The notes under the pieces: generated by a model | What the model was told of the DNA's origin: nothing | Database searches by the model: none | Seen by the model: only the letters and a program-made list of their open reading frames with translations | Made by a program: the position numbers and the translations under genes | NCBI GenBank assembly: GCA_963748625.1 | Contig: CAVVJT010000010.1 | Span: forward strand, 736,001-800,000 | DNA length: 64,000 nt | Source: an uncultured Chloroflexia bacterium | Lineage (GTDB): Bacteria; Chloroflexota; Limnocylindria; Limnocylindrales; CSP1-4 | Direction: 5' to 3' | In this document: positions 1-64,000 of the stretch, one piece after another | Position numbering within the stretch: position 1 is the stretch's first letter | Layout: each line of letters starts with the position of its first letter

Positions 1-573
1 GTTGTTGATCCCGATCACGCGCGCGTCCGTGGCCAGCGCAGCCTCGAGCTCGCGCGCGTCGTGCGCCTCCACCAGGGGCTCCATGCCCAGGTCCCGGGCC
101 GCCCGCACCAGCTGCGCGAGCCGGTCGCCGGGATGCAGGACCGCCAGCAGCAGGACAAGGTCGGCGCCGGCTCCGCGCAGCAGCTCCAGCTGGCGCGGGT
201 CCACCACGAACTCCTTGGCCAGGACGGGCACGGCGACTGCGGCACGCACGGCGCGCAGGTCGGCCACGGAGCCGCCGAACCAGTGGGGCTCGCACAGCAC
301 GGAGATGGCGCTGGCGCCGCCGGCGGCATAGGCTCGAGCCCGTGCGACCGCGTCAGCCCCGGCCGCGATGGCACCCGCCGACGGCGAGGAGCGTTTGACC
401 TCGGCGATGAGGTGGAGGCCGGGGGCGGCGAGCGCCTCGACGACGGACCGGGGGGTGGGCGCCGCGGCGACCAGGGCATGGAGGCCGTCCTGCCCGAGCG
501 CGTCGAGCTCGGGGACGACGTCGGCCAGACGTCGTGCGGCGATCTCCTGGACCTTGTTCATCTCGGGGCTCAT
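1..573 (-). CDS. trpC: Indole-3-glycerol phosphate synthase (runs off the window edge)
   Basis: Manual translation from ATG 573 gives MSPEMNKVQEIAARR..HLIAEVKRSSPSAG..ASAISVLCEPHWFGGS..VLAKEFVVD..LVEAH..VIGINN. It has an ATGA overlap with the trpD stop. Confidence 0.93.
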   Translation of the reverse strand, partial: MSPEMNKVQEIAARRLADVVPELDALGQDGLHALVAAAPTPRSVVEALAAPGLHLIAEVKRSSPSAGAIAAGADAVARARAYAAGGASAISVLCEPHWFGGSVADLRAVRAAVAVPVLAKEFVVDPRQLELLRGAGADLVLLLAVLHPGDRLAQLVRAARDLGMEPLVEAHDARELEAALATDARVIGINN

Positions 574-1619
574 GCGTTCGCCTCCGCGGCCGCGACCACC
601 GTCTCGTAAGCACGTCGCTCCGCCCGCAGCGAACCCAGCAACTCCTCGGCCATGCCCGCGTCGATCGCGAGCGCTGCTTTGTCGATCCCGTCCTCCAGGC
701 GATCCACGACACCCGCGACCAGGAGCGCCGCACCCGCGTTGAGCAGCACCACGTCCCGGCGCGCGCCCGGCTCACCGCGGAGCACGTCCTCGACCATCTT
801 CGCGTTCTGGACGGCAGTCCCGCCCACGAGCTTGCGCGTCGGCGTGAGCGTGAAGCCAAGCTTCGTTGCCATGATCTCGTGGCGCTCGATGCCGGCGGGG
901 CTCACGACATACATGACGCCCGTGTCATCCAATGGCAGCTCGTCAACGCCATCGCCATGGATGACGAAGGTTCGTTCCGTCCCCAGCCGCTGGGCCACCT
1001 CCGCGATCTTGGGGGCTGCCTCGGTCACGCCAACGCCGATCAGCGCCCGGGTGGCGCCAGCAGGGTTGGTGAGCGGGCCGAGCAGGTTGAACGCCGTGCG
1101 GACGCCCATCTCACGGCGGGTGGGGCCGGCGTGGCGCATGGCCGGGTGGAACGCCTGGGCGAACAGGAACGCGAAGTTGTTCGTCCGGAGCGCCTCCGCG
1201 GCCGAGGTCGCGTCGTGGTCTATCCGGATGCCCAGCGCGTCGAGCACGTCGGCCGAGCCCGACTTCGACGTGAACGCCCGGTTGCCGTGCTTGGCCACCG
1301 GCACGCCCAGCGAAGCGACGACCAGCGCCGCCGTCGTGGAGATGTTGAAGGTTCCCGCGCCATCCCCGCCGGTCCCGACCACGTCGATCGCACCCACGGG
1401 CGCCTCCACGCGGACCACGCGCTCGCGCATCGCGGACGCGAAACCCGCGAGCTCCTCGATCGTCTCGCCGCGCATCCGCAGGCCCATGAGCAGGGCGGCC
1501 AGCTGGGACGGGGTGGCCTCGCCGTCCATCACGGCGCCCATGGCGAGGCGCGCCTCCTCGAGGGACAGCGTGCGGCCTTCGACGATCGCCGCCACCGCGG
1601 CCCGGACGAGCTCGCTCAT
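570..1619 (-). CDS. trpD: Anthranilate phosphoribosyltransferase
   Basis: Motifs DVVGTGGDG, TFNIST, KHGNR, SGSADVL, RTAFNLLGPLTNP. The start at MSELVRAA overlaps the trpG stop. Confidence 0.96.
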   Translation of the reverse strand: MSELVRAAVAAIVEGRTLSLEEARLAMGAVMDGEATPSQLAALLMGLRMRGETIEELAGFASAMRERVVRVEAPVGAIDVVGTGGDGAGTFNISTTAALVVASLGVPVAKHGNRAFTSKSGSADVLDALGIRIDHDATSAAEALRTNNFAFLFAQAFHPAMRHAGPTRREMGVRTAFNLLGPLTNPAGATRALIGVGVTEAAPKIAEVAQRLGTERTFVIHGDGVDELPLDDTGVMYVVSPAGIERHEIMATKLGFTLTPTRKLVGGTAVQNAKMVEDVLRGEPGARRDVVLLNAGAALLVAGVVDRLEDGIDKAALAIDAGMAEELLGSLRAERRAYETVVAAAEANA

Positions 1620-2362
1620 CGGGCGGCCCCTTCGGCGGTGGCCCCCTCGGCGGTGGCCCCCTCGGCGGCCACGACAGCCGGGCTGTCGGCCGCGTCGACG
1701 TCGTCCTGGTCGGTGAACCCGCGCGTCGCGAACGAGCCCGTCGCTGCGTCCAGGCGCGACGCCTCCCCCTCCCCGGCGAGCCGGAGGAAGTTGGCGAGCA
1801 GGTGCGGACCGTCGGGCGTGAGCACGGATTCGGGGTGGAACTGGACGCCCTCGATGGGCAGCGTGCGGTGGCGCAGCCCCATGACGACGCCGTCGTCTGC
1901 GCTGGTGGCGGTCACGTAGAGGTCCTCCGGCAGCGTGGCGGGATCCACGCACAGGGAGTGGTAGCGGGCGGCCAGGAATCCCTCGGGCATGCCGGCCATG
2001 AGGCCCCGTCCGTCGTGGCTCACCGCCGATGCCTCGCCGTGGACGAGAGTTGGCGCACGGACGATGGACGCGCCCCACGAGGCGCCCATCGACTGCATGC
2101 CCAGGCACACCCCCAGCAGCGGGATGCGGCGCTCGCGGGCGACGTCGATGGTGGCCACCGACACGCCGGCGGTGTCCGGGTCCCCGGGGCCGGGCGAGAT
2201 CACGATGCCCCGCAGCTCCTGTGCCGGGTCGTCGGCCATGGCCTCGACCTCCGCGCGGGTGATCTTGTCGTTGCGGATCACGCGCACGTCCGCGCCCGCA
2301 GCCTGGAGCGCCTGGACCAGATTGAACGTGAACGAGTCGTAGTTGTCGATCATCAGGATCAC
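1616..2362 (-). CDS. trpG: Anthranilate synthase component II (glutamine amidotransferase)
   Basis: Motifs MIDNYDSFTFNL, ISPGPG, GVCLGMQ, RYHSL, GVQFHPES. The tail is low-complexity (AEGAT repeats). Confidence 0.95.
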   Translation of the reverse strand: MILMIDNYDSFTFNLVQALQAAGADVRVIRNDKITRAEVEAMADDPAQELRGIVISPGPGDPDTAGVSVATIDVARERRIPLLGVCLGMQSMGASWGASIVRAPTLVHGEASAVSHDGRGLMAGMPEGFLAARYHSLCVDPATLPEDLYVTATSADDGVVMGLRHRTLPIEGVQFHPESVLTPDGPHLLANFLRLAGEGEASRLDAATGSFATRGFTDQDDVDAADSPAVVAAEGATAEGATAEGAAR

Positions 2363-3978
2363 GAGGCGGCCCCCTCCCCTGCGACCGGGGTTGCCGCGTC
2401 GGGGGTGGTGGTGGCGCGGGGCGTCGCCGGCGTGGCGGCAAGCTCCAGGGCCCGGCGCAGGGCGGCGGCCTTGTGCTCGGTCTCCATGAACTCGCTCTCG
2501 GGATCGCTCCGGGCGACGATGCCGGCCCCCGTGTGGATATGCGCCTGACCGTCCTTGAGCACGGCGCTGCGGATGGTGATGGCGGTGTCGAGATTGCCGT
2601 CGTAGCCGAGGTAGCCCACGGCGCCACCATACAGCCCGCGCCGCTCACCCTCGGCAGCCGCGATCAGCTGCATCGCCCGGATCTTGGGAGCGCCTGAGAG
2701 GGTGCCGGCCGGGAAGACGGAGCGCAGGGCGTCGAGGGAGTCGAGGTCACTGCGCAGGCGCGCCTCCACGTGGCTGACCAGGTGCAGGACGTGGCTGTAG
2801 CGCTCCACCTCCATGTACTGGCTGGTGCTCACGGTGCCGGGCTTGGCGACGCGGCCCAGGTCGTTGCGGCCGAGGTCCACGAGCATCACGTGCTCGGCGC
2901 GCTCCTTGGGGTCACGGCGGAGCTCGTCGGCGAGGCGCTCGTCGTCGGCGGGGGTGGTGCCGCGCGGCCGGGTGCCCGCGATCGGGTGGGTGGACATCCT
3001 GTCGCCGACGACCTGGACGAGGAGCTCGGGGCTGGCGCCGACGACCTCGAACGACGGGGTCCGGGTGAAGAACAGGTACGGGCTGGGGTTGACGCGGCGC
3101 AGCGCGCGATAGAGGCCGATGCCGTCGAGGGGCATGCCACCGTCGACCACCGGCAGGTCGAAGGACTGGCGCCGGGCGAGCACCACCTGGATGGCCTCAC
3201 CGGCGGCGATCGCGTCCTTGGCCTTCTCGACCGCACGGATGTACTGGTCGCGGCCGAGGCTGGTGTCGGCGTCGCCGAGGTTGGGCGGAGCGGGCTCCTC
3301 ACCGCGCCGGGTGAAGGACGCCGTGACCTCCGCGGCCGAGGGACGGGCGGTCCGCTCCAGGGCCTCGAAGACGGCGCGCTCTGCGATCCGGTAGCGACCC
3401 TCGAGATCGGGGGCGTCCGTGTGCAGGCTCGCGATCGCGCTGAGCTGGTGGGTCAGGTGGTCGAAGACGATGACGAGGTCGGTCTCGATGTAGCTCGCGA
3501 GGGGCACGCCGACAGGATCGCGCTCAGGCGTGGGGACGGACGGCTCGAAGGTCGAGATGGCGTCATAGCTCAGTGCCCCGACCGCGCCGCCGGTGAAGCG
3601 CGGCATGCCGTCGACTGGAACGACGCGGCGGCGCGGCACGAAGGCGCGCAGTGCGGCGAGCGGGTCGGGGGTCTCCTCGACCGTGACCGGGAGGTCGGGG
3701 GCGTAGTCGGTGACGCCAACAGGGCGGCTGGTGGTCCGAGCGACGCCGTCCTTGACCTCGAGGAGCCGGCGCGGGCCGATGCCGAGGAAGCTGTACCGGC
3801 CGAGGCGCTCGCCCCCTTCGACCGACTCGAGCAGGTAGGCGGGCGTCACGCCGTCGTCGAGGCGCAGGAACGCACCGATCGGAGTCTCCAGGTCCGCCGT
3901 GCGCGTGGCACGCAGGAGGATGGTGTCGGCGGTTCCGGCGAGACGCTTCGTCTCGGCAAGGCTCAGCGGGTCGGTCAT
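2359..3978 (-). CDS. trpE: Anthranilate synthase component I
   Basis: Motifs LLES, NPSPY, ASPELL, PIAGTRPRG, KERAEHVMLVDLGRND, FPAGTLSGAPK, RGLYGGAVGY. The start is placed at MTDPL, downstream of the T-box terminator. Confidence 0.96.
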   Translation of the reverse strand: MTDPLSLAETKRLAGTADTILLRATRTADLETPIGAFLRLDDGVTPAYLLESVEGGERLGRYSFLGIGPRRLLEVKDGVARTTSRPVGVTDYAPDLPVTVEETPDPLAALRAFVPRRRVVPVDGMPRFTGGAVGALSYDAISTFEPSVPTPERDPVGVPLASYIETDLVIVFDHLTHQLSAIASLHTDAPDLEGRYRIAERAVFEALERTARPSAAEVTASFTRRGEEPAPPNLGDADTSLGRDQYIRAVEKAKDAIAAGEAIQVVLARRQSFDLPVVDGGMPLDGIGLYRALRRVNPSPYLFFTRTPSFEVVGASPELLVQVVGDRMSTHPIAGTRPRGTTPADDERLADELRRDPKERAEHVMLVDLGRNDLGRVAKPGTVSTSQYMEVERYSHVLHLVSHVEARLRSDLDSLDALRSVFPAGTLSGAPKIRAMQLIAAAEGERRGLYGGAVGYLGYDGNLDTAITIRSAVLKDGQAHIHTGAGIVARSDPESEFMETEHKAAALRRALELAATPATPRATTTPDAATPVAGEGAAS

Positions 3979-4000
3979 CGGGGTGGAGTCCCTTGAGAAT

Positions 4001-4040
4001 CGAAAACGACCTGGTTCGTCATCAGGGACGAAAGGTCGTA
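4001..4040 (-). terminator. Intrinsic terminator of the trp T-box leader
   Basis: The minus strand reads ACGACCT-TTCGTC-CCTGAT-GACGAA-CC-AGGTCGT-TTTC, a hairpin followed by a U run. Its 5' arm overlaps the antiterminator 3' arm (CGTCCC). Confidence 0.85.
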
Positions 4041-4347
4041 AGTCCTTCCGCGGTGCCACCCACGTTCGGCGATGTGCCGCACTCTGACCGACGGATCCGG
4101 CGCCCGGCGTGTCCACCGGTGGATCGATCGGCGCTGCCCTGTATCGCTGGCGCTCTGCGCCGGAGCCTACTTGGCGTCCGCTGCGGTCCCCGGATCCGGT
4201 GTCGCGCATCGCGTCCTGGTCCTGGCCCGCCGCCCCGCGTTCGGTCCGGAGGCTCCCGGGTCCATTCGCCGCCGCCGCCATCCCGGCTCACACCAGCCGC
4301 CGGGTCTCTGTGATGGCGCCTGACAGGTACTCGTCCCGATCAAAGCC
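4001..4347 (-). ncRNA. T-box riboswitch, Trp specifier (UGG)
   Basis: Stem I has a GA/K-turn (TTGA..GA), AGTA..GAA loop E, AGAGA bulge and GGTGTGA distal loop. The specifier UGG is at 4264-4262. The T-box GGGTGGCACCGCG is at 4061-4049; its UGGC pairs with a G73 discriminator, as in bacterial tRNA-Trp. Confidence 0.93.
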
Positions 4348-4367
4348 ACGTGTTCAGTTGTGGCCGG

Positions 4368-4396
4368 AGGATAGGCCCGGTCCCGGGGGGCGTCAA
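4368..4396 (-). promoter_or_regulatory. Sigma70-type promoter of the trp leader
   Basis: TTGACG (4396-4391), 17-nt spacer, TATCCT (4373-4368), about 20 nt before stem I. Confidence 0.75.
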
Positions 4397-4801
4397 GGCA
4401 CGCCCGGCCGAGGTGCCGTGCCCGCTCGCTCCAGGCGATGCGCTCCCAGCGCGCCTACCGTCCGGTGAGGTGCGATTCCTGCGCGGCCATGGCGCAGAAA
4501 TCGCAGGCGCGGGCCGCTGCAGACGACGGGATGCGCGCCCAGCGTGCACGATCGACGGTTCACGCGACCGTAGGCGCGCCTGGCGCGCACCCGGGAATCG
4601 CGTGCGGGGTGACCCTCGTCAAGGCGACGCCGGGAAGGCGGTGGGCGCTCGGGTGCTCGGCTACCGAGGGCGCTGGCGCCGTCGCGCCCGCTTGCGCGGT
4701 CCGGGCGGCGGTGGCACGCGCCGGACCGATAGCCCGCACCGACTGCGGGTCGTCGGGAGACACCCGTCCCGCGCCAACTGGTCACGAGGGTGACATGAGA
4801 A

Positions 4802-4834
4802 GACCCGGAGTGGTGGCTGGCACCGCCCCGGGTC
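4802..4834 (-). terminator. GC-rich hairpin after heliorhodopsin
   Basis: Inverted repeat GACCCGGagtGGTG..CACCgccCCGGGTC, about 14 nt after the stop codon. It lacks a strong U tail. Confidence 0.5.
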
Positions 4835-4847
4835 GCAGGATCCGCGA

Positions 4848-5696
4848 TCAGCCCGGGCGGAGGGTCCCGGACCAGACCTGCCAGGCCAAGAGCGTCTTGG
4901 CCACGAGGCTCAGGATCATGTAGGTCTTCTCGCCCGCGAGATAGTCCTTCCAGCGGCCGATCTTGCGGTACTGGAGCACCATCGTGATCGCGAAGATGTT
5001 GAAGGCCACGAACAGGCTGCCGATGATCACGTAGACGAACGCGGGGATCGAGAACTCAGCCGGCAGGCCCTCCTGGGCGTTGAAGGCCCAGATGACGGAG
5101 AAGATCGCGATCCAGGGCACGATCCCGGCGATGCAGCCGAAGATGAAGTGCTTCCAGTCTGGCTTCTCACGGCCCTCGTTGGCGGCTTCCATGCTCCATC
5201 CGAACAGGTTCATCGCCACGTTCGCGCCGGCGATGGCGATCAGCGCGGTGAACTCGTTGATGTAGCTGATGTAGGCGATGGCCACGATCATGACGGTGGA
5301 CGAGAAGGCGTACTCCACCCAGCGCAGCGGGTTCATGCCGCGCGCCAGCCACGCCTCGTAGCGGGCCCGCAGCGGCCAGCCGGCCATGAAGTGTGCGATG
5401 GCGCTCATCAGGAAGAAGCTGGCGATCAGGTAGGCCAGCGGGAACGAGACGAGCACCACTTCCGTCGGCTCGACGCCGCTGAACTTGCCGTCCGTGAAGA
5501 TCGGCTTGATCGTGGGCACGACCGGCTCGAACAGCGTCGTGGTCTTCGAGATCGCGATCATGAGCACGAACTGGGAGAAGTGCGCCACCGACAGGAAGCG
5601 GTTCCAGCGGCGCAGCGAGCGACTTCGTTCTTCAGGGATCGGGGTGATCGCCTTCTGGGCGGGAAGGGCGTCGTTCACGCCGGCTTGGGCAGTCAT
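4848..5696 (-). CDS. Heliorhodopsin (HeR)
   Basis: Seven-TM protein with HeR motifs LRRWN..AHFSQ, SAIAH, NPLRWVEY, MNLFGWSME, PAFVY and GEKTYMILSLVAK (retinal-binding Lys). RBS GAGGAG. Confidence 0.94.
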   Translation of the reverse strand: MTAQAGVNDALPAQKAITPIPEERSRSLRRWNRFLSVAHFSQFVLMIAISKTTTLFEPVVPTIKPIFTDGKFSGVEPTEVVLVSFPLAYLIASFFLMSAIAHFMAGWPLRARYEAWLARGMNPLRWVEYAFSSTVMIVAIAYISYINEFTALIAIAGANVAMNLFGWSMEAANEGREKPDWKHFIFGCIAGIVPWIAIFSVIWAFNAQEGLPAEFSIPAFVYVIIGSLFVAFNIFAITMVLQYRKIGRWKDYLAGEKTYMILSLVAKTLLAWQVWSGTLRPG

Positions 5697-5771
5697 GGTC
5701 TCGGGTACTCCTCGGGGGTGGATACCTGTTCTTCGCTGGGGGGCCCCGGCCGGATGGGTCCCGGATCGCCG

Positions 5772-6503
5772 CTACGGCAGGGGTGCGAGCGCGCCGACCA
5801 GCGAATCCGGCTCGAGCGCAGCCACGACGTCAGCCGGCCCCATCACCGATATCAGCAGGGTACCGGCTGGCGCGCCGACCAAGTACTCCACGGCGCTCAT
5901 CGCCGTTCCGCCGGCCTGCGGCAGGGCGTACTCCAGGCGCACGGCCTCGCCCAGCGGCGTGGCCACCCGCTCCCGGGCGGTCTCCTCCGCCCCGAACGCA
6001 TCCTCGATGCCCCCGCCCACGAACCCCGCGACCAGGTCCAGCAGCGGGCCGCCCACCGACGGCTGCGACACGAGCACGGCGATGTTGGGGGTCAGCGTGA
6101 CGTCCGGGCCGGCGGCCGGGTCGAAGGCGGCGAACGCCGGCACGGCCCGCTCGCCCATCTCGGCGGCGGCGTCCAGCAGTGCACCCGCGCCGGGGTAGGT
6201 CGCGACGATCTCCTCACGCCGGGCCGGGTCGCCGAGCGCCCCGGCGTCCAGCTGCTCCCAGCCCACGGGCACCGGGATGCGGAGGCCGGCGGCAGGGATG
6301 TCCACCAGGACGGTGCCAGGCGGCGCCTCTCCCGGCGTCGCCGCGGCCGTGGGGGTAGGGGTGGGGGTGGGCGCCTCCGTGGGGGTCGGCGTGGCGGGCA
6401 CGGGCGGGGGTGTCGGCGGGGGCGTCGGGGCCGGCGACGCGCACCCCGCGACAGCGGCCAGCACCAGCACCACCGGCGCGATCGCGCCGGCGCGCAGCCT
6501 CAT
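5772..6503 (-). CDS. Putative lipoprotein with Pro/Thr linker
   Basis: Signal peptide with lipobox-like AVAGC, then a PTPPPTP linker and a globular domain. It overlaps the stop of the upstream gene. Confidence 0.7.
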   Translation of the reverse strand: MRLRAGAIAPVVLVLAAVAGCASPAPTPPPTPPPVPATPTPTEAPTPTPTPTAAATPGEAPPGTVLVDIPAAGLRIPVPVGWEQLDAGALGDPARREEIVATYPGAGALLDAAAEMGERAVPAFAAFDPAAGPDVTLTPNIAVLVSQPSVGGPLLDLVAGFVGGGIEDAFGAEETARERVATPLGEAVRLEYALPQAGGTAMSAVEYLVGAPAGTLLISVMGPADVVAALEPDSLVGALAPLP

Positions 6504-7516
6504 CCGCCGACCTTGATCGCGATGGTGGTCGTCATGTTCCAGCGCACCCCGTCGGGCACCTCTCCGTCGGGGACCACGACCACCTCGTAGACCACGCCGC
6601 CCTGCCGGCTCTCGCCATAACCGCCGATGCGGGCAACCGTGCCGGGAATGCTCGCGCCGGGAATCCCGTCCAGGGTGATCGTCGCCTCGGCACCCTGCCT
6701 GACGCCGGCGATCCCGCTCTCGTCGAGCTCCGTGGCGACGAACTCCCAGGCTGACTCGTCGCCGAGCCGGACCACCACCTGTCCGGGCGCAGCGAGCGCG
6801 CCCTCGCGCACCGGGAGGGCGGCCACGGTGCCGGCGAAGGGCGCGCGGATCGTGAGGTCCTCGCGGGCCACCTCCAGCGCGGTGACGGCGGCCTCCGCCC
6901 GGCGGGCGTCCGCCTCGGCCGCCGTGACACCCTCGGCGGCCGCGGTGACCGCGGCACGCGCGACGCGGACCTGCGCACGGGCGGCACTGCGGGCGGCGAC
7001 CGCCTCGTCCTCGCCAACGTTGTTGTCGCGGGCCGTTGTCAGCGCGGCCTCGGCCTGGTCCAGGCCTGCGAGGGCGACCGCGACCTGCTCGTCGGCCTGC
7101 GTCCTGTAGGCCCCGGCCTGGGCCGCCAGGGCTGCTGCGGCGGCGGCGGCCGCCTGCGCTCCCTCGATCTCGGCGTCGATGGCGGCCGTGTCCAGGCGGA
7201 CCAGCACATCCCCCGCGGCGACGGTCTCTCCGAGGACCACCGGCACGTCGGCAACGGTGCCACCCGCCGCCACGGCCAGCTCCGCGGCACGCACGGGCAC
7301 CGCGATGCCGTCGGCAACCACCTCGTCCACGATCGCCACGGGCGGCAGCGTGGCAGCGATCCCGTTCGACGGCGCCACCGGCCCGGATCCCGTCCCACCA
7401 CCGGAGAACACGCCCAGCATGGCCGCCACCGCGACCGCCGTGACGACTGCCGCGAAGGCCAGGACCAGGACGAGCCGGCGGCCCATGCCGCGCTCGGGGG
7501 TGCGCATGTCGCTCAT
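6500..7516 (-). CDS. HlyD/MacA-family membrane-fusion (adaptor) protein
   Basis: N-terminal TM, lipoyl-like halves (GGTVADVPVVLGETVAAGDVLVRLD; IRAPFAGTV), Ala-rich coiled coil, and C-terminal RWNMTT. Confidence 0.88.
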   Translation of the reverse strand: MSDMRTPERGMGRRLVLVLAFAAVVTAVAVAAMLGVFSGGGTGSGPVAPSNGIAATLPPVAIVDEVVADGIAVPVRAAELAVAAGGTVADVPVVLGETVAAGDVLVRLDTAAIDAEIEGAQAAAAAAAALAAQAGAYRTQADEQVAVALAGLDQAEAALTTARDNNVGEDEAVAARSAARAQVRVARAAVTAAAEGVTAAEADARRAEAAVTALEVAREDLTIRAPFAGTVAALPVREGALAAPGQVVVRLGDESAWEFVATELDESGIAGVRQGAEATITLDGIPGASIPGTVARIGGYGESRQGGVVYEVVVVPDGEVPDGVRWNMTTTIAIKVGG

Positions 7517-9900
7517 TCGTATGCGAGGACCTCTCGGACGCTGGTGCGGGCCGCGCGCCAGGCGGGCAGGAGACTGCCGATCACGGCCAGCCAGAACACA
7601 ACGATGAACCACAGGACGAGACCCTGCGCGCTGATCTCGAAGGCCAGGGGCCGCTGGACGAACGCCTGGCCCAGGGCGTCCGCCAGCACCTTGCTGGCCG
7701 GGATCGACAGCGCGGCCCCGATCAGCCAGGCCATCACGCCGATCACCAGGCCCTCCACCAGGAACAGCAGGAGCACGGCGGTGTCGCTGGCCCCGACCGC
7801 CCGGATGACCCCGATCTCCCGCGATCGCTCCACGACGTTCATGGTCATCGTCCCGGCCAGCCCCAGCCCGCCGACGACGCCGAGCAGTACCGCCATGACG
7901 GAGATGAACAGCACGAGCGTGTCGAACAGCGTGAACAGGGTCGTCGTCACGTCGCTGGTCGTGGTCGTGGCGGACACGCCGATGCCAGCCGCCTCCAGCC
8001 GGTCGCGGACCGCCCCGCCGATCCGTGCCTGGCCGGCGGCCGAGTGGTCGTCCGTGCCGATCATCACGATCCCGGCCCGCCCGGCGTCGCCCAGGCTCCG
8101 CTCCAGGGCCGGCGTCCCGAGGTACAGGAAGGGTGCCATCGCCGGCGACTGGACGATGCCGACCAGCGTCCAGGTGGTGTCGCGGCCACCGATCCGGAGC
8201 GTCACCGCGTCGCCGATCCCGAGATCGGGCTCGTCGCCCAGCAGGTTGGCCGTCGCAACCAGCGCGTTGCCCTCGCCGGGCAGGAGCCAGCGGCCCTCCA
8301 TGACGACGGGACGCACCGTGGTCGCGCCGTCGGGCAGGCCGAACGTGACCCGGGCGGGACTCTCGGAACCGTCGGGACGGATCCGCTGGGCGCTCGCGAA
8401 CCGCCACGGCTCGGCCACGGTCACGCCCGGGACCGCCAGTGCCTCGTCCACCACCGTCGATGCCTTGGCGGGCTCGGACAGCTCCACCTGGACGTCGTAG
8501 TTGAAGTAGCGGACGGTGTCCGCGAGGGTCGCGTACAGCGAGCCGCGAACGGTGAACACGGTCATGAACACCATGCCGCCCACGGCGAGCGCGGCCAGGG
8601 TGAGCCCCAGCCGGACCTTGCGCCGGAAGGTGTTGCGGATCGAGAGCAGCGTCGGTCGCGGAAGGCCACGCAGCCGGGCGAGGGCGGTGTCCAGCCGGCC
8701 GCGGCCGAAGTGCTCGGACGACCCGGGATCGCGCAGCGCCTCGCGGACGGTCATCCGGCCGCCGCGCCAGACCGGGATGGCCGCCGCGAGGATGGGGATC
8801 CCCACGGCGACGGCAACCTGGAGAACGACCGTCTCGAGCGGCACCAGCGGGTGGACCACATCGAAGTTGAGCAGGCCGCTCGCCAGGCTGGCGAGCCCGT
8901 ACGCGGCGAGCGCGGCAAGCGGGATGGCGACCATCGAGGCGAGCAGCCCGTAGGCGACGACGAGCGCGAGGTAGATGCCCGCCACCTGGTGGTCCCGCGC
9001 GCCGATCGCCTTCATCATCCCGACCTGGCGCACCTGCTGGCTGATGATCACGGACACCGTGTTGGCGACCAGGAACCCTGCCATGACGAGGCTCAGGAGC
9101 CCGATCGCGCCGAGCACCACGAACACGGCGGCCAGCAGCTCGTTCGCCGGATGCCTGCCGGGCTCCGGGACCAGCGAGAACGTCACCGGCACGCCCGCCT
9201 TCTCGATCCGGAGCCGCACGTCGTCCGCAATGGCGGCCGCCTGCGACATCGTCGCTCCCGGGTCGTCCAGGCGGATCCGCACCTCGTTGAACGAGTCATC
9301 CCACCCGAGGTCGCGGAGCGTGTCGAAGGTCACGTAGGCGTTGAGCCGGCCGAAGTAGTACGCGGGTGACGCCCCCGGCTCGTGGGCGAGGCCCGACACT
9401 GCCAGGTGGTGTTCCTTCCCCCCGGGCGCCCGGATCCGGATCGTCTGGCCGGCGGCCACGTCCACCAGCCGCAGGGCGGACCGTTCGAAAGCCACCTCAC
9501 CGTCGGCAGGCGGGAACGTCCCGGTCTGGCCCCGGACGAGGTCGATCCGCTGGTCGTCGAAGTCGGTCAGAGCCGTCAGGAGCATCTCCCGCGAGGTGCC
9601 GTCGTCCGCCAGCAGGCGGACGACGACGCTCCGCCGGCCCTCGGCGTCGTCCACCCCGGGTATGCCGCGGACAACGTCCACGAGCTCGCGGTCGAAGCCC
9701 GTGCCCGTGAACAGCGTGGCGGCGGCGGGCCGGGTCGCGGCGAACCCCTCCTCGAGGTTGCGCCTGAGAAGCGCCTCGGCTCCCGCGGTGGCGCCCACGG
9801 CGAACGCGCCGATGGCGATCGACGCGACGACCAGCGCGGTGCGCGCGCGGTACTGGCCCAGGTCACCCCGGACCTTCCGCCAGCGCACGCCGATCGCCAT
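7513..9900 (-). CDS. MacB/FtsX-family ABC permease (double-domain, ~795 aa)
   Basis: Starts RWRKVRGDL..RTALVVASIAIG. Has two FtsX motifs (QVRQVGMMKAIGA; VVERSREIGVIRAVGA) and ends PAWRAARTSVREVLAYE. Confidence 0.92.
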   Translation of the reverse strand: MAIGVRWRKVRGDLGQYRARTALVVASIAIGAFAVGATAGAEALLRRNLEEGFAATRPAAATLFTGTGFDRELVDVVRGIPGVDDAEGRRSVVVRLLADDGTSREMLLTALTDFDDQRIDLVRGQTGTFPPADGEVAFERSALRLVDVAAGQTIRIRAPGGKEHHLAVSGLAHEPGASPAYYFGRLNAYVTFDTLRDLGWDDSFNEVRIRLDDPGATMSQAAAIADDVRLRIEKAGVPVTFSLVPEPGRHPANELLAAVFVVLGAIGLLSLVMAGFLVANTVSVIISQQVRQVGMMKAIGARDHQVAGIYLALVVAYGLLASMVAIPLAALAAYGLASLASGLLNFDVVHPLVPLETVVLQVAVAVGIPILAAAIPVWRGGRMTVREALRDPGSSEHFGRGRLDTALARLRGLPRPTLLSIRNTFRRKVRLGLTLAALAVGGMVFMTVFTVRGSLYATLADTVRYFNYDVQVELSEPAKASTVVDEALAVPGVTVAEPWRFASAQRIRPDGSESPARVTFGLPDGATTVRPVVMEGRWLLPGEGNALVATANLLGDEPDLGIGDAVTLRIGGRDTTWTLVGIVQSPAMAPFLYLGTPALERSLGDAGRAGIVMIGTDDHSAAGQARIGGAVRDRLEAAGIGVSATTTTSDVTTTLFTLFDTLVLFISVMAVLLGVVGGLGLAGTMTMNVVERSREIGVIRAVGASDTAVLLLFLVEGLVIGVMAWLIGAALSIPASKVLADALGQAFVQRPLAFEISAQGLVLWFIVVFWLAVIGSLLPAWRAARTSVREVLAYE

Positions 9901-9911
9901 GCGTGGTCCCC

Positions 9912-10646
9912 CTAGCCCCGCGTCGATCGGCGCCGCTGGACAAGGGCCGGTATCGAGTAGTTGTCCATCGCCCGACCCAGCTGGGCGCTCATGCCGTACT
10001 CCTGCACCACCTGCTCGTTCGTGGGCGCATTGGGGAGCTTGACCATCGCGGCGTACTGGCGCAGCTCGGGCAGCATCGCGATCGCCCACATGGCCAGCAC
10101 GGCCACCATGAAGGCGACAGCGGCGGGATCTCCTGTTGTCAGCCACAGCCAGGGCACCATCAGGATGAATCCGGTCCACTCCAGCACGAGGATGTTGCCG
10201 GCGAGGAACCCGATGACCATCCCGAGGGTGAGCATGAGGACCAGCCCGATCGGGTCGATGACGAGCAGGGCGCCCATGATGGCGGATTCGCCCCGGCCGC
10301 CCTTGAAGCGGTGGTAGACGGGCCAGTTGTGCCCCGCGACGCCCGCGGCCGCCGCAAGGTAGAGGTAGGGCTCGCCCGGGTACAGGAGGCGCAGGACGAG
10401 CACCGGGACCGCGACTTTCGCCATGTCCAGGAACGCGACCAGGAGTCCGTACTTCTTCCCCAGCTTCATACGCACGGACGTGGCGCTCACCGCATCGCTG
10501 GTGAACGTCACCCCGTCGCCCACCTCGGTGACGATGTAGGTCACGTCCACGGTGCGATCGACCCGGCGGGCGACGAGGCGCGCGAACGAGATGGAGCCGA
10601 GGAGGTAGCCCGTGGCCACAGCCAGCAGTGCGATCGCGGGTTCCAT
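9912..10646 (-). CDS. PlsY/YgiH-like glycerol-3-phosphate acyltransferase paralogue (divergent)
   Basis: Motifs GYLLGSI, FLDMAK and GHNWPVYHRFKGGRG are present. The canonical GSGNxGxTN and C-terminal HxxNI motifs are not evident. RBS GGAGG. Confidence 0.8.
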   Translation of the reverse strand: MEPAIALLAVATGYLLGSISFARLVARRVDRTVDVTYIVTEVGDGVTFTSDAVSATSVRMKLGKKYGLLVAFLDMAKVAVPVLVLRLLYPGEPYLYLAAAAGVAGHNWPVYHRFKGGRGESAIMGALLVIDPIGLVLMLTLGMVIGFLAGNILVLEWTGFILMVPWLWLTTGDPAAVAFMVAVLAMWAIAMLPELRQYAAMVKLPNAPTNEQVVQEYGMSAQLGRAMDNYSIPALVQRRRSTRG

Positions 10647-10838
10647 GCGCAGCCTCCCGTGCCGGCCGGGGACGCGCCGGAACCACCCTGGACCGGGTCG
10701 CCGGCACCTTCCACCGTGATGATCCCACTGTAGCGGTCGACAGCGTGAACTCCCCGCCACGCAGGGTGAGGACCCCCGCAACGGAGACGATGCACGGGAT
10801 TCCATGCTCGCGCACCACGCGAGACGCGCCACGCGACC

Positions 10839-10926
10839 TGGCGGAGCGGGTGAGATTCGAACTCACGAGGGCTTGCACCCCGGCGGTTTTCAAGACCGCT
10901 GCCATCAACCACTCGGCCACCGCTCC
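10839..10926 (-). tRNA. tRNA-Ser (anticodon TGA)
   Basis: GGAGCGG acceptor stem, GCGGT-CTTGAAA-ACCGC anticodon arm, long variable arm, GTTCGAATC T-loop and encoded CCA. TATCCT -10 box lies just upstream. Confidence 0.97.
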
Positions 10927-10976
10927 ACTTCCGAGGATACCAAGGCCCTCGACGACGGCACCGCCGCTGGCTCAGG

Positions 10977-11171
10977 ATGGCGCCAGGTCGATCGAACTGC
11001 CCGAGGTCAGGCGACCCTTTCTCTGCGGGGGGATGGACCACCGCTGACTTGTTGCCGCCGTTCCACGAGTTCGGCCCGGCGTTCGGCCCGCTCTCACTGG
11101 TCGAGGAGCCCGCACCGCCGGACGACGGGCGGGCTGGCGAGTTCTCGTTCGCCGACGAGGACGCCGACTGA
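10977..11171 (+). CDS. Possible small acidic peptide (uncertain)
   Basis: The 3' half has coding-like codon use (..EFSFADEDAD). The start is unclear and no family is recognised. Confidence 0.25.
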   Translation: MAPGRSNCPRSGDPFSAGGWTTADLLPPFHEFGPAFGPLSLVEEPAPPDDGRAGEFSFADEDAD

Positions 11172-11254
11172 CCTTCCAGGCATCCGCCAGGGCCGACGAC
11201 TCCCGGCCCGCGCGCGGGGCCGCCGGTCCCGCTCCTCACGTCGAAGGTGGAGCC

Positions 11255-12181
11255 TCAGTGCTCCAGTCCTTCCGCGCGGGCCCGGCCGGCAGGGAGGCCG
11301 GCTGCGAATGCGGCAAGGAGCAGCAGCCACATGAGCGACCCGGCGACCGAGACCACCGAGAGGAGACCACTAGCCGCCAGGGCCGCGTCAGGGACGGCCA
11401 TGTAGAACAGGCCCGCAAGAAGGCTCCAGAGGCCCTCGGCGAGCATGCCCCAGGCCGCGACGGCGGCCAGCCGCCACCCTGTCGCTGGCGCCTCGCCCGC
11501 GTGCGCGCCCTCCAGCGCCTCGACCGCGAGCACGGCCCAGGCGATGCCGACTGCGAGGCCCGCCACGTTCGAGACAAGGAACGCGCCGAGCATGTCCTCC
11601 TGCCCCTCCGTGCCAAGGAGCGCCGACGTGGCGATGACCGCCGTGGCGACCGGGACCGCGAGCGCGACGACCAGGAGCCGCCGTTCGGGCAGCCGCGAGG
11701 CACGGGTCCGGGCCGCACGGAGCCCCCGCCCGAGCGCGAGCAGGCCGCCGGCCGCGGCGAGCGTGACCGCAACCTGGTACGCCATCGACCAGGGGCTTGG
11801 CCCGAAGGACTCGGTGTCGCCGGCAAGTCCGTCGATCAGGCCCAGGACGTTGCCCCGGAAGGTGCCCGCGAGCACGCTCGCGGCCAGCAGGGCGCAGCCG
11901 AGCACGAGGGTCCGATGCTCCACGAGGGCGTCAGGATGGCGCACGAACAGTGCGGCGCCGAGGAGGGGGGCGGCGACACGACCGGCGATCGCCAAGGAGA
12001 CGGACAGCGTCGTTGCGGGCTCGTCGATCGACGACGAGAGGAGGTCGCTTGCGGCCCGCCACGCCACCAGGGCGGCGACCGCGAGAAATGCCCACGCGGA
12101 CCCGGGGATCCGAGCCGTCCAGTCGGGCAGGTGCGGCCCGCGCGGCTCCTCCCACGTCGGCTCCGGTCGATCCACCGTCAT
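11255..12181 (-). CDS. Hypothetical multi-pass membrane protein
   Basis: About 8 hydrophobic segments from MTVDRPEPTW, with GC3-rich codons. Confidence 0.7.
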   Translation of the reverse strand: MTVDRPEPTWEEPRGPHLPDWTARIPGSAWAFLAVAALVAWRAASDLLSSSIDEPATTLSVSLAIAGRVAAPLLGAALFVRHPDALVEHRTLVLGCALLAASVLAGTFRGNVLGLIDGLAGDTESFGPSPWSMAYQVAVTLAAAGGLLALGRGLRAARTRASRLPERRLLVVALAVPVATAVIATSALLGTEGQEDMLGAFLVSNVAGLAVGIAWAVLAVEALEGAHAGEAPATGWRLAAVAAWGMLAEGLWSLLAGLFYMAVPDAALAASGLLSVVSVAGSLMWLLLLAAFAAGLPAGRARAEGLEH

Positions 12182-12428
12182 GAGCCCTGCAGTCCCCCTG
12201 TCGCTCCTGCGTCGCGCCCACCCTCGGCCGGCGCAGTCGGCCATGGCAGGACCGGGCTCGCTGCGGGCAGGCGGCCGCCGGTGCGATTGTCGCATCCGAC
12301 ACTCGCCCCGCGAACCTGCATGGGTTGCGGCGAGGCGTCAGGACAGCCTTGCAGATCTGCACGATCGGCCATTGCCAGGGGTCGTGGCGCGCGACCACAC
12401 TGGCGACGGTCAGTCCGAGCGAGGACGA

Positions 12429-14243
12429 GTGATCTTGAGCGCGCCCCGCACCCACAAGCCAGGCAACCAGCAGGCAGCACGCGCCGGCGGCGTGGCAGCC
12501 GATGCGCGCGATCGCGACGCACCCGCCGGCGCGCGCTCCGAGGAGCCCGACAGCCGGCTCGAGTTGCTGGCGGCAGGCGGGAAGGGACCCGTGGACTCGA
12601 GGCTGCTGGGCAGCGTCCAGCGGGCAGCCGGCAATCAGGCGACGGCGCAGCTGGTCAAGGACCGCCTCCACAACGGGGTGTCCACGGTCCAACGGCGGGT
12701 CGTCCCGGGCGAGCAGGGCTGGCTCCGGGGCCTGCTCGCGGCGCGGGCCGGCGATCTCTCCACCCGCATCGGCGCCGACCCGGCCGCACGCCTCCTCGGG
12801 CTCGACATGGGTGACCGCGTGGACACGGTCGCCAGCCTGCGAGCCGACGTGGACGCCTTCGAGGTCGCGGTGGGTTCCGCGCCCGGCTTCACCGACCCGA
12901 ACGCGGCCCGGATCGTGAGCGCGCTCGAGGACTCGCAGACGACCGACGCGCTCGGCACGCGCCTCGTCACGCTGTTCCAGGCATCGGTGGACCCGCTGAT
13001 CGGCCTCGCCTGCCTGGTCACGATCGACCGGGACCGGATCCGGGCGGCCCTGCAGGGGGACGTGGCGAGGACCCAGGCCGCCCTCGCGCGCCTCACGGCG
13101 CGCCTCGCAGGCGTGACCATCCCGCCGGGCCTGACCTCGGCCAACACGTTCCTCACGACCCTGGGCGGCGAGCTCGCCGCACCCGCGACCGCCGGCGTGA
13201 CTGCATCCACAGCAGCGCGTGAGGCCCGCGTCGAGCACATCCTCACCCCGCCCGCAGTCGCCGCGGCACGCGCCGAGGCCGCCCGTGCGGGGCGCCCGCC
13301 GCCCGCCTTCACCGAGCCCGGCTACTACAGCGACCTCATCGAGGCGCTCCACCGGGTTGCGACCGACAGCTACCGGTCCGCTGACCAGGTGAACCGCCGC
13401 GCGCCCATGGACATGAGCTCGGGCGGCCGCGTCGAGCAGATCGCGCTGCAGGCCAAGCAGCGGGTGGACCGGCTGTTCGGCGTGTTCGGCTCCGCCGCCA
13501 CGCCCCGGATGCGGATGGGCGTCAACCTGTTCGACCAGTCGGCACGGGCCGGCGACCCGCGGGACATGGCGCGCTGGTTCGTCGAGGACTCGGGCGACGC
13601 GCGAATCCAGCATGTCGACGAGACCCATCATGCCTTCGGCGTGGACCGCGCGAACGTGATCCGCCAGGACGTGATCGACCACTACAGCAACACCGCGCCC
13701 GCCTCTGGGAACCCGCCTGCCGCGGGGCTGGACGCGCGCCTCGGGCTCGACGGCCCCGAGCGCCTGCGCAGGCTCACCCTGACCGACCGGATGTGGCCGG
13801 GGATGCAGCAGGCCGGCCGCGTCTACCTGACGCCACGTGAGGGCCGGACGCCTGCCCAGACGCGCGCCCTGTACTGGGACCTCTTCAAGACGTGCATGCA
13901 CGAGTACCTGCACACCGCGGCCCATCCCGCCTACACCCGCTGGTATGACCGGCTCCAGGATCCGCACCACAAGATCACGTACCAGGAGGGCTTCACCGAC
14001 TGGTTCACGCTGCGGACGTGGCGCTCGGTGTTCCCGGGCGAGGTTGCCTCGAACACGGCGTTCCGCCAGACCATCCAGGGCTCCGCTGACGTGGACCTGC
14101 CGGCTGCCACGGGCGACCCATCGCACTACCCCGAGATGGAGGAGGCACGACAGATGGAGGGCGAGATCGGGCTCGCGAACATGAAGGCCGCCTACTTCCG
14201 CGGCAACACCGCGGTCCTCGGCGGCGGAAGGCTGCCCCGCTGA
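12429..14243 (+). CDS. Putative secreted/effector zinc metallopeptidase (gluzincin-like) with N-terminal QRxxGN leader
   Basis: N-terminal LGSVQRAAGNQATAQLV..TVQR and C-terminal HEYLH (13899-13913)-X24-EGFT. The start (GTG 12429 or TTG 12435) follows GAGGA. Confidence 0.72.
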   Translation: MILSAPRTHKPGNQQAARAGGVAADARDRDAPAGARSEEPDSRLELLAAGGKGPVDSRLLGSVQRAAGNQATAQLVKDRLHNGVSTVQRRVVPGEQGWLRGLLAARAGDLSTRIGADPAARLLGLDMGDRVDTVASLRADVDAFEVAVGSAPGFTDPNAARIVSALEDSQTTDALGTRLVTLFQASVDPLIGLACLVTIDRDRIRAALQGDVARTQAALARLTARLAGVTIPPGLTSANTFLTTLGGELAAPATAGVTASTAAREARVEHILTPPAVAAARAEAARAGRPPPAFTEPGYYSDLIEALHRVATDSYRSADQVNRRAPMDMSSGGRVEQIALQAKQRVDRLFGVFGSAATPRMRMGVNLFDQSARAGDPRDMARWFVEDSGDARIQHVDETHHAFGVDRANVIRQDVIDHYSNTAPASGNPPAAGLDARLGLDGPERLRRLTLTDRMWPGMQQAGRVYLTPREGRTPAQTRALYWDLFKTCMHEYLHTAAHPAYTRWYDRLQDPHHKITYQEGFTDWFTLRTWRSVFPGEVASNTAFRQTIQGSADVDLPAATGDPSHYPEMEEARQMEGEIGLANMKAAYFRGNTAVLGGGRLPR

Positions 14244-14725
14244 TGAGCGCGACGTCGGACCTGCGGGACGCCGTCACCGGGCGCGTCGATCGCTGGACCT
14301 GGACGCCCGGGCTGGACCCGGCCACCGTCGCCGACGCGCTCGGGACGTCGGTGTCCACGGGACCGATCCAGTACGCCGGCATCCTGCGCCAGGCAGGAAC
14401 GCTGCAGGTTCCGGGAGCTCCGTGGCCGGTGTGGGCGGTCTGGGACGACGACGGGGAGCTCCTCCTCATCGAGGTACTTGAGCCGCCGGCAGCGCCGAGA
14501 GCCGCCGAGGCCATCGCCGCATTCGGCGAGCCGGAGGCGAGGATCGGCCGAGCCCGCGGCCCGCACCCCAGCAATGAGCAGCTCGCCTACCCCTCGCGAG
14601 GCTTCACCCTGTTCGCGTGGCTCGAGGCTGCGCCCGCTGCCGTGTGGCTGTACCGCCCGATGGATTTCGACAACTACGTTGCCGAGCTCGGCGCGACGAT
14701 TCCCCCTACCCGCCAGCGACGTTGA
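14243..14725 (+). CDS. Hypothetical protein coupled to the upstream peptidase (candidate immunity/partner)
   Basis: TGATG stop/start overlap; 160 aa with [13 protein letters not shown] and GC3-rich codons. Confidence 0.7.
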
Positions 14726-14740
14726 CGAGGAAGGACCGCC

Positions 14741-14941
14741 ATGGACCATGCGAACGCCCGCGTCGAGCGGGACCACCGGACCCCCGCCCAGACCCCAGCA
14801 TCACGGCCGCGGCCGGAGCGGAGTCCCGAGCAGGACATCCTCGAGCTCCAGCGGACAGCCGGCAATCGGGCCGTCGCGGAAGCGCTGGCGCCGGTCCAGC
14901 GCCACAGCCTCGATCCCGAGAATATGGAGCAGCAGCCGTAG
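14741..14941 (+). CDS. 66-aa peptide consisting mainly of the [13 protein letters not shown] motif
   Basis: Strong RBS (GAGGAAGGA) before the ATG. It carries the same motif as the N-terminus of the 12429 protein. Confidence 0.75.
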
Positions 14942-15038
14942 GTGCGGCGGACCTGCCGGCAGTAGCGCCGCCCGTACCGCCTCGCCGACGCCTCACCCCC
15001 GGACGGGGCGATCCGCGCGGACCCGGTATCGTTCGGGC

Positions 15039-15794
15039 GTGATCCGTGCGCCCTTTGCCAACCGCGACCTCGCGGACGGCCATCTCATCGATCTACGGGA
15101 CGTCGTCAAGGACTACGTCACCGACGCCGGGCCGTTCCGTGCGCTCAAGGAGGTCAGCCTCCAGGTGGACGCGGGCGAGTTCATCGCGGTCGTCGGGCGG
15201 TCGGGGTGTGGCAAGTCCACGCTGATGAACATGATCACCGGCATCGACCGCGCCACGGCCGGCACGCTCCACGTCGGGGGCACCGAGCTCGCGCGGCTGT
15301 CCGAGAGCCGCATGGCGCAGTGGCGGGGCCGGACCGTGGGCGTGATCTTCCAGTTCTTCCAGCTGCTGCCCACGCTGACGGTCGTCGAGAACGTGATGCT
15401 TCCGATGGACTTCGCGGGGCTCTGGTCGCCCAAGGAGCGCTACGAGCGCGCGATGGCGCTGCTCGAGATGGTGGATATGACCGACCAGGCGACCAAGCTG
15501 CCGGCCTCCACCTCGGGCGGCCAGCAGCAGCGGACCGCCATCGCCCGGTCCCTTGCCAACGACCCGCCGATCATCGTCGCCGATGAGCCGACCGGCAACC
15601 TCGACGCCGCCACGGCCGAGGAGGTGTTCGAGCTGTTCGAATCCCTCGTCCAGGGTGGCCGCACCATCGTGATGGTCACGCACGACCCCGACCTGGCGGT
15701 GAGGACCCGGCGCACGGTGCACATGGTCGACGGGCGGATCATGGACGGCACGCTCGACCCCGCCGCGGCCGCGCTCGCGCCCGCCTCGATCTGA
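15039..15794 (+). CDS. ABC transporter ATP-binding protein (LolD/MacB-type)
   Basis: Walker A GRSGCGKS, signature [20 protein letters not shown] and MVTHD. Confidence 0.93.
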
Positions 15795-15807
15795 CCTCGC
15801 GCCTGGC

Positions 15808-16597
15808 TCACACGAGCCAGTGCACCACCCAGACATTGGGATCGAGGTACACCCCCCGGTCGGCCTCGAGGTCGATGTCCACCGGCGCAGCGGCGAATGG
15901 CGGCGTGTACAGCCCGCTCACGGGGAAGGGCAGCCCGGTCCACTCGCGCCACTCCGCGACCGTCCCCTCCATCCGCATGGACTCGGGCTCGCCGCGCACC
16001 ACCCGTCCGCCAAGGCGCACGTGGAGCCGGATCCAGGGGTCGAGCGGAAGACCGTCCTCGCGCACCCGGAACGCGTAGTCGTCGATGTCGGCATAGGGAT
16101 CCTGGTCCTTGGCCGTCGGCCGGACGCAGGCGATGAGCGCGGCGAACCCCTGCTCGAGCGCCAGGGCCTGCATGGCCCGCACCATCACGCCGGCCAATCC
16201 CTGGCCCTGGCGGTCCTTGCGGACCACGATCTGGACCGCGCCGAGGGTGTCCGGGGCGGTGCCCGCATCGAGGCCCCCGAACGTCCGGATGATCTGCTGG
16301 TCCCAGCCCGCCGGGAGGTCGTCCTCGGTCCCGTCCCAGGCGAGGGGCGCGCAGTTGAGGCCGGCGACAGGCTCGCCGGCCGCGTCGAGGAGGCGAGCAC
16401 TGGAACCGCCCGAAGTCGTCGAACAGCCGGTCCCAGTACGCCCAGACCACCCGGTCCTGGAGCATGAACTCGGGCCAGACGGAGCCATTGAGGTGGTCGT
16501 GAGCGCGGGCGAGATCCGGCCGCTCGGCCAGCGAGACCAGCGTGTGGCCGGCCGGAAGCGCCAGGCCGAAGGCGGCGAGGCGCTCCCCGGTGGTCAC
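15808..16597 (-). CDS. GNAT-family acetyltransferase (frameshift near 16397)
   Basis: The N-part (..[14 protein letters not shown]) and the C-part ([38 protein letters not shown]) lie in different frames. Confidence 0.78.
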
Positions 16598-16601
16598 GCG
16601 A

Positions 16602-17078
16602 TCAGGCCTTGACCACCACCGTGCCGGCCATCTTGTCGTGCCAGCCCTGGTGGCGCGTGTCAAAGGCCGCCCAGATGAACCCGATGTAGAAGACCAGGGC
16701 GGAGACGAAGTAGCCGAACAGCCGGACGATCCCGCTCACGAAGTCCATCCGGCCACCGTCCTCAGCCCGGACAACGCGGATCTTGAGCAGCATGTTGCCC
16801 GGCGTCTGGCCGTTGCGGGCCCAGAAGTAGGGGAAGTACACGAGCCACAGGACGAGGAAGACGAGGAAGTACAGGATGATCCCGATACCCGCCAGGAACT
16901 CCCGTCCCGCGCTGCCGGCCATGCCGACCAGCGTGCCCAGTGCGAACGCCAGCGCGACGTTGGCGACGGCCACGATCGACGTGTCGATGAGATACGCGAT
17001 GAACCGGGCGATGAACGCGGCGTACTCGACCCCGGGGGTGGGACCGCTGCCCTGCGACGGCTGGTACGGCTGGGACAC
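16602..17078 (-). CDS. RDD-family membrane protein
   Basis: Motifs [19 protein letters not shown] and [13 protein letters not shown]. Confidence 0.9.
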
Positions 17079-17123
17079 GTGGATTCCTCCTCGAGTTGGG
17101 CGCTCGGCCGACCCGGCGATCCC

Positions 17124-18449
17124 TCAAGCCGGGGCGGGCGCCCCAATCCTATCGGCCCCCATGTACGGGCGCAGCACGTCCGGCACCTCGACGGTCCCGT
17201 CGGCGCGCTGGTAGTGCTCCAGGATCGCGGCGACGATGCGCGGCAGCGCCAGCCCCGAGCCGTTGAGGGTGTGCACGAGCTCCGGCTTGGCACCCTTCTC
17301 GGGGCGGTAGCGGATGGCCATGCGGCGGGCCTGGTAGTCCCCGAAGTTGGAGCAGGAGCTGACCTCCAGCCAGCGCTCGACGGCGGGCGCCCACACCTCC
17401 AGGTCGTACTTCTTGCGCTGGACGAAGCCCATCTCGCCGGTGCTCATCAGGAGCACTCGGTACGGCAGGCCGAGACGCTGGAGCAGGACCTCCGCGCGGG
17501 CGGTCATCCACTCGAGGGCCTCGGGGCTGTCTTCGGGCTTCTCGAACAGCACCATCTCGACCTTGTCGAACTGGTGGACGCGCAGGATGCCCCGGGTGTC
17601 CTTGCCCGCGGCCCCGGCCTCACGACGGAAGCACGGCGAGTAGGCGGCGTACCGGATGGGCAGCTGGTCCGCCTCGAGGATCTCATCGCGATGGAGGTTG
17701 GTGACCGGGACCTCGGCCGTGGGGACCAGGTAGAGGTCGTCGCGGGTGGCGACGTACATCTGGTCCTCCTTGTCCGGGATCTGGCCGGTCCCGCGGGCGG
17801 AGGCCGAGTTCACGACGGCCGGCGGCCAGACCTCGGTGAAGCCGTGCTCGCTGGTGTGGACGTCGAGGAACCACGAGATCAGCGAGCGCTGGAGCCGCGA
17901 ACCCTGGCCCTTGTAGACCGGGAACCCGGAGCCTGCGATCTTGGCGCCGCGCGGGTTGTCGATGAGGTCATGCGCCTCGCCGATCTCCCAATGGGGCTTG
18001 CGCTCCCAGGTGCTGCCGTCGTCGGCAGCGACGACCCGGGCGAGGTTCTCGCCCCAGGTGCGGACCGTGACGTTGGCCTCCTCACCGCCCACGGGAACCT
18101 CGGGGTCGGCGGGGTTGGGGATGCGCAGGAGCAGGTCCTCGAGCTCCTGCTCGGCGGCCGCCAGCTCCGCGTCGATCTGGTCGATGCGGGCGCCGGCCGT
18201 CGTGCTCGCGTCGCGCAGGGCGGCGACCTCGGGCCCGTCGGCCTTCGCCCCACCGCGGATGGCCTCCCCGATGCGCTTGCTGGCCGCGTTCCGCTCAGCC
18301 TTGCGCTGGTCGCTCTCGGCCTGGAGGCGTCGGCGACGGACGTCGGTCTCGATCGCAGCGTCAACCAGCGCCGGATCCTCGCGCTTGTCGATCGCGCCCT
18401 GCCGGATGCGGTCGGGCTCCTCGCGAAGCCGCTGGACACCGACGCTCAT
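17124..18449 (-). CDS. serS: Seryl-tRNA synthetase
   Basis: N-terminal coiled coil, then LVPTAEVP, FRREAG, GILRVHQFDKVE, EVSSCSN and HTLNGSGLA. Confidence 0.97.
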   Translation of the reverse strand: MSVGVQRLREEPDRIRQGAIDKREDPALVDAAIETDVRRRRLQAESDQRKAERNAASKRIGEAIRGGAKADGPEVAALRDASTTAGARIDQIDAELAAAEQELEDLLLRIPNPADPEVPVGGEEANVTVRTWGENLARVVAADDGSTWERKPHWEIGEAHDLIDNPRGAKIAGSGFPVYKGQGSRLQRSLISWFLDVHTSEHGFTEVWPPAVVNSASARGTGQIPDKEDQMYVATRDDLYLVPTAEVPVTNLHRDEILEADQLPIRYAAYSPCFRREAGAAGKDTRGILRVHQFDKVEMVLFEKPEDSPEALEWMTARAEVLLQRLGLPYRVLLMSTGEMGFVQRKKYDLEVWAPAVERWLEVSSCSNFGDYQARRMAIRYRPEKGAKPELVHTLNGSGLALPRIVAAILEHYQRADGTVEVPDVLRPYMGADRIGAPAPA

Positions 18450-18460
18450 CGGATGCCTCC

Positions 18461-20059
18461 CTACTCGGCTGCCGGGGCGCCGGCCTCGGTCAGGCGGCTG
18501 ATGACGAAGGCCCGCTCCAGGCTGGCCAGCAGCCAGCCTGCCCTCGGACCGTTGGGCCGGCCGAGGAACGCGAGGTAGAGGGCGTTGAACGCGCCCTTGC
18601 CATCGAGGCCATGCTCCGCAGCGACGGCGAAGATGGCCGCCTGCCACTGCTCGCCGGTCGCGGGAGCATCACCGTGGGCGGCGTCTGCGAGCGCCCGCAG
18701 GAAGCCGCGCTGCTCTGGGCGGAGCAGCTCCGCCTCGACGGGGAGGTGGTCGCGCTTGACCTCGATCACCGCCCGCTCGGGGGCGTAGGCATCCAGCCAC
18801 CGGCGAACGGCGGCCAGGCGGATCTCGAGCTCGGCGGCCTCGGCCGCGGTGAGCGGGGCGCCCTTCTCGGCCTCGACCCGGACCCGCACGTCGATGCCCG
18901 GGATCTGGACGAGGAGCGCGAGATGCGCGAAGGCCGGCCGGAACTGGTCGGCGGCGGTCGCCAGGTCGGCCTCGGGGTCGAGCAGGCTGAACTTGAAGAT
19001 GTTCTCGTGGCCCGACGGGAGCTCGCCCTTGACCTCCTTGCCGGCCGTCGCGGCGGCGAGCCGGTCGAACTCATCGAACAGGCGCGGGATCGCGTCCGTT
19101 CCCTCGGGGTCGAAGTCGAGCGCGGTCTCCGGGCGCTGGCGCACGAAGAGGAAGCGCAGCTGCTCGGGCGGCACGACGCTGCCGATGGTGTGTGCGGCGG
19201 CGCCCCGGCCTTTGGACGTGGACATCTTCTTCCCGCCGATGTTCAGGAACTCGTAGGGGAAGTTGAGCGGTGGCTCGCGCTCGAAGACCTCGCGTGCGAT
19301 CGCGTTCGATCGGTCACGGGAGCCGCCGGCGGTCGCGAGGTCCTTGCCGTTGGGCTCGATGGTGACGCCGAACATGCTCCACTGCGCCGCCCACTCGAGG
19401 TTCCAGGGAAGCTTGGCGGCGCCCCCGAACGGCGCGAGGCGCCCGGTCCAGCCGCATCCGGTCGCCCACTCGACAAGGTCAGGCCTGCAGGCGACGGAGA
19501 CCGTCTGGCCATCCCAGTCGGACGCGATGGTGGTGCCCACCTTGCCGCAGTCCGGGCAGATCACGCCCAGCGGCAGCCAGTGGCTGGGATGCTGGACGTT
19601 GGCGACGCGCCGGTAGACCTCGCGGACGATCTCGGCCTTGTCGAGCGCGATCCGGATGAACGGGTCCATCTGCCCCGTGGGGTAGATGTCGCTCATCCAG
19701 TAGTAGCGGTCGGGCAGGATGCCCAGGCCCGCGAAGGTGTCGATGAAGATGCCCGCGAAGTGGCGCGCATAGCTCGCGTGGCAGTCACCGTGGGGATCGG
19801 GGACGTGCGCCAGCGGGCGGCCCATCTCGCGCTCGATCGCGTCGGGCGAGAGCAGCGCCTGGGCGTCCATCGGGTCGAGGTCGTCCACGCCGTAGAGCAG
19901 CGTGGTCTCGAGGCCGCGGGCGCGCAGGGCACGCGTGATGACGTCGAGGATGACGGGGCCGCGCAGCGAGCCGACGTGGACGGTGCCGGACGGGGTCTTG
20001 GAGTCGTTGACGACCTGGGGGCCCTCAACGCTGGCCGCGAGCTCGTCCGCCCAATCCAC
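18461..20059 (-). CDS. lysS: Lysyl-tRNA synthetase, class I
   Basis: Motifs TPSGTVHVGSLR (HIGH-like), CPDCGK, AKLPW, EPNGKDL, KMSTSKG and GPRAG. Confidence 0.93.
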   Translation of the reverse strand: MDWADELAASVEGPQVVNDSKTPSGTVHVGSLRGPVILDVITRALRARGLETTLLYGVDDLDPMDAQALLSPDAIEREMGRPLAHVPDPHGDCHASYARHFAGIFIDTFAGLGILPDRYYWMSDIYPTGQMDPFIRIALDKAEIVREVYRRVANVQHPSHWLPLGVICPDCGKVGTTIASDWDGQTVSVACRPDLVEWATGCGWTGRLAPFGGAAKLPWNLEWAAQWSMFGVTIEPNGKDLATAGGSRDRSNAIAREVFEREPPLNFPYEFLNIGGKKMSTSKGRGAAAHTIGSVVPPEQLRFLFVRQRPETALDFDPEGTDAIPRLFDEFDRLAAATAGKEVKGELPSGHENIFKFSLLDPEADLATAADQFRPAFAHLALLVQIPGIDVRVRVEAEKGAPLTAAEAAELEIRLAAVRRWLDAYAPERAVIEVKRDHLPVEAELLRPEQRGFLRALADAAHGDAPATGEQWQAAIFAVAAEHGLDGKGAFNALYLAFLGRPNGPRAGWLLASLERAFVISRLTEAGAPAAE

Positions 20060-20147
20060 GATGCTGCCCCTCTCTCCGGCACGCGTGGCGCCGGGTGTGA
20101 CCCGTCGCGCCGCCTGGTGCCGGCCGCGGGGCCGTGATGATTGCTGG

Positions 20148-20612
20148 CTAGCTGATCTTGAGGATCTTGTAGGTGAAGTCGCCGGCGGGGACCTTCACGA
20201 CGACCTTCTCACCCTTCTTGCGGCCCAGCAGGGCGCGCCCGACGGGCGACTCGTTGGAGATCCGACCCGCTGCGGGCTTGGCCTCGGCCGACCCGACGAT
20301 CATGAACGACTCCTCGCCGTCCTCGCCGGTCACCGTCACGGTCGTGCCGATCGTGACGTGGTCGGTCGAATGGTTCTCGTCGATCAGGGTGGCGTTCTTG
20401 ATCATCGCCTCGAGCGTCTGGATCCGGCCCTCGACGAACGCCTGCTCGTTCTTGGCGTCCTCGTACTCGGCGTTCTCCGAGAGATCGCCGTGCTCCTTCG
20501 CGTCGTGGATCCGCTGGGCGATCTCGGGACGGCGGACATTGGTCATCTCGGTGAGCTCCTCGCGGAGCTTGTCGAGGCCGTCCTTGCTGATGTAGGTCGT
20601 CTTGCTGTTCAC
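20148..20612 (-). CDS. greA: Transcription elongation factor GreA
   Basis: Motifs HGDLSENAEY and ISNESPVGRALLG. Confidence 0.97.
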   Translation of the reverse strand: MNSKTTYISKDGLDKLREELTEMTNVRRPEIAQRIHDAKEHGDLSENAEYEDAKNEQAFVEGRIQTLEAMIKNATLIDENHSTDHVTIGTTVTVTGEDGEESFMIVGSAEAKPAAGRISNESPVGRALLGRKKGEKVVVKVPAGDFTYKILKIS

Positions 20613-20831
20613 GCGGGTGGACCCCCGGAAGGCGGGACGTGCGCCGGCTGGCGCCGCCGCTTGGATCGCTATGGAACAAAAGGACCCCGGGGCGCCAGAC
20701 GTGCGCCGCCGAGGCTCGTGGATCGGCCGGAATGGTATCGGCGGAGGGCCGATTCCGTCAACGTGCCGGAGCGCGCGCTGCGGGAGGGAGCGTCGGCCGA
20801 CAGGCCGGTTCTGCGCGTGGTGTGTGTGCGG

Positions 20832-21947
20832 TCAGAACCGGATCAGGCGCAGCGCGTTGTCACGGTAGACGGCGCGGAGCACGGCCTCGGGCAGATGGAG
20901 CCCGTGGATCCGCCAGCGACCCTGGGTGGGCGCCTCGTCGGGGTCCGCGTCGTACGGGAACGACTCGTCGGCCGTCTCGAGGAACCGGTAGTAGACCGCC
21001 CACCACGCGGGGTCGGGCGCCATGTCGGTCCCGAAGAGGACACGGTCGGCCCAACGCAGGATGAATCCGCGGGCGGTGTAGGGCTGACGTCCGAGCTCGG
21101 CGATACGGGCGGCAAGGTCCACGTGGAAGTTCGGGCAGCGCTCGAGGATGGCCGAGACCCGTGCCAGGTCCTCCGCGGCGCAGCCCACGTGCGCCCCGAT
21201 GAACGTCGTCCCGGGATGGCGCGCGACCACAGCCTCCAGTCCGTCGATCAGCTCGTCGAACGGCGGGAAGCCATCAACGTCCGGGCGGCCAGGTGGCCGC
21301 ATCGGCCAGAAGTGCCAGTCCGGGTGACCGTGAAGCTCCTCCCAGCGTTCGTTGCGTGCGTCGAGGGGCTCGAAGAACGCGACCGGGTCGGCGACGTGGA
21401 TCGTCACCGGCACGCCAAGGTCTCCAGCCGCCGCCCAGAGGGGGTCAAGGCGTTGATCGTCGACCGGCACGAGCCGCCGGGACACGTCCCGCGCTCGCAG
21501 GCCGAGGAGCTTCCAGACCTTGAGCCCGCGCGCGCCCGCCGCCACGGAATCCCGCAGGCGGGCTGCCTCGGACTCGCCGAACCGGCGGTCCTCCGCCCAG
21601 GAGGCGTAGTCCAGGCCCGCGAAGACGGCCACGCGGCCGGGAAGGGCCTCCTGCCAGCGTGTCACCTCGGCCCGGAGCGCATCGCCCCAGCCACCGTCCA
21701 GGTCCACGATGCGCTCCACGCCCGCCGAGTCCATGACGGCCGCCAGCTCAGCGGCCGACCGCGTCGACCAGTCGCCACCGAAGGGCACGCCGAGGTGATT
21801 GTGGGCGTCGATGGCGGGCACGACCGGGAGGGGCACGTGATGCTCCTCGGTACGCATCGCCTGGCGCGGGCGGTAGTCCTCCAGCGCGATCGGCTCAGCC
21901 GTCTGTACGGGCTCGCCCGCCGCGTCCTGCTCCCCGACCCCGCTCAC
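20832..21947 (-). CDS. Amidohydrolase-family protein
   Basis: Motifs IDAHNH, GARGLK, VTIHVADP, GAHVG and RVLFGTD. The start overlaps the permease stop. Confidence 0.87.
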   Translation of the reverse strand: MSGVGEQDAAGEPVQTAEPIALEDYRPRQAMRTEEHHVPLPVVPAIDAHNHLGVPFGGDWSTRSAAELAAVMDSAGVERIVDLDGGWGDALRAEVTRWQEALPGRVAVFAGLDYASWAEDRRFGESEAARLRDSVAAGARGLKVWKLLGLRARDVSRRLVPVDDQRLDPLWAAAGDLGVPVTIHVADPVAFFEPLDARNERWEELHGHPDWHFWPMRPPGRPDVDGFPPFDELIDGLEAVVARHPGTTFIGAHVGCAAEDLARVSAILERCPNFHVDLAARIAELGRQPYTARGFILRWADRVLFGTDMAPDPAWWAVYYRFLETADESFPYDADPDEAPTQGRWRIHGLHLPEAVLRAVYRDNALRLIRF

Positions 21948-22831
21948 CCCTTGAGCCCTGTGAGAGCGATGCCGCGGACGAAGTACTTCTGCGCGATCAC
22001 GAACAGCGTGATCATCGGCACGAGGCTCACCATCGCGCCCGCCATCATCTCGGGCCACTTGCCCACGAACTGGCCCTGGAAGAACGCCAGGCCCACCGTG
22101 GTCGTGTACTGGTCCAGGTCCCGCAGGTAGATCAGCGGGATGAGCAGGTCGTTCCAGGACCACATGAAGATGAAGATCGCCAGGGTCGCGAGCGCCGGCC
22201 GGGCCAGCGGCAGGTACACGTGCCGGTAGACCTGCCACGGGTTCGCCCCATCCACCCGCGCAGCGTCGGCCAGCTCGGTCGGGATGGCGAGGAAGAACTG
22301 GCGCAGCAGGAAGATCCCGAACGCGCCGCCCAGCCACGCGCCCAGCCAGAGCGGCTCCTGGGTCCCGATGAAGTTGCCCGAGTCGCTGAACGGGTTCGGC
22401 AGCGTCCGCCAGAGGATGAAGTTCGGCACCAGGACCACCTGGAACGGGATGATCAGCGTCGCCATGAGGATCCCGAACAGGAAGCCCTTGCCGCGGAACG
22501 GCATGACCGCGAACGCGAAGGCCGCCAGCGAGCAGGCGAACACCTCGCCGATCGTGTTGAGGCTCGCGATCTTGAGCGAGTTGAGGAAGAAGGTGCCGAA
22601 GGTGACCTCGCCGAAGGCGTTCCACATCCGCACGTAGTTGTCCCAGTGGGGCCCCGTGGGCAGCGACAGCGGCGGCGCTCCGAAGACCTCCGCCCGGGTC
22701 TTGAGCGAGGTCAGGAGCATCCAGAAGAAGGGCACCATCATCAGGAGCCCGCCGAGGATCAAGGTGGCGTATGCCCCCGCCTTGCCGGCCAGTCGGCGAC
22801 CGCGTCCCCGGCGACGTGTGACAGTGCTCAC
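21944..22831 (-). CDS. Carbohydrate ABC permease (MalG-like)
   Basis: EAA loop LRQFFLAIPTELADAARVDGA and WNDLL. Confidence 0.93.
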   Translation of the reverse strand: MSTVTRRRGRGRRLAGKAGAYATLILGGLLMMVPFFWMLLTSLKTRAEVFGAPPLSLPTGPHWDNYVRMWNAFGEVTFGTFFLNSLKIASLNTIGEVFACSLAAFAFAVMPFRGKGFLFGILMATLIIPFQVVLVPNFILWRTLPNPFSDSGNFIGTQEPLWLGAWLGGAFGIFLLRQFFLAIPTELADAARVDGANPWQVYRHVYLPLARPALATLAIFIFMWSWNDLLIPLIYLRDLDQYTTTVGLAFFQGQFVGKWPEMMAGAMVSLVPMITLFVIAQKYFVRGIALTGLKG

Positions 22832-22841
22832 GTGCCGGCCC

Positions 22842-23768
22842 TCACTGGTAGTGCACCCAGCGCCGCTGGGAGCGGAAGTACAGGAACATGAGGACTGCGA
22901 CGACCAGGAACAGGATCCACGAGGCCGCGCTCGCGTAGCCCATCTTGAAGTTGCGGAAGCCGTTCTCGTAGATGAAGTAGACCATCGTGATCGTCGCGTT
23001 GGTCGGCTTGCCGGGTCGGGACAGGACGAAGACCTGGTCGAACACCTGGAAGGCGCCGATGAGGCTGAGGATCCCGGTGAAGAAGAGGCTCGGGGTGAGG
23101 AGCGGCAGCGTCACGTGGCGGAACCGGACACGCCGCCCGGCGCCATCCACGCTGGCCGCGTCGTAATAGTCGGTGGGGATGGCCTGGAGCCCGGCCAGGA
23201 AGATGATCGTGTTGGCCGGCAGCCCCTGCCAGATCGACATCACGATGATCGCGGGCATGGCCCAGAACGGATCGGTGACCCACTTCTGGCCAGGGATCCC
23301 GAACACGCCCAGGACCTGGTTCAGCAGCCCGCTCGTGGGGCTGTAGATCCAGGCCCAGACGAGGCCGACCGCGATCGCCGAGGTGACGAGGGGCAGGAAG
23401 TACATGGTCCGGATCCACGAGATGCCCCGGAGCGACTGGTTGAGCGCGAGCGCCAGGCCCAGCGACAGGGCCAGGCCCAGCGGCACCGACACCACGGTGT
23501 AGAAGGTGGTGTTCCGCAGGGCGTAGAAGAACCGCGGGTCGTCGACGAGCCGCTGGTAGTTGCCCAGGCCCACAAAGTCCGGCGAGGTCAGCAGGTCCCA
23601 CTTCGTCAGGCTGATCCCGAAGGTGGCGATGATGGGCCCGGCCGAGAGGAACACCAGGCCGAGCACCATCGGCAACACGAAGAGGTAGGCCCAGCGGGCC
23701 TCCCCGCCGCGTGGCCCGGAGCCGGACCGGCCCGTCGCGCCGGGCCCGCGCCCGCGCGTGAACCGCAT
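22842..23768 (-). CDS. Carbohydrate ABC permease (MalF-like)
   Basis: Motifs FVGLGNY, FLAGLQAIP..YDAASVDGA and MGYASA. The exact start is uncertain. Confidence 0.92.
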   Translation of the reverse strand: MRFTRGRGPGATGRSGSGPRGGEARWAYLFVLPMVLGLVFLSAGPIIATFGISLTKWDLLTSPDFVGLGNYQRLVDDPRFFYALRNTTFYTVVSVPLGLALSLGLALALNQSLRGISWIRTMYFLPLVTSAIAVGLVWAWIYSPTSGLLNQVLGVFGIPGQKWVTDPFWAMPAIIVMSIWQGLPANTIIFLAGLQAIPTDYYDAASVDGAGRRVRFRHVTLPLLTPSLFFTGILSLIGAFQVFDQVFVLSRPGKPTNATITMVYFIYENGFRNFKMGYASAASWILFLVVAVLMFLYFRSQRRWVHYQ

Positions 23769-23852
23769 GCCGATCCAGCCCGACCCGTAGGAGGGGCGGT
23801 CAGGGGGTCGGTCACGGCATGCGGTCCCGTGCTGCGGCTGCGCCGTGCCAGG

Positions 23853-25238
23853 CTACTGGCCGGCGCCTGCGAGGATCTGGTTCAGCTGGTCGTTGACCGT
23901 GGCGAGCGCCTGGGCAGCCGTCACGTTCGCCTCGTTGAACACGTTCGCGTCGAGCTCAGTCTGCAGGATCGTGTTGAACTCGTTGTACCCGGCGAACGCT
24001 GGCTTGAGGCGGGCGAAGGCGAGGGAGTCGGCGAAGACCTGGGCGCCGTCGAACGAGCCGGCGTACGTGGTGGACAGGATCTCCTTGTTCACCGGGACCG
24101 AGGCCTTGAGGGCCATGATCTTCTCCTGCGCCTCGGGGCTCGCGAGGTACTTGGCGAGCATCCACGAGGCCTCGGGCGCCTTGGTGCCCGAGTAGACCAC
24201 CGCACCCGTCGGGTTGACGGACGTCGCCTTGCCTGCGGGGCCGGCGGGCAGCGGCGCGATGCCGAAGTTGATGCCTGCGGCCTCATGCGTGGGCACGAGC
24301 CATGAGCCGTTGATCTCCATGGCCGCGACACCCTGCTCGAAGGCATCGCCGGTCTCGGCGAAGATCGCGGGCTCGGGAACGATCTTGTCCTTCCAGATGA
24401 GGTCCTGGAGGAACTGGATCCCGGCCGCCGACTCGGGCTTGTCGAGCGCGGTCTGGGTGCCGTCGGCGTTGAGGATGTCGCCTCCCGCCTGCCACACGAA
24501 GGAGGACCAGGCGTTCTCCATGTCGGTGGTCTCGGTGTAGAGGCCCCACTGGTCGATGGTGCCGTCGCCGTTCGTGTCCTTGGTGAGCTGCTTGCCGACC
24601 TCGACCAGCTTGGCCCACGTCCACGTGTCGTCCGGGTAGGCGATCCCGGCCGCGTCGAACATGTCCTTGTTGTAGTAGAGCGCGATGACGTTGAGGTCGC
24701 GCGGCAGGCCGAAGACGACGCCGTCCTTGGTCGTGAAGTCCTTCACAGCGTTGTCGTCGAGCTGGCCCAGGTCGTACCCGTCCTTCTCGATGTAGGGCGT
24801 CAGGTCCAGGAGGACGTCCCGGGTCTGGTAGTCCGGTCCCAGCGGACCGTCCATCGCGAAGACGTCGGGGGCGGCGCCACCGGCGAGGCCGGTCTGGAGC
24901 TTGTCCCAGTAGGCGTCCCAGTCGGCCACGGTCACGTCGACCTTGATGTTCGGGTTCGCCGCAGTGAACCCTTCGACGACGGCCTTCTGGCTGTTGATCT
25001 CGGCCGGGTCGCCCCAGATGGCGTACTCGATGGTGACGGGCGGCCCGTCGTAGCCGGTACCGGTGCCCGTGCTGGCGCCGGGCTCGCCGGACGCGGCCGG
25101 CGCCCCGGTTGCCGCCGCGGGCGTGCCACCGGTCGAGGCGGAGGGGGTGGACGAGCCGCCGCACGCCGCGACGACCAGGATGGTGCCGGCGACGGCGGCA
25201 GCGAGGCGCCACGACCGGGCGCGGATCGGTGTTCGCAT
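23853..25238 (-). CDS. Sugar ABC substrate-binding lipoprotein
   Basis: Lipobox VAAC, then APDVF, LYYNKDMFDAAGI, WTW and AMEINGSW. RBS GGAGGA. Confidence 0.93.
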   Translation of the reverse strand: MRTPIRARSWRLAAAVAGTILVVAACGGSSTPSASTGGTPAAATGAPAASGEPGASTGTGTGYDGPPVTIEYAIWGDPAEINSQKAVVEGFTAANPNIKVDVTVADWDAYWDKLQTGLAGGAAPDVFAMDGPLGPDYQTRDVLLDLTPYIEKDGYDLGQLDDNAVKDFTTKDGVVFGLPRDLNVIALYYNKDMFDAAGIAYPDDTWTWAKLVEVGKQLTKDTNGDGTIDQWGLYTETTDMENAWSSFVWQAGGDILNADGTQTALDKPESAAGIQFLQDLIWKDKIVPEPAIFAETGDAFEQGVAAMEINGSWLVPTHEAAGINFGIAPLPAGPAGKATSVNPTGAVVYSGTKAPEASWMLAKYLASPEAQEKIMALKASVPVNKEILSTTYAGSFDGAQVFADSLAFARLKPAFAGYNEFNTILQTELDANVFNEANVTAAQALATVNDQLNQILAGAGQ

Positions 25239-25258
25239 CGGGTGCTTCCTCCAGGAGT

Positions 25259-26587
25259 TCAGGAGAGCCAGTCGGGGGCCGAGCCACCCAGCCACTCGGG
25301 GAGCCATTCCCCCTCGGCGTCGATCAGGTCATCGGTCATACGCCAGGCGTCGTCCAGCGAGAGGCGGGCCTGGACCATCGGATCGGTGAGCACGGCGTGG
25401 TAGACGAGGTCGCGATCCTCCAGGAGCGCCGCGGTCACGGTGAGCTCCTGGCAGTCAACGGCGGGACGGGTATAAGCCGCGCATTGCGGCGGCAGGGCGC
25501 CGACAGGGACGGGCTGCACGCCGAGGCCGTCCACGAGCGCCGGCACCTCGACGCAGGCATCCGCAGCCAGGTTGGCGATCAGCGTCGGGCCGCCACCCGA
25601 CCGGTCGTTCATCACGTTCGCGACGATCCGGGCCGGCTGCCCTGTGACCATTGCGTTCACGATCACCGCCGCATACTCGCCGCTCCGCTCGATCTCGAAC
25701 GGCTCACCAGCGTCGAGGCGGCGCTTGGTCTCGTCGTACTCGCCCAGGTTGTTGGCGACCCGGTCGAGGTACTCGCCGATGGGGATGTGGAACGCCTCGA
25801 CCTGGTCCTTGGGGATGAACCAGGGGTTGTACTCGGCGTGGTGCTCGCTCGACTCGGTCGGGTAGAAGCCGAACCGGCGGTACAGGTCCGCACGGACGAG
25901 GTCATCGGGGGGGACGCGGCCCGCCTCCACGAACGCGGCGACATCGGGGTAGAGGTCGCGTCCGCGGTGCTGCAGCCGCAGGATCCAGGCGAGGTGGTTG
26001 ACGCCGGCGGAGAGTGCGTCGACCTCGTTCGCCGGCACGCCGACGTACTCGGCCAACCGGTCGACGGTCCAGTACACCGAGTGGCAGAGCCCCACGACCG
26101 GGATGCCGACCGCCTCGTCCACCGCCCGCACGAGCATGCCCATCGGGTTGGTGTAGTTGAGGAGCATGGCGTCGGGGGCCACATCGGCGATGTCCGCTGC
26201 GATCCCGAGCGTCACCGGGATCGACCGCAGGCCGCGGAGCACGCCGCCCGCGTTGATGGTGTCGTTGATCGTGTAGCGCAGCCCATAGCGGCCCGGGACG
26301 TCGAAGTCGACCTGGGTTGCCCGCGCGCCGCCCACCTGGATCGTGTTGATCACGAAGTCGGCGTCCTCGAGGGCATCGAGCCGGTCGAGGCTGGCGCGGA
26401 TGGCGGGGGTCGCGCCGAGCGCGCCCGCCGTCCAGACCGCCATGCGCTCGGCCGTGTGCAGGCGGTCGGGGTCGATGTCGTGGAGGACGATCTCGGCGTC
26501 GCGGAGGGCGTCGAAGGTGAGGATGTCGCCGAGCAGGTTGCGTGTGAACTCCACGCTCCCTGCTCCGACGAGCACGATCCGGGTCAT
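25259..26587 (-). CDS. GH4 NAD+-dependent glycosidase (alpha-galactosidase-like)
   Basis: Motifs IVLVGAGSVEF, ADFVINTIQVGG, LNYTNP, GLCHS, AGVNH and ESSEH. Confidence 0.9.
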   Translation of the reverse strand: MTRIVLVGAGSVEFTRNLLGDILTFDALRDAEIVLHDIDPDRLHTAERMAVWTAGALGATPAIRASLDRLDALEDADFVINTIQVGGARATQVDFDVPGRYGLRYTINDTINAGGVLRGLRSIPVTLGIAADIADVAPDAMLLNYTNPMGMLVRAVDEAVGIPVVGLCHSVYWTVDRLAEYVGVPANEVDALSAGVNHLAWILRLQHRGRDLYPDVAAFVEAGRVPPDDLVRADLYRRFGFYPTESSEHHAEYNPWFIPKDQVEAFHIPIGEYLDRVANNLGEYDETKRRLDAGEPFEIERSGEYAAVIVNAMVTGQPARIVANVMNDRSGGGPTLIANLAADACVEVPALVDGLGVQPVPVGALPPQCAAYTRPAVDCQELTVTAALLEDRDLVYHAVLTDPMVQARLSLDDAWRMTDDLIDAEGEWLPEWLGGSAPDWLS

Positions 26588-27675
26588 GCCTGCTCCTCCG
26601 GCCCGCCCACGAGGATGTGGCGCAGGCCCTGACTGTGGTACCGCTCGATCCAGGCGGGATGGTCCGGGTTTGCGCCGCGGCGGCGGGCAAGGCCGAACGC
26701 CAGCAGCGCGACGGGCGGGACGCTGTGGAGCGGCGCCTGGTCCTCGATTGCGGCCACCGGGATCGGCAGCAGCTCGGAGGTCTCGACCAGCCGCTCCGGT
26801 CCCACCTCGATGGTGGTGCTGCCCCACGCCGCGGCATGGCGGAGCAGGTCCGCAAGCGCAGGGCGCGCGGGGCCACCGGGCGCGAGGGCGATGACGGCCG
26901 CGGTGGGCCCGAGCATGGTCGCCGCGCCCGAGGTCATCTCCCAGGCCTCCGAGCCCTCGGCATGGACGAGCGCCATCTCCTTGAGCTTGAGCGCCGCCTC
27001 CTGGGCCGCTGGCCAGCCGAGGCCACCGCCGGTGACGAAGAGGTGCTCGACGGTGGCGAGCCGGTCCGCGAGGGGCTCGACCAGCTCCTCGGCGTCGGCG
27101 ATCGCCTGCTCGCTGTGGCCCGCGGCCTCGAGGATCGCCTGCGCGACCTGGTCCGCCCGCTCGCCGCCAAGCATCTCCATGAGCAGGAGCTCGGTGGCGA
27201 CCAGGGTGGCCGAGAAGGTCTTGGTCATCACCGGCACGGTGGACGGGCCGCCCGCTGAGAAGACCACCTCGGAAGCGACACGGGTGAGCGTGGACCCCGG
27301 CACGTGCACGATGCCGGCGAGCGGTGCGCGCCCGCGGAGGGCTTCGGCGACGGCGACGACGTCCCTGAACTCGCCTGACGAGCTGATGCCGATCACCGCA
27401 TCGCCCGGCCCGAGCTGCGGCGGGTAGCGGAGCATCTCCGCGGCGGTCAGCGCGATCACGGCCGGATCGTCGGGAGTCGCGTGCCGGCGGTAGAGCGCTG
27501 CACTTGCGAGGCTCGAGTGGAAGCTGGTGCCGTTGCCGATCACGTGGATCCGGCGGACCCCGCGTGCCCTCCAGCGGCCCGCGATCTCGCGGGCCTGGTC
27601 GCGGGCGCTGTCGACGGTGGCCCTGATGGCCTCCGGTCCTTCCCGGATCTCGGTCGGGACGACTCCCTGGAGCAT
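26584..27675 (-). CDS. Double-SIS sugar-phosphate isomerase/deaminase/deglycase (GlmS/AgaS/FrlB-like)
   Basis: Motifs EIREGP, GNGTS, ISSSGE, TKTF, EAALKLKE and NPDHP. There is no glutaminase domain. Confidence 0.88.
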   Translation of the reverse strand: MLQGVVPTEIREGPEAIRATVDSARDQAREIAGRWRARGVRRIHVIGNGTSFHSSLASAALYRRHATPDDPAVIALTAAEMLRYPPQLGPGDAVIGISSSGEFRDVVAVAEALRGRAPLAGIVHVPGSTLTRVASEVVFSAGGPSTVPVMTKTFSATLVATELLLMEMLGGERADQVAQAILEAAGHSEQAIADAEELVEPLADRLATVEHLFVTGGGLGWPAAQEAALKLKEMALVHAEGSEAWEMTSGAATMLGPTAAVIALAPGGPARPALADLLRHAAAWGSTTIEVGPERLVETSELLPIPVAAIEDQAPLHSVPPVALLAFGLARRRGANPDHPAWIERYHSQGLRHILVGGPEEQA

Positions 27676-28478
27676 CAGTGAACCTCCGGCACACGGGGCC
27701 TGGTCGCAGTTTCGACGGGTGCCGCAGGGCCTGCGGCGACGATGACTTCGACCCCTCGCTCGCGGACGGCGTCAAGGATGTCGGGCGCCACGGCGGAATC
27801 GGTCACGAGGACATCGACATCCTCGAGTCCGAACACGAATCCGGGCTCGACCAGGGCGAACTTGGACGCGTCGGCAAGGACCACGCAGGTGCGCGCCATC
27901 CGGCGGAGCGCCCGGTCGGTTAGGATCTCGGGAACCGAATCGTTCATCAGCCCCTGCTCGGGGTTGATCGCGCCCACGCCCATCACCAGCAGGTCCGCGC
28001 GCAGCTCATCGGTGGCGAGTTCGGCGAGATGGCCCAGCATCGAGTGCATCTTCGGGCGGACCACACCACCCAGGACGATCAGCTCGATCCCCTCCCTGTC
28101 GAGCAGGGCGTTGGCCACGTCAAGCGCGTTCGTGATGACCGTGAGCCGGCGGCCGGCCAGCTCACGCGCGAACGCGAGCGCGGTGCTGCCGCTGCCAATC
28201 GCGACCGTGGCACCATCAAGAACGAGGCGGGCCGCCGCACCCGCGATCGCGAGCTTCGCGCCTGCCTGGGGGTCGGCCAGCGTTCCGGCAGGGATGCGGT
28301 CGGCCAGGGCGGCGCCGCCATAGGTCCGCACGACCCTGCCCTCACGGGCGAGACGGTCGAGATCGCGGCGGATGGTCGAAGGAGTGACGCCCAGCACTGC
28401 GGCGAGGCCGGCGACAGAATCGCGCCCGGTGGCCTGCAGCTGGTCGAGGATGCGCGATCGGCGCTCGGCGTCCCGCAT
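27675..28478 (-). CDS. DeoR/GlpR-family transcriptional regulator
   Basis: HTH GVTPSTIRRDL..RTYGGA, GSGST, VITNA and LADASKF. The start is placed at MRDAERR (apparently leaderless); the ORF track starts at 28487. Confidence 0.92.
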   Translation of the reverse strand: MRDAERRSRILDQLQATGRDSVAGLAAVLGVTPSTIRRDLDRLAREGRVVRTYGGAALADRIPAGTLADPQAGAKLAIAGAAARLVLDGATVAIGSGSTALAFARELAGRRLTVITNALDVANALLDREGIELIVLGGVVRPKMHSMLGHLAELATDELRADLLVMGVGAINPEQGLMNDSVPEILTDRALRRMARTCVVLADASKFALVEPGFVFGLEDVDVLVTDSAVAPDILDAVRERGVEVIVAAGPAAPVETATRPRVPEVH

Positions 28479-28598
28479 GCGCACCATGATGGGCCTCTCG
28501 TGCGCGTTGTGTCAATGATTCTGCGTGATATGCGCATTCTGCTTGAACTGGTGCGCGTTTGTTGCGCACTGGCGCGCAGGGCGCCTACGATCCACTGC
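28479..28598. promoter_or_regulatory. Divergent promoters with phased TGCGCR repeats (candidate DeoR operator)
   Basis: Leftward TTGACA-N18-CATCAT and rightward TTGCGC-N18-TACGAT. TGCGY-like hexamers sit at 28501, 28522, 28531, 28552 and 28563. Confidence 0.6.
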
Positions 28599-29555
28599 AT
28601 GACCCACACGAAGCGCGACCTGGACCTTCTGGTCGTGGGCGAGATCAACCCGGACATCGTGGTCACCGACCCGGACCCCGTCCCGATCTTCGGGCAGGCG
28701 GAACGGATCGTGGCGTCCGTGCGCCTGGTGCCCGGATCCTCATCGGTGATCGCAGCGATGGGTGCGGCTCGGCTCGGCCTGCGGGTCGCCATGGTCGGCG
28801 TGGTAGGCGACGACGCGCTCGGTCGCTTCATGCTCGACGCGCTGGCCGGTCGCGGGATCGATGTCGCCGCCTGCCGGATCGCGACCGGGAGGCCCACCGG
28901 CGCCAGCGTGATCCTGGGCAACGGCACGGACCGCGCGATCCTGACTGCCCTCGGCACCATCGCGGACACTCGCGTCACGGACGTCCCGCCCGCGCTGCTC
29001 GCTCGTGTCCGTCACTTGCACGTTGCCAGCTTCTTCCTCCAGCCCTCGCTGGCGGCAAGCGTGCCCGCGCTCTTCGCGGCCGCCCGCGCGGCGGGCGCCA
29101 CCACGAGCCTCGATCCGAACTGGGACCCGGCCGACCGCTGGGACGGCGGGTTCGCTGCCGCCGCGGCGCAGGCAGACCTGCTCCTGCCCAACGGCGAGGA
29201 GGCATGCCGGCTCACGGGCCTGGAGAACGTGGAGGACGCCGCCCGCTCGCTCGCGGGCAACGGCGGTCGGACGGTCGCTGTCAAGCTCGGCGCCGATGGC
29301 GCGCTGGGCGTCGGGCGGGACGGCATGCTTGCGCGCGTGGCGGCCCCGGCCGGGATCGAGGCGATCGATACGACCGGCGCTGGCGACTCGTTCGATGCCG
29401 GGTTCCTCGCCGGGTGGCTTGGCGATGCCAGCCTGTCGGAAGCGCTGCGTCTCGCGGTGGCATGCGGCACACTCTCGACGCGCGCGCCCGGCGGCACCGA
29501 CGGCCAGGCGACACGCGCCGAGGCCCTCGCGGCCTTTCCCGCAGGCAGGAGCTGA
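28599..29555 (+). CDS. PfkB/ribokinase-family carbohydrate kinase
   Basis: Motifs GVVGDDALG, SLDPN, PNGEEA, VKLGADG and DTTGAGDSFDAGF. Confidence 0.93.
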   Translation: MTHTKRDLDLLVVGEINPDIVVTDPDPVPIFGQAERIVASVRLVPGSSSVIAAMGAARLGLRVAMVGVVGDDALGRFMLDALAGRGIDVAACRIATGRPTGASVILGNGTDRAILTALGTIADTRVTDVPPALLARVRHLHVASFFLQPSLAASVPALFAAARAAGATTSLDPNWDPADRWDGGFAAAAAQADLLLPNGEEACRLTGLENVEDAARSLAGNGGRTVAVKLGADGALGVGRDGMLARVAAPAGIEAIDTTGAGDSFDAGFLAGWLGDASLSEALRLAVACGTLSTRAPGGTDGQATRAEALAAFPAGRS

Positions 29556-29917
29556 CCCGGAAGGCGCGATCTCGCCCCCATGTAGCCCGCTTCGACAGGA
29601 CGCGCGCTGGTTGGCCCGGTTCGGCGTTGGCTGGCGCGAGCGTCGCCTGCCCCGGACTCCGGGCTCCGGGCTCCGGGCTGGGCTACCGCCGCCCGCGCCC
29701 ACCTGCCGCCCAGCGGCTCGCACGTGCATGATTCCGCACACTCGTGCCGCTCAGCGGGCGAGAGGGGGTCAGTCAGCGCCGGATCTCGGCGCGCTGCCCA
29801 GCCAGCGGCACGACTGCGCGGTTCTCTGCACGCAAGACCCGCTGGCCGGTTGGCGTCCGCGACACGGGCGGTGGCCGCGTCCGGCGCCGCCCTGGCGGGA
29901 TCCTCGGTCGTCGACGC

Positions 29918-30391
29918 CTACTCGGCCGGCTCCGCCAGCTGTTCCAACCGTCGCTTGACCCGCCCCAGCGAGCCGCGATCGGCGAACGCCACGAACACGG
30001 TGTCATCGCCCGCGATCGAGCCTGCCACCTCGGGCCAGCGGGCGCGATCGAGCGCGGCCGCCAGCGGATGCGCGGACCCGGGCAGCGTCCGAAGCACGAG
30101 CATCGTGCCCGCCTCCCGGATCTCCACCGGCATCTCGCGCAGGAGCCGGCGCATACGGTCCTCACCGCTGGAGTCCGCCTCACGCAGGCGCGGCGGGATG
30201 GCGTAGGCCTGGGTCCCGTTGCGGCCGGCCTTGACCAGGCCCAGCTCCGCCACGTCGCGCGAGATCGTGGCCTGCGTGGTCCGGAATCCGCGCTCGCGGA
30301 GGGCAGCTGCCAGCTCCTGCTGGGTGCGGATCGGCCGCTGCTCCACCAGGTCCCGGATCGCCCGCTGGCGGAGCTGCTTCATGACCTCCAT
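29918..30391 (-). CDS. argR: Arginine repressor
   Basis: Motifs TQQEL, TQATISRD, VLRTLPGSA and GSIAGDDT. Confidence 0.96.
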   Translation of the reverse strand: MEVMKQLRQRAIRDLVEQRPIRTQQELAAALRERGFRTTQATISRDVAELGLVKAGRNGTQAYAIPPRLREADSSGEDRMRRLLREMPVEIREAGTMLVLRTLPGSAHPLAAALDRARWPEVAGSIAGDDTVFVAFADRGSLGRVKRRLEQLAEPAE

Positions 30392-30403
30392 CGCAACCGT
30401 CCC

Positions 30404-31240
30404 CTACCGCGCCAGGAACACCACGACCACCACGGCCGCCAGCACGAGCCGGTACACCACGAAGATCGTGAAGGAGTTGGTCCGCAGGTAGCGCAGCAGC
30501 ACGGAGATCGCGAGGATCCCGGCCACGAAGGACGAGACCACGCCCACGAGCAACGTGAGCGGCTCGGCTCCTCCCACCTCGCCCCGGACGAGCTTGAGGC
30601 CCTCGTACGCCACCGCCATCGCAGTGATCGGGGTGGCCATGAGGAACGAGTAGCGCGCGGCGTCGGCCCGGTCGAGGCCCGCGAGCAGCCCCGCCGACAT
30701 GGAGATGCCGGAGCGCGAGACACCCGGCACCAGGGCGAGCGCCTGGGCGAAGCCGATGCCCAGCGCGCCCTTGCGCGTCAGGCGGTCGATGGTGTGGGTG
30801 CGGGGGCCCCAGCGGTCGGCGGCCCACATGATCCCTGCCCCGACGACCAGCATCGCGGCGACGAGGCCGGCCTCGCGGAACGCCGTCTCGGCAAGGTCGT
30901 TGAGCAGGAATGCGATGACGGCCGCCGGCAGCGTCGAGAGCACCAGCAGCCAGATGAGGCGGCGGTCGGGGTCGTCGGCGAGCGAGCGGTCGCGGATGGA
31001 GGCGAAGAACGCCGGGATCATCCGCATCCAGTCCTTGCGGAAGTACACCAGGAGCGCGGCCAGGGTCCCGCCGTGGAGCACAACGGAGAACGCGAGCGAC
31101 TCGATGAACGACTCGGCGGACGGGTCCGTCCAGCCGAACAGGTACGGGATGAGGATGGCGTGACCGGACGAGGAGATCGGCAGGAACTCGGTGAGCCCCT
31201 GCACGACCCCCATGATCAGCGCCTGGATGAGCTGGTCCAT
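30404..31240 (-). CDS. uppP: Undecaprenyl-diphosphate phosphatase
   Basis: Motifs QGLTEFLPISSSGH, PGVSRSG and AARYSFL. Confidence 0.95.
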   Translation of the reverse strand: MDQLIQALIMGVVQGLTEFLPISSSGHAILIPYLFGWTDPSAESFIESLAFSVVLHGGTLAALLVYFRKDWMRMIPAFFASIRDRSLADDPDRRLIWLLVLSTLPAAVIAFLLNDLAETAFREAGLVAAMLVVGAGIMWAADRWGPRTHTIDRLTRKGALGIGFAQALALVPGVSRSGISMSAGLLAGLDRADAARYSFLMATPITAMAVAYEGLKLVRGEVGGAEPLTLLVGVVSSFVAGILAISVLLRYLRTNSFTIFVVYRLVLAAVVVVVFLAR

Positions 31241-31248
31241 GGATCAGT

Positions 31249-31288
31249 CCCGGGCGGCCGGCACCCGTGAGGGCCGGCCGCCCGGGCC
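31249..31288. terminator. GC-rich hairpin between hppA and uppP
   Basis: Inverted repeat CCCGGGCGGCCGGC..GCCGGCCGCCCGGG. Confidence 0.5.
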
Positions 31289-31300
31289 TTTCGTTCTTGC

Positions 31301-33545
31301 CTAGCGGATGAACAGCGGGGCGAGGACGAGGGTGATCGTCGCAATGAGCTTCACGAGGACGTGGAGCGACGGACCGGCGGTGTCCTTGAACGGGTCACCT
31401 ACGGTGTCGCCGACGACGGCCGCGGCATGGGCCTCGGAGCCCTTGCCGAGCACGTTGCCCTGATCGTCCTTGAGATTGCCGGACTCGATGTACTTCTTGG
31501 CGTTGTCCCACGCGCCGCCGCCGTTGTTGAGGACGGTGGCGAGGAGGACGCCGGCGATGGTGCCGACCATCAGGAAGCCCGCGACCGCCTCGTAGCCGAG
31601 GAGCAGGCCCACGACGATCGGGGCGAAGACCGCCACGAGACCCGGGGCGACCATCTGCCTGAGCGCCGCCTTGGTCGTGATGTCCACGACGCGGGCGTAA
31701 TCCGGCTTCTGGGTGTAGTCCATGATGCCGGGCATCTCGCGGAACTGGCGCCGGACCTCGACGATGATCGACTGGGCCGTGGTGCCCACGGCGCGGATGG
31801 CGAGGCTGCTGAAGAAGTACACGAGCATCGCTGCGACGAGGGCCGCGACGAACACGTTGACGTTGGCCAGGTTGACCGACGTCAGGAGCTTGACGCCCTC
31901 CTTGCCGGCCTCGATCTGGTTGCCCAGGATCAGGTTGACCTTGTCGATGTACGCGGAGAACAGCAGGAACGCGGCCAGCGAGGCGGACGCGATCGCGTAG
32001 CCCTTGGTCAGCGCCTTGGTGGTGTTGCCGACCGCGTCGAGGCGGTCGGTGATCTCGCGGGCGCCGGCCTCGGCGCGGGAGAACTCGGCGACGCCACCGG
32101 CGTTGTCGGTGATCGGGCCGAACGTGTCCATCGCCAGGATGTAGGCAGTGGTCATGAGCATGCCCATGGTGGCGACGGCGGTGCCGAAGATGCCGCCCAC
32201 ATTGGAGGTCGTGCCGTCGGCATTCACTCGCAGGAGACCGGCCTGTTCACCGAGCCAGTGGCTGGCGATGAGCGCGATGCCGATCGTGATGGCGGTGACG
32301 GCGGTGGTCTCATAGCCGACTGCGGTGCCGCTGATGATGTTGGTGGCGGGGCCGGTCTTGGACGCCTCCGCGATCTCGCGGACCGGGCGGAAGCCGCCTG
32401 CCGTGTAGAACTGCGTGATGTAGACGAACGCGACGGAGGTCAGGAGGCCCACGATGCCGGCGAGGAAGAACCAGATCCAGGCCGGGATGTCGCTCGTGCC
32501 GGTCTCGGTGCCCGTCTGCATCATCACGTAGGTGGTGATACCGAGACCGATCACCGAGAGGCCCGCGGTGACCCAGTACCCGCGGTTGAGGATGTTCATC
32601 GGGTCCTCATCCTCCCTGCCGCGGATGAAGAACGCGACGGCCACGATGGTGGCCAGGAGGCCGAAGGCGCGCACGACGAGCGGGAAGAAGATCCAGGCTT
32701 CAGGGTTGGCCCAGCCTGCCGACACGGCGATCTGGTAGACCGCGACGCCGAGGATCATGGCGCCGATGTTCTCGGCGGCGGTGGACTCGAACAGGTCCGC
32801 ACCACGGCCGGCGCAGTCGCCGACGTTGTCGCCCACGAGGTCCGCGATCACGCCTGCATTGCGGGGGTCGTCCTCGGGGATGCCCTTCTCCACCTTGCCG
32901 ACGAGGTCGGCAGCCGACGTCCGCGGCCTTGGTGTAGATGCCGCCGCCCAGCTGGGCGAACAGGGCCACGAACGAGGCGCCGAAGCCGAAGCCGACGATG
33001 AGGAACGGCGCCTCCTCGATGCCGATGTCCGCGAACAGCGCCTGGTAGAGCGTGAAGATGCCCCACACGCCGAGCAGCGAGAGCGCCACGACGAGGAAGC
33101 CGGAGACCGCGCCGCCACGCATGGCGACCTGGACGGCCTCGACCAGGCTGCGGCGGGCGGCGGCCGCGGTACGCACGTTGGAGCGCACGGAGACCGTCAT
33201 GCCGATGATGCCCGACGCCATCGAGCACGCCGCGCCGACGAGGAAGGCGAACGCCGTCAGGGCGCCGATCGGGATGCCGGCCAGGGCCGGCACATCGGCC
33301 ACCTCCTTCGACTCGACGAGGGCGATGACGATGCCGATGATCACCGACGCGACCACGGCGAGAACGGCGATCGTCGTGTACTGGCGCTTGACGAAGGCGT
33401 CCGCACCCTCACGGATGATGTCGCCCACGTCCTGCATGGCCTGCGGGCCCTTGTCCCGGCTCAGGACATCACGCGCGAGATACAACGCGAACAGGATCGC
33501 GATGATTCCCGCGATCGGTACGAGCAACTGGAGCGTTTGGGCCAT
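31301..33545 (-). CDS. hppA: Membrane pyrophosphatase, K+-independent H+-pumping type (1-nt insertion at ~32912)
   Basis: GGIYTKAADVG[frameshift]ADLVGKVE, EDDPRN, DNVGD, GPITDNAGG, GNTTKA, GGAWDNAKK and GDTVGDPFKDTAGPS. Confidence 0.93.
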
Positions 33546-33906
33546 CGGGTTCTGCAGAGCCTCCTACGCAGGGTTCATGCCGCTGTCCGTGGGCTCACGA
33601 CACGTGTCGTGGCCTCCCGGGTCCCTCCCGGACCGGGTCCTTCTCGGGTCGGCGTGGGGCGATTCCTGACGGGCGTTCGGAACGCTTGGGAAGCGCCGCG
33701 TCGGTGGCAAGAGTCTATGGGTGTGCGCGGACACGGGTCAAACCGGATACGGGCCCGGACGGATCGCTTCCACCCGGCGACCGGTCCTATGCATTGCATC
33801 CCCGATGGGCCGCGGGGGGTCCGAACGGCCCTATTGGTCGACACCTGCCAGTCGCCGGGGACACCCGTCGGCCGCGAGCGAGTCCCGCCCCCTATACTCC
33901 CCGCTC

Positions 33907-34500
33907 GTGGACCGACGCTCGTCTTTCGGGTGTCTCGTCGAAATCGTCGAGACCCTCGTCCTCACCCTTGTCATCTTCTTCGTCATCCAGAACTTCATCG
34001 CGCAGCCGTTCCAAGTGCAGCAGCAGTCGATGGAGCAGACCCTGGAGCCGGGGCAGTACGTGCTTGTCGACAAGCTGACGCCCCGCTGGGACGAGTACAG
34101 CCGGGGCGACGTCATCGTCTTCAACCCGCCCGAGTCCTGGACGCCCGACCCAACGCCGTTCATCAAGCGCGTGATCGGCGAACCCGGCGACACGGTGGAG
34201 GTCCGTGACGACGGCTTTGTCTACGTGAACGGCGTCCAGCTCGATGAGCCGTACACGTACACGAACGACGAGGGCGTCAACGAGCCCACCCTGGTGTCGC
34301 CCGACCAGACGCGCTGGGTGATCCCCGAGGGCCAGCTGTTCGTGATGGGCGACCACCGGATGAAGTCGGCCGATTCACGGGTCTTCGGGCCGATCGAGAT
34401 CGACAACGTCGTCGGGCGGGCCTTCCTGCGCTACTGGCCCATCAGCACCTTCGGCTTCCTCGAGACGCCCACTTACCCGGACATCCCGGACGGCCAGTAG
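33907..34500 (+). CDS. lepB: Signal peptidase I
   Basis: Motifs QSMEQTL, RGDVIVF, FIKRVIGEPGD and GDHR..SADSRVFG. The start GTG lies 8 nt after TATACT. Confidence 0.93.
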   Translation: MDRRSSFGCLVEIVETLVLTLVIFFVIQNFIAQPFQVQQQSMEQTLEPGQYVLVDKLTPRWDEYSRGDVIVFNPPESWTPDPTPFIKRVIGEPGDTVEVRDDGFVYVNGVQLDEPYTYTNDEGVNEPTLVSPDQTRWVIPEGQLFVMGDHRMKSADSRVFGPIEIDNVVGRAFLRYWPISTFGFLETPTYPDIPDGQ

Positions 34501-34515
34501 CAGCCGCCCTCCGCC

Positions 34516-35247
34516 ATGACCGTCGCCCTGGTCCTGCTGGCACTCCTGGTGACCGCGGGTGCCGTGGTCGCCGTCGGAGCTGCCACGCCGCGTCTCGCCG
34601 CCCTGGGCATGTTCGTCGCCATGGTCGGATCGGCCTACGTCGCCGATCCCCTGCCGACGACGCTCGCGCTCGCGGCACGTCTCGTCGGCTCGACGCTGGG
34701 GGCCTACCTCGTCTGGATCGCCCTCCGACGCGCCCCGACGCAGATCCCGGGCATTGCCGTCGCCTGGACCGGCGCCGCGGTCGTCGCGGGGGCGGCATTC
34801 CTGATCGGCTGGCTCGCGGCGGGCTCCCTGGGTACCGCCCTCGCTGCGGGCTCCGGGGACGGCCCGGGCCTCAGCTCGGTCGGCGCGGCCCTGGCCGAGG
34901 GATCCCCGGTCGCGCGGGCCGCGCTGGGTGCCTCGCTCGCCCTGGCCGCTGTGGCCATCGCACCGGTGGTGATCGCGCGCGACCTCCTGCGGACCGGGCT
35001 CGGCCTGCTCCTGCTGCTCGCGTCCGCGACGCTCCTGCGCAATGCTCTCGGCACCTCTGCCGACCCGGTGTTCGAGTTCGCCGTGGCCGTCCTCACCGCG
35101 GCGGCCGGCGCCGCGATCGGGGCGGTCATCGCGAGCGCCCTGCGCCGGACCGGCGACCTCGTCCTGCGTGACAGCTTCCGGCGGGATGCGGCCGTGCGCC
35201 ACCGTGCCGCCGACGACGCGCATCTCGACGTGGACGGCGCCCGATGA
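34516..35247 (+). CDS. Hypothetical multi-pass membrane protein
   Basis: Ala/Leu-rich with about 7 TM segments. It overlaps the start of the next gene. Confidence 0.7.
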   Translation: MTVALVLLALLVTAGAVVAVGAATPRLAALGMFVAMVGSAYVADPLPTTLALAARLVGSTLGAYLVWIALRRAPTQIPGIAVAWTGAAVVAGAAFLIGWLAAGSLGTALAAGSGDGPGLSSVGAALAEGSPVARAALGASLALAAVAIAPVVIARDLLRTGLGLLLLLASATLLRNALGTSADPVFEFAVAVLTAAAGAAIGAVIASALRRTGDLVLRDSFRRDAAVRHRAADDAHLDVDGAR

Positions 35248-37086
35248 TCCTGCCCACCATCGTCGCCGTTGCGGCACTCGGGGCGGCCGGCTCGGCCTGG
35301 GGCCTGCCACGGACCGGCCGCCAGGCGCGGGTCGGCCTCTGGGCGGGTGTGCTGGCGCTGCTGGCGGTCCTGGTCCTGACCCTCATGCTGACGCCGGCAC
35401 CGCTTGGGCCTGGCGGCACGCCAACTGCCTCGCCGAGCGATCCGTTCGGCGGCTACCTGGTCCCGACCTCCTACCTGCGGATGGTCGTCGGGCTCGAGGC
35501 TCTCATGGCGGTGGTGATCGTCCTGACCGCGTGGCTGCTCGCCGGCTTGCGGGTCCTCCGTGGTCTCCTGCCGGCCACACTCGCAGCGATCGGGGGGACG
35601 ACCGTCGCACTGGCCTCAGCCGACCTCGGACTCTCCGTGGCGGCCGCCGTGGCGGTGGGCCTGGCGGCCCTCGCCATCGTGCTCCTCGACGTGGAGGGAC
35701 CGCGGGCCATCGCACCCGCCACCCGCGAGCTCCGGGTGACGCTGGTCGGCGGTGCCGTGCTGCTGGCCGTGGTGGAGGCGCTGCCGCATCCTCGCCGACC
35801 TCGTCCTGCGCAGCCTCGGCTCGGGCGAGGGCACGGCCGGAAGCGGTGAGATCGGCGCGGCGGTGGGCCTGCTGACGCTCGCGGGCACCGGCGCGATCGC
35901 CGTGCGCTACGGCGTGCTGCCGTTCCACCTCCGGATCCCGCGCCTCACCGACGTCGTGCCCCCGATCACCCTGCCACTCCTGCTGGCCTGGATCCCACTG
36001 CCGCTCGCCGTGGCCGGGATCGCCGCCGTGGACAACCTCGTGGCGCCGCTCGCCCTGCCGCTCGACGGGGAACGGGCGATCGTGATCCTGGTCGCAGCGG
36101 CCACGCTGCTCGGTGCGTCGCTTGCCGCCTTCACCCAGGACGACCTGCGCCACACGACGGGCTACCTCGTCATCGCGGATGCTGGAATCCTGGTGCTCGC
36201 CGCGGCCGCCCTCGACCCCGCAGCCTGGGGTCCCACCCGCACGTGGGTTGTCGTGCTCGCCGCCTCGAAGACAGCGCTCGGCGCCTGGGCGGCCGTGACG
36301 GAGGAGCGGTTCCAGACCCGGAGCATCCCCGATCTCCGCGGCTGGATGCGCCGCTCCCCGCTGCTCGCGGCAGGTCTCCTCGTAACCATCGTGGCCACGT
36401 TCGGGCTGCCAGGCTGGGTCGCGTTCAACGCCCGCGAGCAGATCGCAGGCCTCGCCGCGGACGGTGCAGGCGTGGTGGTGCTGACGCTGTTGGGCTGGCT
36501 GGCACTCCCGGCATACCTGCGGCTGGTGGTGGTGGGTGCCGGCCGCGTGACGAGCAAGGTTGACGGCGCGGCGCCGGAGCGGTTCGTGCGCGGCGCCCGG
36601 CGGTCCCGCCGACGGGAGGAGCGGCTGCCCGTGGAGCCCGATACGGCCAAGGCGGCCACGGTGACGGATGCGGCCCAGGCGGCATCGGCCTCAGCAACCC
36701 CGACCGCGGTGACGGATGCGGCCCAGGCGACCGGGGAGGTGTCCCTCCCCGTCGTCCCCGTCGTGCCCGCGACCACCGGAGGCTCCAGGCTGGGCAGCTG
36801 TGCGCGGGAAGGCCAGTGCCGCTGTGGCGATGGCGGGGAGCTCGGCCAGCTCCGCCGCGCAGTCCGGGCGACGCGCCGTGGTGGCGCGTCGGACGCCGCA
36901 CGCAGACCCGGAACCGCTGCATGAACGCGCCGCCGGGGCGCTCCGGCGCGATCGGGCGGAGCTGCTGGCGGGCGCGGTGCTCGCGCTCTCGCGCTGCTCG
37001 CGGCGCTGACCTCATGGGGCGCGCTCGACATCGTCGGGGCGGCTGCCCAGCCGGCCCCTGAGGTGGTCACGACCCTGGGGGACTGA
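35244..37086 (+). CDS. Degenerate NuoN/MrpD-like proton-conducting membrane subunit (frameshifts near 35780 and in the 3' part)
   Basis: Motifs [45 protein letters not shown] and FGLPG resemble the proton-antiporter-like domain. Confidence 0.62.
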
Positions 37087-37155
37087 CCGTCGGAATCGCG
37101 AAGGCCACGCGGCCTGGTGGCAGCGCGGCCTCCTCGCTGTGCGGTGCGGAGCGGG

Positions 37156-37624
37156 CTACTCCTCCGGAGCGAGCACCCAGCGATCGATCTCGCGCTCGTA
37201 GTTGAGCAGCTCCTCGGGCTTGAACCACAGGGCGAGCTCGGCGGCGGCGTTCTCGGGGCTGTCGGACGCGTGGACCAGGTTCTGCGCGGTCTCGACGGCG
37301 AAGTCCCCCCGGATGGAGCCCGGAGCGGCCTCGTGCGGGCGCGTCGCGCCGTTCATCGCGCGGACGATCGCGATCGCGTTGGGGCCTTCGAGCGCCGCGG
37401 CCACGAGCGGGCCGGAGGTGATGAAGTCCACGAGGCCCTTGAAGAACGGCTTCTCGCTGTGGACGGCGTAGTGCTGCTCGGCCAGGGCGCGGTCCACGTG
37501 CGACGAGCTTGAGACCGACAAGCTTGAGGCCGCGCTCCTCGAACCGGGTGATGACCCGGCCGACGAGCTGGCGCTGGACGCCGTCGGGCTTCACGAGGAG
37601 AAGGGTTCGCTGGAGCTCTGCCAT
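37156..37624 (-). CDS. ndk: Nucleoside diphosphate kinase (1-nt insertion ~37501)
   Basis: [13 protein letters not shown] lies in one frame; [15 protein letters not shown] and NLVHASDS lie in another. Confidence 0.95.
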
Positions 37625-37797
37625 GGGTGCTGCACGCCTCGCTGGTTCGCGGAGCCGGCGGGCCGGTCCGCGGTTCGGTTTGTGGTGGCGCGACTCCGTG
37701 CACATCCTTGCGGACGGACGGCGCGACGCGGGAGGGACAGGGTAGCGCGGCTCGGAGCGGGCCGTGCGCCGCCTGCCGGCCGCCTGACTCGCCCAGA

Positions 37798-38864
37798 TCA
37801 GCGGAGGTCGTCGCACCTCGTCGGATCGCCGTACGCTGACGCGCTGACGCGCCCGCGGCCTGGTCGTACGCCTCGAGCGCCTCGTCCTCCCGGCCGAGCA
37901 GCCGGAGGGCGTCGCCGGCGACGAGGGCCAGGAGGGGCGCCTCGGTCCGGTCCTCCACGACGTCGAGGACGCCGCGGGCGAACCCGGGATCCAGGCGCAG
38001 CGCGATCCCGAGCCGGATCGCGGCGGTCGTGCTGTCGCCCCGGTTCATCGCAGCCCGCCCGCCAGCGAACGCCTCGGCGGCAGCGGCACTCGCGACGACG
38101 GCTGCGCCACCCGCGACGGCGCGCGCCCGGTCGGTGCCGGCGTCCGGGACGGCCCGCGTCGAGCATGTGGTCGCCCGGCCAGATCGCGCTTCGTGGCATG
38201 CCGGCGAAGATCGGGTCGAGCGGTGCCTCGATGGCGCCCGAGCGCACGGGCGGCGAGGCGACGGGCCTCGCTGGGGCGTCCCACCGCGGCGATCGCCTCG
38301 GCTGGCGATCACCAGCGCGATGCCGTCACGGCGACCACGCGCGATGGCGGCATTCGCGGCCTCGCCCGCTCCCGCGAGGTCGCCGGTCCGCCAGCGGATC
38401 TCGGCGAGATCGACCAGGGCCTCCTCGTCGAGCGCGCCTCGACCGGCGAGGGCCTCGAGCTCGGCGCGGCGAGGGCGAGCGCGCCCGGTGCGCAGGTGGA
38501 GGCGGGCAAGGCGCAGCGAGAGCGGGCGGCCGCCGAGGGGCGGATCGGCGGGCTCGGGGTCGGGCTCGGGCAGGGGCAGGACGAACGCGGGCTCGGGGTC
38601 GGGCTCGACGGGGGCTGCGGGCTCGGGGTCGGGCTCGGGCAGGGGCAGGACGAACGCGGGCTCGGGGTCGGGCTCGACGGGGGCTGCGGGCTCGGGGTCG
38701 GGCTCGGGCAGGGGCAGGACGCGTCGGGCGGGCTCGGGGTCGGGCTCGACGGGGGCTGCGGGCTCGGGGTCGGGCTCGACGGGGGCTGCGGGCTCGGGGT
38801 CGGGCTCGGGCGTCGCGGCTCGCCGGCGCAGACGCGCCAGCCCCCTCGGCGGCTCTCCGGTCAT
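37798..38864 (-). CDS. TPR-like protein with Pro/Glu/Asp repeat linker (probably frameshifted; 3' end uncertain)
   Basis: Helical-repeat segments [22 protein letters not shown] and [17 protein letters not shown] overlap with the M16 peptidase stop. Confidence 0.6.
38547..38810 (-). repeat. Coding tandem repeat ([11 protein letters not shown] / [13 protein letters not shown])
   Basis: About 8 copies of the GCGGGCTCGGGGTCGGGCTC core in two alternating unit types. Confidence 0.9.
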
Positions 38865-40133
38865 CGGGGCAGCCGCAGGTGCTTGTCGATCCCACGCAGG
38901 TGTCGCCCACTGTGCGACGACGGCCATGCGCAGCCGGTCATCGTGGAACAGCTCGTCAGCGACGCGCAGGATGTCCGTCGGGGGTCACCGCCTCCACGGC
39001 CTCCAGCGCCTGGTCGAGCGTGAGCACCCGCTCGTGGAGCGCCTCCTGGCCGCCGATCCACGACGCCAGGTGGCGCGAGTCGTCCATGCGCAGCTCGAGA
39101 CCGCCCGCGAGGTACGCCTTGGCCTTGGCCAGCTCCTCGGCCGGGACGGGCTCCTCGGCAAGGCGGACCAGCTCGTCCATGATCGCCGCGATCGCCGCGG
39201 GCAGGCGGTCCGGATCCACGCCCGCCGACACCTCCAGGGCGCCCGCGTCGGCGTACTCCACGATCGCCTGACGACACGTCGTACGCGAGGCCCTTCTCCT
39301 CGCGCACATTCAGGAACAGGCGACTCGACATCCCGTCGCCGAGCACCCCGTTGAGCACGGCCAGGCTCCAGGCGTCGGGATGGTCGCGCCGGAGCGCGGG
39401 GACGGCGATCGAGAGCTGGGCCTGGGTCGTGTCGCGACGGCCCGTGAGCACGCGTGGGCCGGCGGGCAGTCATCGGCGCGGGCTCGAACGCGGGAGCCCG
39501 GCCGGAGCCGGAACCGAACGCCTTCGCCACAAGCTCGACCGCCTCGTCGTGGCCGATGTCGCCCGCGACCGCCACGACGGTGTTCGCCGGGCGGTACATG
39601 GCGCTCCAGAACTCCCGGATCGGCGCTGCGGGCAGCGCCCGGATACCAGCTTCCTCGCCGCAGATCTCGCGGCCGAGCGGCCCGTCGCCGAAGAGCGCCT
39701 GCCCGATCAGGATCTGGCAGTACTCGGCCGGATCGTCGAGGTAGGAGCGGATCTCCTCGACGATCACCGTCCGCTCCTGGTCGATGTCGGCCTCGGCCAG
39801 CGTGGGCCGCACGACCAGCTCGCCCATGACGTCGATCGCCTTGGCTGCCTGGCGGCGCGGGACACGCGCCCAGTAGACCGTGGACTCGCGATCCGTGGCC
39901 GCGTTGGCGGAGCCGCCGACACCCTCGACCGCCTCGCTGATCGCCCGGCTCGACGGATAGCCGGCCGTCCCCTTGAACGTGAGGTGCTCCATGAAGTGCG
40001 CGACGCCGGCCTCGGCGGGCGATTCCAGGCGGGAGCCGGCCAGCACGTACGCAGCCACCGACACGCTGCGCGACCCGGGCAGGCGGGCGGAGATGACACG
40101 CGGCCCATCGGGCAGTTCGGTGCGTTGGAACAT
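38861..40133 (-). CDS. M16 (pitrilysin-like) zinc peptidase (frameshifts ~39470, ~39270, ~38980)
   Basis: Motifs GVAHFMEHLTFKGT (HxxEH), ERTVIVEEI and LGDGMSSRLFLNVREEKGLAYDV. Confidence 0.9.
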
Positions 40134-40290
40134 CGCCCGATGGTAGCCCGTCCGGACGTCGGGCCGCGCCGCCCGGGTCCGATGCAAGGCCTGCCCGCGT
40201 ACCGGGCCCACCGGCGTCGCGCCTCCCGCGTACCGGGCACTGCGTGCAGGATCCTGCGTGACCTGCCCCCCACCGTCCCGGGCCGCTGAG

Positions 40291-40480
40291 CCGGGGCCGG
40301 ATCCCATTCCTGGGCGGATGGAATCGCCGATCTATCCGCGGAGGGATGGAATCCGTGGAGTCCGTGCAGGGCCCGGAGCCTGAACCCGGGGTTCGGTGCG
40401 TGAGCTCTGCACGGCCGGGGCGGATCTCATCCTCACGGGGATTGTTGGCCGAACCCATTCGCGCAGGGATGAATCCAGGG
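40291..40480 (-). repeat. ~190-bp palindromic intergenic element, copy 1
   Basis: The reverse complement aligns end to end with 61791-61980 at roughly 80% identity (manual alignment). Confidence 0.88.
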
Positions 40481-40527
40481 AACTATCCGCGTGGAGATGA
40501 CACCGGCCGGCCGCTGGGCGGCACGGC

Positions 40528-40615
40528 GCGGGGACCAGGGGTGTGAGGGGCCAAGGGCGCTGGGGCCAGAAGGACGAGGAGGGCGGGGACCAGGGGTGTC
40601 AAGGGCCAAGGGCGC
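40528..40615 (+). repeat. G-rich 33-bp direct repeat (two copies)
   Basis: GCGGGGACCAGGGGTGT(GAG/CAA)GGGCCAAGGGCGC at 40528 and 40583, 31/33 identical, separated by 22 bp. Confidence 0.85.
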
Positions 40616-40817
40616 GATGGCCCCCGTTCCGCCCCCCAACTGCCCCCATTTCGAACCCGGACGCCCCCGATTCGACCCCCGGCGCGTGCGCGCGCGACCC
40701 GTTGGGACACCCCTGCGCGCCCTAGAATGACGGCCTCACCACGATGGTCGGCGCCGGTCCGTGACTGCCAGCCTGACGTGGGCGATATCGCGTCCCGCGC
40801 AAGGAGGAGCTCTATCG

Positions 40818-42080
40818 ATGGTAGGTCGGACTGGTCGGATCCTGGCGTTGCTGACGGCCGGGACGTGGTGCTTGCGGGCTGCGGCGGGGCGGCATCGAGC
40901 CCGGTGGCCTCGGCGCCCGCTCGGCATCCGCCTCGGGCTGCACGACGGGTGCTGCGTCGGGGACGGAGATCCCGGAGATCGAGGAGGGCAAGTTCAACGT
41001 CGCCATGGTCCTCATCGGACCCCATGACGACGGCGGCTGGAGCCAGGCCCACTACGAGGGCCTCCAGTACGTGTGCGAGAACGTCGATGGCACGCACGTC
41101 GCGTACATCGAGAACGTCCCCGAGGGCGCCGACTCCGAGCAGACCTTCCGGTCGCTCGCGCGCAAGGGCTTCGACTTCATCGTCGGCACCTCGTTCGGCT
41201 ACATGGACCCGATGGAGACGGTCGCCGGGAGTTCCCGGACACGACCTTCCTGCACCTGACCGGGTACAAGAGCAACGGCAAGAACTTCGGCAACTTCTTC
41301 GGCGCGATCGAGACCATGAAGTACCTCGCCGGCATGGTCGCCGGCTCGCGCGCGAAGGCCGACGGCAACCCGAAGATCGGGTACATGGCGACCTTCCCGA
41401 TCCCGGAGGAGCTCCGCCTGGGCAACGCGATCATGCGCGGCGTCCAGGTGACCTGCCCCGAGTGCACGATGGACGTCGTGTTCATCAACACCTGGCACGA
41501 CCCGATCAAGGAGAAGGCCGGCGCCACCGCCCTGTTCGACAACGGCGCGCAGGTCGTCTTCACCGGCGCTGACACCGGTGCTGTCGCCGACGTCGCCCAG
41601 GAGAAGGGCAAGTGGGGCATCACGTACGACCACCCGGCCTCCTGCAAGGTGGACGCCTGCCTGACCGCCCCCTACTGGATCTGGGGCCCGGAGTACGCCA
41701 GGATCGCCGAGAAGGTCAAGGCCGGCACCTACACCGCCGGCTACGAGTACTTCGACGCCGATGCCGGCGCCATGGGCCTGCTGGGCTTCATGGACGGCGA
41801 GACGCTGCGCAAGGGCGTGGCCAGCCTGCCGGAGGCCGACCTGAAGCTGGTGAAGGACACGCTCGCGACGATGCTCAAGAGCGGCACCGGGCGATTCGAC
41901 ATCGTGTTCCCCGGGCCGATCGTGGACAACACCGGCAAGACCCTGCTCGCCGCCGGCGAGAAGCTCAAGCAGTCGGACCTCGACCAGTTCCCGCCCGGCG
42001 CCCCCGGCGCCGAGTGCACCACCTGCATGTACTGGTGGAACGACGGCATCACCGCCGAGCTGCCGGCACTCGGCAACTAG
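40818..42080 (+). CDS. BMP-family (purine nucleoside) ABC substrate-binding lipoprotein (frameshifted)
   Basis: RBS AAGGAGG and lipobox-like LAGC. Motifs GPHDDGGWSQAHYEG, GTSFGYMD, YLAGMVAG and FINTWHDP. Frame breaks occur in the N-terminal linker and at ~41228. Confidence 0.85.
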
Positions 42081-42116
42081 GCCCAGCCCACGACGATGCC
42101 GGAGGGTGACGAGCAC

Positions 42117-43735
42117 ATGGCTGCCGCGCCCTCCGACCTCGACACCGACCACGTGAACGACAGCGGACGGCCGGCCCTCGACGAGGTGCCGGCCGTCGAG
42201 CTGCGCGGGATCGTCAAGCGGTTCCCGGGCGTCGTCGCCAATGACGACGTCGACTTCCGCCTCAACCGGGGCGAGGTGCATGCGCTCCTCGGCGAGAACG
42301 GCGCCGGGAAGAGCACCCTCATGAACATCCTCGATGGGCTCTACCAGCCCGATGCCGGGGAGATCCTGATCGACGGCGTGCCCGTCGCCTTCCGCTCCCC
42401 GCGCGACGCGATCGCCGCGGGTCTGGGCATGGTCCACCAGCACTTCACGCTGGTCGAGTCGATGACCGTCACCGAGAACATCCTCATCGGTCTCGACAAG
42501 CCCCGGCTCCGGCTGGACCTGAAGCGCAAGGAGGCCGGAGATCGCCGCGCTGGCCGAGGCCAACGGCCTGCATGTCCAGCCGGGCGCCAAGATCTGGCAG
42601 CTGTCGGTGGGCGAGCGCCAGCGGGTGGAGATCCTCAAGGTCCTCTACCGCGGGGCCCGCGTCCTGATCATGGACGAGCCCACCGCGGTCCTGGCGCCCC
42701 AGGAGATCGACGACCTGTTCCGGACCATGCGCTCGATGACGGCCTGCCGGCCGCAGCATCGTGTTCATCAGCCACAAGCTGGGCGAGGTGCTCGCGATCG
42801 CCGACACCGTCACGGTCATGCGCCGCGGACGGTGACGGCCAAGGGCCTGCCCGCTGCCGGGATGACGAAGCCCCAGCTCGCGCAGCTGATGGTCGGACGC
42901 GAGGTGCTCGGCAGCCACGAGCGGACCTGGCTGCCGCCGGGTGAGGTGGTCCTCTCCCTGGAGAACGTGCGAGGCGGACGGCGACAAGGGCGTGCCCGCC
43001 CTGCGGGGCGTGTCACTGGAGGTCCGCTCGGGCGAGATCCTGGGTATCGCGGCGGTCGCCGGCAACGGCCAGAGCGAGCTGGCCGAGGTGATCTGCGGTC
43101 TTCGGCCCTGCCGGGGTCGGATCATGGTGAGCGGCGACGATCTCGCGAACCGGCCCGTCCGCAAGGTGATCCAGCACGGCGTGGCACATGTCCCGGAGGA
43201 CCGGACCGGCGTTGGCACGGCGCCCAACCTCTCGCTCGTGGACAACCTGATCATGAAGCGCTACCGGCAGAAGCCGATCGCGCACGGATGGTCGATCGAC
43301 ATGGGTGCGGCCCGCGCCACCGCCACGGACCTCAAGGCCAGCTACGAGATCAGCGCCCCGTCCATCGACACCGAGGCCCGCCTGCTCTCGGGCGGCAACA
43401 TCCAGCGCCTGATCCTGGCCCGCGAGATCGAGTCCGAGCCGCGGCTGATGATCGCGGTCCAACCGACGCGGGGCCTGGACGTCGGCGCGGTCGAGTCCGC
43501 GCACCGCCTCCTCATGGAGCGCCGCTCAGCGGGCGCCGCCATCCTGCTGATCTCCGAGGACCTCGACGAGGTGCTGGCCATGGCCGACCGGGTCGCCGTC
43601 ATGTTCGAGGGGCGGATCGTCGGCATCGAGGATGCCGCAGCTGCCGACATCGGCCGCATCGGCCTGCTGATGACCGGCGGAACACCCGATGACCGGCCCG
43701 CCGGTGACGACGCGGGCGCAGGAGGCGGGGCGTGA
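42117..43735 (+). CDS. Nucleoside/sugar ABC ATP-binding protein, two NBDs (several frameshifts)
   Basis: Motifs [46 protein letters not shown] and QPTRGLD are spread over alternating frames. Confidence 0.88.
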
Positions 43736-44940
43736 GCGCGAGTCCGGTCCGGCCGTCCCGCCGCGGGCTCCCCTGGACCCTGCGCCTGGAGCCACGGCTG
43801 GAGACACCGCCGCTGGCTGTCGCCTGCGCTCACGATCGGCGCGCTCGTCGTGGCGCTCCTGATCTCGGCCCTGATCCTGGCCATCGTCGGCGCCAACCCG
43901 GTCAAGGTCTACCTGCACATCGTCGAGCTCATCGCTCGGCAGCCCCGGCGCCATCAGCGACACGCTCGTCAAGGCAACGCCGCTCATCCTGACGGGCCTC
44001 GCCTGTGCGCTCGCGTTCCGCATGCGGCTGTGGAACATCGGCGCAGAGGGCCAGCTCCTCCTGGGCGCCTGGGCGGCGAGCACCGTGGTCCTCGTGCCGC
44101 TGCTGCCGGTCGGCACCCCGGCCGTGATCGTCCTCCCGGTGATGCTCGTGGCGGGCTTCCTGGGCGGCGCCTTCTGGGGCCTGATCCCGGGCTTCCTGCG
44201 CAGCCGGTTCGGGGTCAACGAGATCATCGCCACGCTGATGCTCAACAGCATCGCGTTCGCCTGGATCCAGTACTGGGTCTTCGGCCCGTGGACCGAGGGT
44301 GGCTTCCAGATGTCCGCCCAGTTCCCGCCCGAGGCCTGGCTGCCCCGCCTCTCCGACCTCGCCGAGGCCGCCCCGGTGTTCCGTGGCCTTACCGTCCATG
44401 CCGGGTTCCTGGTCGCCGTGGCCGCGGCCGTCGTCGTCTGGTTCATCGTCGAGCGCAGCGCGTGGGGCTACGAGATCCGGCTGATCGGCGACAACCCGCG
44501 GGCGGCCCGCTACGCCGGCGTCCGGATCGCGCGCAACATCCTGCTCGTGTTCGCGGTCTCGGGCGGCCTCGCGGGTATCGCCGGCATGACCGAGGTCGCA
44601 GGCGTCGTGCACCGCCTCCAGGACAACTTCTCGCCGGGCTACGGGTATACCGCGATCATCGTCGCGTACCTCGCCAAGTTCCATCCGCTGCGGGTGGTGC
44701 CGGTGGCGATCCTGTTCGGGGCGCTGCATCCTGGCCGGGCGCGAGATCCAGCCCTCGGGCGTCCCCGCGATGATCCAGGGGATCATCCTGTTCTGCCTGA
44801 TCGCGAGCGAGGTCTTCCTGCGCTACCGCGTCGGCATCGTGCGCCGCCTGCCCGTCGGCCGTGCCTCCAGCACCCCCACGGGCACCCCCGGCTCCCCGGC
44901 CGCTCCCAGCGCTCCCAGCGCCCCCGGCGGGGAGGGCTAG
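43732..44940 (+). CDS. Nucleoside ABC permease 1 (frameshifted)
   Basis: Motifs WNIGAEGQ, GVNEIIATLMLN, GDNPRAARYAG and GYGYTAIIVA. Confidence 0.87.
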
Positions 44941-44943
44941 CGC

Positions 44944-45913
44944 GTGGACCTGCAGCTGATCATGGCGGCCGGCATCGCGGTGGGCACGATCCTGCTGTTC
45001 GCCGCCCTGGGTGAGATCCTGGCCGAGCGGTCCGGCGTCCTCAACCTCGGCGTCGAGGGCATGATGCTGATCGGCGCGGTCGTCGGCTACGCGACCGCGG
45101 TGTCCACCGGCAACGCGTGGCTGGGCGTTGTCCTGGCGATGCTGGCCGGCGGTGCACTGAGCCTCCTGCACGCGCTCGTGACGATCACCTTCCGCGCCGA
45201 CCAGGTGGTGTCGGGCCTGGCGCTGACGTTCCTGGGCACGGGCCTCGCGCGCGTCCTCGGGCGAGGGCCTGAGCAACGCCGGCTCGATCGCGCTGCTGCC
45301 GCGCTTCTCGATCCCGGGCCTGTCCGCGATCCCGGTGCTGGGGCCGATCGCGTTCACCGAGCAGAGCATCCTGGTCTACGTTGGCTACCTGCTGGTGCCG
45401 GCGGTCTGGTACTGGATCAACCACACGCGCCCGGGGCTCAACCTGCGGGCGGTGGGCGAGGAGCCCGCGGCGGCCGACGCGCTGGGCGTGAACGTGTACG
45501 CGACGCGCTATCGCTACGTCTTCGTGGGCGGGCTGCTGGCAGGCCTCGCGGGGGCCACCATCACGCTGGCGATCCAGCCCGGCTGGTTCGGCGACCTCAC
45601 GGTCAACGAGCGCGGCTGGATCGCGATCGGCCTCGTGATCTTCGCCCAGTGGTCGCCGTTCCGGGCGGCGTTCGGGGCGTTCCTGTTCGGCTCCGTCGTG
45701 CAGCTCACCCTGTCGATGCAGCTGCCGCCCACGATCCTGGGTTTCGCGAACCCATTCTTCCAATACCACGCGAACACGTTCTTCCTGGAGATGCTCCCGT
45801 ACGCGCTGGTGCTGCTGGCACTCGTGCTGGGCTCGCGTGAGGCGATGCGCAAGCGTCTCGGTGCGCCGGCGGCACTGGGCATCCCGTACGTCCGGGGCGA
45901 GCGCGGGCGGTAG
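44944..45913 (+). CDS. Nucleoside ABC permease 2 (frameshift ~45260)
   Basis: Motifs ERSGVLNLGVEGMML, GLNLRAVGE, RGWIAIGLVIF, MLPY and PAALGIPY. Confidence 0.88.
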
Positions 45914-46035
45914 GCGCCCGTCGACGCGACGGACGGCAGCACCGAGCGCCGGCCCGTCGGCGTGCGCGACCCGGTCCGCGACCGGTGGTGGCGCGACGCG
46001 ATCGGCCTGCGCTCCACGCGGCCGACGGGTTGCGC

Positions 46036-46473
46036 CTACTCCTCGGCAGGCTCGTCGGTCAGCAGCTCCATCTGGACGAAGCCCATCGCGAGCTCCAGCC
46101 GCCGTGGCGTCACCCGGCCTGCCGCGCCGTCGGCGTCGTCGCCGGTGCCCGGCACGTACTCCAGCACCACCCGCTCGTCGGCCTGGACGAGCGTGTAGAC
46201 GAGGAGCTGGTCAGGCCGCGTCTCGAACTCCAGGTGCTCGAAGGAGTCCACGTTGATCGTGATCGCGATCGGCGTGAAGTAGGTGGACATCTCGGGCTCG
46301 TCGGCCACGATCCGCTCCACCCAGCCACTGCCCGACGAGATGAGCTCGCGACCACGGTAGAAGCTGTACGCGACGGTCTGGTGCACGACCGGGCGCAGCA
46401 GATGCTGCATGTCGGTCGAACTGGTCACGAGACCCTGGTTGACGAAGAACTTGGCCGGCGGATCGGTCGCCAC
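46036..46473 (-). CDS. Conserved-looking hypothetical protein
   Basis: 145 aa with balanced globular composition and GC3-rich codons. Confidence 0.7.
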   Translation of the reverse strand: MATDPPAKFFVNQGLVTSSTDMQHLLRPVVHQTVAYSFYRGRELISSGSGWVERIVADEPEMSTYFTPIAITINVDSFEHLEFETRPDQLLVYTLVQADERVVLEYVPGTGDDADGAAGRVTPRRLELAMGFVQMELLTDEPAEE

Positions 46474-46604
46474 GGAGTACGGCTGCCTCTGGATCGACGG
46501 GCGGGTGGGGGCGGGGTGCGATCGTAGCGGACCCTGGCCTTGACGCGTGCCCGGCTGACGCGGAGTATGGCGTCCGAGCAGCCACCATTCCGAGGAGGGC
46601 CGGC

Positions 46605-47045
46605 ATGCGCCGACAGGTCATCGTGGCCGTCACGGCCGTCGTGCTGCTCTGTGCCTGCTCGGCTCCGGTCGCCACACCGGCTGCCTCCATCGCGCCGAGC
46701 AACCCGGCGCCGACCCCTGGCGGTCCCCCACCCCAGGTGACGGGCTCGGTCACGGCGGGACCGGTCTGTCCGGTCGAGCAGAACCCGCCGGACCCGGCCT
46801 GCGCACCGCGACCGGTCGAGGGAGCCGTGATCGTCGCAACCGGCGGCGACGGCGCTGAGGTGGCCCGCGCCACGAGCGATGCCGATGGTGCCTACGTCAT
46901 GGACATCGGCCAGACCGGCACCATCCTGCTGACGGCCCAACCGGTCGAGGGGTTGATGGGCGTGCCCGAGCCGGTGACCGTCGAGCTGACCGAGCCGGGC
47001 CAGGTGGTCCGAGTCGACCTGGGGTACGACACCGGCATCCGCTGA
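46605..47045 (+). CDS. Lipoprotein with carboxypeptidase-regulatory-like beta-sandwich domain
   Basis: RBS GGAGG, lipobox LCAC, AGPVCPVE..CAPRP, SDADGAY and YDTGIR. Confidence 0.75.
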   Translation: MRRQVIVAVTAVVLLCACSAPVATPAASIAPSNPAPTPGGPPPQVTGSVTAGPVCPVEQNPPDPACAPRPVEGAVIVATGGDGAEVARATSDADGAYVMDIGQTGTILLTAQPVEGLMGVPEPVTVELTEPGQVVRVDLGYDTGIR

Positions 47046-47122
47046 ACGGGCTCGACGGCCCTCCACGCGCCCGCGAACACCCAAGCATCTGCTGCGCGCG
47101 CCCGCCCGCGTAGACTTGGCCC

Positions 47123-47932
47123 ATGCTGCTCGCGATCGATATCGGCAACACCAACGTCACCCTCGGCCTCGTCGAGGACGGGGTCATCACCGGCACCCGC
47201 CGCCACGGCACACATGGCGCGTCCACCACTGATGAGCTTGAGCTCCTGCTCGACGGCCTCCTGGGCCTGGACGGGCGGAGCCTGGACGCCGTGGACGCGA
47301 TGGCTCTCGTCTCGGTCGTCCCCGGCCAGACCGCCATGTTCGAGCAGGTCGCAGACCGACGCGGCATCCCCATCGTCGTCGCGGGCGCGGGCACGGTGCC
47401 GATCGCCATCCGCATCGACCGCCCCGGCGAGGCCGGCCCCGACCGCCTGGTCAACGCCCTCGCGGCCAAGCGCCTCTACGGCGCGCCGGCCGTCGTCGTG
47501 GACATGGGCACGGCGACCACGTTCGACTGCGTCGGCCCCGATGGCGCGTTCCTCGGCGGCGCGATCGCCCCGGGCCTCAAGCTGGGTCTCGAGGCGCTCG
47601 CCGGGAACACGGCCCGGCTGCCCCGGATCGAGCTGCGCACTCCAGACCGCGCGATCGGCCGCGACACCGTCAGCGCCATGCAGAGCGGCACCGTCTTCGG
47701 CTACCAGGGCCTGGTCAATGGACTCCTCCAGCGGATCCGCCGCGAGCTCGCCGAGATGACGGGCGCGGCACCGGACACCGTCCACGGCATCCTCACCGGC
47801 GGCCTCGCCAACGAGCCATGGGCGCGCGACATCGAGGGCGTGTCCGTCATCGACCCGGACCTCACGCTCAAGGGCCTCGCCATCCTCTACGCCGAGGTTG
47901 CAGGCGGGCAGCCGCTGGCGGGAACACGATGA
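47123..47932 (+). CDS. coaX: Type III pantothenate kinase
   Basis: Motifs LAIDIGNTN, GPDRLVN, VVDMGTATTFD and GGAIAPG. Confidence 0.96.
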   Translation: MLLAIDIGNTNVTLGLVEDGVITGTRRHGTHGASTTDELELLLDGLLGLDGRSLDAVDAMALVSVVPGQTAMFEQVADRRGIPIVVAGAGTVPIAIRIDRPGEAGPDRLVNALAAKRLYGAPAVVVDMGTATTFDCVGPDGAFLGGAIAPGLKLGLEALAGNTARLPRIELRTPDRAIGRDTVSAMQSGTVFGYQGLVNGLLQRIRRELAEMTGAAPDTVHGILTGGLANEPWARDIEGVSVIDPDLTLKGLAILYAEVAGGQPLAGTR

Positions 47933-49278
47933 GCGGCCCGGACAGCACACCCGGGAGCGGCCGCCTCCAGGGCCGCCTCATCGGCCTCGGCGTGTGCGGC
48001 TCCATCGCCGCCTACAAGGCCGTCGAGCTGCTGCGCCTCCTGCGCATGGAAGGCGCCGACGTCGTTGCGATGCTCACGCCGGCCGCCGCCACTTTCGTCG
48101 GACCCCTCACGTTCGGCGCCCTGTCCCGCCATCCCGTCGAGACGGACGTCCTGGGCCTCCTGCCGGACCAGCGCATCGGCCACATCGTCGTCGCCGACGC
48201 CGCCGACGCGATCGTCATCGCCCCGGCCACCGCCCGCTGGCTGGGCGCGATGGCCAACGGCATCGCCAACGACGTGGTCACCGCCACCTGTCTCGCCTCA
48301 TCCGCCCCGATCGTCTTCTGTCCGGCCATGGACGGCGACATGTGGACCCACCGCGCCACCCAGGACAACGCCACCCGCCTCCAGCGCGACTTCGGCTACC
48401 GCATGGTCCCGCCCGAGCTCGGGTCGCTCGCCAGCGGCCAGGAGGGTATCGGCCGACTCGCGGACCTGGGCGTGATCGTGGACGCCATCGTCGAGGCCAT
48501 CGGCGACAGCCCCGTCCGCCAGCCCGACGCCGCCGCCCGGCCACCCCTCGCTGCCCCGCACGTGGAGCAGGACCTCGCGGGTCGCCAGATCGTCGTGAGT
48601 GCCGGCGGCACCGCGGAGGCCATCGATCCAGTCCGCTTCATCGGCAACCGCAGCACCGGCAGGATGGGCGCCGCCATCGCCGAGGCCGCCATCGCCCGGG
48701 GCGCCCGCGTCACCATTGTGGCCGGCCGCACGGAGGTCCCGCTGCCGGCCGCCGCCCGCATCATCCCGGCCGAGTCGACCGCGGCCATGCGCGACGCGGT
48801 CTTCGCCACAGTCATCGAGTCACCTGCCGACGTCCTCGTCATGGCCGCCGCCGTCGCGGACTTCCGGCCGCGCCAGGCCGCCGGCACCAAGCTCACCCGC
48901 GACGCCGGCATGACCCTGGAGTTGGAGCCCACCGAGGACATCCTGGCCGAGGTCGGAGTCCGCGCCCGGGAACTTGATCCGCGCCCCGTCATCGTCGGCT
49001 TCGCCGCGGAGACCGGCTCCCTGGACCGCGCACCGGACAAGCTCCGCCGGAAGGGCGCCGACCTCCTCGTCGCCAACGACGTCGCCGAGGCAGGCTCGGG
49101 GTTCGGCACCGACACCAATCGCGTCGTGATCCTTGGCGCGGATGGGTCGCGCGACGACCTGCCGCTCATGAGCAAGCGAGCGGTGGCCGACCACCTGCTC
49201 GACCGGGTGGTCGCACTGTTGGACGTACGCGACGGCCGGGCGCACACTGGCGGTCCCATGCACGAGAACGATCGATGA
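47929..49278 (+). CDS. coaBC: Phosphopantothenoylcysteine decarboxylase/ligase
   Basis: Motifs GSIAAYK, IAPAT, PAM, AIDPVRFIGNRSTG, AAAVADF and GFAAET. Confidence 0.96.
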   Translation: MSGPDSTPGSGRLQGRLIGLGVCGSIAAYKAVELLRLLRMEGADVVAMLTPAAATFVGPLTFGALSRHPVETDVLGLLPDQRIGHIVVADAADAIVIAPATARWLGAMANGIANDVVTATCLASSAPIVFCPAMDGDMWTHRATQDNATRLQRDFGYRMVPPELGSLASGQEGIGRLADLGVIVDAIVEAIGDSPVRQPDAAARPPLAAPHVEQDLAGRQIVVSAGGTAEAIDPVRFIGNRSTGRMGAAIAEAAIARGARVTIVAGRTEVPLPAAARIIPAESTAAMRDAVFATVIESPADVLVMAAAVADFRPRQAAGTKLTRDAGMTLELEPTEDILAEVGVRARELDPRPVIVGFAAETGSLDRAPDKLRRKGADLLVANDVAEAGSGFGTDTNRVVILGADGSRDDLPLMSKRAVADHLLDRVVALLDVRDGRAHTGGPMHENDR

Positions 49279-50192
49279 GCGCCCAGAACGAGACCGTCCG
49301 CCGCCTGTCCGTGGTGGACATCGCCAGGCTCTACGGCGACGGCGCCCGGATCGCGACGATCACGGCCTACGACTACCCGACCGCCATGCTGGTGGACGAG
49401 GCCGGCATCCCGCTCATCCTGGTCGGCGACTCGCTGGGCCAGGTGATGTTGGGCTACGACACCACCGTCCGCGTCTCGATGGACGAGATGCTCCACCACA
49501 CGAAGGCGGTGGTGCGCGGATCGAAGCGTGCGCTGGTCGTCGCGGACATGCCCTTCCTGACCTACACGAACCCGGACGAGGCGATCCACAACGCAGGCCG
49601 CTTCCTGCGCGACGCGGGCGCCCAGGCGGTCAAGGTCGAGGGCGGCGTGCGCTCCGCCAGGACGATCGAGGCGCTGGTCAAGGCCGGCATCCCCGTGATG
49701 GGGCACATCGGCCTGACGCCCCAGGCGATCAATGCGATCGGCCGGGTCCGGGTGCAGGGCAAGAACCGCGAGCAGGCACGCTCGCTGCTCGGCGATGCGC
49801 TGGCGGTCCAGGAGGCTGGTGCGTTCTCCGTCGTGCTGGAGCTGGTGCCCGGGCAGCTCGCCCAGGCGATCACGGACCGCCTGCACATCCCGACGATCGG
49901 GATCGGGGCGGGCGCCGGATGCTCCGGGCAGATCCAGGTCATCACCGACATCCTCGGTTTGACGGACTGGACGCCGAAGCACGCCCGCAAGTACGCGGAC
50001 CTGCGCGGGACGATCCTCGGGGCACTGGGCGGCTACAAGGCCGACGTCGAGACGGGCGCCTTCCCGGGCGCGGCCGAGACCGTGCTGATGGAGGCCACCG
50101 TGCTCGACGAGGTGCTGGGCCGGACCCCCGAGGACCAGGCGGGCGACTTCATCGCAGGCCTCGGCGGCATCCCGCTCGACCGCGACCTCTAG
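49275..50192 (+). CDS. panB: 3-methyl-2-oxobutanoate hydroxymethyltransferase
   Basis: Motifs TAYDY, LVGDSLG, VADMPF, VKVEGG, GHIGLTPQ and IGIGAG. Confidence 0.96.
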   Translation: MSAQNETVRRLSVVDIARLYGDGARIATITAYDYPTAMLVDEAGIPLILVGDSLGQVMLGYDTTVRVSMDEMLHHTKAVVRGSKRALVVADMPFLTYTNPDEAIHNAGRFLRDAGAQAVKVEGGVRSARTIEALVKAGIPVMGHIGLTPQAINAIGRVRVQGKNREQARSLLGDALAVQEAGAFSVVLELVPGQLAQAITDRLHIPTIGIGAGAGCSGQIQVITDILGLTDWTPKHARKYADLRGTILGALGGYKADVETGAFPGAAETVLMEATVLDEVLGRTPEDQAGDFIAGLGGIPLDRDL

Positions 50193-50229
50193 GCCGGACC
50201 GCCCGCGAGGCCTGGGACCGACGCCGCCG

Positions 50230-51063
50230 ATGCTCGTCGTCCGCACCCGCGCCGCCCTGCGCGCTGCGCTCGCCGCCGCGCCCCGTCCGGTCGGCCTCGT
50301 CCCCACGATGGGCTGGCTGCACGCGGGCCACGTCTCGCTGGTTGCACAGGCCCGGACCGAGAACGCCACGGTCGTGATGTCGATCTTCGTGAACCCCAAG
50401 CAGTTCGGAGAGTCGACGGACTTCGAGAAGTACCCGCGCAACGAGGCGCGGGACTTCGCCAAGGCCGAGGCCGCGGGGGTGGACATCATGTTCGCCCCCA
50501 CGGTCGGCGAGGTGTACCCGCCGGGCTTCGACACCCTCGTCTCCGTCGGCGCGATCGCCCACCCGCTCGAGGGCAGCGCCCGGCCCGGCCACTTCGACGG
50601 GGTCGCCACCGTGGTCGCGCTCCTGTTCGGCCTGGTGGGGGCGGATAAGGCCTACTTCGGCCTCAAGGACTACCAGCAGGTCCAGGTGATCCGGCGCATG
50701 ACACTCGACCTTGCCCTGGCCACCGAGGTGGTCCCCTGCCCTACCGTCCGCGAGCCCGACGGGCTGGCGATGTCCTCGCGCAACGCCCGCCTGTCACCGG
50801 CCGGGCGGGTGGTCGCACCCGTCATCCACCAGGCGCTGGTGGCAGGCGCCGATCATGTCCGACGCGGGGTGCGCGAGGCGGCCTCGGTCCGGGGCGCCAT
50901 CCTTGCCGTGCTGGCGACGGAGCCGTCCGTGGTGGTCGACTACGTCTCGGTGGCAGACCCGGACACCCTCAGGGAGCTGGTCGAGGTGGATGGCCGCGCG
51001 CTGCTCTCGCTGGCCGTCCGCGTGGACGACGTCCGCCTGATCGACAACGAGCTGGTCGCCTAG
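50230..51063 (+). CDS. panC: Pantoate-beta-alanine ligase
   Basis: Motifs VPTMGWLHAGH, SIFVNP, RPGHFDGV, FGLKDYQQ, AMSSRN and RLIDN. Confidence 0.96.
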   Translation: MLVVRTRAALRAALAAAPRPVGLVPTMGWLHAGHVSLVAQARTENATVVMSIFVNPKQFGESTDFEKYPRNEARDFAKAEAAGVDIMFAPTVGEVYPPGFDTLVSVGAIAHPLEGSARPGHFDGVATVVALLFGLVGADKAYFGLKDYQQVQVIRRMTLDLALATEVVPCPTVREPDGLAMSSRNARLSPAGRVVAPVIHQALVAGADHVRRGVREAASVRGAILAVLATEPSVVVDYVSVADPDTLRELVEVDGRALLSLAVRVDDVRLIDNELVA

Positions 51064-52397
51064 GCGTCGGCGGGCCCGCCCGCCTCGCGTCCGCGGGCGA
51101 CCGCGTCGGGCTGCTCCCTGCGGGCGACCGCGATCCAGACGATGGCGGCGCCCGCTGCACAGCCCACCGCGCTGACGGGGTACACCGCGCCGATGCCCGC
51201 CTGCTGCGCCACAAGCCCTGCCAGCACGGCCCCCGCGATGTAGCCGATGGACGACACGGTGCCGCCGAAGAGCGCCTGCGCCGTCCCCTGGAGCCTGGCG
51301 GGAAACCGTGCAGCCACGTACGTCGTGGTGCCGACGAGCAGGAACGTGAATCCGATGCCGCTGATCCCGGCCACGACCACGAACGCGGCCGGGTCCAGCG
51401 CGACGCCCCAGAGGGCGGAGCGCACGGCGTACGCCACGATGCCCGCCACGATCAGCCGCTCCACGCGGACCCGCCGGGCCAGCAGGGGGAAGAGCAGCAT
51501 CATCGGGATCTCCAGGGCAGCGTTCACCGCCCAGCCGACACCCACCAGTGCCGTCCCGCCGCCCAGCTCCACGATGCGCAGCGAGAGCAGCGTGAGGACC
51601 ATCCCGTTCGCGGTCCAGGCCACCGCCGTCCCGACGAAGAACAGGGCCATCCCGGGGGCCCGCAGGAGGCCCAGGGCCGCCCCGGGACCCACGCCGCCCA
51701 CGTGGATGCCCCGTTCCGGGCGGCCCAGCAGCGCGTACGCCGCCACGGCCGACGCGACCAGCGCCGCCGAGTAGACGAGGAAGACCGCGCGCAGGCCCAT
51801 GCCGGCCACCAGGGCGCCCACGGCGATCCCGGTCACCATGAACGAGACCGAGCCCCAGACGCGGGCCTGGCCGAACCGCTCGCGGTGGCTTCCCAGCCGC
51901 TGCACGGTGCGCGCATCGACCAGCGGCGTCAGCCCGGATGTGCCAATCGCCACGGCTACGACGATGAGGGCCAGCCAGGGCATCGACGGGCCGAGCACGA
52001 GCAGCAGGGCCGCCAGCGCCGCCCACAGCGCGCCCGCAAGGTACGGCGGCCGCATGTCGCCCATGCGGTCCGCGAGCATGCCCCAGGCCGGCGCCGCCAC
52101 GATGGCAACGAGGGCCGGAACCGCGGCCAGCACCCCGATCGCCGAGAGGTCCACGCCCTGTTCCGCGAAGTAGACGGTCGCGAACGCCACCCATACGGCC
52201 ACCGCGGCGAACTGGAAGGCATAGACGATCGCCGGGGGAACGATCGACCGCTGCCGGTCGTCGCGACGGGCGGACCTCGATGGTTCGGCGACGGGATCGG
52301 CGACGGCGGCGGGGCCGTCGGCGGGGTCGATCGCGCTCAGGCGAACGTCGCTTCCGCGGCCACTTCGAGGAACCGGTCCATCTGCAGGTGCTCCCAC
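51060..52397 (-). CDS. MFS transporter (start uncertain)
   Basis: Twelve TM segments with WGMLADR, FGQARVWGS, EIP and LQGTAQAL. Confidence 0.88.
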   Translation of the reverse strand: MGAPADGPVPRSGRGSDVRLSAIDPADGPAAVADPVAEPSRSARRDDRQRSIVPPAIVYAFQFAAVAVWVAFATVYFAEQGVDLSAIGVLAAVPALVAIVAAPAWGMLADRMGDMRPPYLAGALWAALAALLLVLGPSMPWLALIVVAVAIGTSGLTPLVDARTVQRLGSHRERFGQARVWGSVSFMVTGIAVGALVAGMGLRAVFLVYSAALVASAVAAYALLGRPERGIHVGGVGPGAALGLLRAPGMALFFVGTAVAWTANGMVLTLLSLRIVELGGGTALVGVGWAVNAALEIPMMLLFPLLARRVRVERLIVAGIVAYAVRSALWGVALDPAAFVVVAGISGIGFTFLLVGTTTYVAARFPARLQGTAQALFGGTVSSIGYIAGAVLAGLVAQQAGIGAVYPVSAVGCAAGAAIVWIAVARREQPDAVARGREAGGPADA

Positions 52398-53512
52398 ACG
52401 AGCGCCTTGATGAGCTCGATCTTGCCCTTGTCGGCGGCGTGGGTCTTGACCAGCAGGTCGTGAACCTCCGACGCCACCGTGTAGGTGTCGTCCGGGAGGG
52501 CGGCGCAGAACATGCCCGCCTGGTTGACGAGCTCGAGGACCTCGGGGCGGGGCTGGTAGCCACCGGTGAGCAGGATGCCCAACGCCTTCGCCTCGGGGCC
52601 GGCGTCGATGGCGCCCGGGGTCTCCTCCACCAGCGCGTCGATCTGCTCCACCGTTGCGGGCAGGCTGTGGAAGCGGTCCGCGACGTGCGCCGACGCGAGG
52701 GTCAGGATCACGTCTTCGCGATCACCGGGCACGATGACCAGCGTGCTCGGGGTGACGCGCTCGAGCATGTGCGCGGGCTCCATCGCCCCGATCGCGATCC
52801 CGTCGATCACGCGGTCGAGGTCGCCGCCGGGGTGGATCACGCGCGCGCCGGTGCCCTCGAGGATCATCTCGAGCGTCGGGTGCGACAGCATCGGGCGGTA
52901 GGGCAGGATGCCCAGCAGCGGGATCCCGTGGAGCGCCAGGCCGCGCTCGAGGGTCTTCGCGATGCCCGGCTGCCCGTCGATCCGGACCTTGTTGACGATC
53001 GCGCCGGCCACCGGCACGCCGTGGGCCTCGAAGTGCGAGGCATTGAGCACGATCTCGTCGATGGGCCGGCCCACGCCGCCCTCGCTGATGATGACCGCCG
53101 GTGCCCCGAGCAGGGCCGCGACCCGTGCGTTGGACAGGCCGACGACCGCGCCCACGCCCGCGTGCCCCGTGCCCTCGATGAGGAGGATGTCGTGACCGGC
53201 GAACGCCTGATGGGCGGCCACGATCCGCGCCCCCAGGTCCTCGACGACCTCGCCCGCGATGTAGCGCTTGGTGAACCCGCGCGGGATATGCACCGGGCTC
53301 ATGACAGAGATCGGCTCGGGCAGGTCGAAGACGGACCGCATCAGGAAGGAATCGTCGTCGATGGGTTCGCCGTCGATGTCGATGGTGCGCTGGCCGACCG
53401 GCTTGGTGAAGCCGGTGCGGTAGCCGCGACGCCGGAAGCCGTCGAGCAGGCCCAGGCTGGCTGTCGTCTTGCCGCGGTTCTGGCCGGTGGCGGCGAGGTA
53501 CAGCTGGCGCAC
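52337..53512 (-). CDS. BioD-like/DRTGG-domain protein (stand-alone phosphotransacetylase N-terminal region)
   Basis: Motifs GQNRGKTT, FTKPVG, LLIEGTGH, AIVNKV, VPGDREDVIL and LLTGG. Confidence 0.85.
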   Translation of the reverse strand: MRQLYLAATGQNRGKTTASLGLLDGFRRRGYRTGFTKPVGQRTIDIDGEPIDDDSFLMRSVFDLPEPISVMSPVHIPRGFTKRYIAGEVVEDLGARIVAAHQAFAGHDILLIEGTGHAGVGAVVGLSNARVAALLGAPAVIISEGGVGRPIDEIVLNASHFEAHGVPVAGAIVNKVRIDGQPGIAKTLERGLALHGIPLLGILPYRPMLSHPTLEMILEGTGARVIHPGGDLDRVIDGIAIGAMEPAHMLERVTPSTLVIVPGDREDVILTLASAHVADRFHSLPATVEQIDALVEETPGAIDAGPEAKALGILLTGGYQPRPEVLELVNQAGMFCAALPDDTYTVASEVHDLLVKTHAADKGKIELIKALVWEHLQMDRFLEVAAEATFA

Positions 53513-53577
53513 GTCGGTTCCCTCGGTGGGCTGGGCGGCTGGGCGGGTTGGCGGGTCGGGCGGCTGGGCGGGTTGCG

Positions 53578-54183
53578 CTAGCCGCGCGCCGCGGTCTTGC
53601 GCTCGATGAGCTGGAGCGCCTCGCGCAGGCGGACCATGGACTCCTCGTCCACGCTGTCGGACTCGAGGTACGGTCCCAGCCGCTCCATGATGTCGGTCAC
53701 GAGACCCAGGAAGACGGCAGCGTCGGCCACGAAGAACTGCGGTTCGTTGTTGTAGCGGACCATCGTGAGCCGGCCCTGGAGGACGCGGCGATCCTCCACG
53801 TGGGCGATCTGGGTGCTGAAGTTGTGGCCCTGGATGCCGTCGGGGTTGTTGAGGAAGTTGAGGGCGTTGTCGATGGCCAGCCCGAACCGGGCCCGCCAGG
53901 CGACCAGCCGCTCGTAGACCTCGGGCGGGATCCGGACCTCGCCCACATCATCGAAGACCTCGGGAGCCACGGTGAGCAGGCCGACCAGCGTGGTGCCCGC
54001 CCGCGCACCGAGCATCACCTGGAGGCTGCGCTCGAGGGTGAAGACCTCGGAGTCGAACCGGGGACTGGTGATGACGTCGGTCAGGAGGTCCTCGACGTTG
54101 TCGAGGCTGCCCGGGTCGTTGACGGCGTTGGCGAGGTGGAGGATCTCCTCCTTGAAGAGGAACTTCTCCTCGTGATCAAGCAT
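53578..54183 (-). CDS. Conserved-looking hypothetical protein
   Basis: Starts MLDHEEKFLFKEEILHLANAVNDPG; 201 aa, GC3-rich, with TACCAT 6 nt upstream. Confidence 0.75.
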   Translation of the reverse strand: MLDHEEKFLFKEEILHLANAVNDPGSLDNVEDLLTDVITSPRFDSEVFTLERSLQVMLGARAGTTLVGLLTVAPEVFDDVGEVRIPPEVYERLVAWRARFGLAIDNALNFLNNPDGIQGHNFSTQIAHVEDRRVLQGRLTMVRYNNEPQFFVADAAVFLGLVTDIMERLGPYLESDSVDEESMVRLREALQLIERKTAARG

Positions 54184-54575
54184 GGCGCGATGGTAACAGG
54201 GGGCGTGTCGGGTCCCTGCCCTGTGCGCGCTGGCCCCCCGACGTGTGCGCGCCGCTCCGCCGGCCCCACGCGCGCCCGCCGTCCAGGGCCACCTCGCCGG
54301 CCCGGGCGCGGCCGTGCACGCGGAGCAATACTCCTGGCCCGCGCTGTCGCGCCACTGCTCACGGAGCACAGGAATAACGGCCGCCCGGCCGATTCGGGGC
54401 CGAAACCGGTCGTCGCCGTGCGTGGCGGGCACCACGACGACCTGTGGGGCCGGAACAATTGCCCGGCGCGCACGCGGCGCAACGGGCGCGCGGGGAACCA
54501 GCACGGAATCGTTCGGCCCGGGACGAGCCCGGGCCGATCGACGTTCGAAGCGCGGCAGCGGATGCCGCAGGTGGC

Positions 54576-55841
54576 TTACGGGTAGAGGCCGCGCAGGGCG
54601 GTCGCGTCGGCGACACGCTGGACGGCGTTGAGGTAGGCGCCGGTCCGCATGTTGACGCCGTGCTTCTCGCTCTGGGCCAGGACCTCGGCGAACGCCTTGT
54701 CCATGATGACCTTGAGCTTGGCGTTGACCTCGGTCTCGGTCCAGTGGTCGCGGTTGAGGTCCTGGACCCACTCGAAGTAGGAGACGGTCACGCCGCCGGC
54801 ATTCGCGAGAATGTCGGGGATCATGAAGACGCCCTTCTTCCAGAGCACCTCGTCGGCCTCGGGGGTCGTGGGGCCGTTGGCGGCCTCGGCGACGATCTTG
54901 GCCTTGACGTTGTCCACGTTCGCGGCCGTGATCTGGTTCTCGTAGGCGGCCGGGATGAGGACGTCGCACTCGAGCTCGAGGAGCTCGCCGTTGGTGATGG
55001 TCTTGCTGCCCGGGAAGCCGACGACGGTGCCGTGCTCCTTCTTCCACGCGAGGACGCGCGGAACGTCGAGCCCGTCCTGCTTCCAGATCGCGCCGCCCGT
55101 GTCGGACACGGCGATGACCGTCGAGCCCTCGTCGGACATGAGCTGGGCAGCGATGTTGCCGGCGTTGCCGAAGCCCTGCACCGCGACCGTGGACTTGGTC
55201 AGGTCCATGCCCAGGTGCTTGGCGGCCTGGACGATCGTGAACACGCAGCCACGCGCCGTGGCCTCGTTGCGGCCCTCGGAGCCGCCGATGCTGATCGGCT
55301 TGCCGGTGACGACGCCCGGGACGGTGTAGCCCGCGTGCATGGAGTACGTGTCCATGAACCAGGCCATGATCTGCGGGGTGGTGTTGACGTCCGGCGCCGG
55401 AATGTCGCGCTCGGGGCCGACCAGGACCGAGATCTCCGAGAAGAAGCGGCGGGAGAGATGCTCCAGCTCCTTCATCGAGAGCTGCTTGGGGTCGACGGAC
55501 ACGCCGCCCTTGCCGCCGCCGTACGGGATGCCGACGACCGCGCACTTCCAGGTCATCCACATCGCGAGGGCCTTGACCTCGTCGAGGGTGACGTCCTGGT
55601 GGTAGCGGATGCCGCCCTTGGCCGGCCCGCGGCTGAGGTTGTGCTGCACGCGATAGCCCGTGTAGACCTGGACCGAGCCGTCGTCCATCTGCACGGGGAA
55701 GTGGACGGTGAGCTCGCGGCGCGGCTCGCGCAGGACGCGGCGCAGGCCGGGATCCAGGTTGAGCATCTCGGCCGCCAGGTCGAACTGGCTCTGGGCCACC
55801 TTCCAGGCGTTGATCGGCGGCGCCATGTTCTCCGTCGTCAT
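54576..55841 (-). CDS. gdhA: Glutamate dehydrogenase (Glu/Leu/Phe/Val family)
   Basis: Motifs GPAKGGIRY, MTWKCA, PYGGGKGG, DIPAPD, QGFGNAG, EAANGP and NAGGVTVSYFEWVQ. Confidence 0.94.
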   Translation of the reverse strand: MTTENMAPPINAWKVAQSQFDLAAEMLNLDPGLRRVLREPRRELTVHFPVQMDDGSVQVYTGYRVQHNLSRGPAKGGIRYHQDVTLDEVKALAMWMTWKCAVVGIPYGGGKGGVSVDPKQLSMKELEHLSRRFFSEISVLVGPERDIPAPDVNTTPQIMAWFMDTYSMHAGYTVPGVVTGKPISIGGSEGRNEATARGCVFTIVQAAKHLGMDLTKSTVAVQGFGNAGNIAAQLMSDEGSTVIAVSDTGGAIWKQDGLDVPRVLAWKKEHGTVVGFPGSKTITNGELLELECDVLIPAAYENQITAANVDNVKAKIVAEAANGPTTPEADEVLWKKGVFMIPDILANAGGVTVSYFEWVQDLNRDHWTETEVNAKLKVIMDKAFAEVLAQSEKHGVNMRTGAYLNAVQRVADATALRGLYP

Positions 55842-56143
55842 AGAGCGGATGATCCTCGTGGTGGGATGGGGACCGCCACCCCGTAGCGTTTGGCCGTCTT
55901 CCGGGCGACCACACGGGGGTGTTCGAGCCGATCGGCCGTGGCATGACCAGACGGCGGTCGAACACCGCCTCTGAGGGCCGAGTATAGCCACGGAGCGCTC
56001 CCGCGACCGTGCCGCTCGGCACCCGGCCGCAACCAATCCGTCACCCTGTCGCACCTGTCACGTGGCAGGGGTCAGCACGCCTCCCGGGATCGCCGCGTGT
56101 GCCGGCGGGGCACGGTCGGGTGCCCTCGCCGGCCGGGCCCGGA

Positions 56144-56989
56144 TCAGCCCTTGCGGACGAACACGCCCCCGAGGCACCCGGGGCCGATGTGCGGTCCCAC
56201 CGACGGCCCGACAACCATCGTCTGGACCCTCTCGGCGGCGAGTCCCGAGCGGGCGAGGAACTCCTCGCGGAATCCGTCCACGTCGGCGCCCGGCGTATGG
56301 AGCACCGTCGCCTCATCGAGGGGCTGCTCCGTGAGCAGCTCGAGCACCCGCTCGCGGGCCTTCGAGCGCGTCCGCACCCGGTCCGCATTCTCGACGACGC
56401 CCTCGATCACCGTGATGATCGGCTTGATCGACAGCATGGATCCGACCGCCGCCCGCGTACCGCTGATCCGGCCACCTCGCTTGAGGTACTCGAGCGTGTC
56501 GAGCGCGACGTACAGCCCCACGTCCTTCTTGCGCGCCTCGAGGGCCGCCGCGACCTCGGCTCCGGATGCCCCAGCGGCCGCCAGGCGGGTGCCGTGCTGG
56601 GTCAGCATGGCCTGCCCGGCGGACACCGTGCGCGAGTCCACGATGTGCACGTCACGGTCCGGCATGCCTGCGGCCGCGATCTGGACCGACTTGAGCGTCC
56701 CGGACAGGTCGCCCGACACCGTCACGCACACGATCGAGTCAGCTCCCGCGGCAAAGGCGGCCTCGAAGGCGGTGGCGAACTCCCCGGGCGAAGCGGCCGC
56801 CGTGGTGGGGAACGGCGCGTTCGGGGCAAGCATCCGCTGCCAGAACTCGTCCGTTGTCAGCGTTGCGTTGGCCAGGAAGACCTCGTCGCCGAAGCTGACC
56901 TGGAGCGGCACCACGGTGATCCCGGACTCGGCCGCGACGGCGGGCTGGAGGTCGCTGGCGGAGTCGGTGATGAGCGCGACACGGGTCAC
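56144..56989 (-). CDS. DegV-family fatty-acid-binding protein
   Basis: Motifs ITDSASDL, LSGT, VDSRTVS, LEYLKRGGRI, LSIKPI and HIGPG. Confidence 0.93.
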   Translation of the reverse strand: MTRVALITDSASDLQPAVAAESGITVVPLQVSFGDEVFLANATLTTDEFWQRMLAPNAPFPTTAAASPGEFATAFEAAFAAGADSIVCVTVSGDLSGTLKSVQIAAAGMPDRDVHIVDSRTVSAGQAMLTQHGTRLAAAGASGAEVAAALEARKKDVGLYVALDTLEYLKRGGRISGTRAAVGSMLSIKPIITVIEGVVENADRVRTRSKARERVLELLTEQPLDEATVLHTPGADVDGFREEFLARSGLAAERVQTMVVGPSVGPHIGPGCLGGVFVRKG

Positions 56990-57170
56990 GATGGATCTCC
57001 CTCCAGGCACTGTGAAGGCCAAGCGGCCGGCTGCCCCCTCCGATCCGCGGATGATACGGACCCGACCGGGCCCACGTGGACCGTTCGGGCTCGCCCCGCT
57101 CAGGCCCTCCCCGACGGCGTGCCCCGAGCGGGACCTCCCGATGTGGCGCATCACCGGCTACCCTTCCCCG

Positions 57171-58460
57171 ATGGCGCGATCCGTCCTGGCCGTGATCTTC
57201 GGCACCTTCACCCTGCGGCTCGCGACGGGCCTGACGGGCGGCGCCCTCGTGTACTACCTCGCCGTGCTGGAGGACTACGGCGGACCCAAGGTGGACGCCA
57301 TCACCCTGGGCTGGTTCGTCGCCCTCTTCTACGCGGCCGAGCTCATCGGCTCGCCACTGTTCGGCGTGCTGTCCGACCGGCTCGGCCACCGGCGGGTCAT
57401 GCTGTTCGGCCCCGGCTTCGGGGCGGTCGCCGTGATCATCACCGCCGTCACCACGAGCATCCCCGTCCTCATGGGCACCCGCCTGCTCGAGGGCGCGTCG
57501 ACGGCTGCCTCGATCCCGTCGATCCTCGGGTTCATCGCCTTCGCCACCGCCGGCGACGAGGCGCTCCGGGGTCGGGCGACGGCACGGTTCGAGGCCGCGA
57601 CCCTGGCCGGCCTCCTGGGCGGCCTGGTCCTGGCGGGCCCCTTGTTCACGCTCATGGGCCCGGGTGTCTTCCTGTTCAACGCCCTGCTCTACGGACTCTC
57701 CTTCGCCATCTACAAGTTCGGCGTGCCAGCCCACGCCGAGCCGCCGCCCCACCCCGAGCGCGGCGTGCGCGGCGCGAGCGCCCTGAAGCGCTACGGGGCG
57801 ATTCTCACCGGCACCCACGTCTGGCTGCTGGCCCCTACGTGGATCGCCATCAATGCGGTGCTGGGCCTGTTCACCACGCAGACCCTGTTCCAGCTGGTCA
57901 GCAAGCCCAGCCCCGGGTTCTCCGACCAGATGCTCATGGGCGGCGTCGATCGCAACGTCGTGAGCGCGGTCCTGGGGATCGGCGGACTCCTGTTCTTCGT
58001 GGGCATCTTCTGGTGGGGCCGCCGCTTCGCGAAGATGCGCCGCACGACCATCATCTTCTACGGGATCCTCGGCGGCGGCGCCGTGCTCGCGGCGGCCTTC
58101 GGCGTCAACCACTCGGCCGATCTGCCCATCGTGGTCCCGCTCGCCCTCGCGGTGCTCGCGATCGGCGGCCTCTTCGTGCTCGCGGGTGCGACCCCGGCCG
58201 CGATCGGCCTCCTCGCCGACGTGACCGAGGCCTACCCCAACGATCGGGGCGCGATCATGGGCCTCTACTCCGTGTTCCTGGCCCTCGGCCAGATCACGGG
58301 CAGCCTGCTCGGCGGGGCGTCCGCCCAGCGGTGGGGCCTCGATGGAATCTTCATCGTCGCCCTGGTGCTCCTGGGCGTGGCGCTGCTGCCGCTGAGCCAT
58401 CTCCGCCGCTACGAGCACTTCATGGGCCCGTCGGCGGCCGAGACGTTCGGGCCGGCGTGA
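57171..58460 (+). CDS. MFS transporter
   Basis: Twelve TM segments with GVLSDRLGHRR (motif A), RLLEG and RGAIMGLY. Confidence 0.9.
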   Translation: MARSVLAVIFGTFTLRLATGLTGGALVYYLAVLEDYGGPKVDAITLGWFVALFYAAELIGSPLFGVLSDRLGHRRVMLFGPGFGAVAVIITAVTTSIPVLMGTRLLEGASTAASIPSILGFIAFATAGDEALRGRATARFEAATLAGLLGGLVLAGPLFTLMGPGVFLFNALLYGLSFAIYKFGVPAHAEPPPHPERGVRGASALKRYGAILTGTHVWLLAPTWIAINAVLGLFTTQTLFQLVSKPSPGFSDQMLMGGVDRNVVSAVLGIGGLLFFVGIFWWGRRFAKMRRTTIIFYGILGGGAVLAAAFGVNHSADLPIVVPLALAVLAIGGLFVLAGATPAAIGLLADVTEAYPNDRGAIMGLYSVFLALGQITGSLLGGASAQRWGLDGIFIVALVLLGVALLPLSHLRRYEHFMGPSAAETFGPA

Positions 58461-58493
58461 TGACGGTGCGATGCCGCTGATGGAGCGATACCG

Positions 58494-60155
58494 ATGACCG
58501 ATCTCAAGCCCCTCGTCCCTGCCCGGGCCGCGCGCGGCGCCCGAGGCGCAGTCGTGGCACCGCACCACCTCGCCACGACCGCCGGCCTGGCCGTGCTGGC
58601 CGCCGGCGGCCACGCTGTCGACGCGGCGATCGCCACCAACGCCGTGCTGGGCGTCGTGATGCCCAACGGGTGCGGCATCGGCGGCGATGCGTTCTGGCTC
58701 GTCTGGGACGACGGTGCCGGTGAGCAGGTGGCGCTCAACGGGTCCGGGCGAGCGCCCGCCGCAGCCACTGCCGGGCTCCTGCGCTCACGCGGGTTGGAGC
58801 GCATCCCGCTCCGCGGCCCGTATGGCATCACCGTTCCGGGTGCCGTCCGCTCCTGGGCCGATGCCCACGCCCGCTGGGGCCGCCTGTCCCGGGACGTGAT
58901 CCTCGCCGCCGCCATCGAGCACGCCGGGGCCGGGTTCCCCGCATGGGAGGGCCTCGTCGACGCGGTCGAGGCGACCGACGCAAGCCTGGGCGACGCAGCC
59001 TGGGCCGAAGGGTTCCGGCGGGTCTGGCGGCCTGCCGCGAGGCCCTGGCGCCCGGGCGAGATGATCCGGCTTCCGGCCCTTTCGGCAACCCTGCGCACCT
59101 TGGCCGACGAAGGGTTCGACGCCTTCTACGACGGCTCGCTGGGTGAGCGGCTGGCTCGCAACCTGGCCGCCTCGGGCGCCCTGCACACCGCCGCCGACCT
59201 CCACGCTCATCGCAGCACGTGGGGGACCCCGATCGCGACCGAGTACCGGGGTGTCCGCGTCACCACCCATCCGCCCAACAGCAGCGGGCTGCTCGCGCTC
59301 GAGATCCTCAACATCCTCGCGGAGTTCGAGCCACCGCCCGCCGCCGCCTTCGGGCCGCGGGGCTGGACCGATGCGGCGTGGCCGCACCTCTGGCTCGAGG
59401 CTGCCAAGCTCGTCTACGCCGATCGCGACGCGACCCTCACCGATCCGGCCTTCCGCGATGTGCCCGTGGACGTGCTGCTCTCGCGGCAGCGCGCGACGAC
59501 GCTCGCCGGGCTGATCGACCCCCGCCGGGCCGACCCCTCCCCTGCCCCGGTCCGGACGCTCGTGGGCGGGACGATCTACCTCGCGGTGGTGGATGCGCAG
59601 GGCAATGCCGTGAGCCTGATCCAGTCGAATGCGGCAGGCTTCGGCTCAGGGGTCGTGGATGCCGAGACGGGCGTCCACTACCAGAACCGGGGAGCGTCGT
59701 TCTCGCTGGACCCCACTCACCCAAACGTGATCGAGCCGCGCAAGCGGACGGCGCACACGCTGCTGCCCGGGATGCTGTTCAGGGTGGGCCAGCGACGGCC
59801 GTGGATCGTGGGTGGCTCCATGGGCGGCGACATCCAGCCCCAGGTGCACGCCCAGCTGGTGTCCGCACTGGTCGACGGGAGCGCGGACCTGGCGACGGCC
59901 GTCGCGGCGCCGCGGATCACGGTTGAGCCCGCGGGCTGGCTCGCACCACCGACGGCCGTCTTCGCTGACGGCACCTTGTCGGACGGTGTCCCCGACGGGC
60001 TTCGCGAGCGAGGCCACGATCTCGGGCTGGAGCCGTACAACGGCGCCCTGGGCCACGAGCACGCGATCGAGCTGGTCGATGGCGGACCTGCCCAAGGTGG
60101 CAGCCTGCTGGCGATGACCGATCCGCGCAGCGCGGGGCTGCCTGCGGTCCGGTAG
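58494..60155 (+). CDS. ggt: Gamma-glutamyltransferase-family protein
   Basis: Motifs GGHAVDAAIA, GIGGDAF, TVPGAV, PPNSSG, GGTIYLAVVD (nucleophile Thr), GSMGG and DPRS. Confidence 0.9.
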   Translation: MTDLKPLVPARAARGARGAVVAPHHLATTAGLAVLAAGGHAVDAAIATNAVLGVVMPNGCGIGGDAFWLVWDDGAGEQVALNGSGRAPAAATAGLLRSRGLERIPLRGPYGITVPGAVRSWADAHARWGRLSRDVILAAAIEHAGAGFPAWEGLVDAVEATDASLGDAAWAEGFRRVWRPAARPWRPGEMIRLPALSATLRTLADEGFDAFYDGSLGERLARNLAASGALHTAADLHAHRSTWGTPIATEYRGVRVTTHPPNSSGLLALEILNILAEFEPPPAAAFGPRGWTDAAWPHLWLEAAKLVYADRDATLTDPAFRDVPVDVLLSRQRATTLAGLIDPRRADPSPAPVRTLVGGTIYLAVVDAQGNAVSLIQSNAAGFGSGVVDAETGVHYQNRGASFSLDPTHPNVIEPRKRTAHTLLPGMLFRVGQRRPWIVGGSMGGDIQPQVHAQLVSALVDGSADLATAVAAPRITVEPAGWLAPPTAVFADGTLSDGVPDGLRERGHDLGLEPYNGALGHEHAIELVDGGPAQGGSLLAMTDPRSAGLPAVR

Positions 60156-60277
60156 GGCTCGGGCCGACCGGGAGGCAGCCCCGAGCGGTCGGCGCCCGAT
60201 GGTATCCTCGGCCGGCTGGTGGCAGCCGCGCTCGCACACGACCTGCCGCCGGAATCGTGTGGAGAGCGGAGGCACAG

Positions 60278-60550
60278 GTGACCTCGAACGTCGGGCAGAG
60301 CTACCCCTACAGCAGCGAGTCGGAGGCGGAGCGCGCCGCCGTGATCGCGGCGCTCGTCGAAGCGCGCGAGGGCCTGGCCGACAAGCTCAAGGCCGAGACC
60401 AACCCGCTCGACCAGGCCGAGCGCCGGTGGGTGTACAAGTGCCCCACCAAGGGCTGCACGGGCCTGCTCCACGCGGCGGGGTACGCGGTCGAGAAGCACG
60501 CCGTCTTCGTCGTCTGCGACGGGACCTGCGCCAAAACCTTCCTGCGCTAG
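60278..60550 (+). CDS. Small four-Cys putative zinc-ribbon protein
   Basis: RBS GGAGG before GTG; CPTKGC..CDGTC. Confidence 0.75.
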   Translation: MTSNVGQSYPYSSESEAERAAVIAALVEAREGLADKLKAETNPLDQAERRWVYKCPTKGCTGLLHAAGYAVEKHAVFVVCDGTCAKTFLR

Positions 60551-60584
60551 CCGCCTGCGCGAACCGCACGGTCCGCGCGACCCC

Positions 60585-61433
60585 ATGACCACGCCCCCGG
60601 GGCCCGATCCCAGCCTGCGCGCGGCCCGCCGCCAGCTCCTGCTCGACACGGCCGGGATCGTCGCGTCGATCGTCGCCTTCGGCTTCGTCTTCGGTCTCGC
60701 CGCCAAGGAGGCCGGCCTCTCGCCCATCGAGGCGAGCGCGATGAGCCTCTTGTGCTTCGCCGGGGCGGCGCAGTTCGCGGCGGTGGGCTATGTCGCGGCC
60801 GGGCTGCCGTGGCTGCCGATCGTCGTCCTCACGGCGGCCCTCAACGCCCGCCATCTCCTCTACAGCGCGAGCCTTGCGCCGGGTCTCCGACGCGTCGCCT
60901 CCCGTCCGCACCGCGCGTTCATGGCCCACTTCCTGACCGACGAGGCATTCGCGCTGACCGCGGCGCACTTCCACCGGCTCGGCGCACCGGATGCGCTCGG
61001 CTACTGGATCGCGGCGGTGGTGGGCGTCTTCATCCCCTGGAACCTCGCGACGATCGCCGGGGTGCTGCTCGGCGGCGCCATCCTGGAACCACGGCAGCTC
61101 GGCCTGGACATCGTGTTCCCGGCGGCGATGGCGGGGCTGGCCGTCGGCCTGGTCACGGGCCGGCGGGAGCTGGTTGCGGCGGGCGCGGGCGGGGCGCTGG
61201 GCGTCGTGGCCTCGCTGGTCCTCGGGCCTGGCGTCGGGATCGTCGTCGGCGGGCTGTTGGGGCCGCTGGCCGGGATGGCGGTGCCGGAAGGGCGAGTGCA
61301 CCTGTCGCCTGAGTCCGACGTGAGCGGGCAACCCGTGGACATCGACCTCGCGGTGGCCGAGGCCGGATCGCTCGATGCTGCTGGGACCGTGGCACCACAG
61401 GCTGCCGAAGCGTCGCCGGAGCGGCCATCGTGA
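60585..61433 (+). CDS. azlC: AzlC-family branched-chain amino acid exporter
   Basis: Motifs FAGAAQF, LNARHLLYS, LTDEAFA and LGLD. Confidence 0.9.
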   Translation: MTTPPGPDPSLRAARRQLLLDTAGIVASIVAFGFVFGLAAKEAGLSPIEASAMSLLCFAGAAQFAAVGYVAAGLPWLPIVVLTAALNARHLLYSASLAPGLRRVASRPHRAFMAHFLTDEAFALTAAHFHRLGAPDALGYWIAAVVGVFIPWNLATIAGVLLGGAILEPRQLGLDIVFPAAMAGLAVGLVTGRRELVAAGAGGALGVVASLVLGPGVGIVVGGLLGPLAGMAVPEGRVHLSPESDVSGQPVDIDLAVAEAGSLDAAGTVAPQAAEASPERPS

Positions 61434-61762
61434 GCACGGAGCTCGTGGCCCTCGCCGCGCTGATGATGGTCGTGACGTACCCGTCGCGCGCCCTGCCCCT
61501 CCTGGCGCCCGGCATCGAACGGTTGCCGCCGAAGGCCCTGCTCTACCTGCGCCTCGTAGGTCCTGCCGTGCTGGCGTCCCTCGCGGCGGCGAACACGCTG
61601 GTGGCCCCGACGGCGGAAGGCGGATACTCCATGCACGTCGGCGTGGACGCGCTCGGAGTGCTGCTGTGTGTCGTCCTTGTCGCGTGGCGGCGCAACCTGT
61701 TCCTGGGGCTCTTCGCGGGGGTGCTGCTCGTGGCCGTCCTTCGGGTGCTCGGCGCGGCCTGA
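61430..61762 (+). CDS. azlD: AzlD-domain protein
   Basis: VTYPSRALP..LRLVGPAVLASL; overlaps the azlC stop. Confidence 0.85.
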   Translation: MSTELVALAALMMVVTYPSRALPLLAPGIERLPPKALLYLRLVGPAVLASLAAANTLVAPTAEGGYSMHVGVDALGVLLCVVLVAWRRNLFLGLFAGVLLVAVLRVLGAA

Positions 61763-61790
61763 TGGGCCGTGGGCATGGCAGGCGCGCTGG

Positions 61791-61980
61791 CCCCGGATCT
61801 CATTCCTCTGCGGATCGAATCGGCCAACGATCCCCGTGGGGATGAGATCCGCCCCGGCCGTGCGGAGGTCGCGCACCGAACCCCAGGTTCAGGGTCCGAA
61901 CCCTGCACGGACCGCCGCGATTCGATCCCTGCGGGGATTAGTCGGCGATTCCATCCGTGTGCGGATGAGATCCGGCCTCG
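61791..61980 (+). repeat. ~190-bp palindromic intergenic element, copy 2
   Basis: Inverted copy of 40291-40480, lying between convergent genes. Confidence 0.88.
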
Positions 61981-62056
61981 AGTGCGAGGATCAGGGCCGA
62001 ACCCGACGTTGGCGGCCGGACGCGTCGCCGGGCGCCGGACCTCAGATCGGGCGTGG

Positions 62057-62443
62057 TCAGGCGCGGCGCGCCTCTGCCTCGATCTCCACCAGCAGTGTCG
62101 GCTCGATCAGGCGGGCCACCACGACCAGCGTGGCCGCCGGCCGGACATGCCTGAACACCTCGCCATGGACCGCCACCACGGCGTCGGCGTCGGCCGGATC
62201 AACGATGTACATCCGGGTGCGCACGACCTCCTCGAGCGCGAAGCCGGCCTGACCAAGCGCACCTTCGATGATGGCGAGTGCCGCCCGGGCCTGCGCGGCG
62301 GCATCACCCGGATGCAGCGAGCCGCCGCCGGGACCCGCGTCCGTCGTGCCTGCGACGAAGCAGGCGTCGCCCACCGCAACCGCGCGCGAGTAGCCGCCTG
62401 CGGCCTCCCACGGGCCGCCCGAGGTGACGTGCCGGCGGCTCAC
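62057..62443 (-). CDS. Rid (YjgF/RidA) family protein
   Basis: Motifs SGGPWE..GYSRAV, VAGTT, VVRTRMY, RPAAT and LVEIEAEA. Confidence 0.9.
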   Translation of the reverse strand: MSRRHVTSGGPWEAAGGYSRAVAVGDACFVAGTTDAGPGGGSLHPGDAAAQARAALAIIEGALGQAGFALEEVVRTRMYIVDPADADAVVAVHGEVFRHVRPAATLVVVARLIEPTLLVEIEAEARRA

Positions 62444-63729
62444 CGTGCACCCGCCGCGCCCGTTGCGCCCGTTGCGCTCGCGGCACCCGCCGTCCGCGCC
62501 TCGCGCTCCGCACGCCAGCCGGCAATCTCCGGGTCGCGTCCGATCGTCGCGATCAGGCCGGCGAGCAGCACCGTCCGCGGCACGATCGAGGCGACCTCCA
62601 GGTACTCCTGGGGCGAGTGGTCCATCCCGCCGATCGGTCCGAGCCCGTCGATCGTGGGCACGCCCATGCCCGCCGTCGTGTTCGCATCCGAGGCCCCGCC
62701 GGTCGCGGCGTCGCGCAGGTCGATGCCCAACGCCGCCGCGAGCCCGATCGCATGATCCACCAGCCTGCCCGAGCGCTCCAGCTTCTCCATCGGCCAGTGT
62801 CGCCCAGTCTGCTCGGCCGCCACGGTCACGTCGGGCACCAGGCGCGGCACGAGGATCTCGGCAATCGCGGCCTCGACCGCCTCGAGCCCTTCGCGGGTGA
62901 CCGCCCGCACATCCACCTCCAGCGAGCAGCGCTCGGCGACGACGTTCGGGCGCGTGCCGCCCTCGATCACGCCCACGTTCACCGTCACGCCCGCCCACCG
63001 CCCGTTCAGGGCATGCAGGTCCAGCGTGATCCGGGCCGCCTCGAGCACAGCGCTGCGGCCTTTCTCCGGCTCCACGCCCGCATGTGCGGCGCGCCCGTTG
63101 ACCGACACGATGAGATCGAGCGTGCCCTTGCGCGAGGACACGATGTCGCCGTTGGCCCGCGCGCACTCGAAGACCAGGCACGCGTCGGCATCCTTGGCCA
63201 GGCGCCGGATGTGGGGCGTTGACACCGGCGAGCCGATCTCCTCGTCAGGGTTGGCCACGAAGACGAGACGCGCCAGCGGCAGCCCGCCAAGTGCCTCGCG
63301 GACCGCCGAGATCGCGTAGAGGCCGGTCAGCAGGCCGGACTTCATGTCGGTGACGCCGGGTCCGGTGGCGATGCCACCCTGGATCGAGAACGGCCGCTCC
63401 AGGACGGTCCCTGGATCGAAGACGGTATCCATGTGCCCGATGCACAGGAGCGTCGGGCCGTCCGGCTGCGTGCCCCGGAACTCCGCCACGACCGTCTCGC
63501 CGAGGTCCTGGTCGTTGGCGTAGCCGCACACCGAGGACGCACCCATCGCGCGCAGGTGCTCCATCGTCCAGCGGCCGATGATGTCCACGCCCGACTTCGT
63601 GTACGAGCCGCAGTCGGTGTTGACCAGCCGCTCGAGGTCGGCCATGTAGGCGTCGTGAGTGCGCTCGACGACCTCGCGCAGGGCGGCGATCTCCTCGAGC
63701 GTGACAAGCGTGGGGTCGAAGGCTGGCAT
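62440..63729 (-). CDS. M20 metallopeptidase (carboxypeptidase G2-like)
   Basis: Motifs GHMDTVF, GPGVTDMKSG, DEEIGS, GRAAHAG, GGASD and HSPQEY. Confidence 0.92.
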   Translation of the reverse strand: MPAFDPTLVTLEEIAALREVVERTHDAYMADLERLVNTDCGSYTKSGVDIIGRWTMEHLRAMGASSVCGYANDQDLGETVVAEFRGTQPDGPTLLCIGHMDTVFDPGTVLERPFSIQGGIATGPGVTDMKSGLLTGLYAISAVREALGGLPLARLVFVANPDEEIGSPVSTPHIRRLAKDADACLVFECARANGDIVSSRKGTLDLIVSVNGRAAHAGVEPEKGRSAVLEAARITLDLHALNGRWAGVTVNVGVIEGGTRPNVVAERCSLEVDVRAVTREGLEAVEAAIAEILVPRLVPDVTVAAEQTGRHWPMEKLERSGRLVDHAIGLAAALGIDLRDAATGGASDANTTAGMGVPTIDGLGPIGGMDHSPQEYLEVASIVPRTVLLAGLIATIGRDPEIAGWRAEREARTAGAASATGATGAAGAR

Positions 63730-63892
63730 GCGGGAGAGGGTACCGCGCGCGGGTCTGCACAGCCCGAGCGCATCGGGGAGCCGCTGCGCAGCCCGAGCGC
63801 ATCGTGGGCCGGTTGCACCGACCGAACCCGCCGCCGATCCGCTGCGCAACCCCCCGACGGGCCGGTCCGTCGCTCGGTAGAGTGTCCGGACC

Positions 63893-64000
63893 GTGCGACT
63901 CGTCGAGATTCGGCTCCTGGAGGGTCCCAACGTCTACCGGCTCATGCCGGTGGTCAAGGTTGAGGTTGCCGTCGGGCGGGCGCGGGTCTGGAAGGGGTCG
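63893..64000 (+). CDS. 5' fragment of a cyanophycin synthetase N-terminal-like/Mur-ligase-type gene
   Basis: MRLVEIRLLEGPNVYRLMPVVKVEV resembles the CphA start (..IRVLRGPN). The gene is cut by the window end. Confidence 0.5.
   Translation, partial: MRLVEIRLLEGPNVYRLMPVVKVEVAVGRARVWKGS

Follow-up and report, generated by a model that had tools for sequence, protein, structure and literature searches.

The closest described counterparts of the locus reported here are the cargo proteins of extracellular contractile injection systems (eCIS). Cgo1 and Cgo2 of AlgoCIS, Pdp1 and Pnf of PVC, and the eCIS-associated toxins (EATs; Geller 2021; Danov 2024) have a disordered, hydrophilic N terminus followed by an enzymatic domain, and cargo genes are expected within or beside the eCIS operon, typically toward the 3′ end. 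In the accessible part of a preprint on AlgoCIS (bioRxiv 10.64898/2026.05.27.728243), cargo loading requires the disordered N-terminal domain that precedes DUF4157 and is mediated by an AAA+ protein, DUF4157 is dispensable for loading, and loading sequences are described as not conserved between systems. The available portion of another study likewise reports no specific conserved signal sequence (PMC11297309), and that of Zhang et al. (2012; PMC3482391) describes many PVC-type toxins as lacking adjacent immunity genes. Since AlgoCIS loading, as far as the accessible preprint text goes, needs the N-terminal domain and not DUF4157, the N-terminal region would be the loading element.

The cassette described here lies in the window (the whole 64,000-nucleotide stretch of DNA analyzed, from an uncultured Chloroflexia bacterium) and shares the cargo architecture of a disordered, hydrophilic N terminus, here ahead of a predicted enzymatic domain; as for known cargo, a complete eCIS, AAA+ ATPase included, is present in the genome. 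It differs in lying ~198 kb from the eCIS locus, in having DUF4157 neither in the protein nor in a neighbor, and in carrying a tag with a defined sequence motif. It also resembles polymorphic toxin-immunity systems, with a small, overlapping, same-strand downstream gene whose product is predicted to bind the toxin and with a constant N-terminal element ahead of variable C-terminal toxin domains; here, however, a leader of ~30 residues takes the place of a large trafficking domain as the constant element, and a third, leader-only gene is added. On the likeliest reading, the cassette codes for a zinc-protease cargo of the bacterium's phage-tail-like injection machine, an inhibitor that blocks this protease, and a very small protein that consists of the delivery tag only. 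We lean toward the view that the three genes form an orphan cargo cassette of the genome's eCIS, in which we infer roles in loading, proteolysis, toxicity, and immunity.

The features of the cassette are collected in Table 1. Gene 1 was read without internal stops; its open frame extends upstream as far as 11445, and the GTG at 12429, with AGGA 3 nt upstream, matches the called starts of homologues in the alignment. The original prediction, made from the sequence alone, had described an ~600-residue protein with a disordered, motif-bearing N terminus and a C-terminal HEYLH-X24-EGFT site, a translationally coupled 160-codon gene, and a 66-codon ORF with a strong ribosome binding site and the same motif but no cargo domain. 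Translation bore this out: the leader occupies residues ~61-89 of gene 1 (SVQRAAGNQATAQLV...STVQRR) in the disordered N-terminal region, the TGA of gene 1 (14241-14243) and the ATG of gene 2 (14243-14245) overlap in a TGATG, and the small ORF carries both its binding site and the leader. The AF2 model of gene 1 was confident (pLDDT 83.6, pTM 0.80) and comprised a disordered segment (residues 1-~90, with pLDDT below 50 for residues 1-53), a helical ARM/HEAT-like domain (~90-290), and a putative thermolysin-like catalytic domain (~300-604).

Table 1. Features of the cassette, in window positions
Feature	Positions	Strand	Basis
Gene 1, 604-aa leader-tagged zincin-like protein (P0001)	12429..14243	+	Translation, homologues, alignment, AF2 model
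Gene 1 leader, DSRLLGSVQRAAGNQATAQLV...STVQRR	12594..12698	+	Leader HMM, 23.1 bits; 41 bits, E 1.3e-9 per genome in phylum-sample scan
Putative zinc site, HEYLH (residues 491-495), 24 residues, E520 in YQEGFTD	13899..13988	+	Conservation, complex model
Gene 2, 160-aa partner (P0025), predicted active-site-covering inhibitor/immunity protein	14243..14725	+	Homologues, fold, complex model
Ribosome binding site of gene 3, GAGGAAGGA	14727..14735	+	5 nt ahead of ATG
Gene 3, 66-aa leader-only mini-protein	14741..14941	+	Motif, conservation in 12/12 loci, codon-position pattern

Searches of Pfam (to an E value of ≤1) and NCBIfam assigned no family to any of the three proteins. Gene 1 had 23 homologues, none with a Pfam family, and no relative was found in viral contigs. 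In the sequencing runs searched, no RNA run was listed for the locus, no expression data were found, and the DNA runs listed had small shares only (at most 0.16). Scans of positions 10800 to 15400 found no promoter-like sites and one minus-strand terminator-like site within gene 1, no more than in shuffled sequence. The cassette's neighbors in the window are ABC_tran, FtsX, and RDD genes; a tie to the flanking ABC transporter genes was rejected, as these are present in only 2 to 3 of the related loci.

Related loci were found in 13 genomes of Chloroflexia, Dermatophilaceae, Microlunatus, Ornithinimicrobium, Acidimicrobiia, and other Actinomycetota; 12 are complete and the 13th is cut by a contig end. 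The expectation that the three genes would co-occur elsewhere held in all 12 complete loci: a homologue of the 160-residue protein lies immediately downstream of gene 1 in each, and a motif scan finds the small leader ORF next in line in all 12, whereas tblastn (E ≤0.01) finds it in 11. Beyond close relatives, the flanks are unrelated. The cassette is rare (13 of ~185,000 species genomes; 23 database clusters), and in two of the 13 loci (L020 and L022) gene 1 is split across two frames, which counts against the cargo cassette that we favor.

The leader has the consensus LxxΦQRxAGNxAΦxxL...ΦQR (LQRxAGNxAV...VQR). Scanning all six-frame ORFs of the 4.6-Mb genome with a 24-column leader HMM, a check suggested in the original prediction, gave seven matches of 18.9 to 35.1 bits, the best evident chance matches scoring ~11 bits; an eighth, weaker match (9.5 bits) lies within the eCIS locus. 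Three of these eight leader-bearing ORFs are in or at most ~15 kb from that locus. The leader in the disordered N terminus of gene 1 is also present on the eCIS_core protein of the eCIS operon, which starts with LHLQRTAGNQGVLQML, and on two further ORFs in or near the locus. Recurrence of LQRxxGNxAV N-terminal to DUF4157, cited in the original prediction, was seen in the same ORF in this genome, in five other genomes of the phylum sample (6 cases), and in every one of the 10 eCIS_core proteins that were read from genomes with the cassette. Gene 1 and the eCIS_core proteins (PF13699, "PVC-metallopeptidase," e.g., Streptomyces Sle2) share this leader, which in the latter lies immediately upstream of the domain. 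The ΦQR element occurs once within the leader, once at its end, and one to four more times before acidic runs in the C-terminal tails of those 10 eCIS_core proteins.

A profile search with the small peptide returned 276 representatives at an E value of ≤0.001. Among the matches listed (150 of the 276), which range from 53 to 1,234 residues and differ in their C termini, the motif falls within the first 30 residues in 139, matching the predicted enrichment at the N termini of variable proteins, and [VILA]QR follows the GN by at most 45 residues in 122. Pfam families were present on 31 of these 150: eCIS_core (11), PG_binding_1 (7), DUF922 (3), annexin (2), deaminases (2), Endonuclea_NS_2 (2), and single cases of Tox-PLDMTX, Ntox34, Peptidase_M15_4, Hcp, and Stv. 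In several spellings, the motif was not found in the literature searched; subscription papers and bioRxiv supplements lay outside that scope, and it may be in print there.

The genome has one eCIS locus, at ~533-551 kb of contig C10, which was rated complete and encodes sheath, two tubes, CIS_tube plus LysM, VgrG, PAAR, gp25, Baseplate_J, Tail_P2_I, Pvc16_N, and an AAA ATPase. In a genome-wide search, all matches to PF13699, PF04984, and PF06841 fell at C10:532-545 kb. Because the window begins only at C10:736,001, it holds none of these genes, as predicted. The orphan status proposed for the cassette is found in relatives as well: in the two with cassette and eCIS on one contig (G001 and G004), they lie ~282 kb and ~736 kb apart, and in the others they are on different contigs. 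Published eCIS-cargo classifiers use DUF4157 in the protein and in its neighbor. DUF4157 is absent from gene 1 and its neighbors, and no eCIS gene is near the cassette here or in relatives, and both absences count against a cargo reading.

The leader and eCIS genes are also associated at the level of whole genomes. The 13 cassette-bearing genomes each have 1 to 10 leader matches; eCIS_core is present in all 13, and an eCIS tube is present in 12. The phylum sample comprises 151 genomes; the leader was found in 13 of them, a tube gene in 29, and both in 10. A tube gene thus occurs in 10 of 13 leader-positive versus 19 of 138 other genomes (one-sided Fisher P = 3e-6, with relatives in the sample that are not independent). 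The three leader-positive genomes without a tube are G119 and G067, whose leader E values are marginal, and G141 (E = 4e-6; 91% completeness). Conversely, 19 of the 29 tube-positive genomes showed no leader; both groups count against our preferred explanation.

Conservation of the motif and modest fold matches, with no sequence family, support a gluzincin-like C-terminal half of the predicted gene 1 product. At least 90% of the 24 aligned sequences retain H491, E492, H495, and E520; these residues sit on model helices 475-497 and 512-534, and all fall in one predicted interface patch with the 160-residue protein. With VIA-align, residues ~321-604 of the model matched catalytic domains of M1 aminopeptidases (5zi5, Z 8.1, 158 residues aligned; 1z1w, Z 7.8; 6oiu, Z 7.7), and the model also matched 3cmn (Z 8.1, 223 aligned) and thermolysin 5a3y (Z 6.5); Z values of 6.5 to 8.1, here covering residues ~303-604, are in a range that the tool rates as middling for helical models. 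Like gluzincins (clan MA(E), including M1 and thermolysin, M4), gene 1 has an HExxH with a Glu farther downstream that belongs to an xEGF-type motif (YQEGFTD). The spacer between HExxH and this Glu is 18 residues in M1 and 19 in thermolysin; gene 1 differs in its spacer of 24 residues and in the helical repeat domain N-terminal to the catalytic domain.

Other comparisons of gene 1 were negative. A Foldseek search of the PDB with the model gave nothing at an E value of ≤0.001, and a profile search of PDB sequences with the gene 1 alignment gave a single chance match (E = 1.1) and no solved relative. In the Protein Atlas, residues 295-604 fell in unnamed clusters only, with Peptidase_M78, on 18% of one cluster's members, as a weak lead. 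The gluzincin assignment of the original prediction has support from the motif and, modestly, from the fold matches, but found no sequence family and no Foldseek match at that threshold. PF13699 did not match gene 1 at an E value of ≤1: both have HExxH, but gene 1 reads HEYLHTAA in place of HExxHxxQ, and its putative third ligand lies 24 residues on in an ~300-residue domain, while the PF13699 model has just 79 positions. Kinship of the catalytic domain with that of a leader-bearing DUF6782 protein (P0083) was also considered; hhalign aligned the leader alone (probability, 1.3%) and gave no sign of it.

The gene 2 product has 14 homologues, none assigned to a Pfam family. Its model (pLDDT 90) gave nothing at an E value of ≤0.001 in a Foldseek search of the PDB, and the Protein Atlas placed it in unnamed clusters only, with DUF6392, DUF7738, and DUF6301 as weak named leads. 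The nearest folds were DUF4309 YjgB (Z 8.3) and YfeY (Z 7.7), both proteins of unknown function. In the complex model with gene 1, the 160-residue protein covers the HExxH..E site, and the interface includes gene 1 residues 491-492, 495, and 519-520 and partner residues 150-160; the three runs share at least 94% of contacts, and partner pLDDT is at least 91. The complex scored 0.89 versus 0.69 for the best control and clears the tool's mark at exactly the minimum margin (+0.20); of 80 solved complexes 58 attain this mark, and of 110 mismatched pairs 2 do. Because the control score of 0.69 was reached with an unrelated 680-residue protein, the 160-residue protein may be "sticky" in the model. 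The proposal that gene 2 encodes an immunity partner is supported by this complex prediction, which barely passes its controls. In serralysin inhibitors and the potato carboxypeptidase inhibitor, a terminal tail inserts into a metalloprotease active site; the model likewise places the C-terminal tail of the gene 2 product within the catalytic cleft, next to the edge strand, although these inhibitors have no sequence or fold relation to gene 2. As a whole, the interpretation given in the original prediction is supported in every part accessible to computation.

Gene 3 is a conserved family and not a leftover, a point that the original prediction did not foresee. Its product has a His/Arg/Asp-rich N terminus, the leader (nt 14825-14905 with flanks), and a short tail; ribosome-binding-site-like sequences also precede the homologous small ORFs. 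Across the family, an invariant VQRH.L.PE tail adjoins the leader, and differences concentrate at third codon positions (1,230 versus 630 and 515). The conserved stop position, the conserved tail, and this codon-position pattern led us to reject a decayed 5′ fragment. Among the peptide-profile matches listed, ~20 representative clusters belong to this short family. In sequence, gene 3 looks like an eCIS_core protein minus DUF4157: it opens with a similar His/Asp-rich stretch, continues with the leader, and closes with a single VQR-plus-acidic tail unit. Two short leader-bearing representatives (P0097 and P0139) have Cys-rich tails.

In the explanation that we favor, gene 1 would encode the cargo or effector, whose first ~90 residues are disordered and bear a leader common to eCIS_core and unrelated cargo-like proteins. 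The leader would act as a loading tag, read by the AAA+ ATPase and/or a tube-initiator/eCIS_core adaptor, and may be a processing site too. Behind it, the helical repeat domain would be followed by the thermolysin-like zinc-peptidase domain (HEYLH-X24-E) as the toxic activity. The cytoplasmic product of the translationally coupled gene 2 is modeled on top of the catalytic cleft, its C-terminal PTRxRR tail following the edge strand; in this position it would hold the peptidase inactive in the producing cell, an immunity or safety-catch function. The gene 3 product might be loaded together with the cargo, or it might take part in loading as a small adaptor or competitor; this role, drawn from resemblance, is the least certain part of the explanation.

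Several other explanations bear on the same observations. The leader might be mainly a processing signal, with ΦQR (LQR or VQR) as eCIS_core protease sites that free cargo from the tag and loading left to general N-terminal disorder. This possibility, compatible with the cargo cassette, seems to us rather unlikely as the main function. It is consistent with the repetition of ΦQR in the leader and in all 10 eCIS_core tails, with the frequent [VILA]QR after the GN (122 of the 150 matches listed), and with the prediction, in the available text of Zhang et al. (2012; PMC3482391), of the PVC-metallopeptidase as a releasing peptidase; the AGNxAV core, however, is conserved beyond what a simple cleavage site would lead one to expect, and AlgoCIS loading, in the accessible preprint text, proceeds without DUF4157 but needs the N-terminal domain (bioRxiv 10.64898/2026.05.27.728243). 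We give still less weight to gene 1 as a housekeeping maturation peptidase for leader-bearing proteins, with the 160-residue protein as regulator and the 66-residue protein as substrate or competitive decoy. The invariant VQRH.L.PE tail beside the leader, the PTRQRR tail predicted to occupy the cleft like a substrate, and the constant company of the three genes would all suit such a peptidase; yet gene 1 is itself leader-tagged, as are deaminase, nuclease, and papain-like toxin domains, and the cassette is rare. The leader and eCIS_core occur far more often, which means that most leader systems do without the cassette.

That the cassette is unrelated to eCIS, the leader being a general helical motif of another export route or a cytoplasmic assembly and the co-occurrence reflecting shared genome ancestry, we consider improbable. 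The lack of physical linkage to the eCIS locus and of a tube match in 3 of 13 leader-positive genomes points that way, as does the inflation of the association test by related genomes, but leader and eCIS_core share one ORF in many genomes of two phyla, eCIS_core is present in every cassette genome versus just 26 of 151 in the phylum sample, and none of the three proteins has Sec or T7SS-type features. A RiPP-like system, with the 66-residue product as precursor (leader plus short core) and gene 1 as leader peptidase, is scarcely credible. The conserved leader-like helix and short tail of gene 3 would fit it, as would the Cys-rich tails of P0097 and P0139; against it, no transporter is conserved in the flanks and the leader also precedes large toxin domains and eCIS_core, and we rejected it on the absence of a modifying enzyme and the presence of the leader on the putative enzyme itself.

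Beyond the cargo cassette itself, we tentatively propose a wider role that we regard as doubtful but possible: LxxΦQRxAGNxAΦ...ΦQR may be a sequence-defined loading tag of a whole eCIS lineage in Actinomycetota, Chloroflexota, and beyond, with the 66-residue protein as a dedicated trans-acting loading factor. As a mini eCIS_core without the peptidase domain, this protein might prime or gate the loading of the zincin cargo, or pair with it. We know of no leader-only trans-acting loading factor described for any contractile injection system, and a leader-only mini-protein kept across two phyla asks for a function. If the proposal is right, one small profile would read the full cargo set, including cargo hundreds of kilobases from the machine; with a short tag that can be aligned across many unrelated toxin domains, cargo could be predicted genome-wide, beyond the operon neighborhood; and the tag would offer a defined handle by which foreign proteins could be loaded in this eCIS lineage. 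The cassette also adds a peptidase-like effector family without a curated family match and a candidate, model-based tail-inserting inhibitor. An eCIS is present alongside the cassette in two strains in culture, Microlunatus aurantiacus JCM 16548 and Ornithinimicrobium sp. F0845, and these ideas are therefore directly testable.

The three adjacent genes, which encode a 604-aa leader-tagged zincin-like protein (gene 1, product P0001), a 160-aa partner (gene 2) and a 66-aa leader-only mini-protein (gene 3), form one conserved cassette. Translation of this part of the window (G+C, ~72%) bore out the original prediction's description of the sequence: the LQRxAGNxAV...VQR-type leader (P0001 residues ~61-89, SVQRAAGNQATAQLV...STVQRR), HEYLH at residues 491-495 with E520 following after 24 residues within YQEGFTD, the TGATG coupling of genes 1 and 2, and the 66-aa leader-bearing ORF were all present. 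The open frame of gene 1 extends upstream to 11445, an extension that runs over a membrane-protein ORF on the minus strand; the GTG start at 12429 is preceded by AGGA, and its position matches the homologue starts in the alignment.

Cassette features, leader-bearing ORFs and associated loci (C, contigs of this genome; L, genomic loci)
Feature	Position	Strand	Remarks
Gene 1	window 12429-14243	+	P0001; leader-bearing
Gene 2	window 14243-14725	+	ATG overlapped by gene 1 stop
GAGGAAGGA	window 14727-14735	+	upstream of gene 3
Gene 3	window 14741-14941	+	leader-bearing
FtsX permease gene	window 7513-~9900	-	
tRNA-Ser(TGA)	window 10839-10926	-	just upstream of cassette
Membrane-protein ORF	window 11255-12295	-	346 aa, predicted; divergent upstream of gene 1; no Pfam family
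ABC ATPase gene	window, ending 15794	+	
tRNA-Ser, Chloroflexia relative	L012:6667-6792		
Short leader ORF	C4:49403-49888 (L008:9403-9888)	+	~75 residues after VQR; C-terminus ...IVASSYTPGAGNAW; no Pfam family
Leader protein, ~530 aa	C7		
Leader protein, 301 aa	C10:1375949-1376851 (L023:5949-6851)	-	HEAGH; DUF922, E 2e-11
Leader protein, repeat-rich	C10:518-520 kb		beside or in eCIS locus
Leader protein, 1035 aa	C10:533-536 kb		in or beside eCIS locus
DUF4157/eCIS_core protein	C10:532558-533300 (532.6-533.3 kb)	-	...LHLQRTAGNQGVLQML ahead of DUF4157 domain
Four ORFs adjoining eCIS locus	C10:511570-520619 (L005)	-	
Split gene 1 homologues	L020:6812-8621; L022:6914-8627		two overlapping frames

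None of the three products matched Pfam or NCBIfam at an E value of ≤1, and none of 23 gene 1 homologues from a 5.8-billion-cluster collection carried a Pfam domain; the leader region, HEYLH and QEGFTD were conserved in their alignment. Across 185,579 species genomes, 13 related loci were identified. The closest were three Chloroflexia MAG loci (70 to 75% identity), and the Actinomycetota loci (Dermatophilaceae, Microlunatus aurantiacus, Ornithinimicrobium sp., Acidimicrobiia, and others) showed 46 to 59% identity. Co-occurrence of the three genes, anticipated in the original prediction, was counted over 12 loci, as L021 is truncated by a contig end. A gene 2 homologue lay directly 3′ of gene 1 in all 12, and a motif scan placed a leader-bearing ORF of 61 to 76 aa next in 12/12; tblastn (E ≤ 0.01) recovered this small ORF in 11, missing L013. 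Flanking genes were common to close relatives only. The split gene 1 homologues of two Actinomycetota MAGs may reflect decay or a frameshift, or else an assembly error.

The gene 1 model (pLDDT, 83.6; pTM, 0.80) had low confidence at residues 1-53 and 81-88 (pLDDT below 50), with the leader as a low-confidence helix. Foldseek returned no match at an E value of ≤0.001. With VIA-align, residues ~88-250 matched ARM/HEAT-type repeats and residues ~303-604 matched zinc-peptidase catalytic domains, with Z scores in the middling range for helical models: M1 aminopeptidases 5zi5 (Z, 8.1; 158 aligned residues), 1z1w (7.8; 157) and 6oiu (7.7; 162), a putative hydrolase from Chloroflexus (3cmn; 8.1; 223) and thermolysin (5a3y; 6.5; 152), as well as M32 and M3 peptidases and ACE2. 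Because of these predicted-fold matches and the conserved HExxH..E jointly, we call gene 1 gluzincin-like and place it in no family. The gene 2 protein was modeled at pLDDT 90, and its nearest folds, DUF4309 YjgB (Z, 8.3; 118 aligned) and YfeY (Z, 7.7), are uninformative on function.

Three ESMFold2 runs of the gene 1-gene 2 complex, using alignments of the homologues of each, scored 0.89, 0.90 and 0.89, with ≥94% contact agreement between runs and a partner pLDDT of at least 91. Of 80 solved complexes, 58 reach the mark set for such scores, as do 2 of 110 mismatched pairs. Controls scored 0.00, 0.00 and 0.69, the last retaining the gene 2 partner with gene 1 swapped for an unrelated 680-residue protein; the margin over this best control, +0.20, is the minimum required. 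We are unaware of any comparable solved complex, so derivation of the prediction from a memorized template seems unlikely. The model supports gene 1-gene 2 binding, short of showing it. The confidently predicted interface covers the whole putative zinc site of gene 1 (residues 488, 491-492, 495-497, 499-500, 503, 507 and 519-520) and strand 456-466; the partner contributes residues 38-53 and its C-terminal tail (150-160), whose PTRxRR is conserved in most of 20 aligned sequences. A cognate inhibitor would look like this predicted complex.

We searched all six-frame ORFs of this genome for the leader, first by pattern and then with a 24-column HMM. Seven matches scored 18.9 to 35.1 bits, with chance matches near 11 bits; an eighth, weaker match (9.5 bits), identical in kind by pattern, lies inside an eCIS (extracellular contractile injection system) locus. 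This locus is complete (sheath, two tubes, CIS_tube+LysM, VgrG, PAAR, gp25, Baseplate_J, Tail_P2_I, Pvc16_N and AAA ATPase), and the cassette lies ~198 kb downstream of it on the same contig. The short C4 ORF may be another small cargo. The DUF922 protein, at C10:1.376 Mb and far from the eCIS locus, is a candidate second orphan HExxH-type cargo. The ORFs of L005 encode the leader-bearing repeat-rich protein (~650 aa, with units like PEEQITATAPRPxNQ), an annexin-like protein, a 1415-aa protein whose C-terminus is of the SsdA_C deaminase-toxin type, and a GerE/TPR regulator.

The leader had been predicted to occur at the N termini of variable proteins, and a profile built from the 13 small peptides agreed with this, retrieving 276 proteins (E ≤ 0.001) from 1.84 billion representatives. 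In the 150 of the 276 that were listed, the match fell within the first 30 residues in 139 and the first 60 in 143, and lengths ranged from 53 to 1234 aa; Q...GN was present in 149, with [VILA]QR ≤45 residues after it in 122. Pfam families (E ≤ 1e-4) were assigned to 31 of these 150: eCIS_core in 11 (one also with a deaminase domain), PG_binding_1 in 7, DUF922 in 3, annexin in 2 (one also with DUF6782), Endonuclea_NS_2 in 2, and Pput2613 deaminase, Tox-PLDMTX, Ntox34, Peptidase_M15_4, T6SS_HCP and Stv in 1 each. The other 119 had no family. After VQR, two short representatives (P0097 and P0139) continue into Cys-rich tails (e.g., ...VQRSCCDSCGSGG...), and two others (P0062 and P0047) carry tandem leaders; these may be truncated metagenomic ORFs.

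All 13 cassette-bearing genomes had eCIS_core matches and 1 to 10 leader matches (E ≤ 0.001), and 12 had an eCIS-type tube, the exception being a fragmented 3.1-Mb MAG. Cassette and eCIS lie on a common contig about 282 kb apart in genome G001 and 736 kb apart in G004. Across an evenly drawn phylum sample of 151 genomes, the leader (E ≤ 0.01) occurred in 13, the tube in 29 and eCIS_core in 26. Tube matches were found in 10/13 leader-positive versus 19/138 leader-negative genomes (one-sided Fisher P = 3e-6, an overstated value, since related genomes are not independent). The leader-positive genomes lacking a tube match were G119 and G067, with marginal leader E values, and G141 (E 4e-6; 91% complete). 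Six times, in five sampled genomes, the leader shared strand and contig with an eCIS_core match and lay 5′ of it by a few tens of bases up to a few hundred.

The eCIS_core proteins of 10 cassette-bearing genomes (L024-L033) all opened with a His/Asp/Arg-rich stretch and carried the leader (L.LQR.AGNAGV), a DUF4157 domain and a tail of one to four ΦVQR[EQHD]-plus-acidic-run units (e.g., AVQRDEAPEEE...FVQREEAPEEE); the protein of this genome ends in SSVQREAEPEEDDQLG. The tail unit, of which we found no description in the literature, may serve for docking or as a cleavage module. The same unit of stand-alone eCIS_core proteins also terminates the 66-aa peptide.

Gene 3 is a real gene, because its family has invariant residues (L, Q, G, N, A and V, followed by Q, R, H, L, P and E), a conserved end within about 10 residues of VQRH.L.PE and a codon-position pattern of differences: in the conserved block, 31 ungapped codons showed 1230 third-position differences, about twice the numbers at first (630) and second (515) positions. 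About 20 short VQRH.L.PE-type proteins were among the top profile matches; the leader-only peptide is therefore a family in its own right. Given its eCIS_core-like start (e.g., MMVPQHDHDNQHD...), leader and single VQRH.LDPEEE unit, the peptide resembles an eCIS_core protein without the peptidase domain. Sle2, a small DUF4157 protein of Streptomyces lividans, co-eluted with the tube initiator and with cargo Sle1's N-terminal region (PMC13277306); the mini-protein could, on this analogy, have the same docking site.

DUF4157 is described as an eCIS core domain, N-terminal to or adjoining toxins, in Geller 2021 (PMC8213781), and PVC-metallopeptidase is a predicted releasing peptidase (Zhang 2012, PMC3482391). 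According to the PROCIS preprint (10.64898/2026.05.27.728243), AlgoCIS loading needs the N-terminal domain upstream of DUF4157, DUF4157 itself being dispensable; cargo is loaded by an AAA+ protein, and different systems do not have conserved loading sequences in common. Our search, with subscription journals and preprint supplements outside it, found no description of the leader motif; it also took in accessible portions of Nagakubo 2024 (PMC11126660) and PMC12210884. The original reading of a leader-bearing, toxin-immunity-like cassette holds, with loading, cleavage, proteolysis, toxicity and immunity all putative, and the cassette is best filed as putative eCIS cargo with an immunity-like partner. 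Three elements go beyond the literature consulted: a sequence-defined leader common to operon-encoded and distant candidate cargo, a putative peptidase-like effector family that matches no curated family and has a predicted tail-plug inhibitor as its partner, and a conserved leader-only mini-protein.

One Chloroflexia locus (L012) has the neighboring tRNA-Ser(TGA) in common with the window, again immediately 5′ to the cassette. In the window, the FtsX permease and ABC ATPase genes bracket the tRNA, the membrane-protein ORF (conserved in none of the related loci) and the cassette. This arrangement suggests that the cassette was inserted at a tRNA-linked spot.
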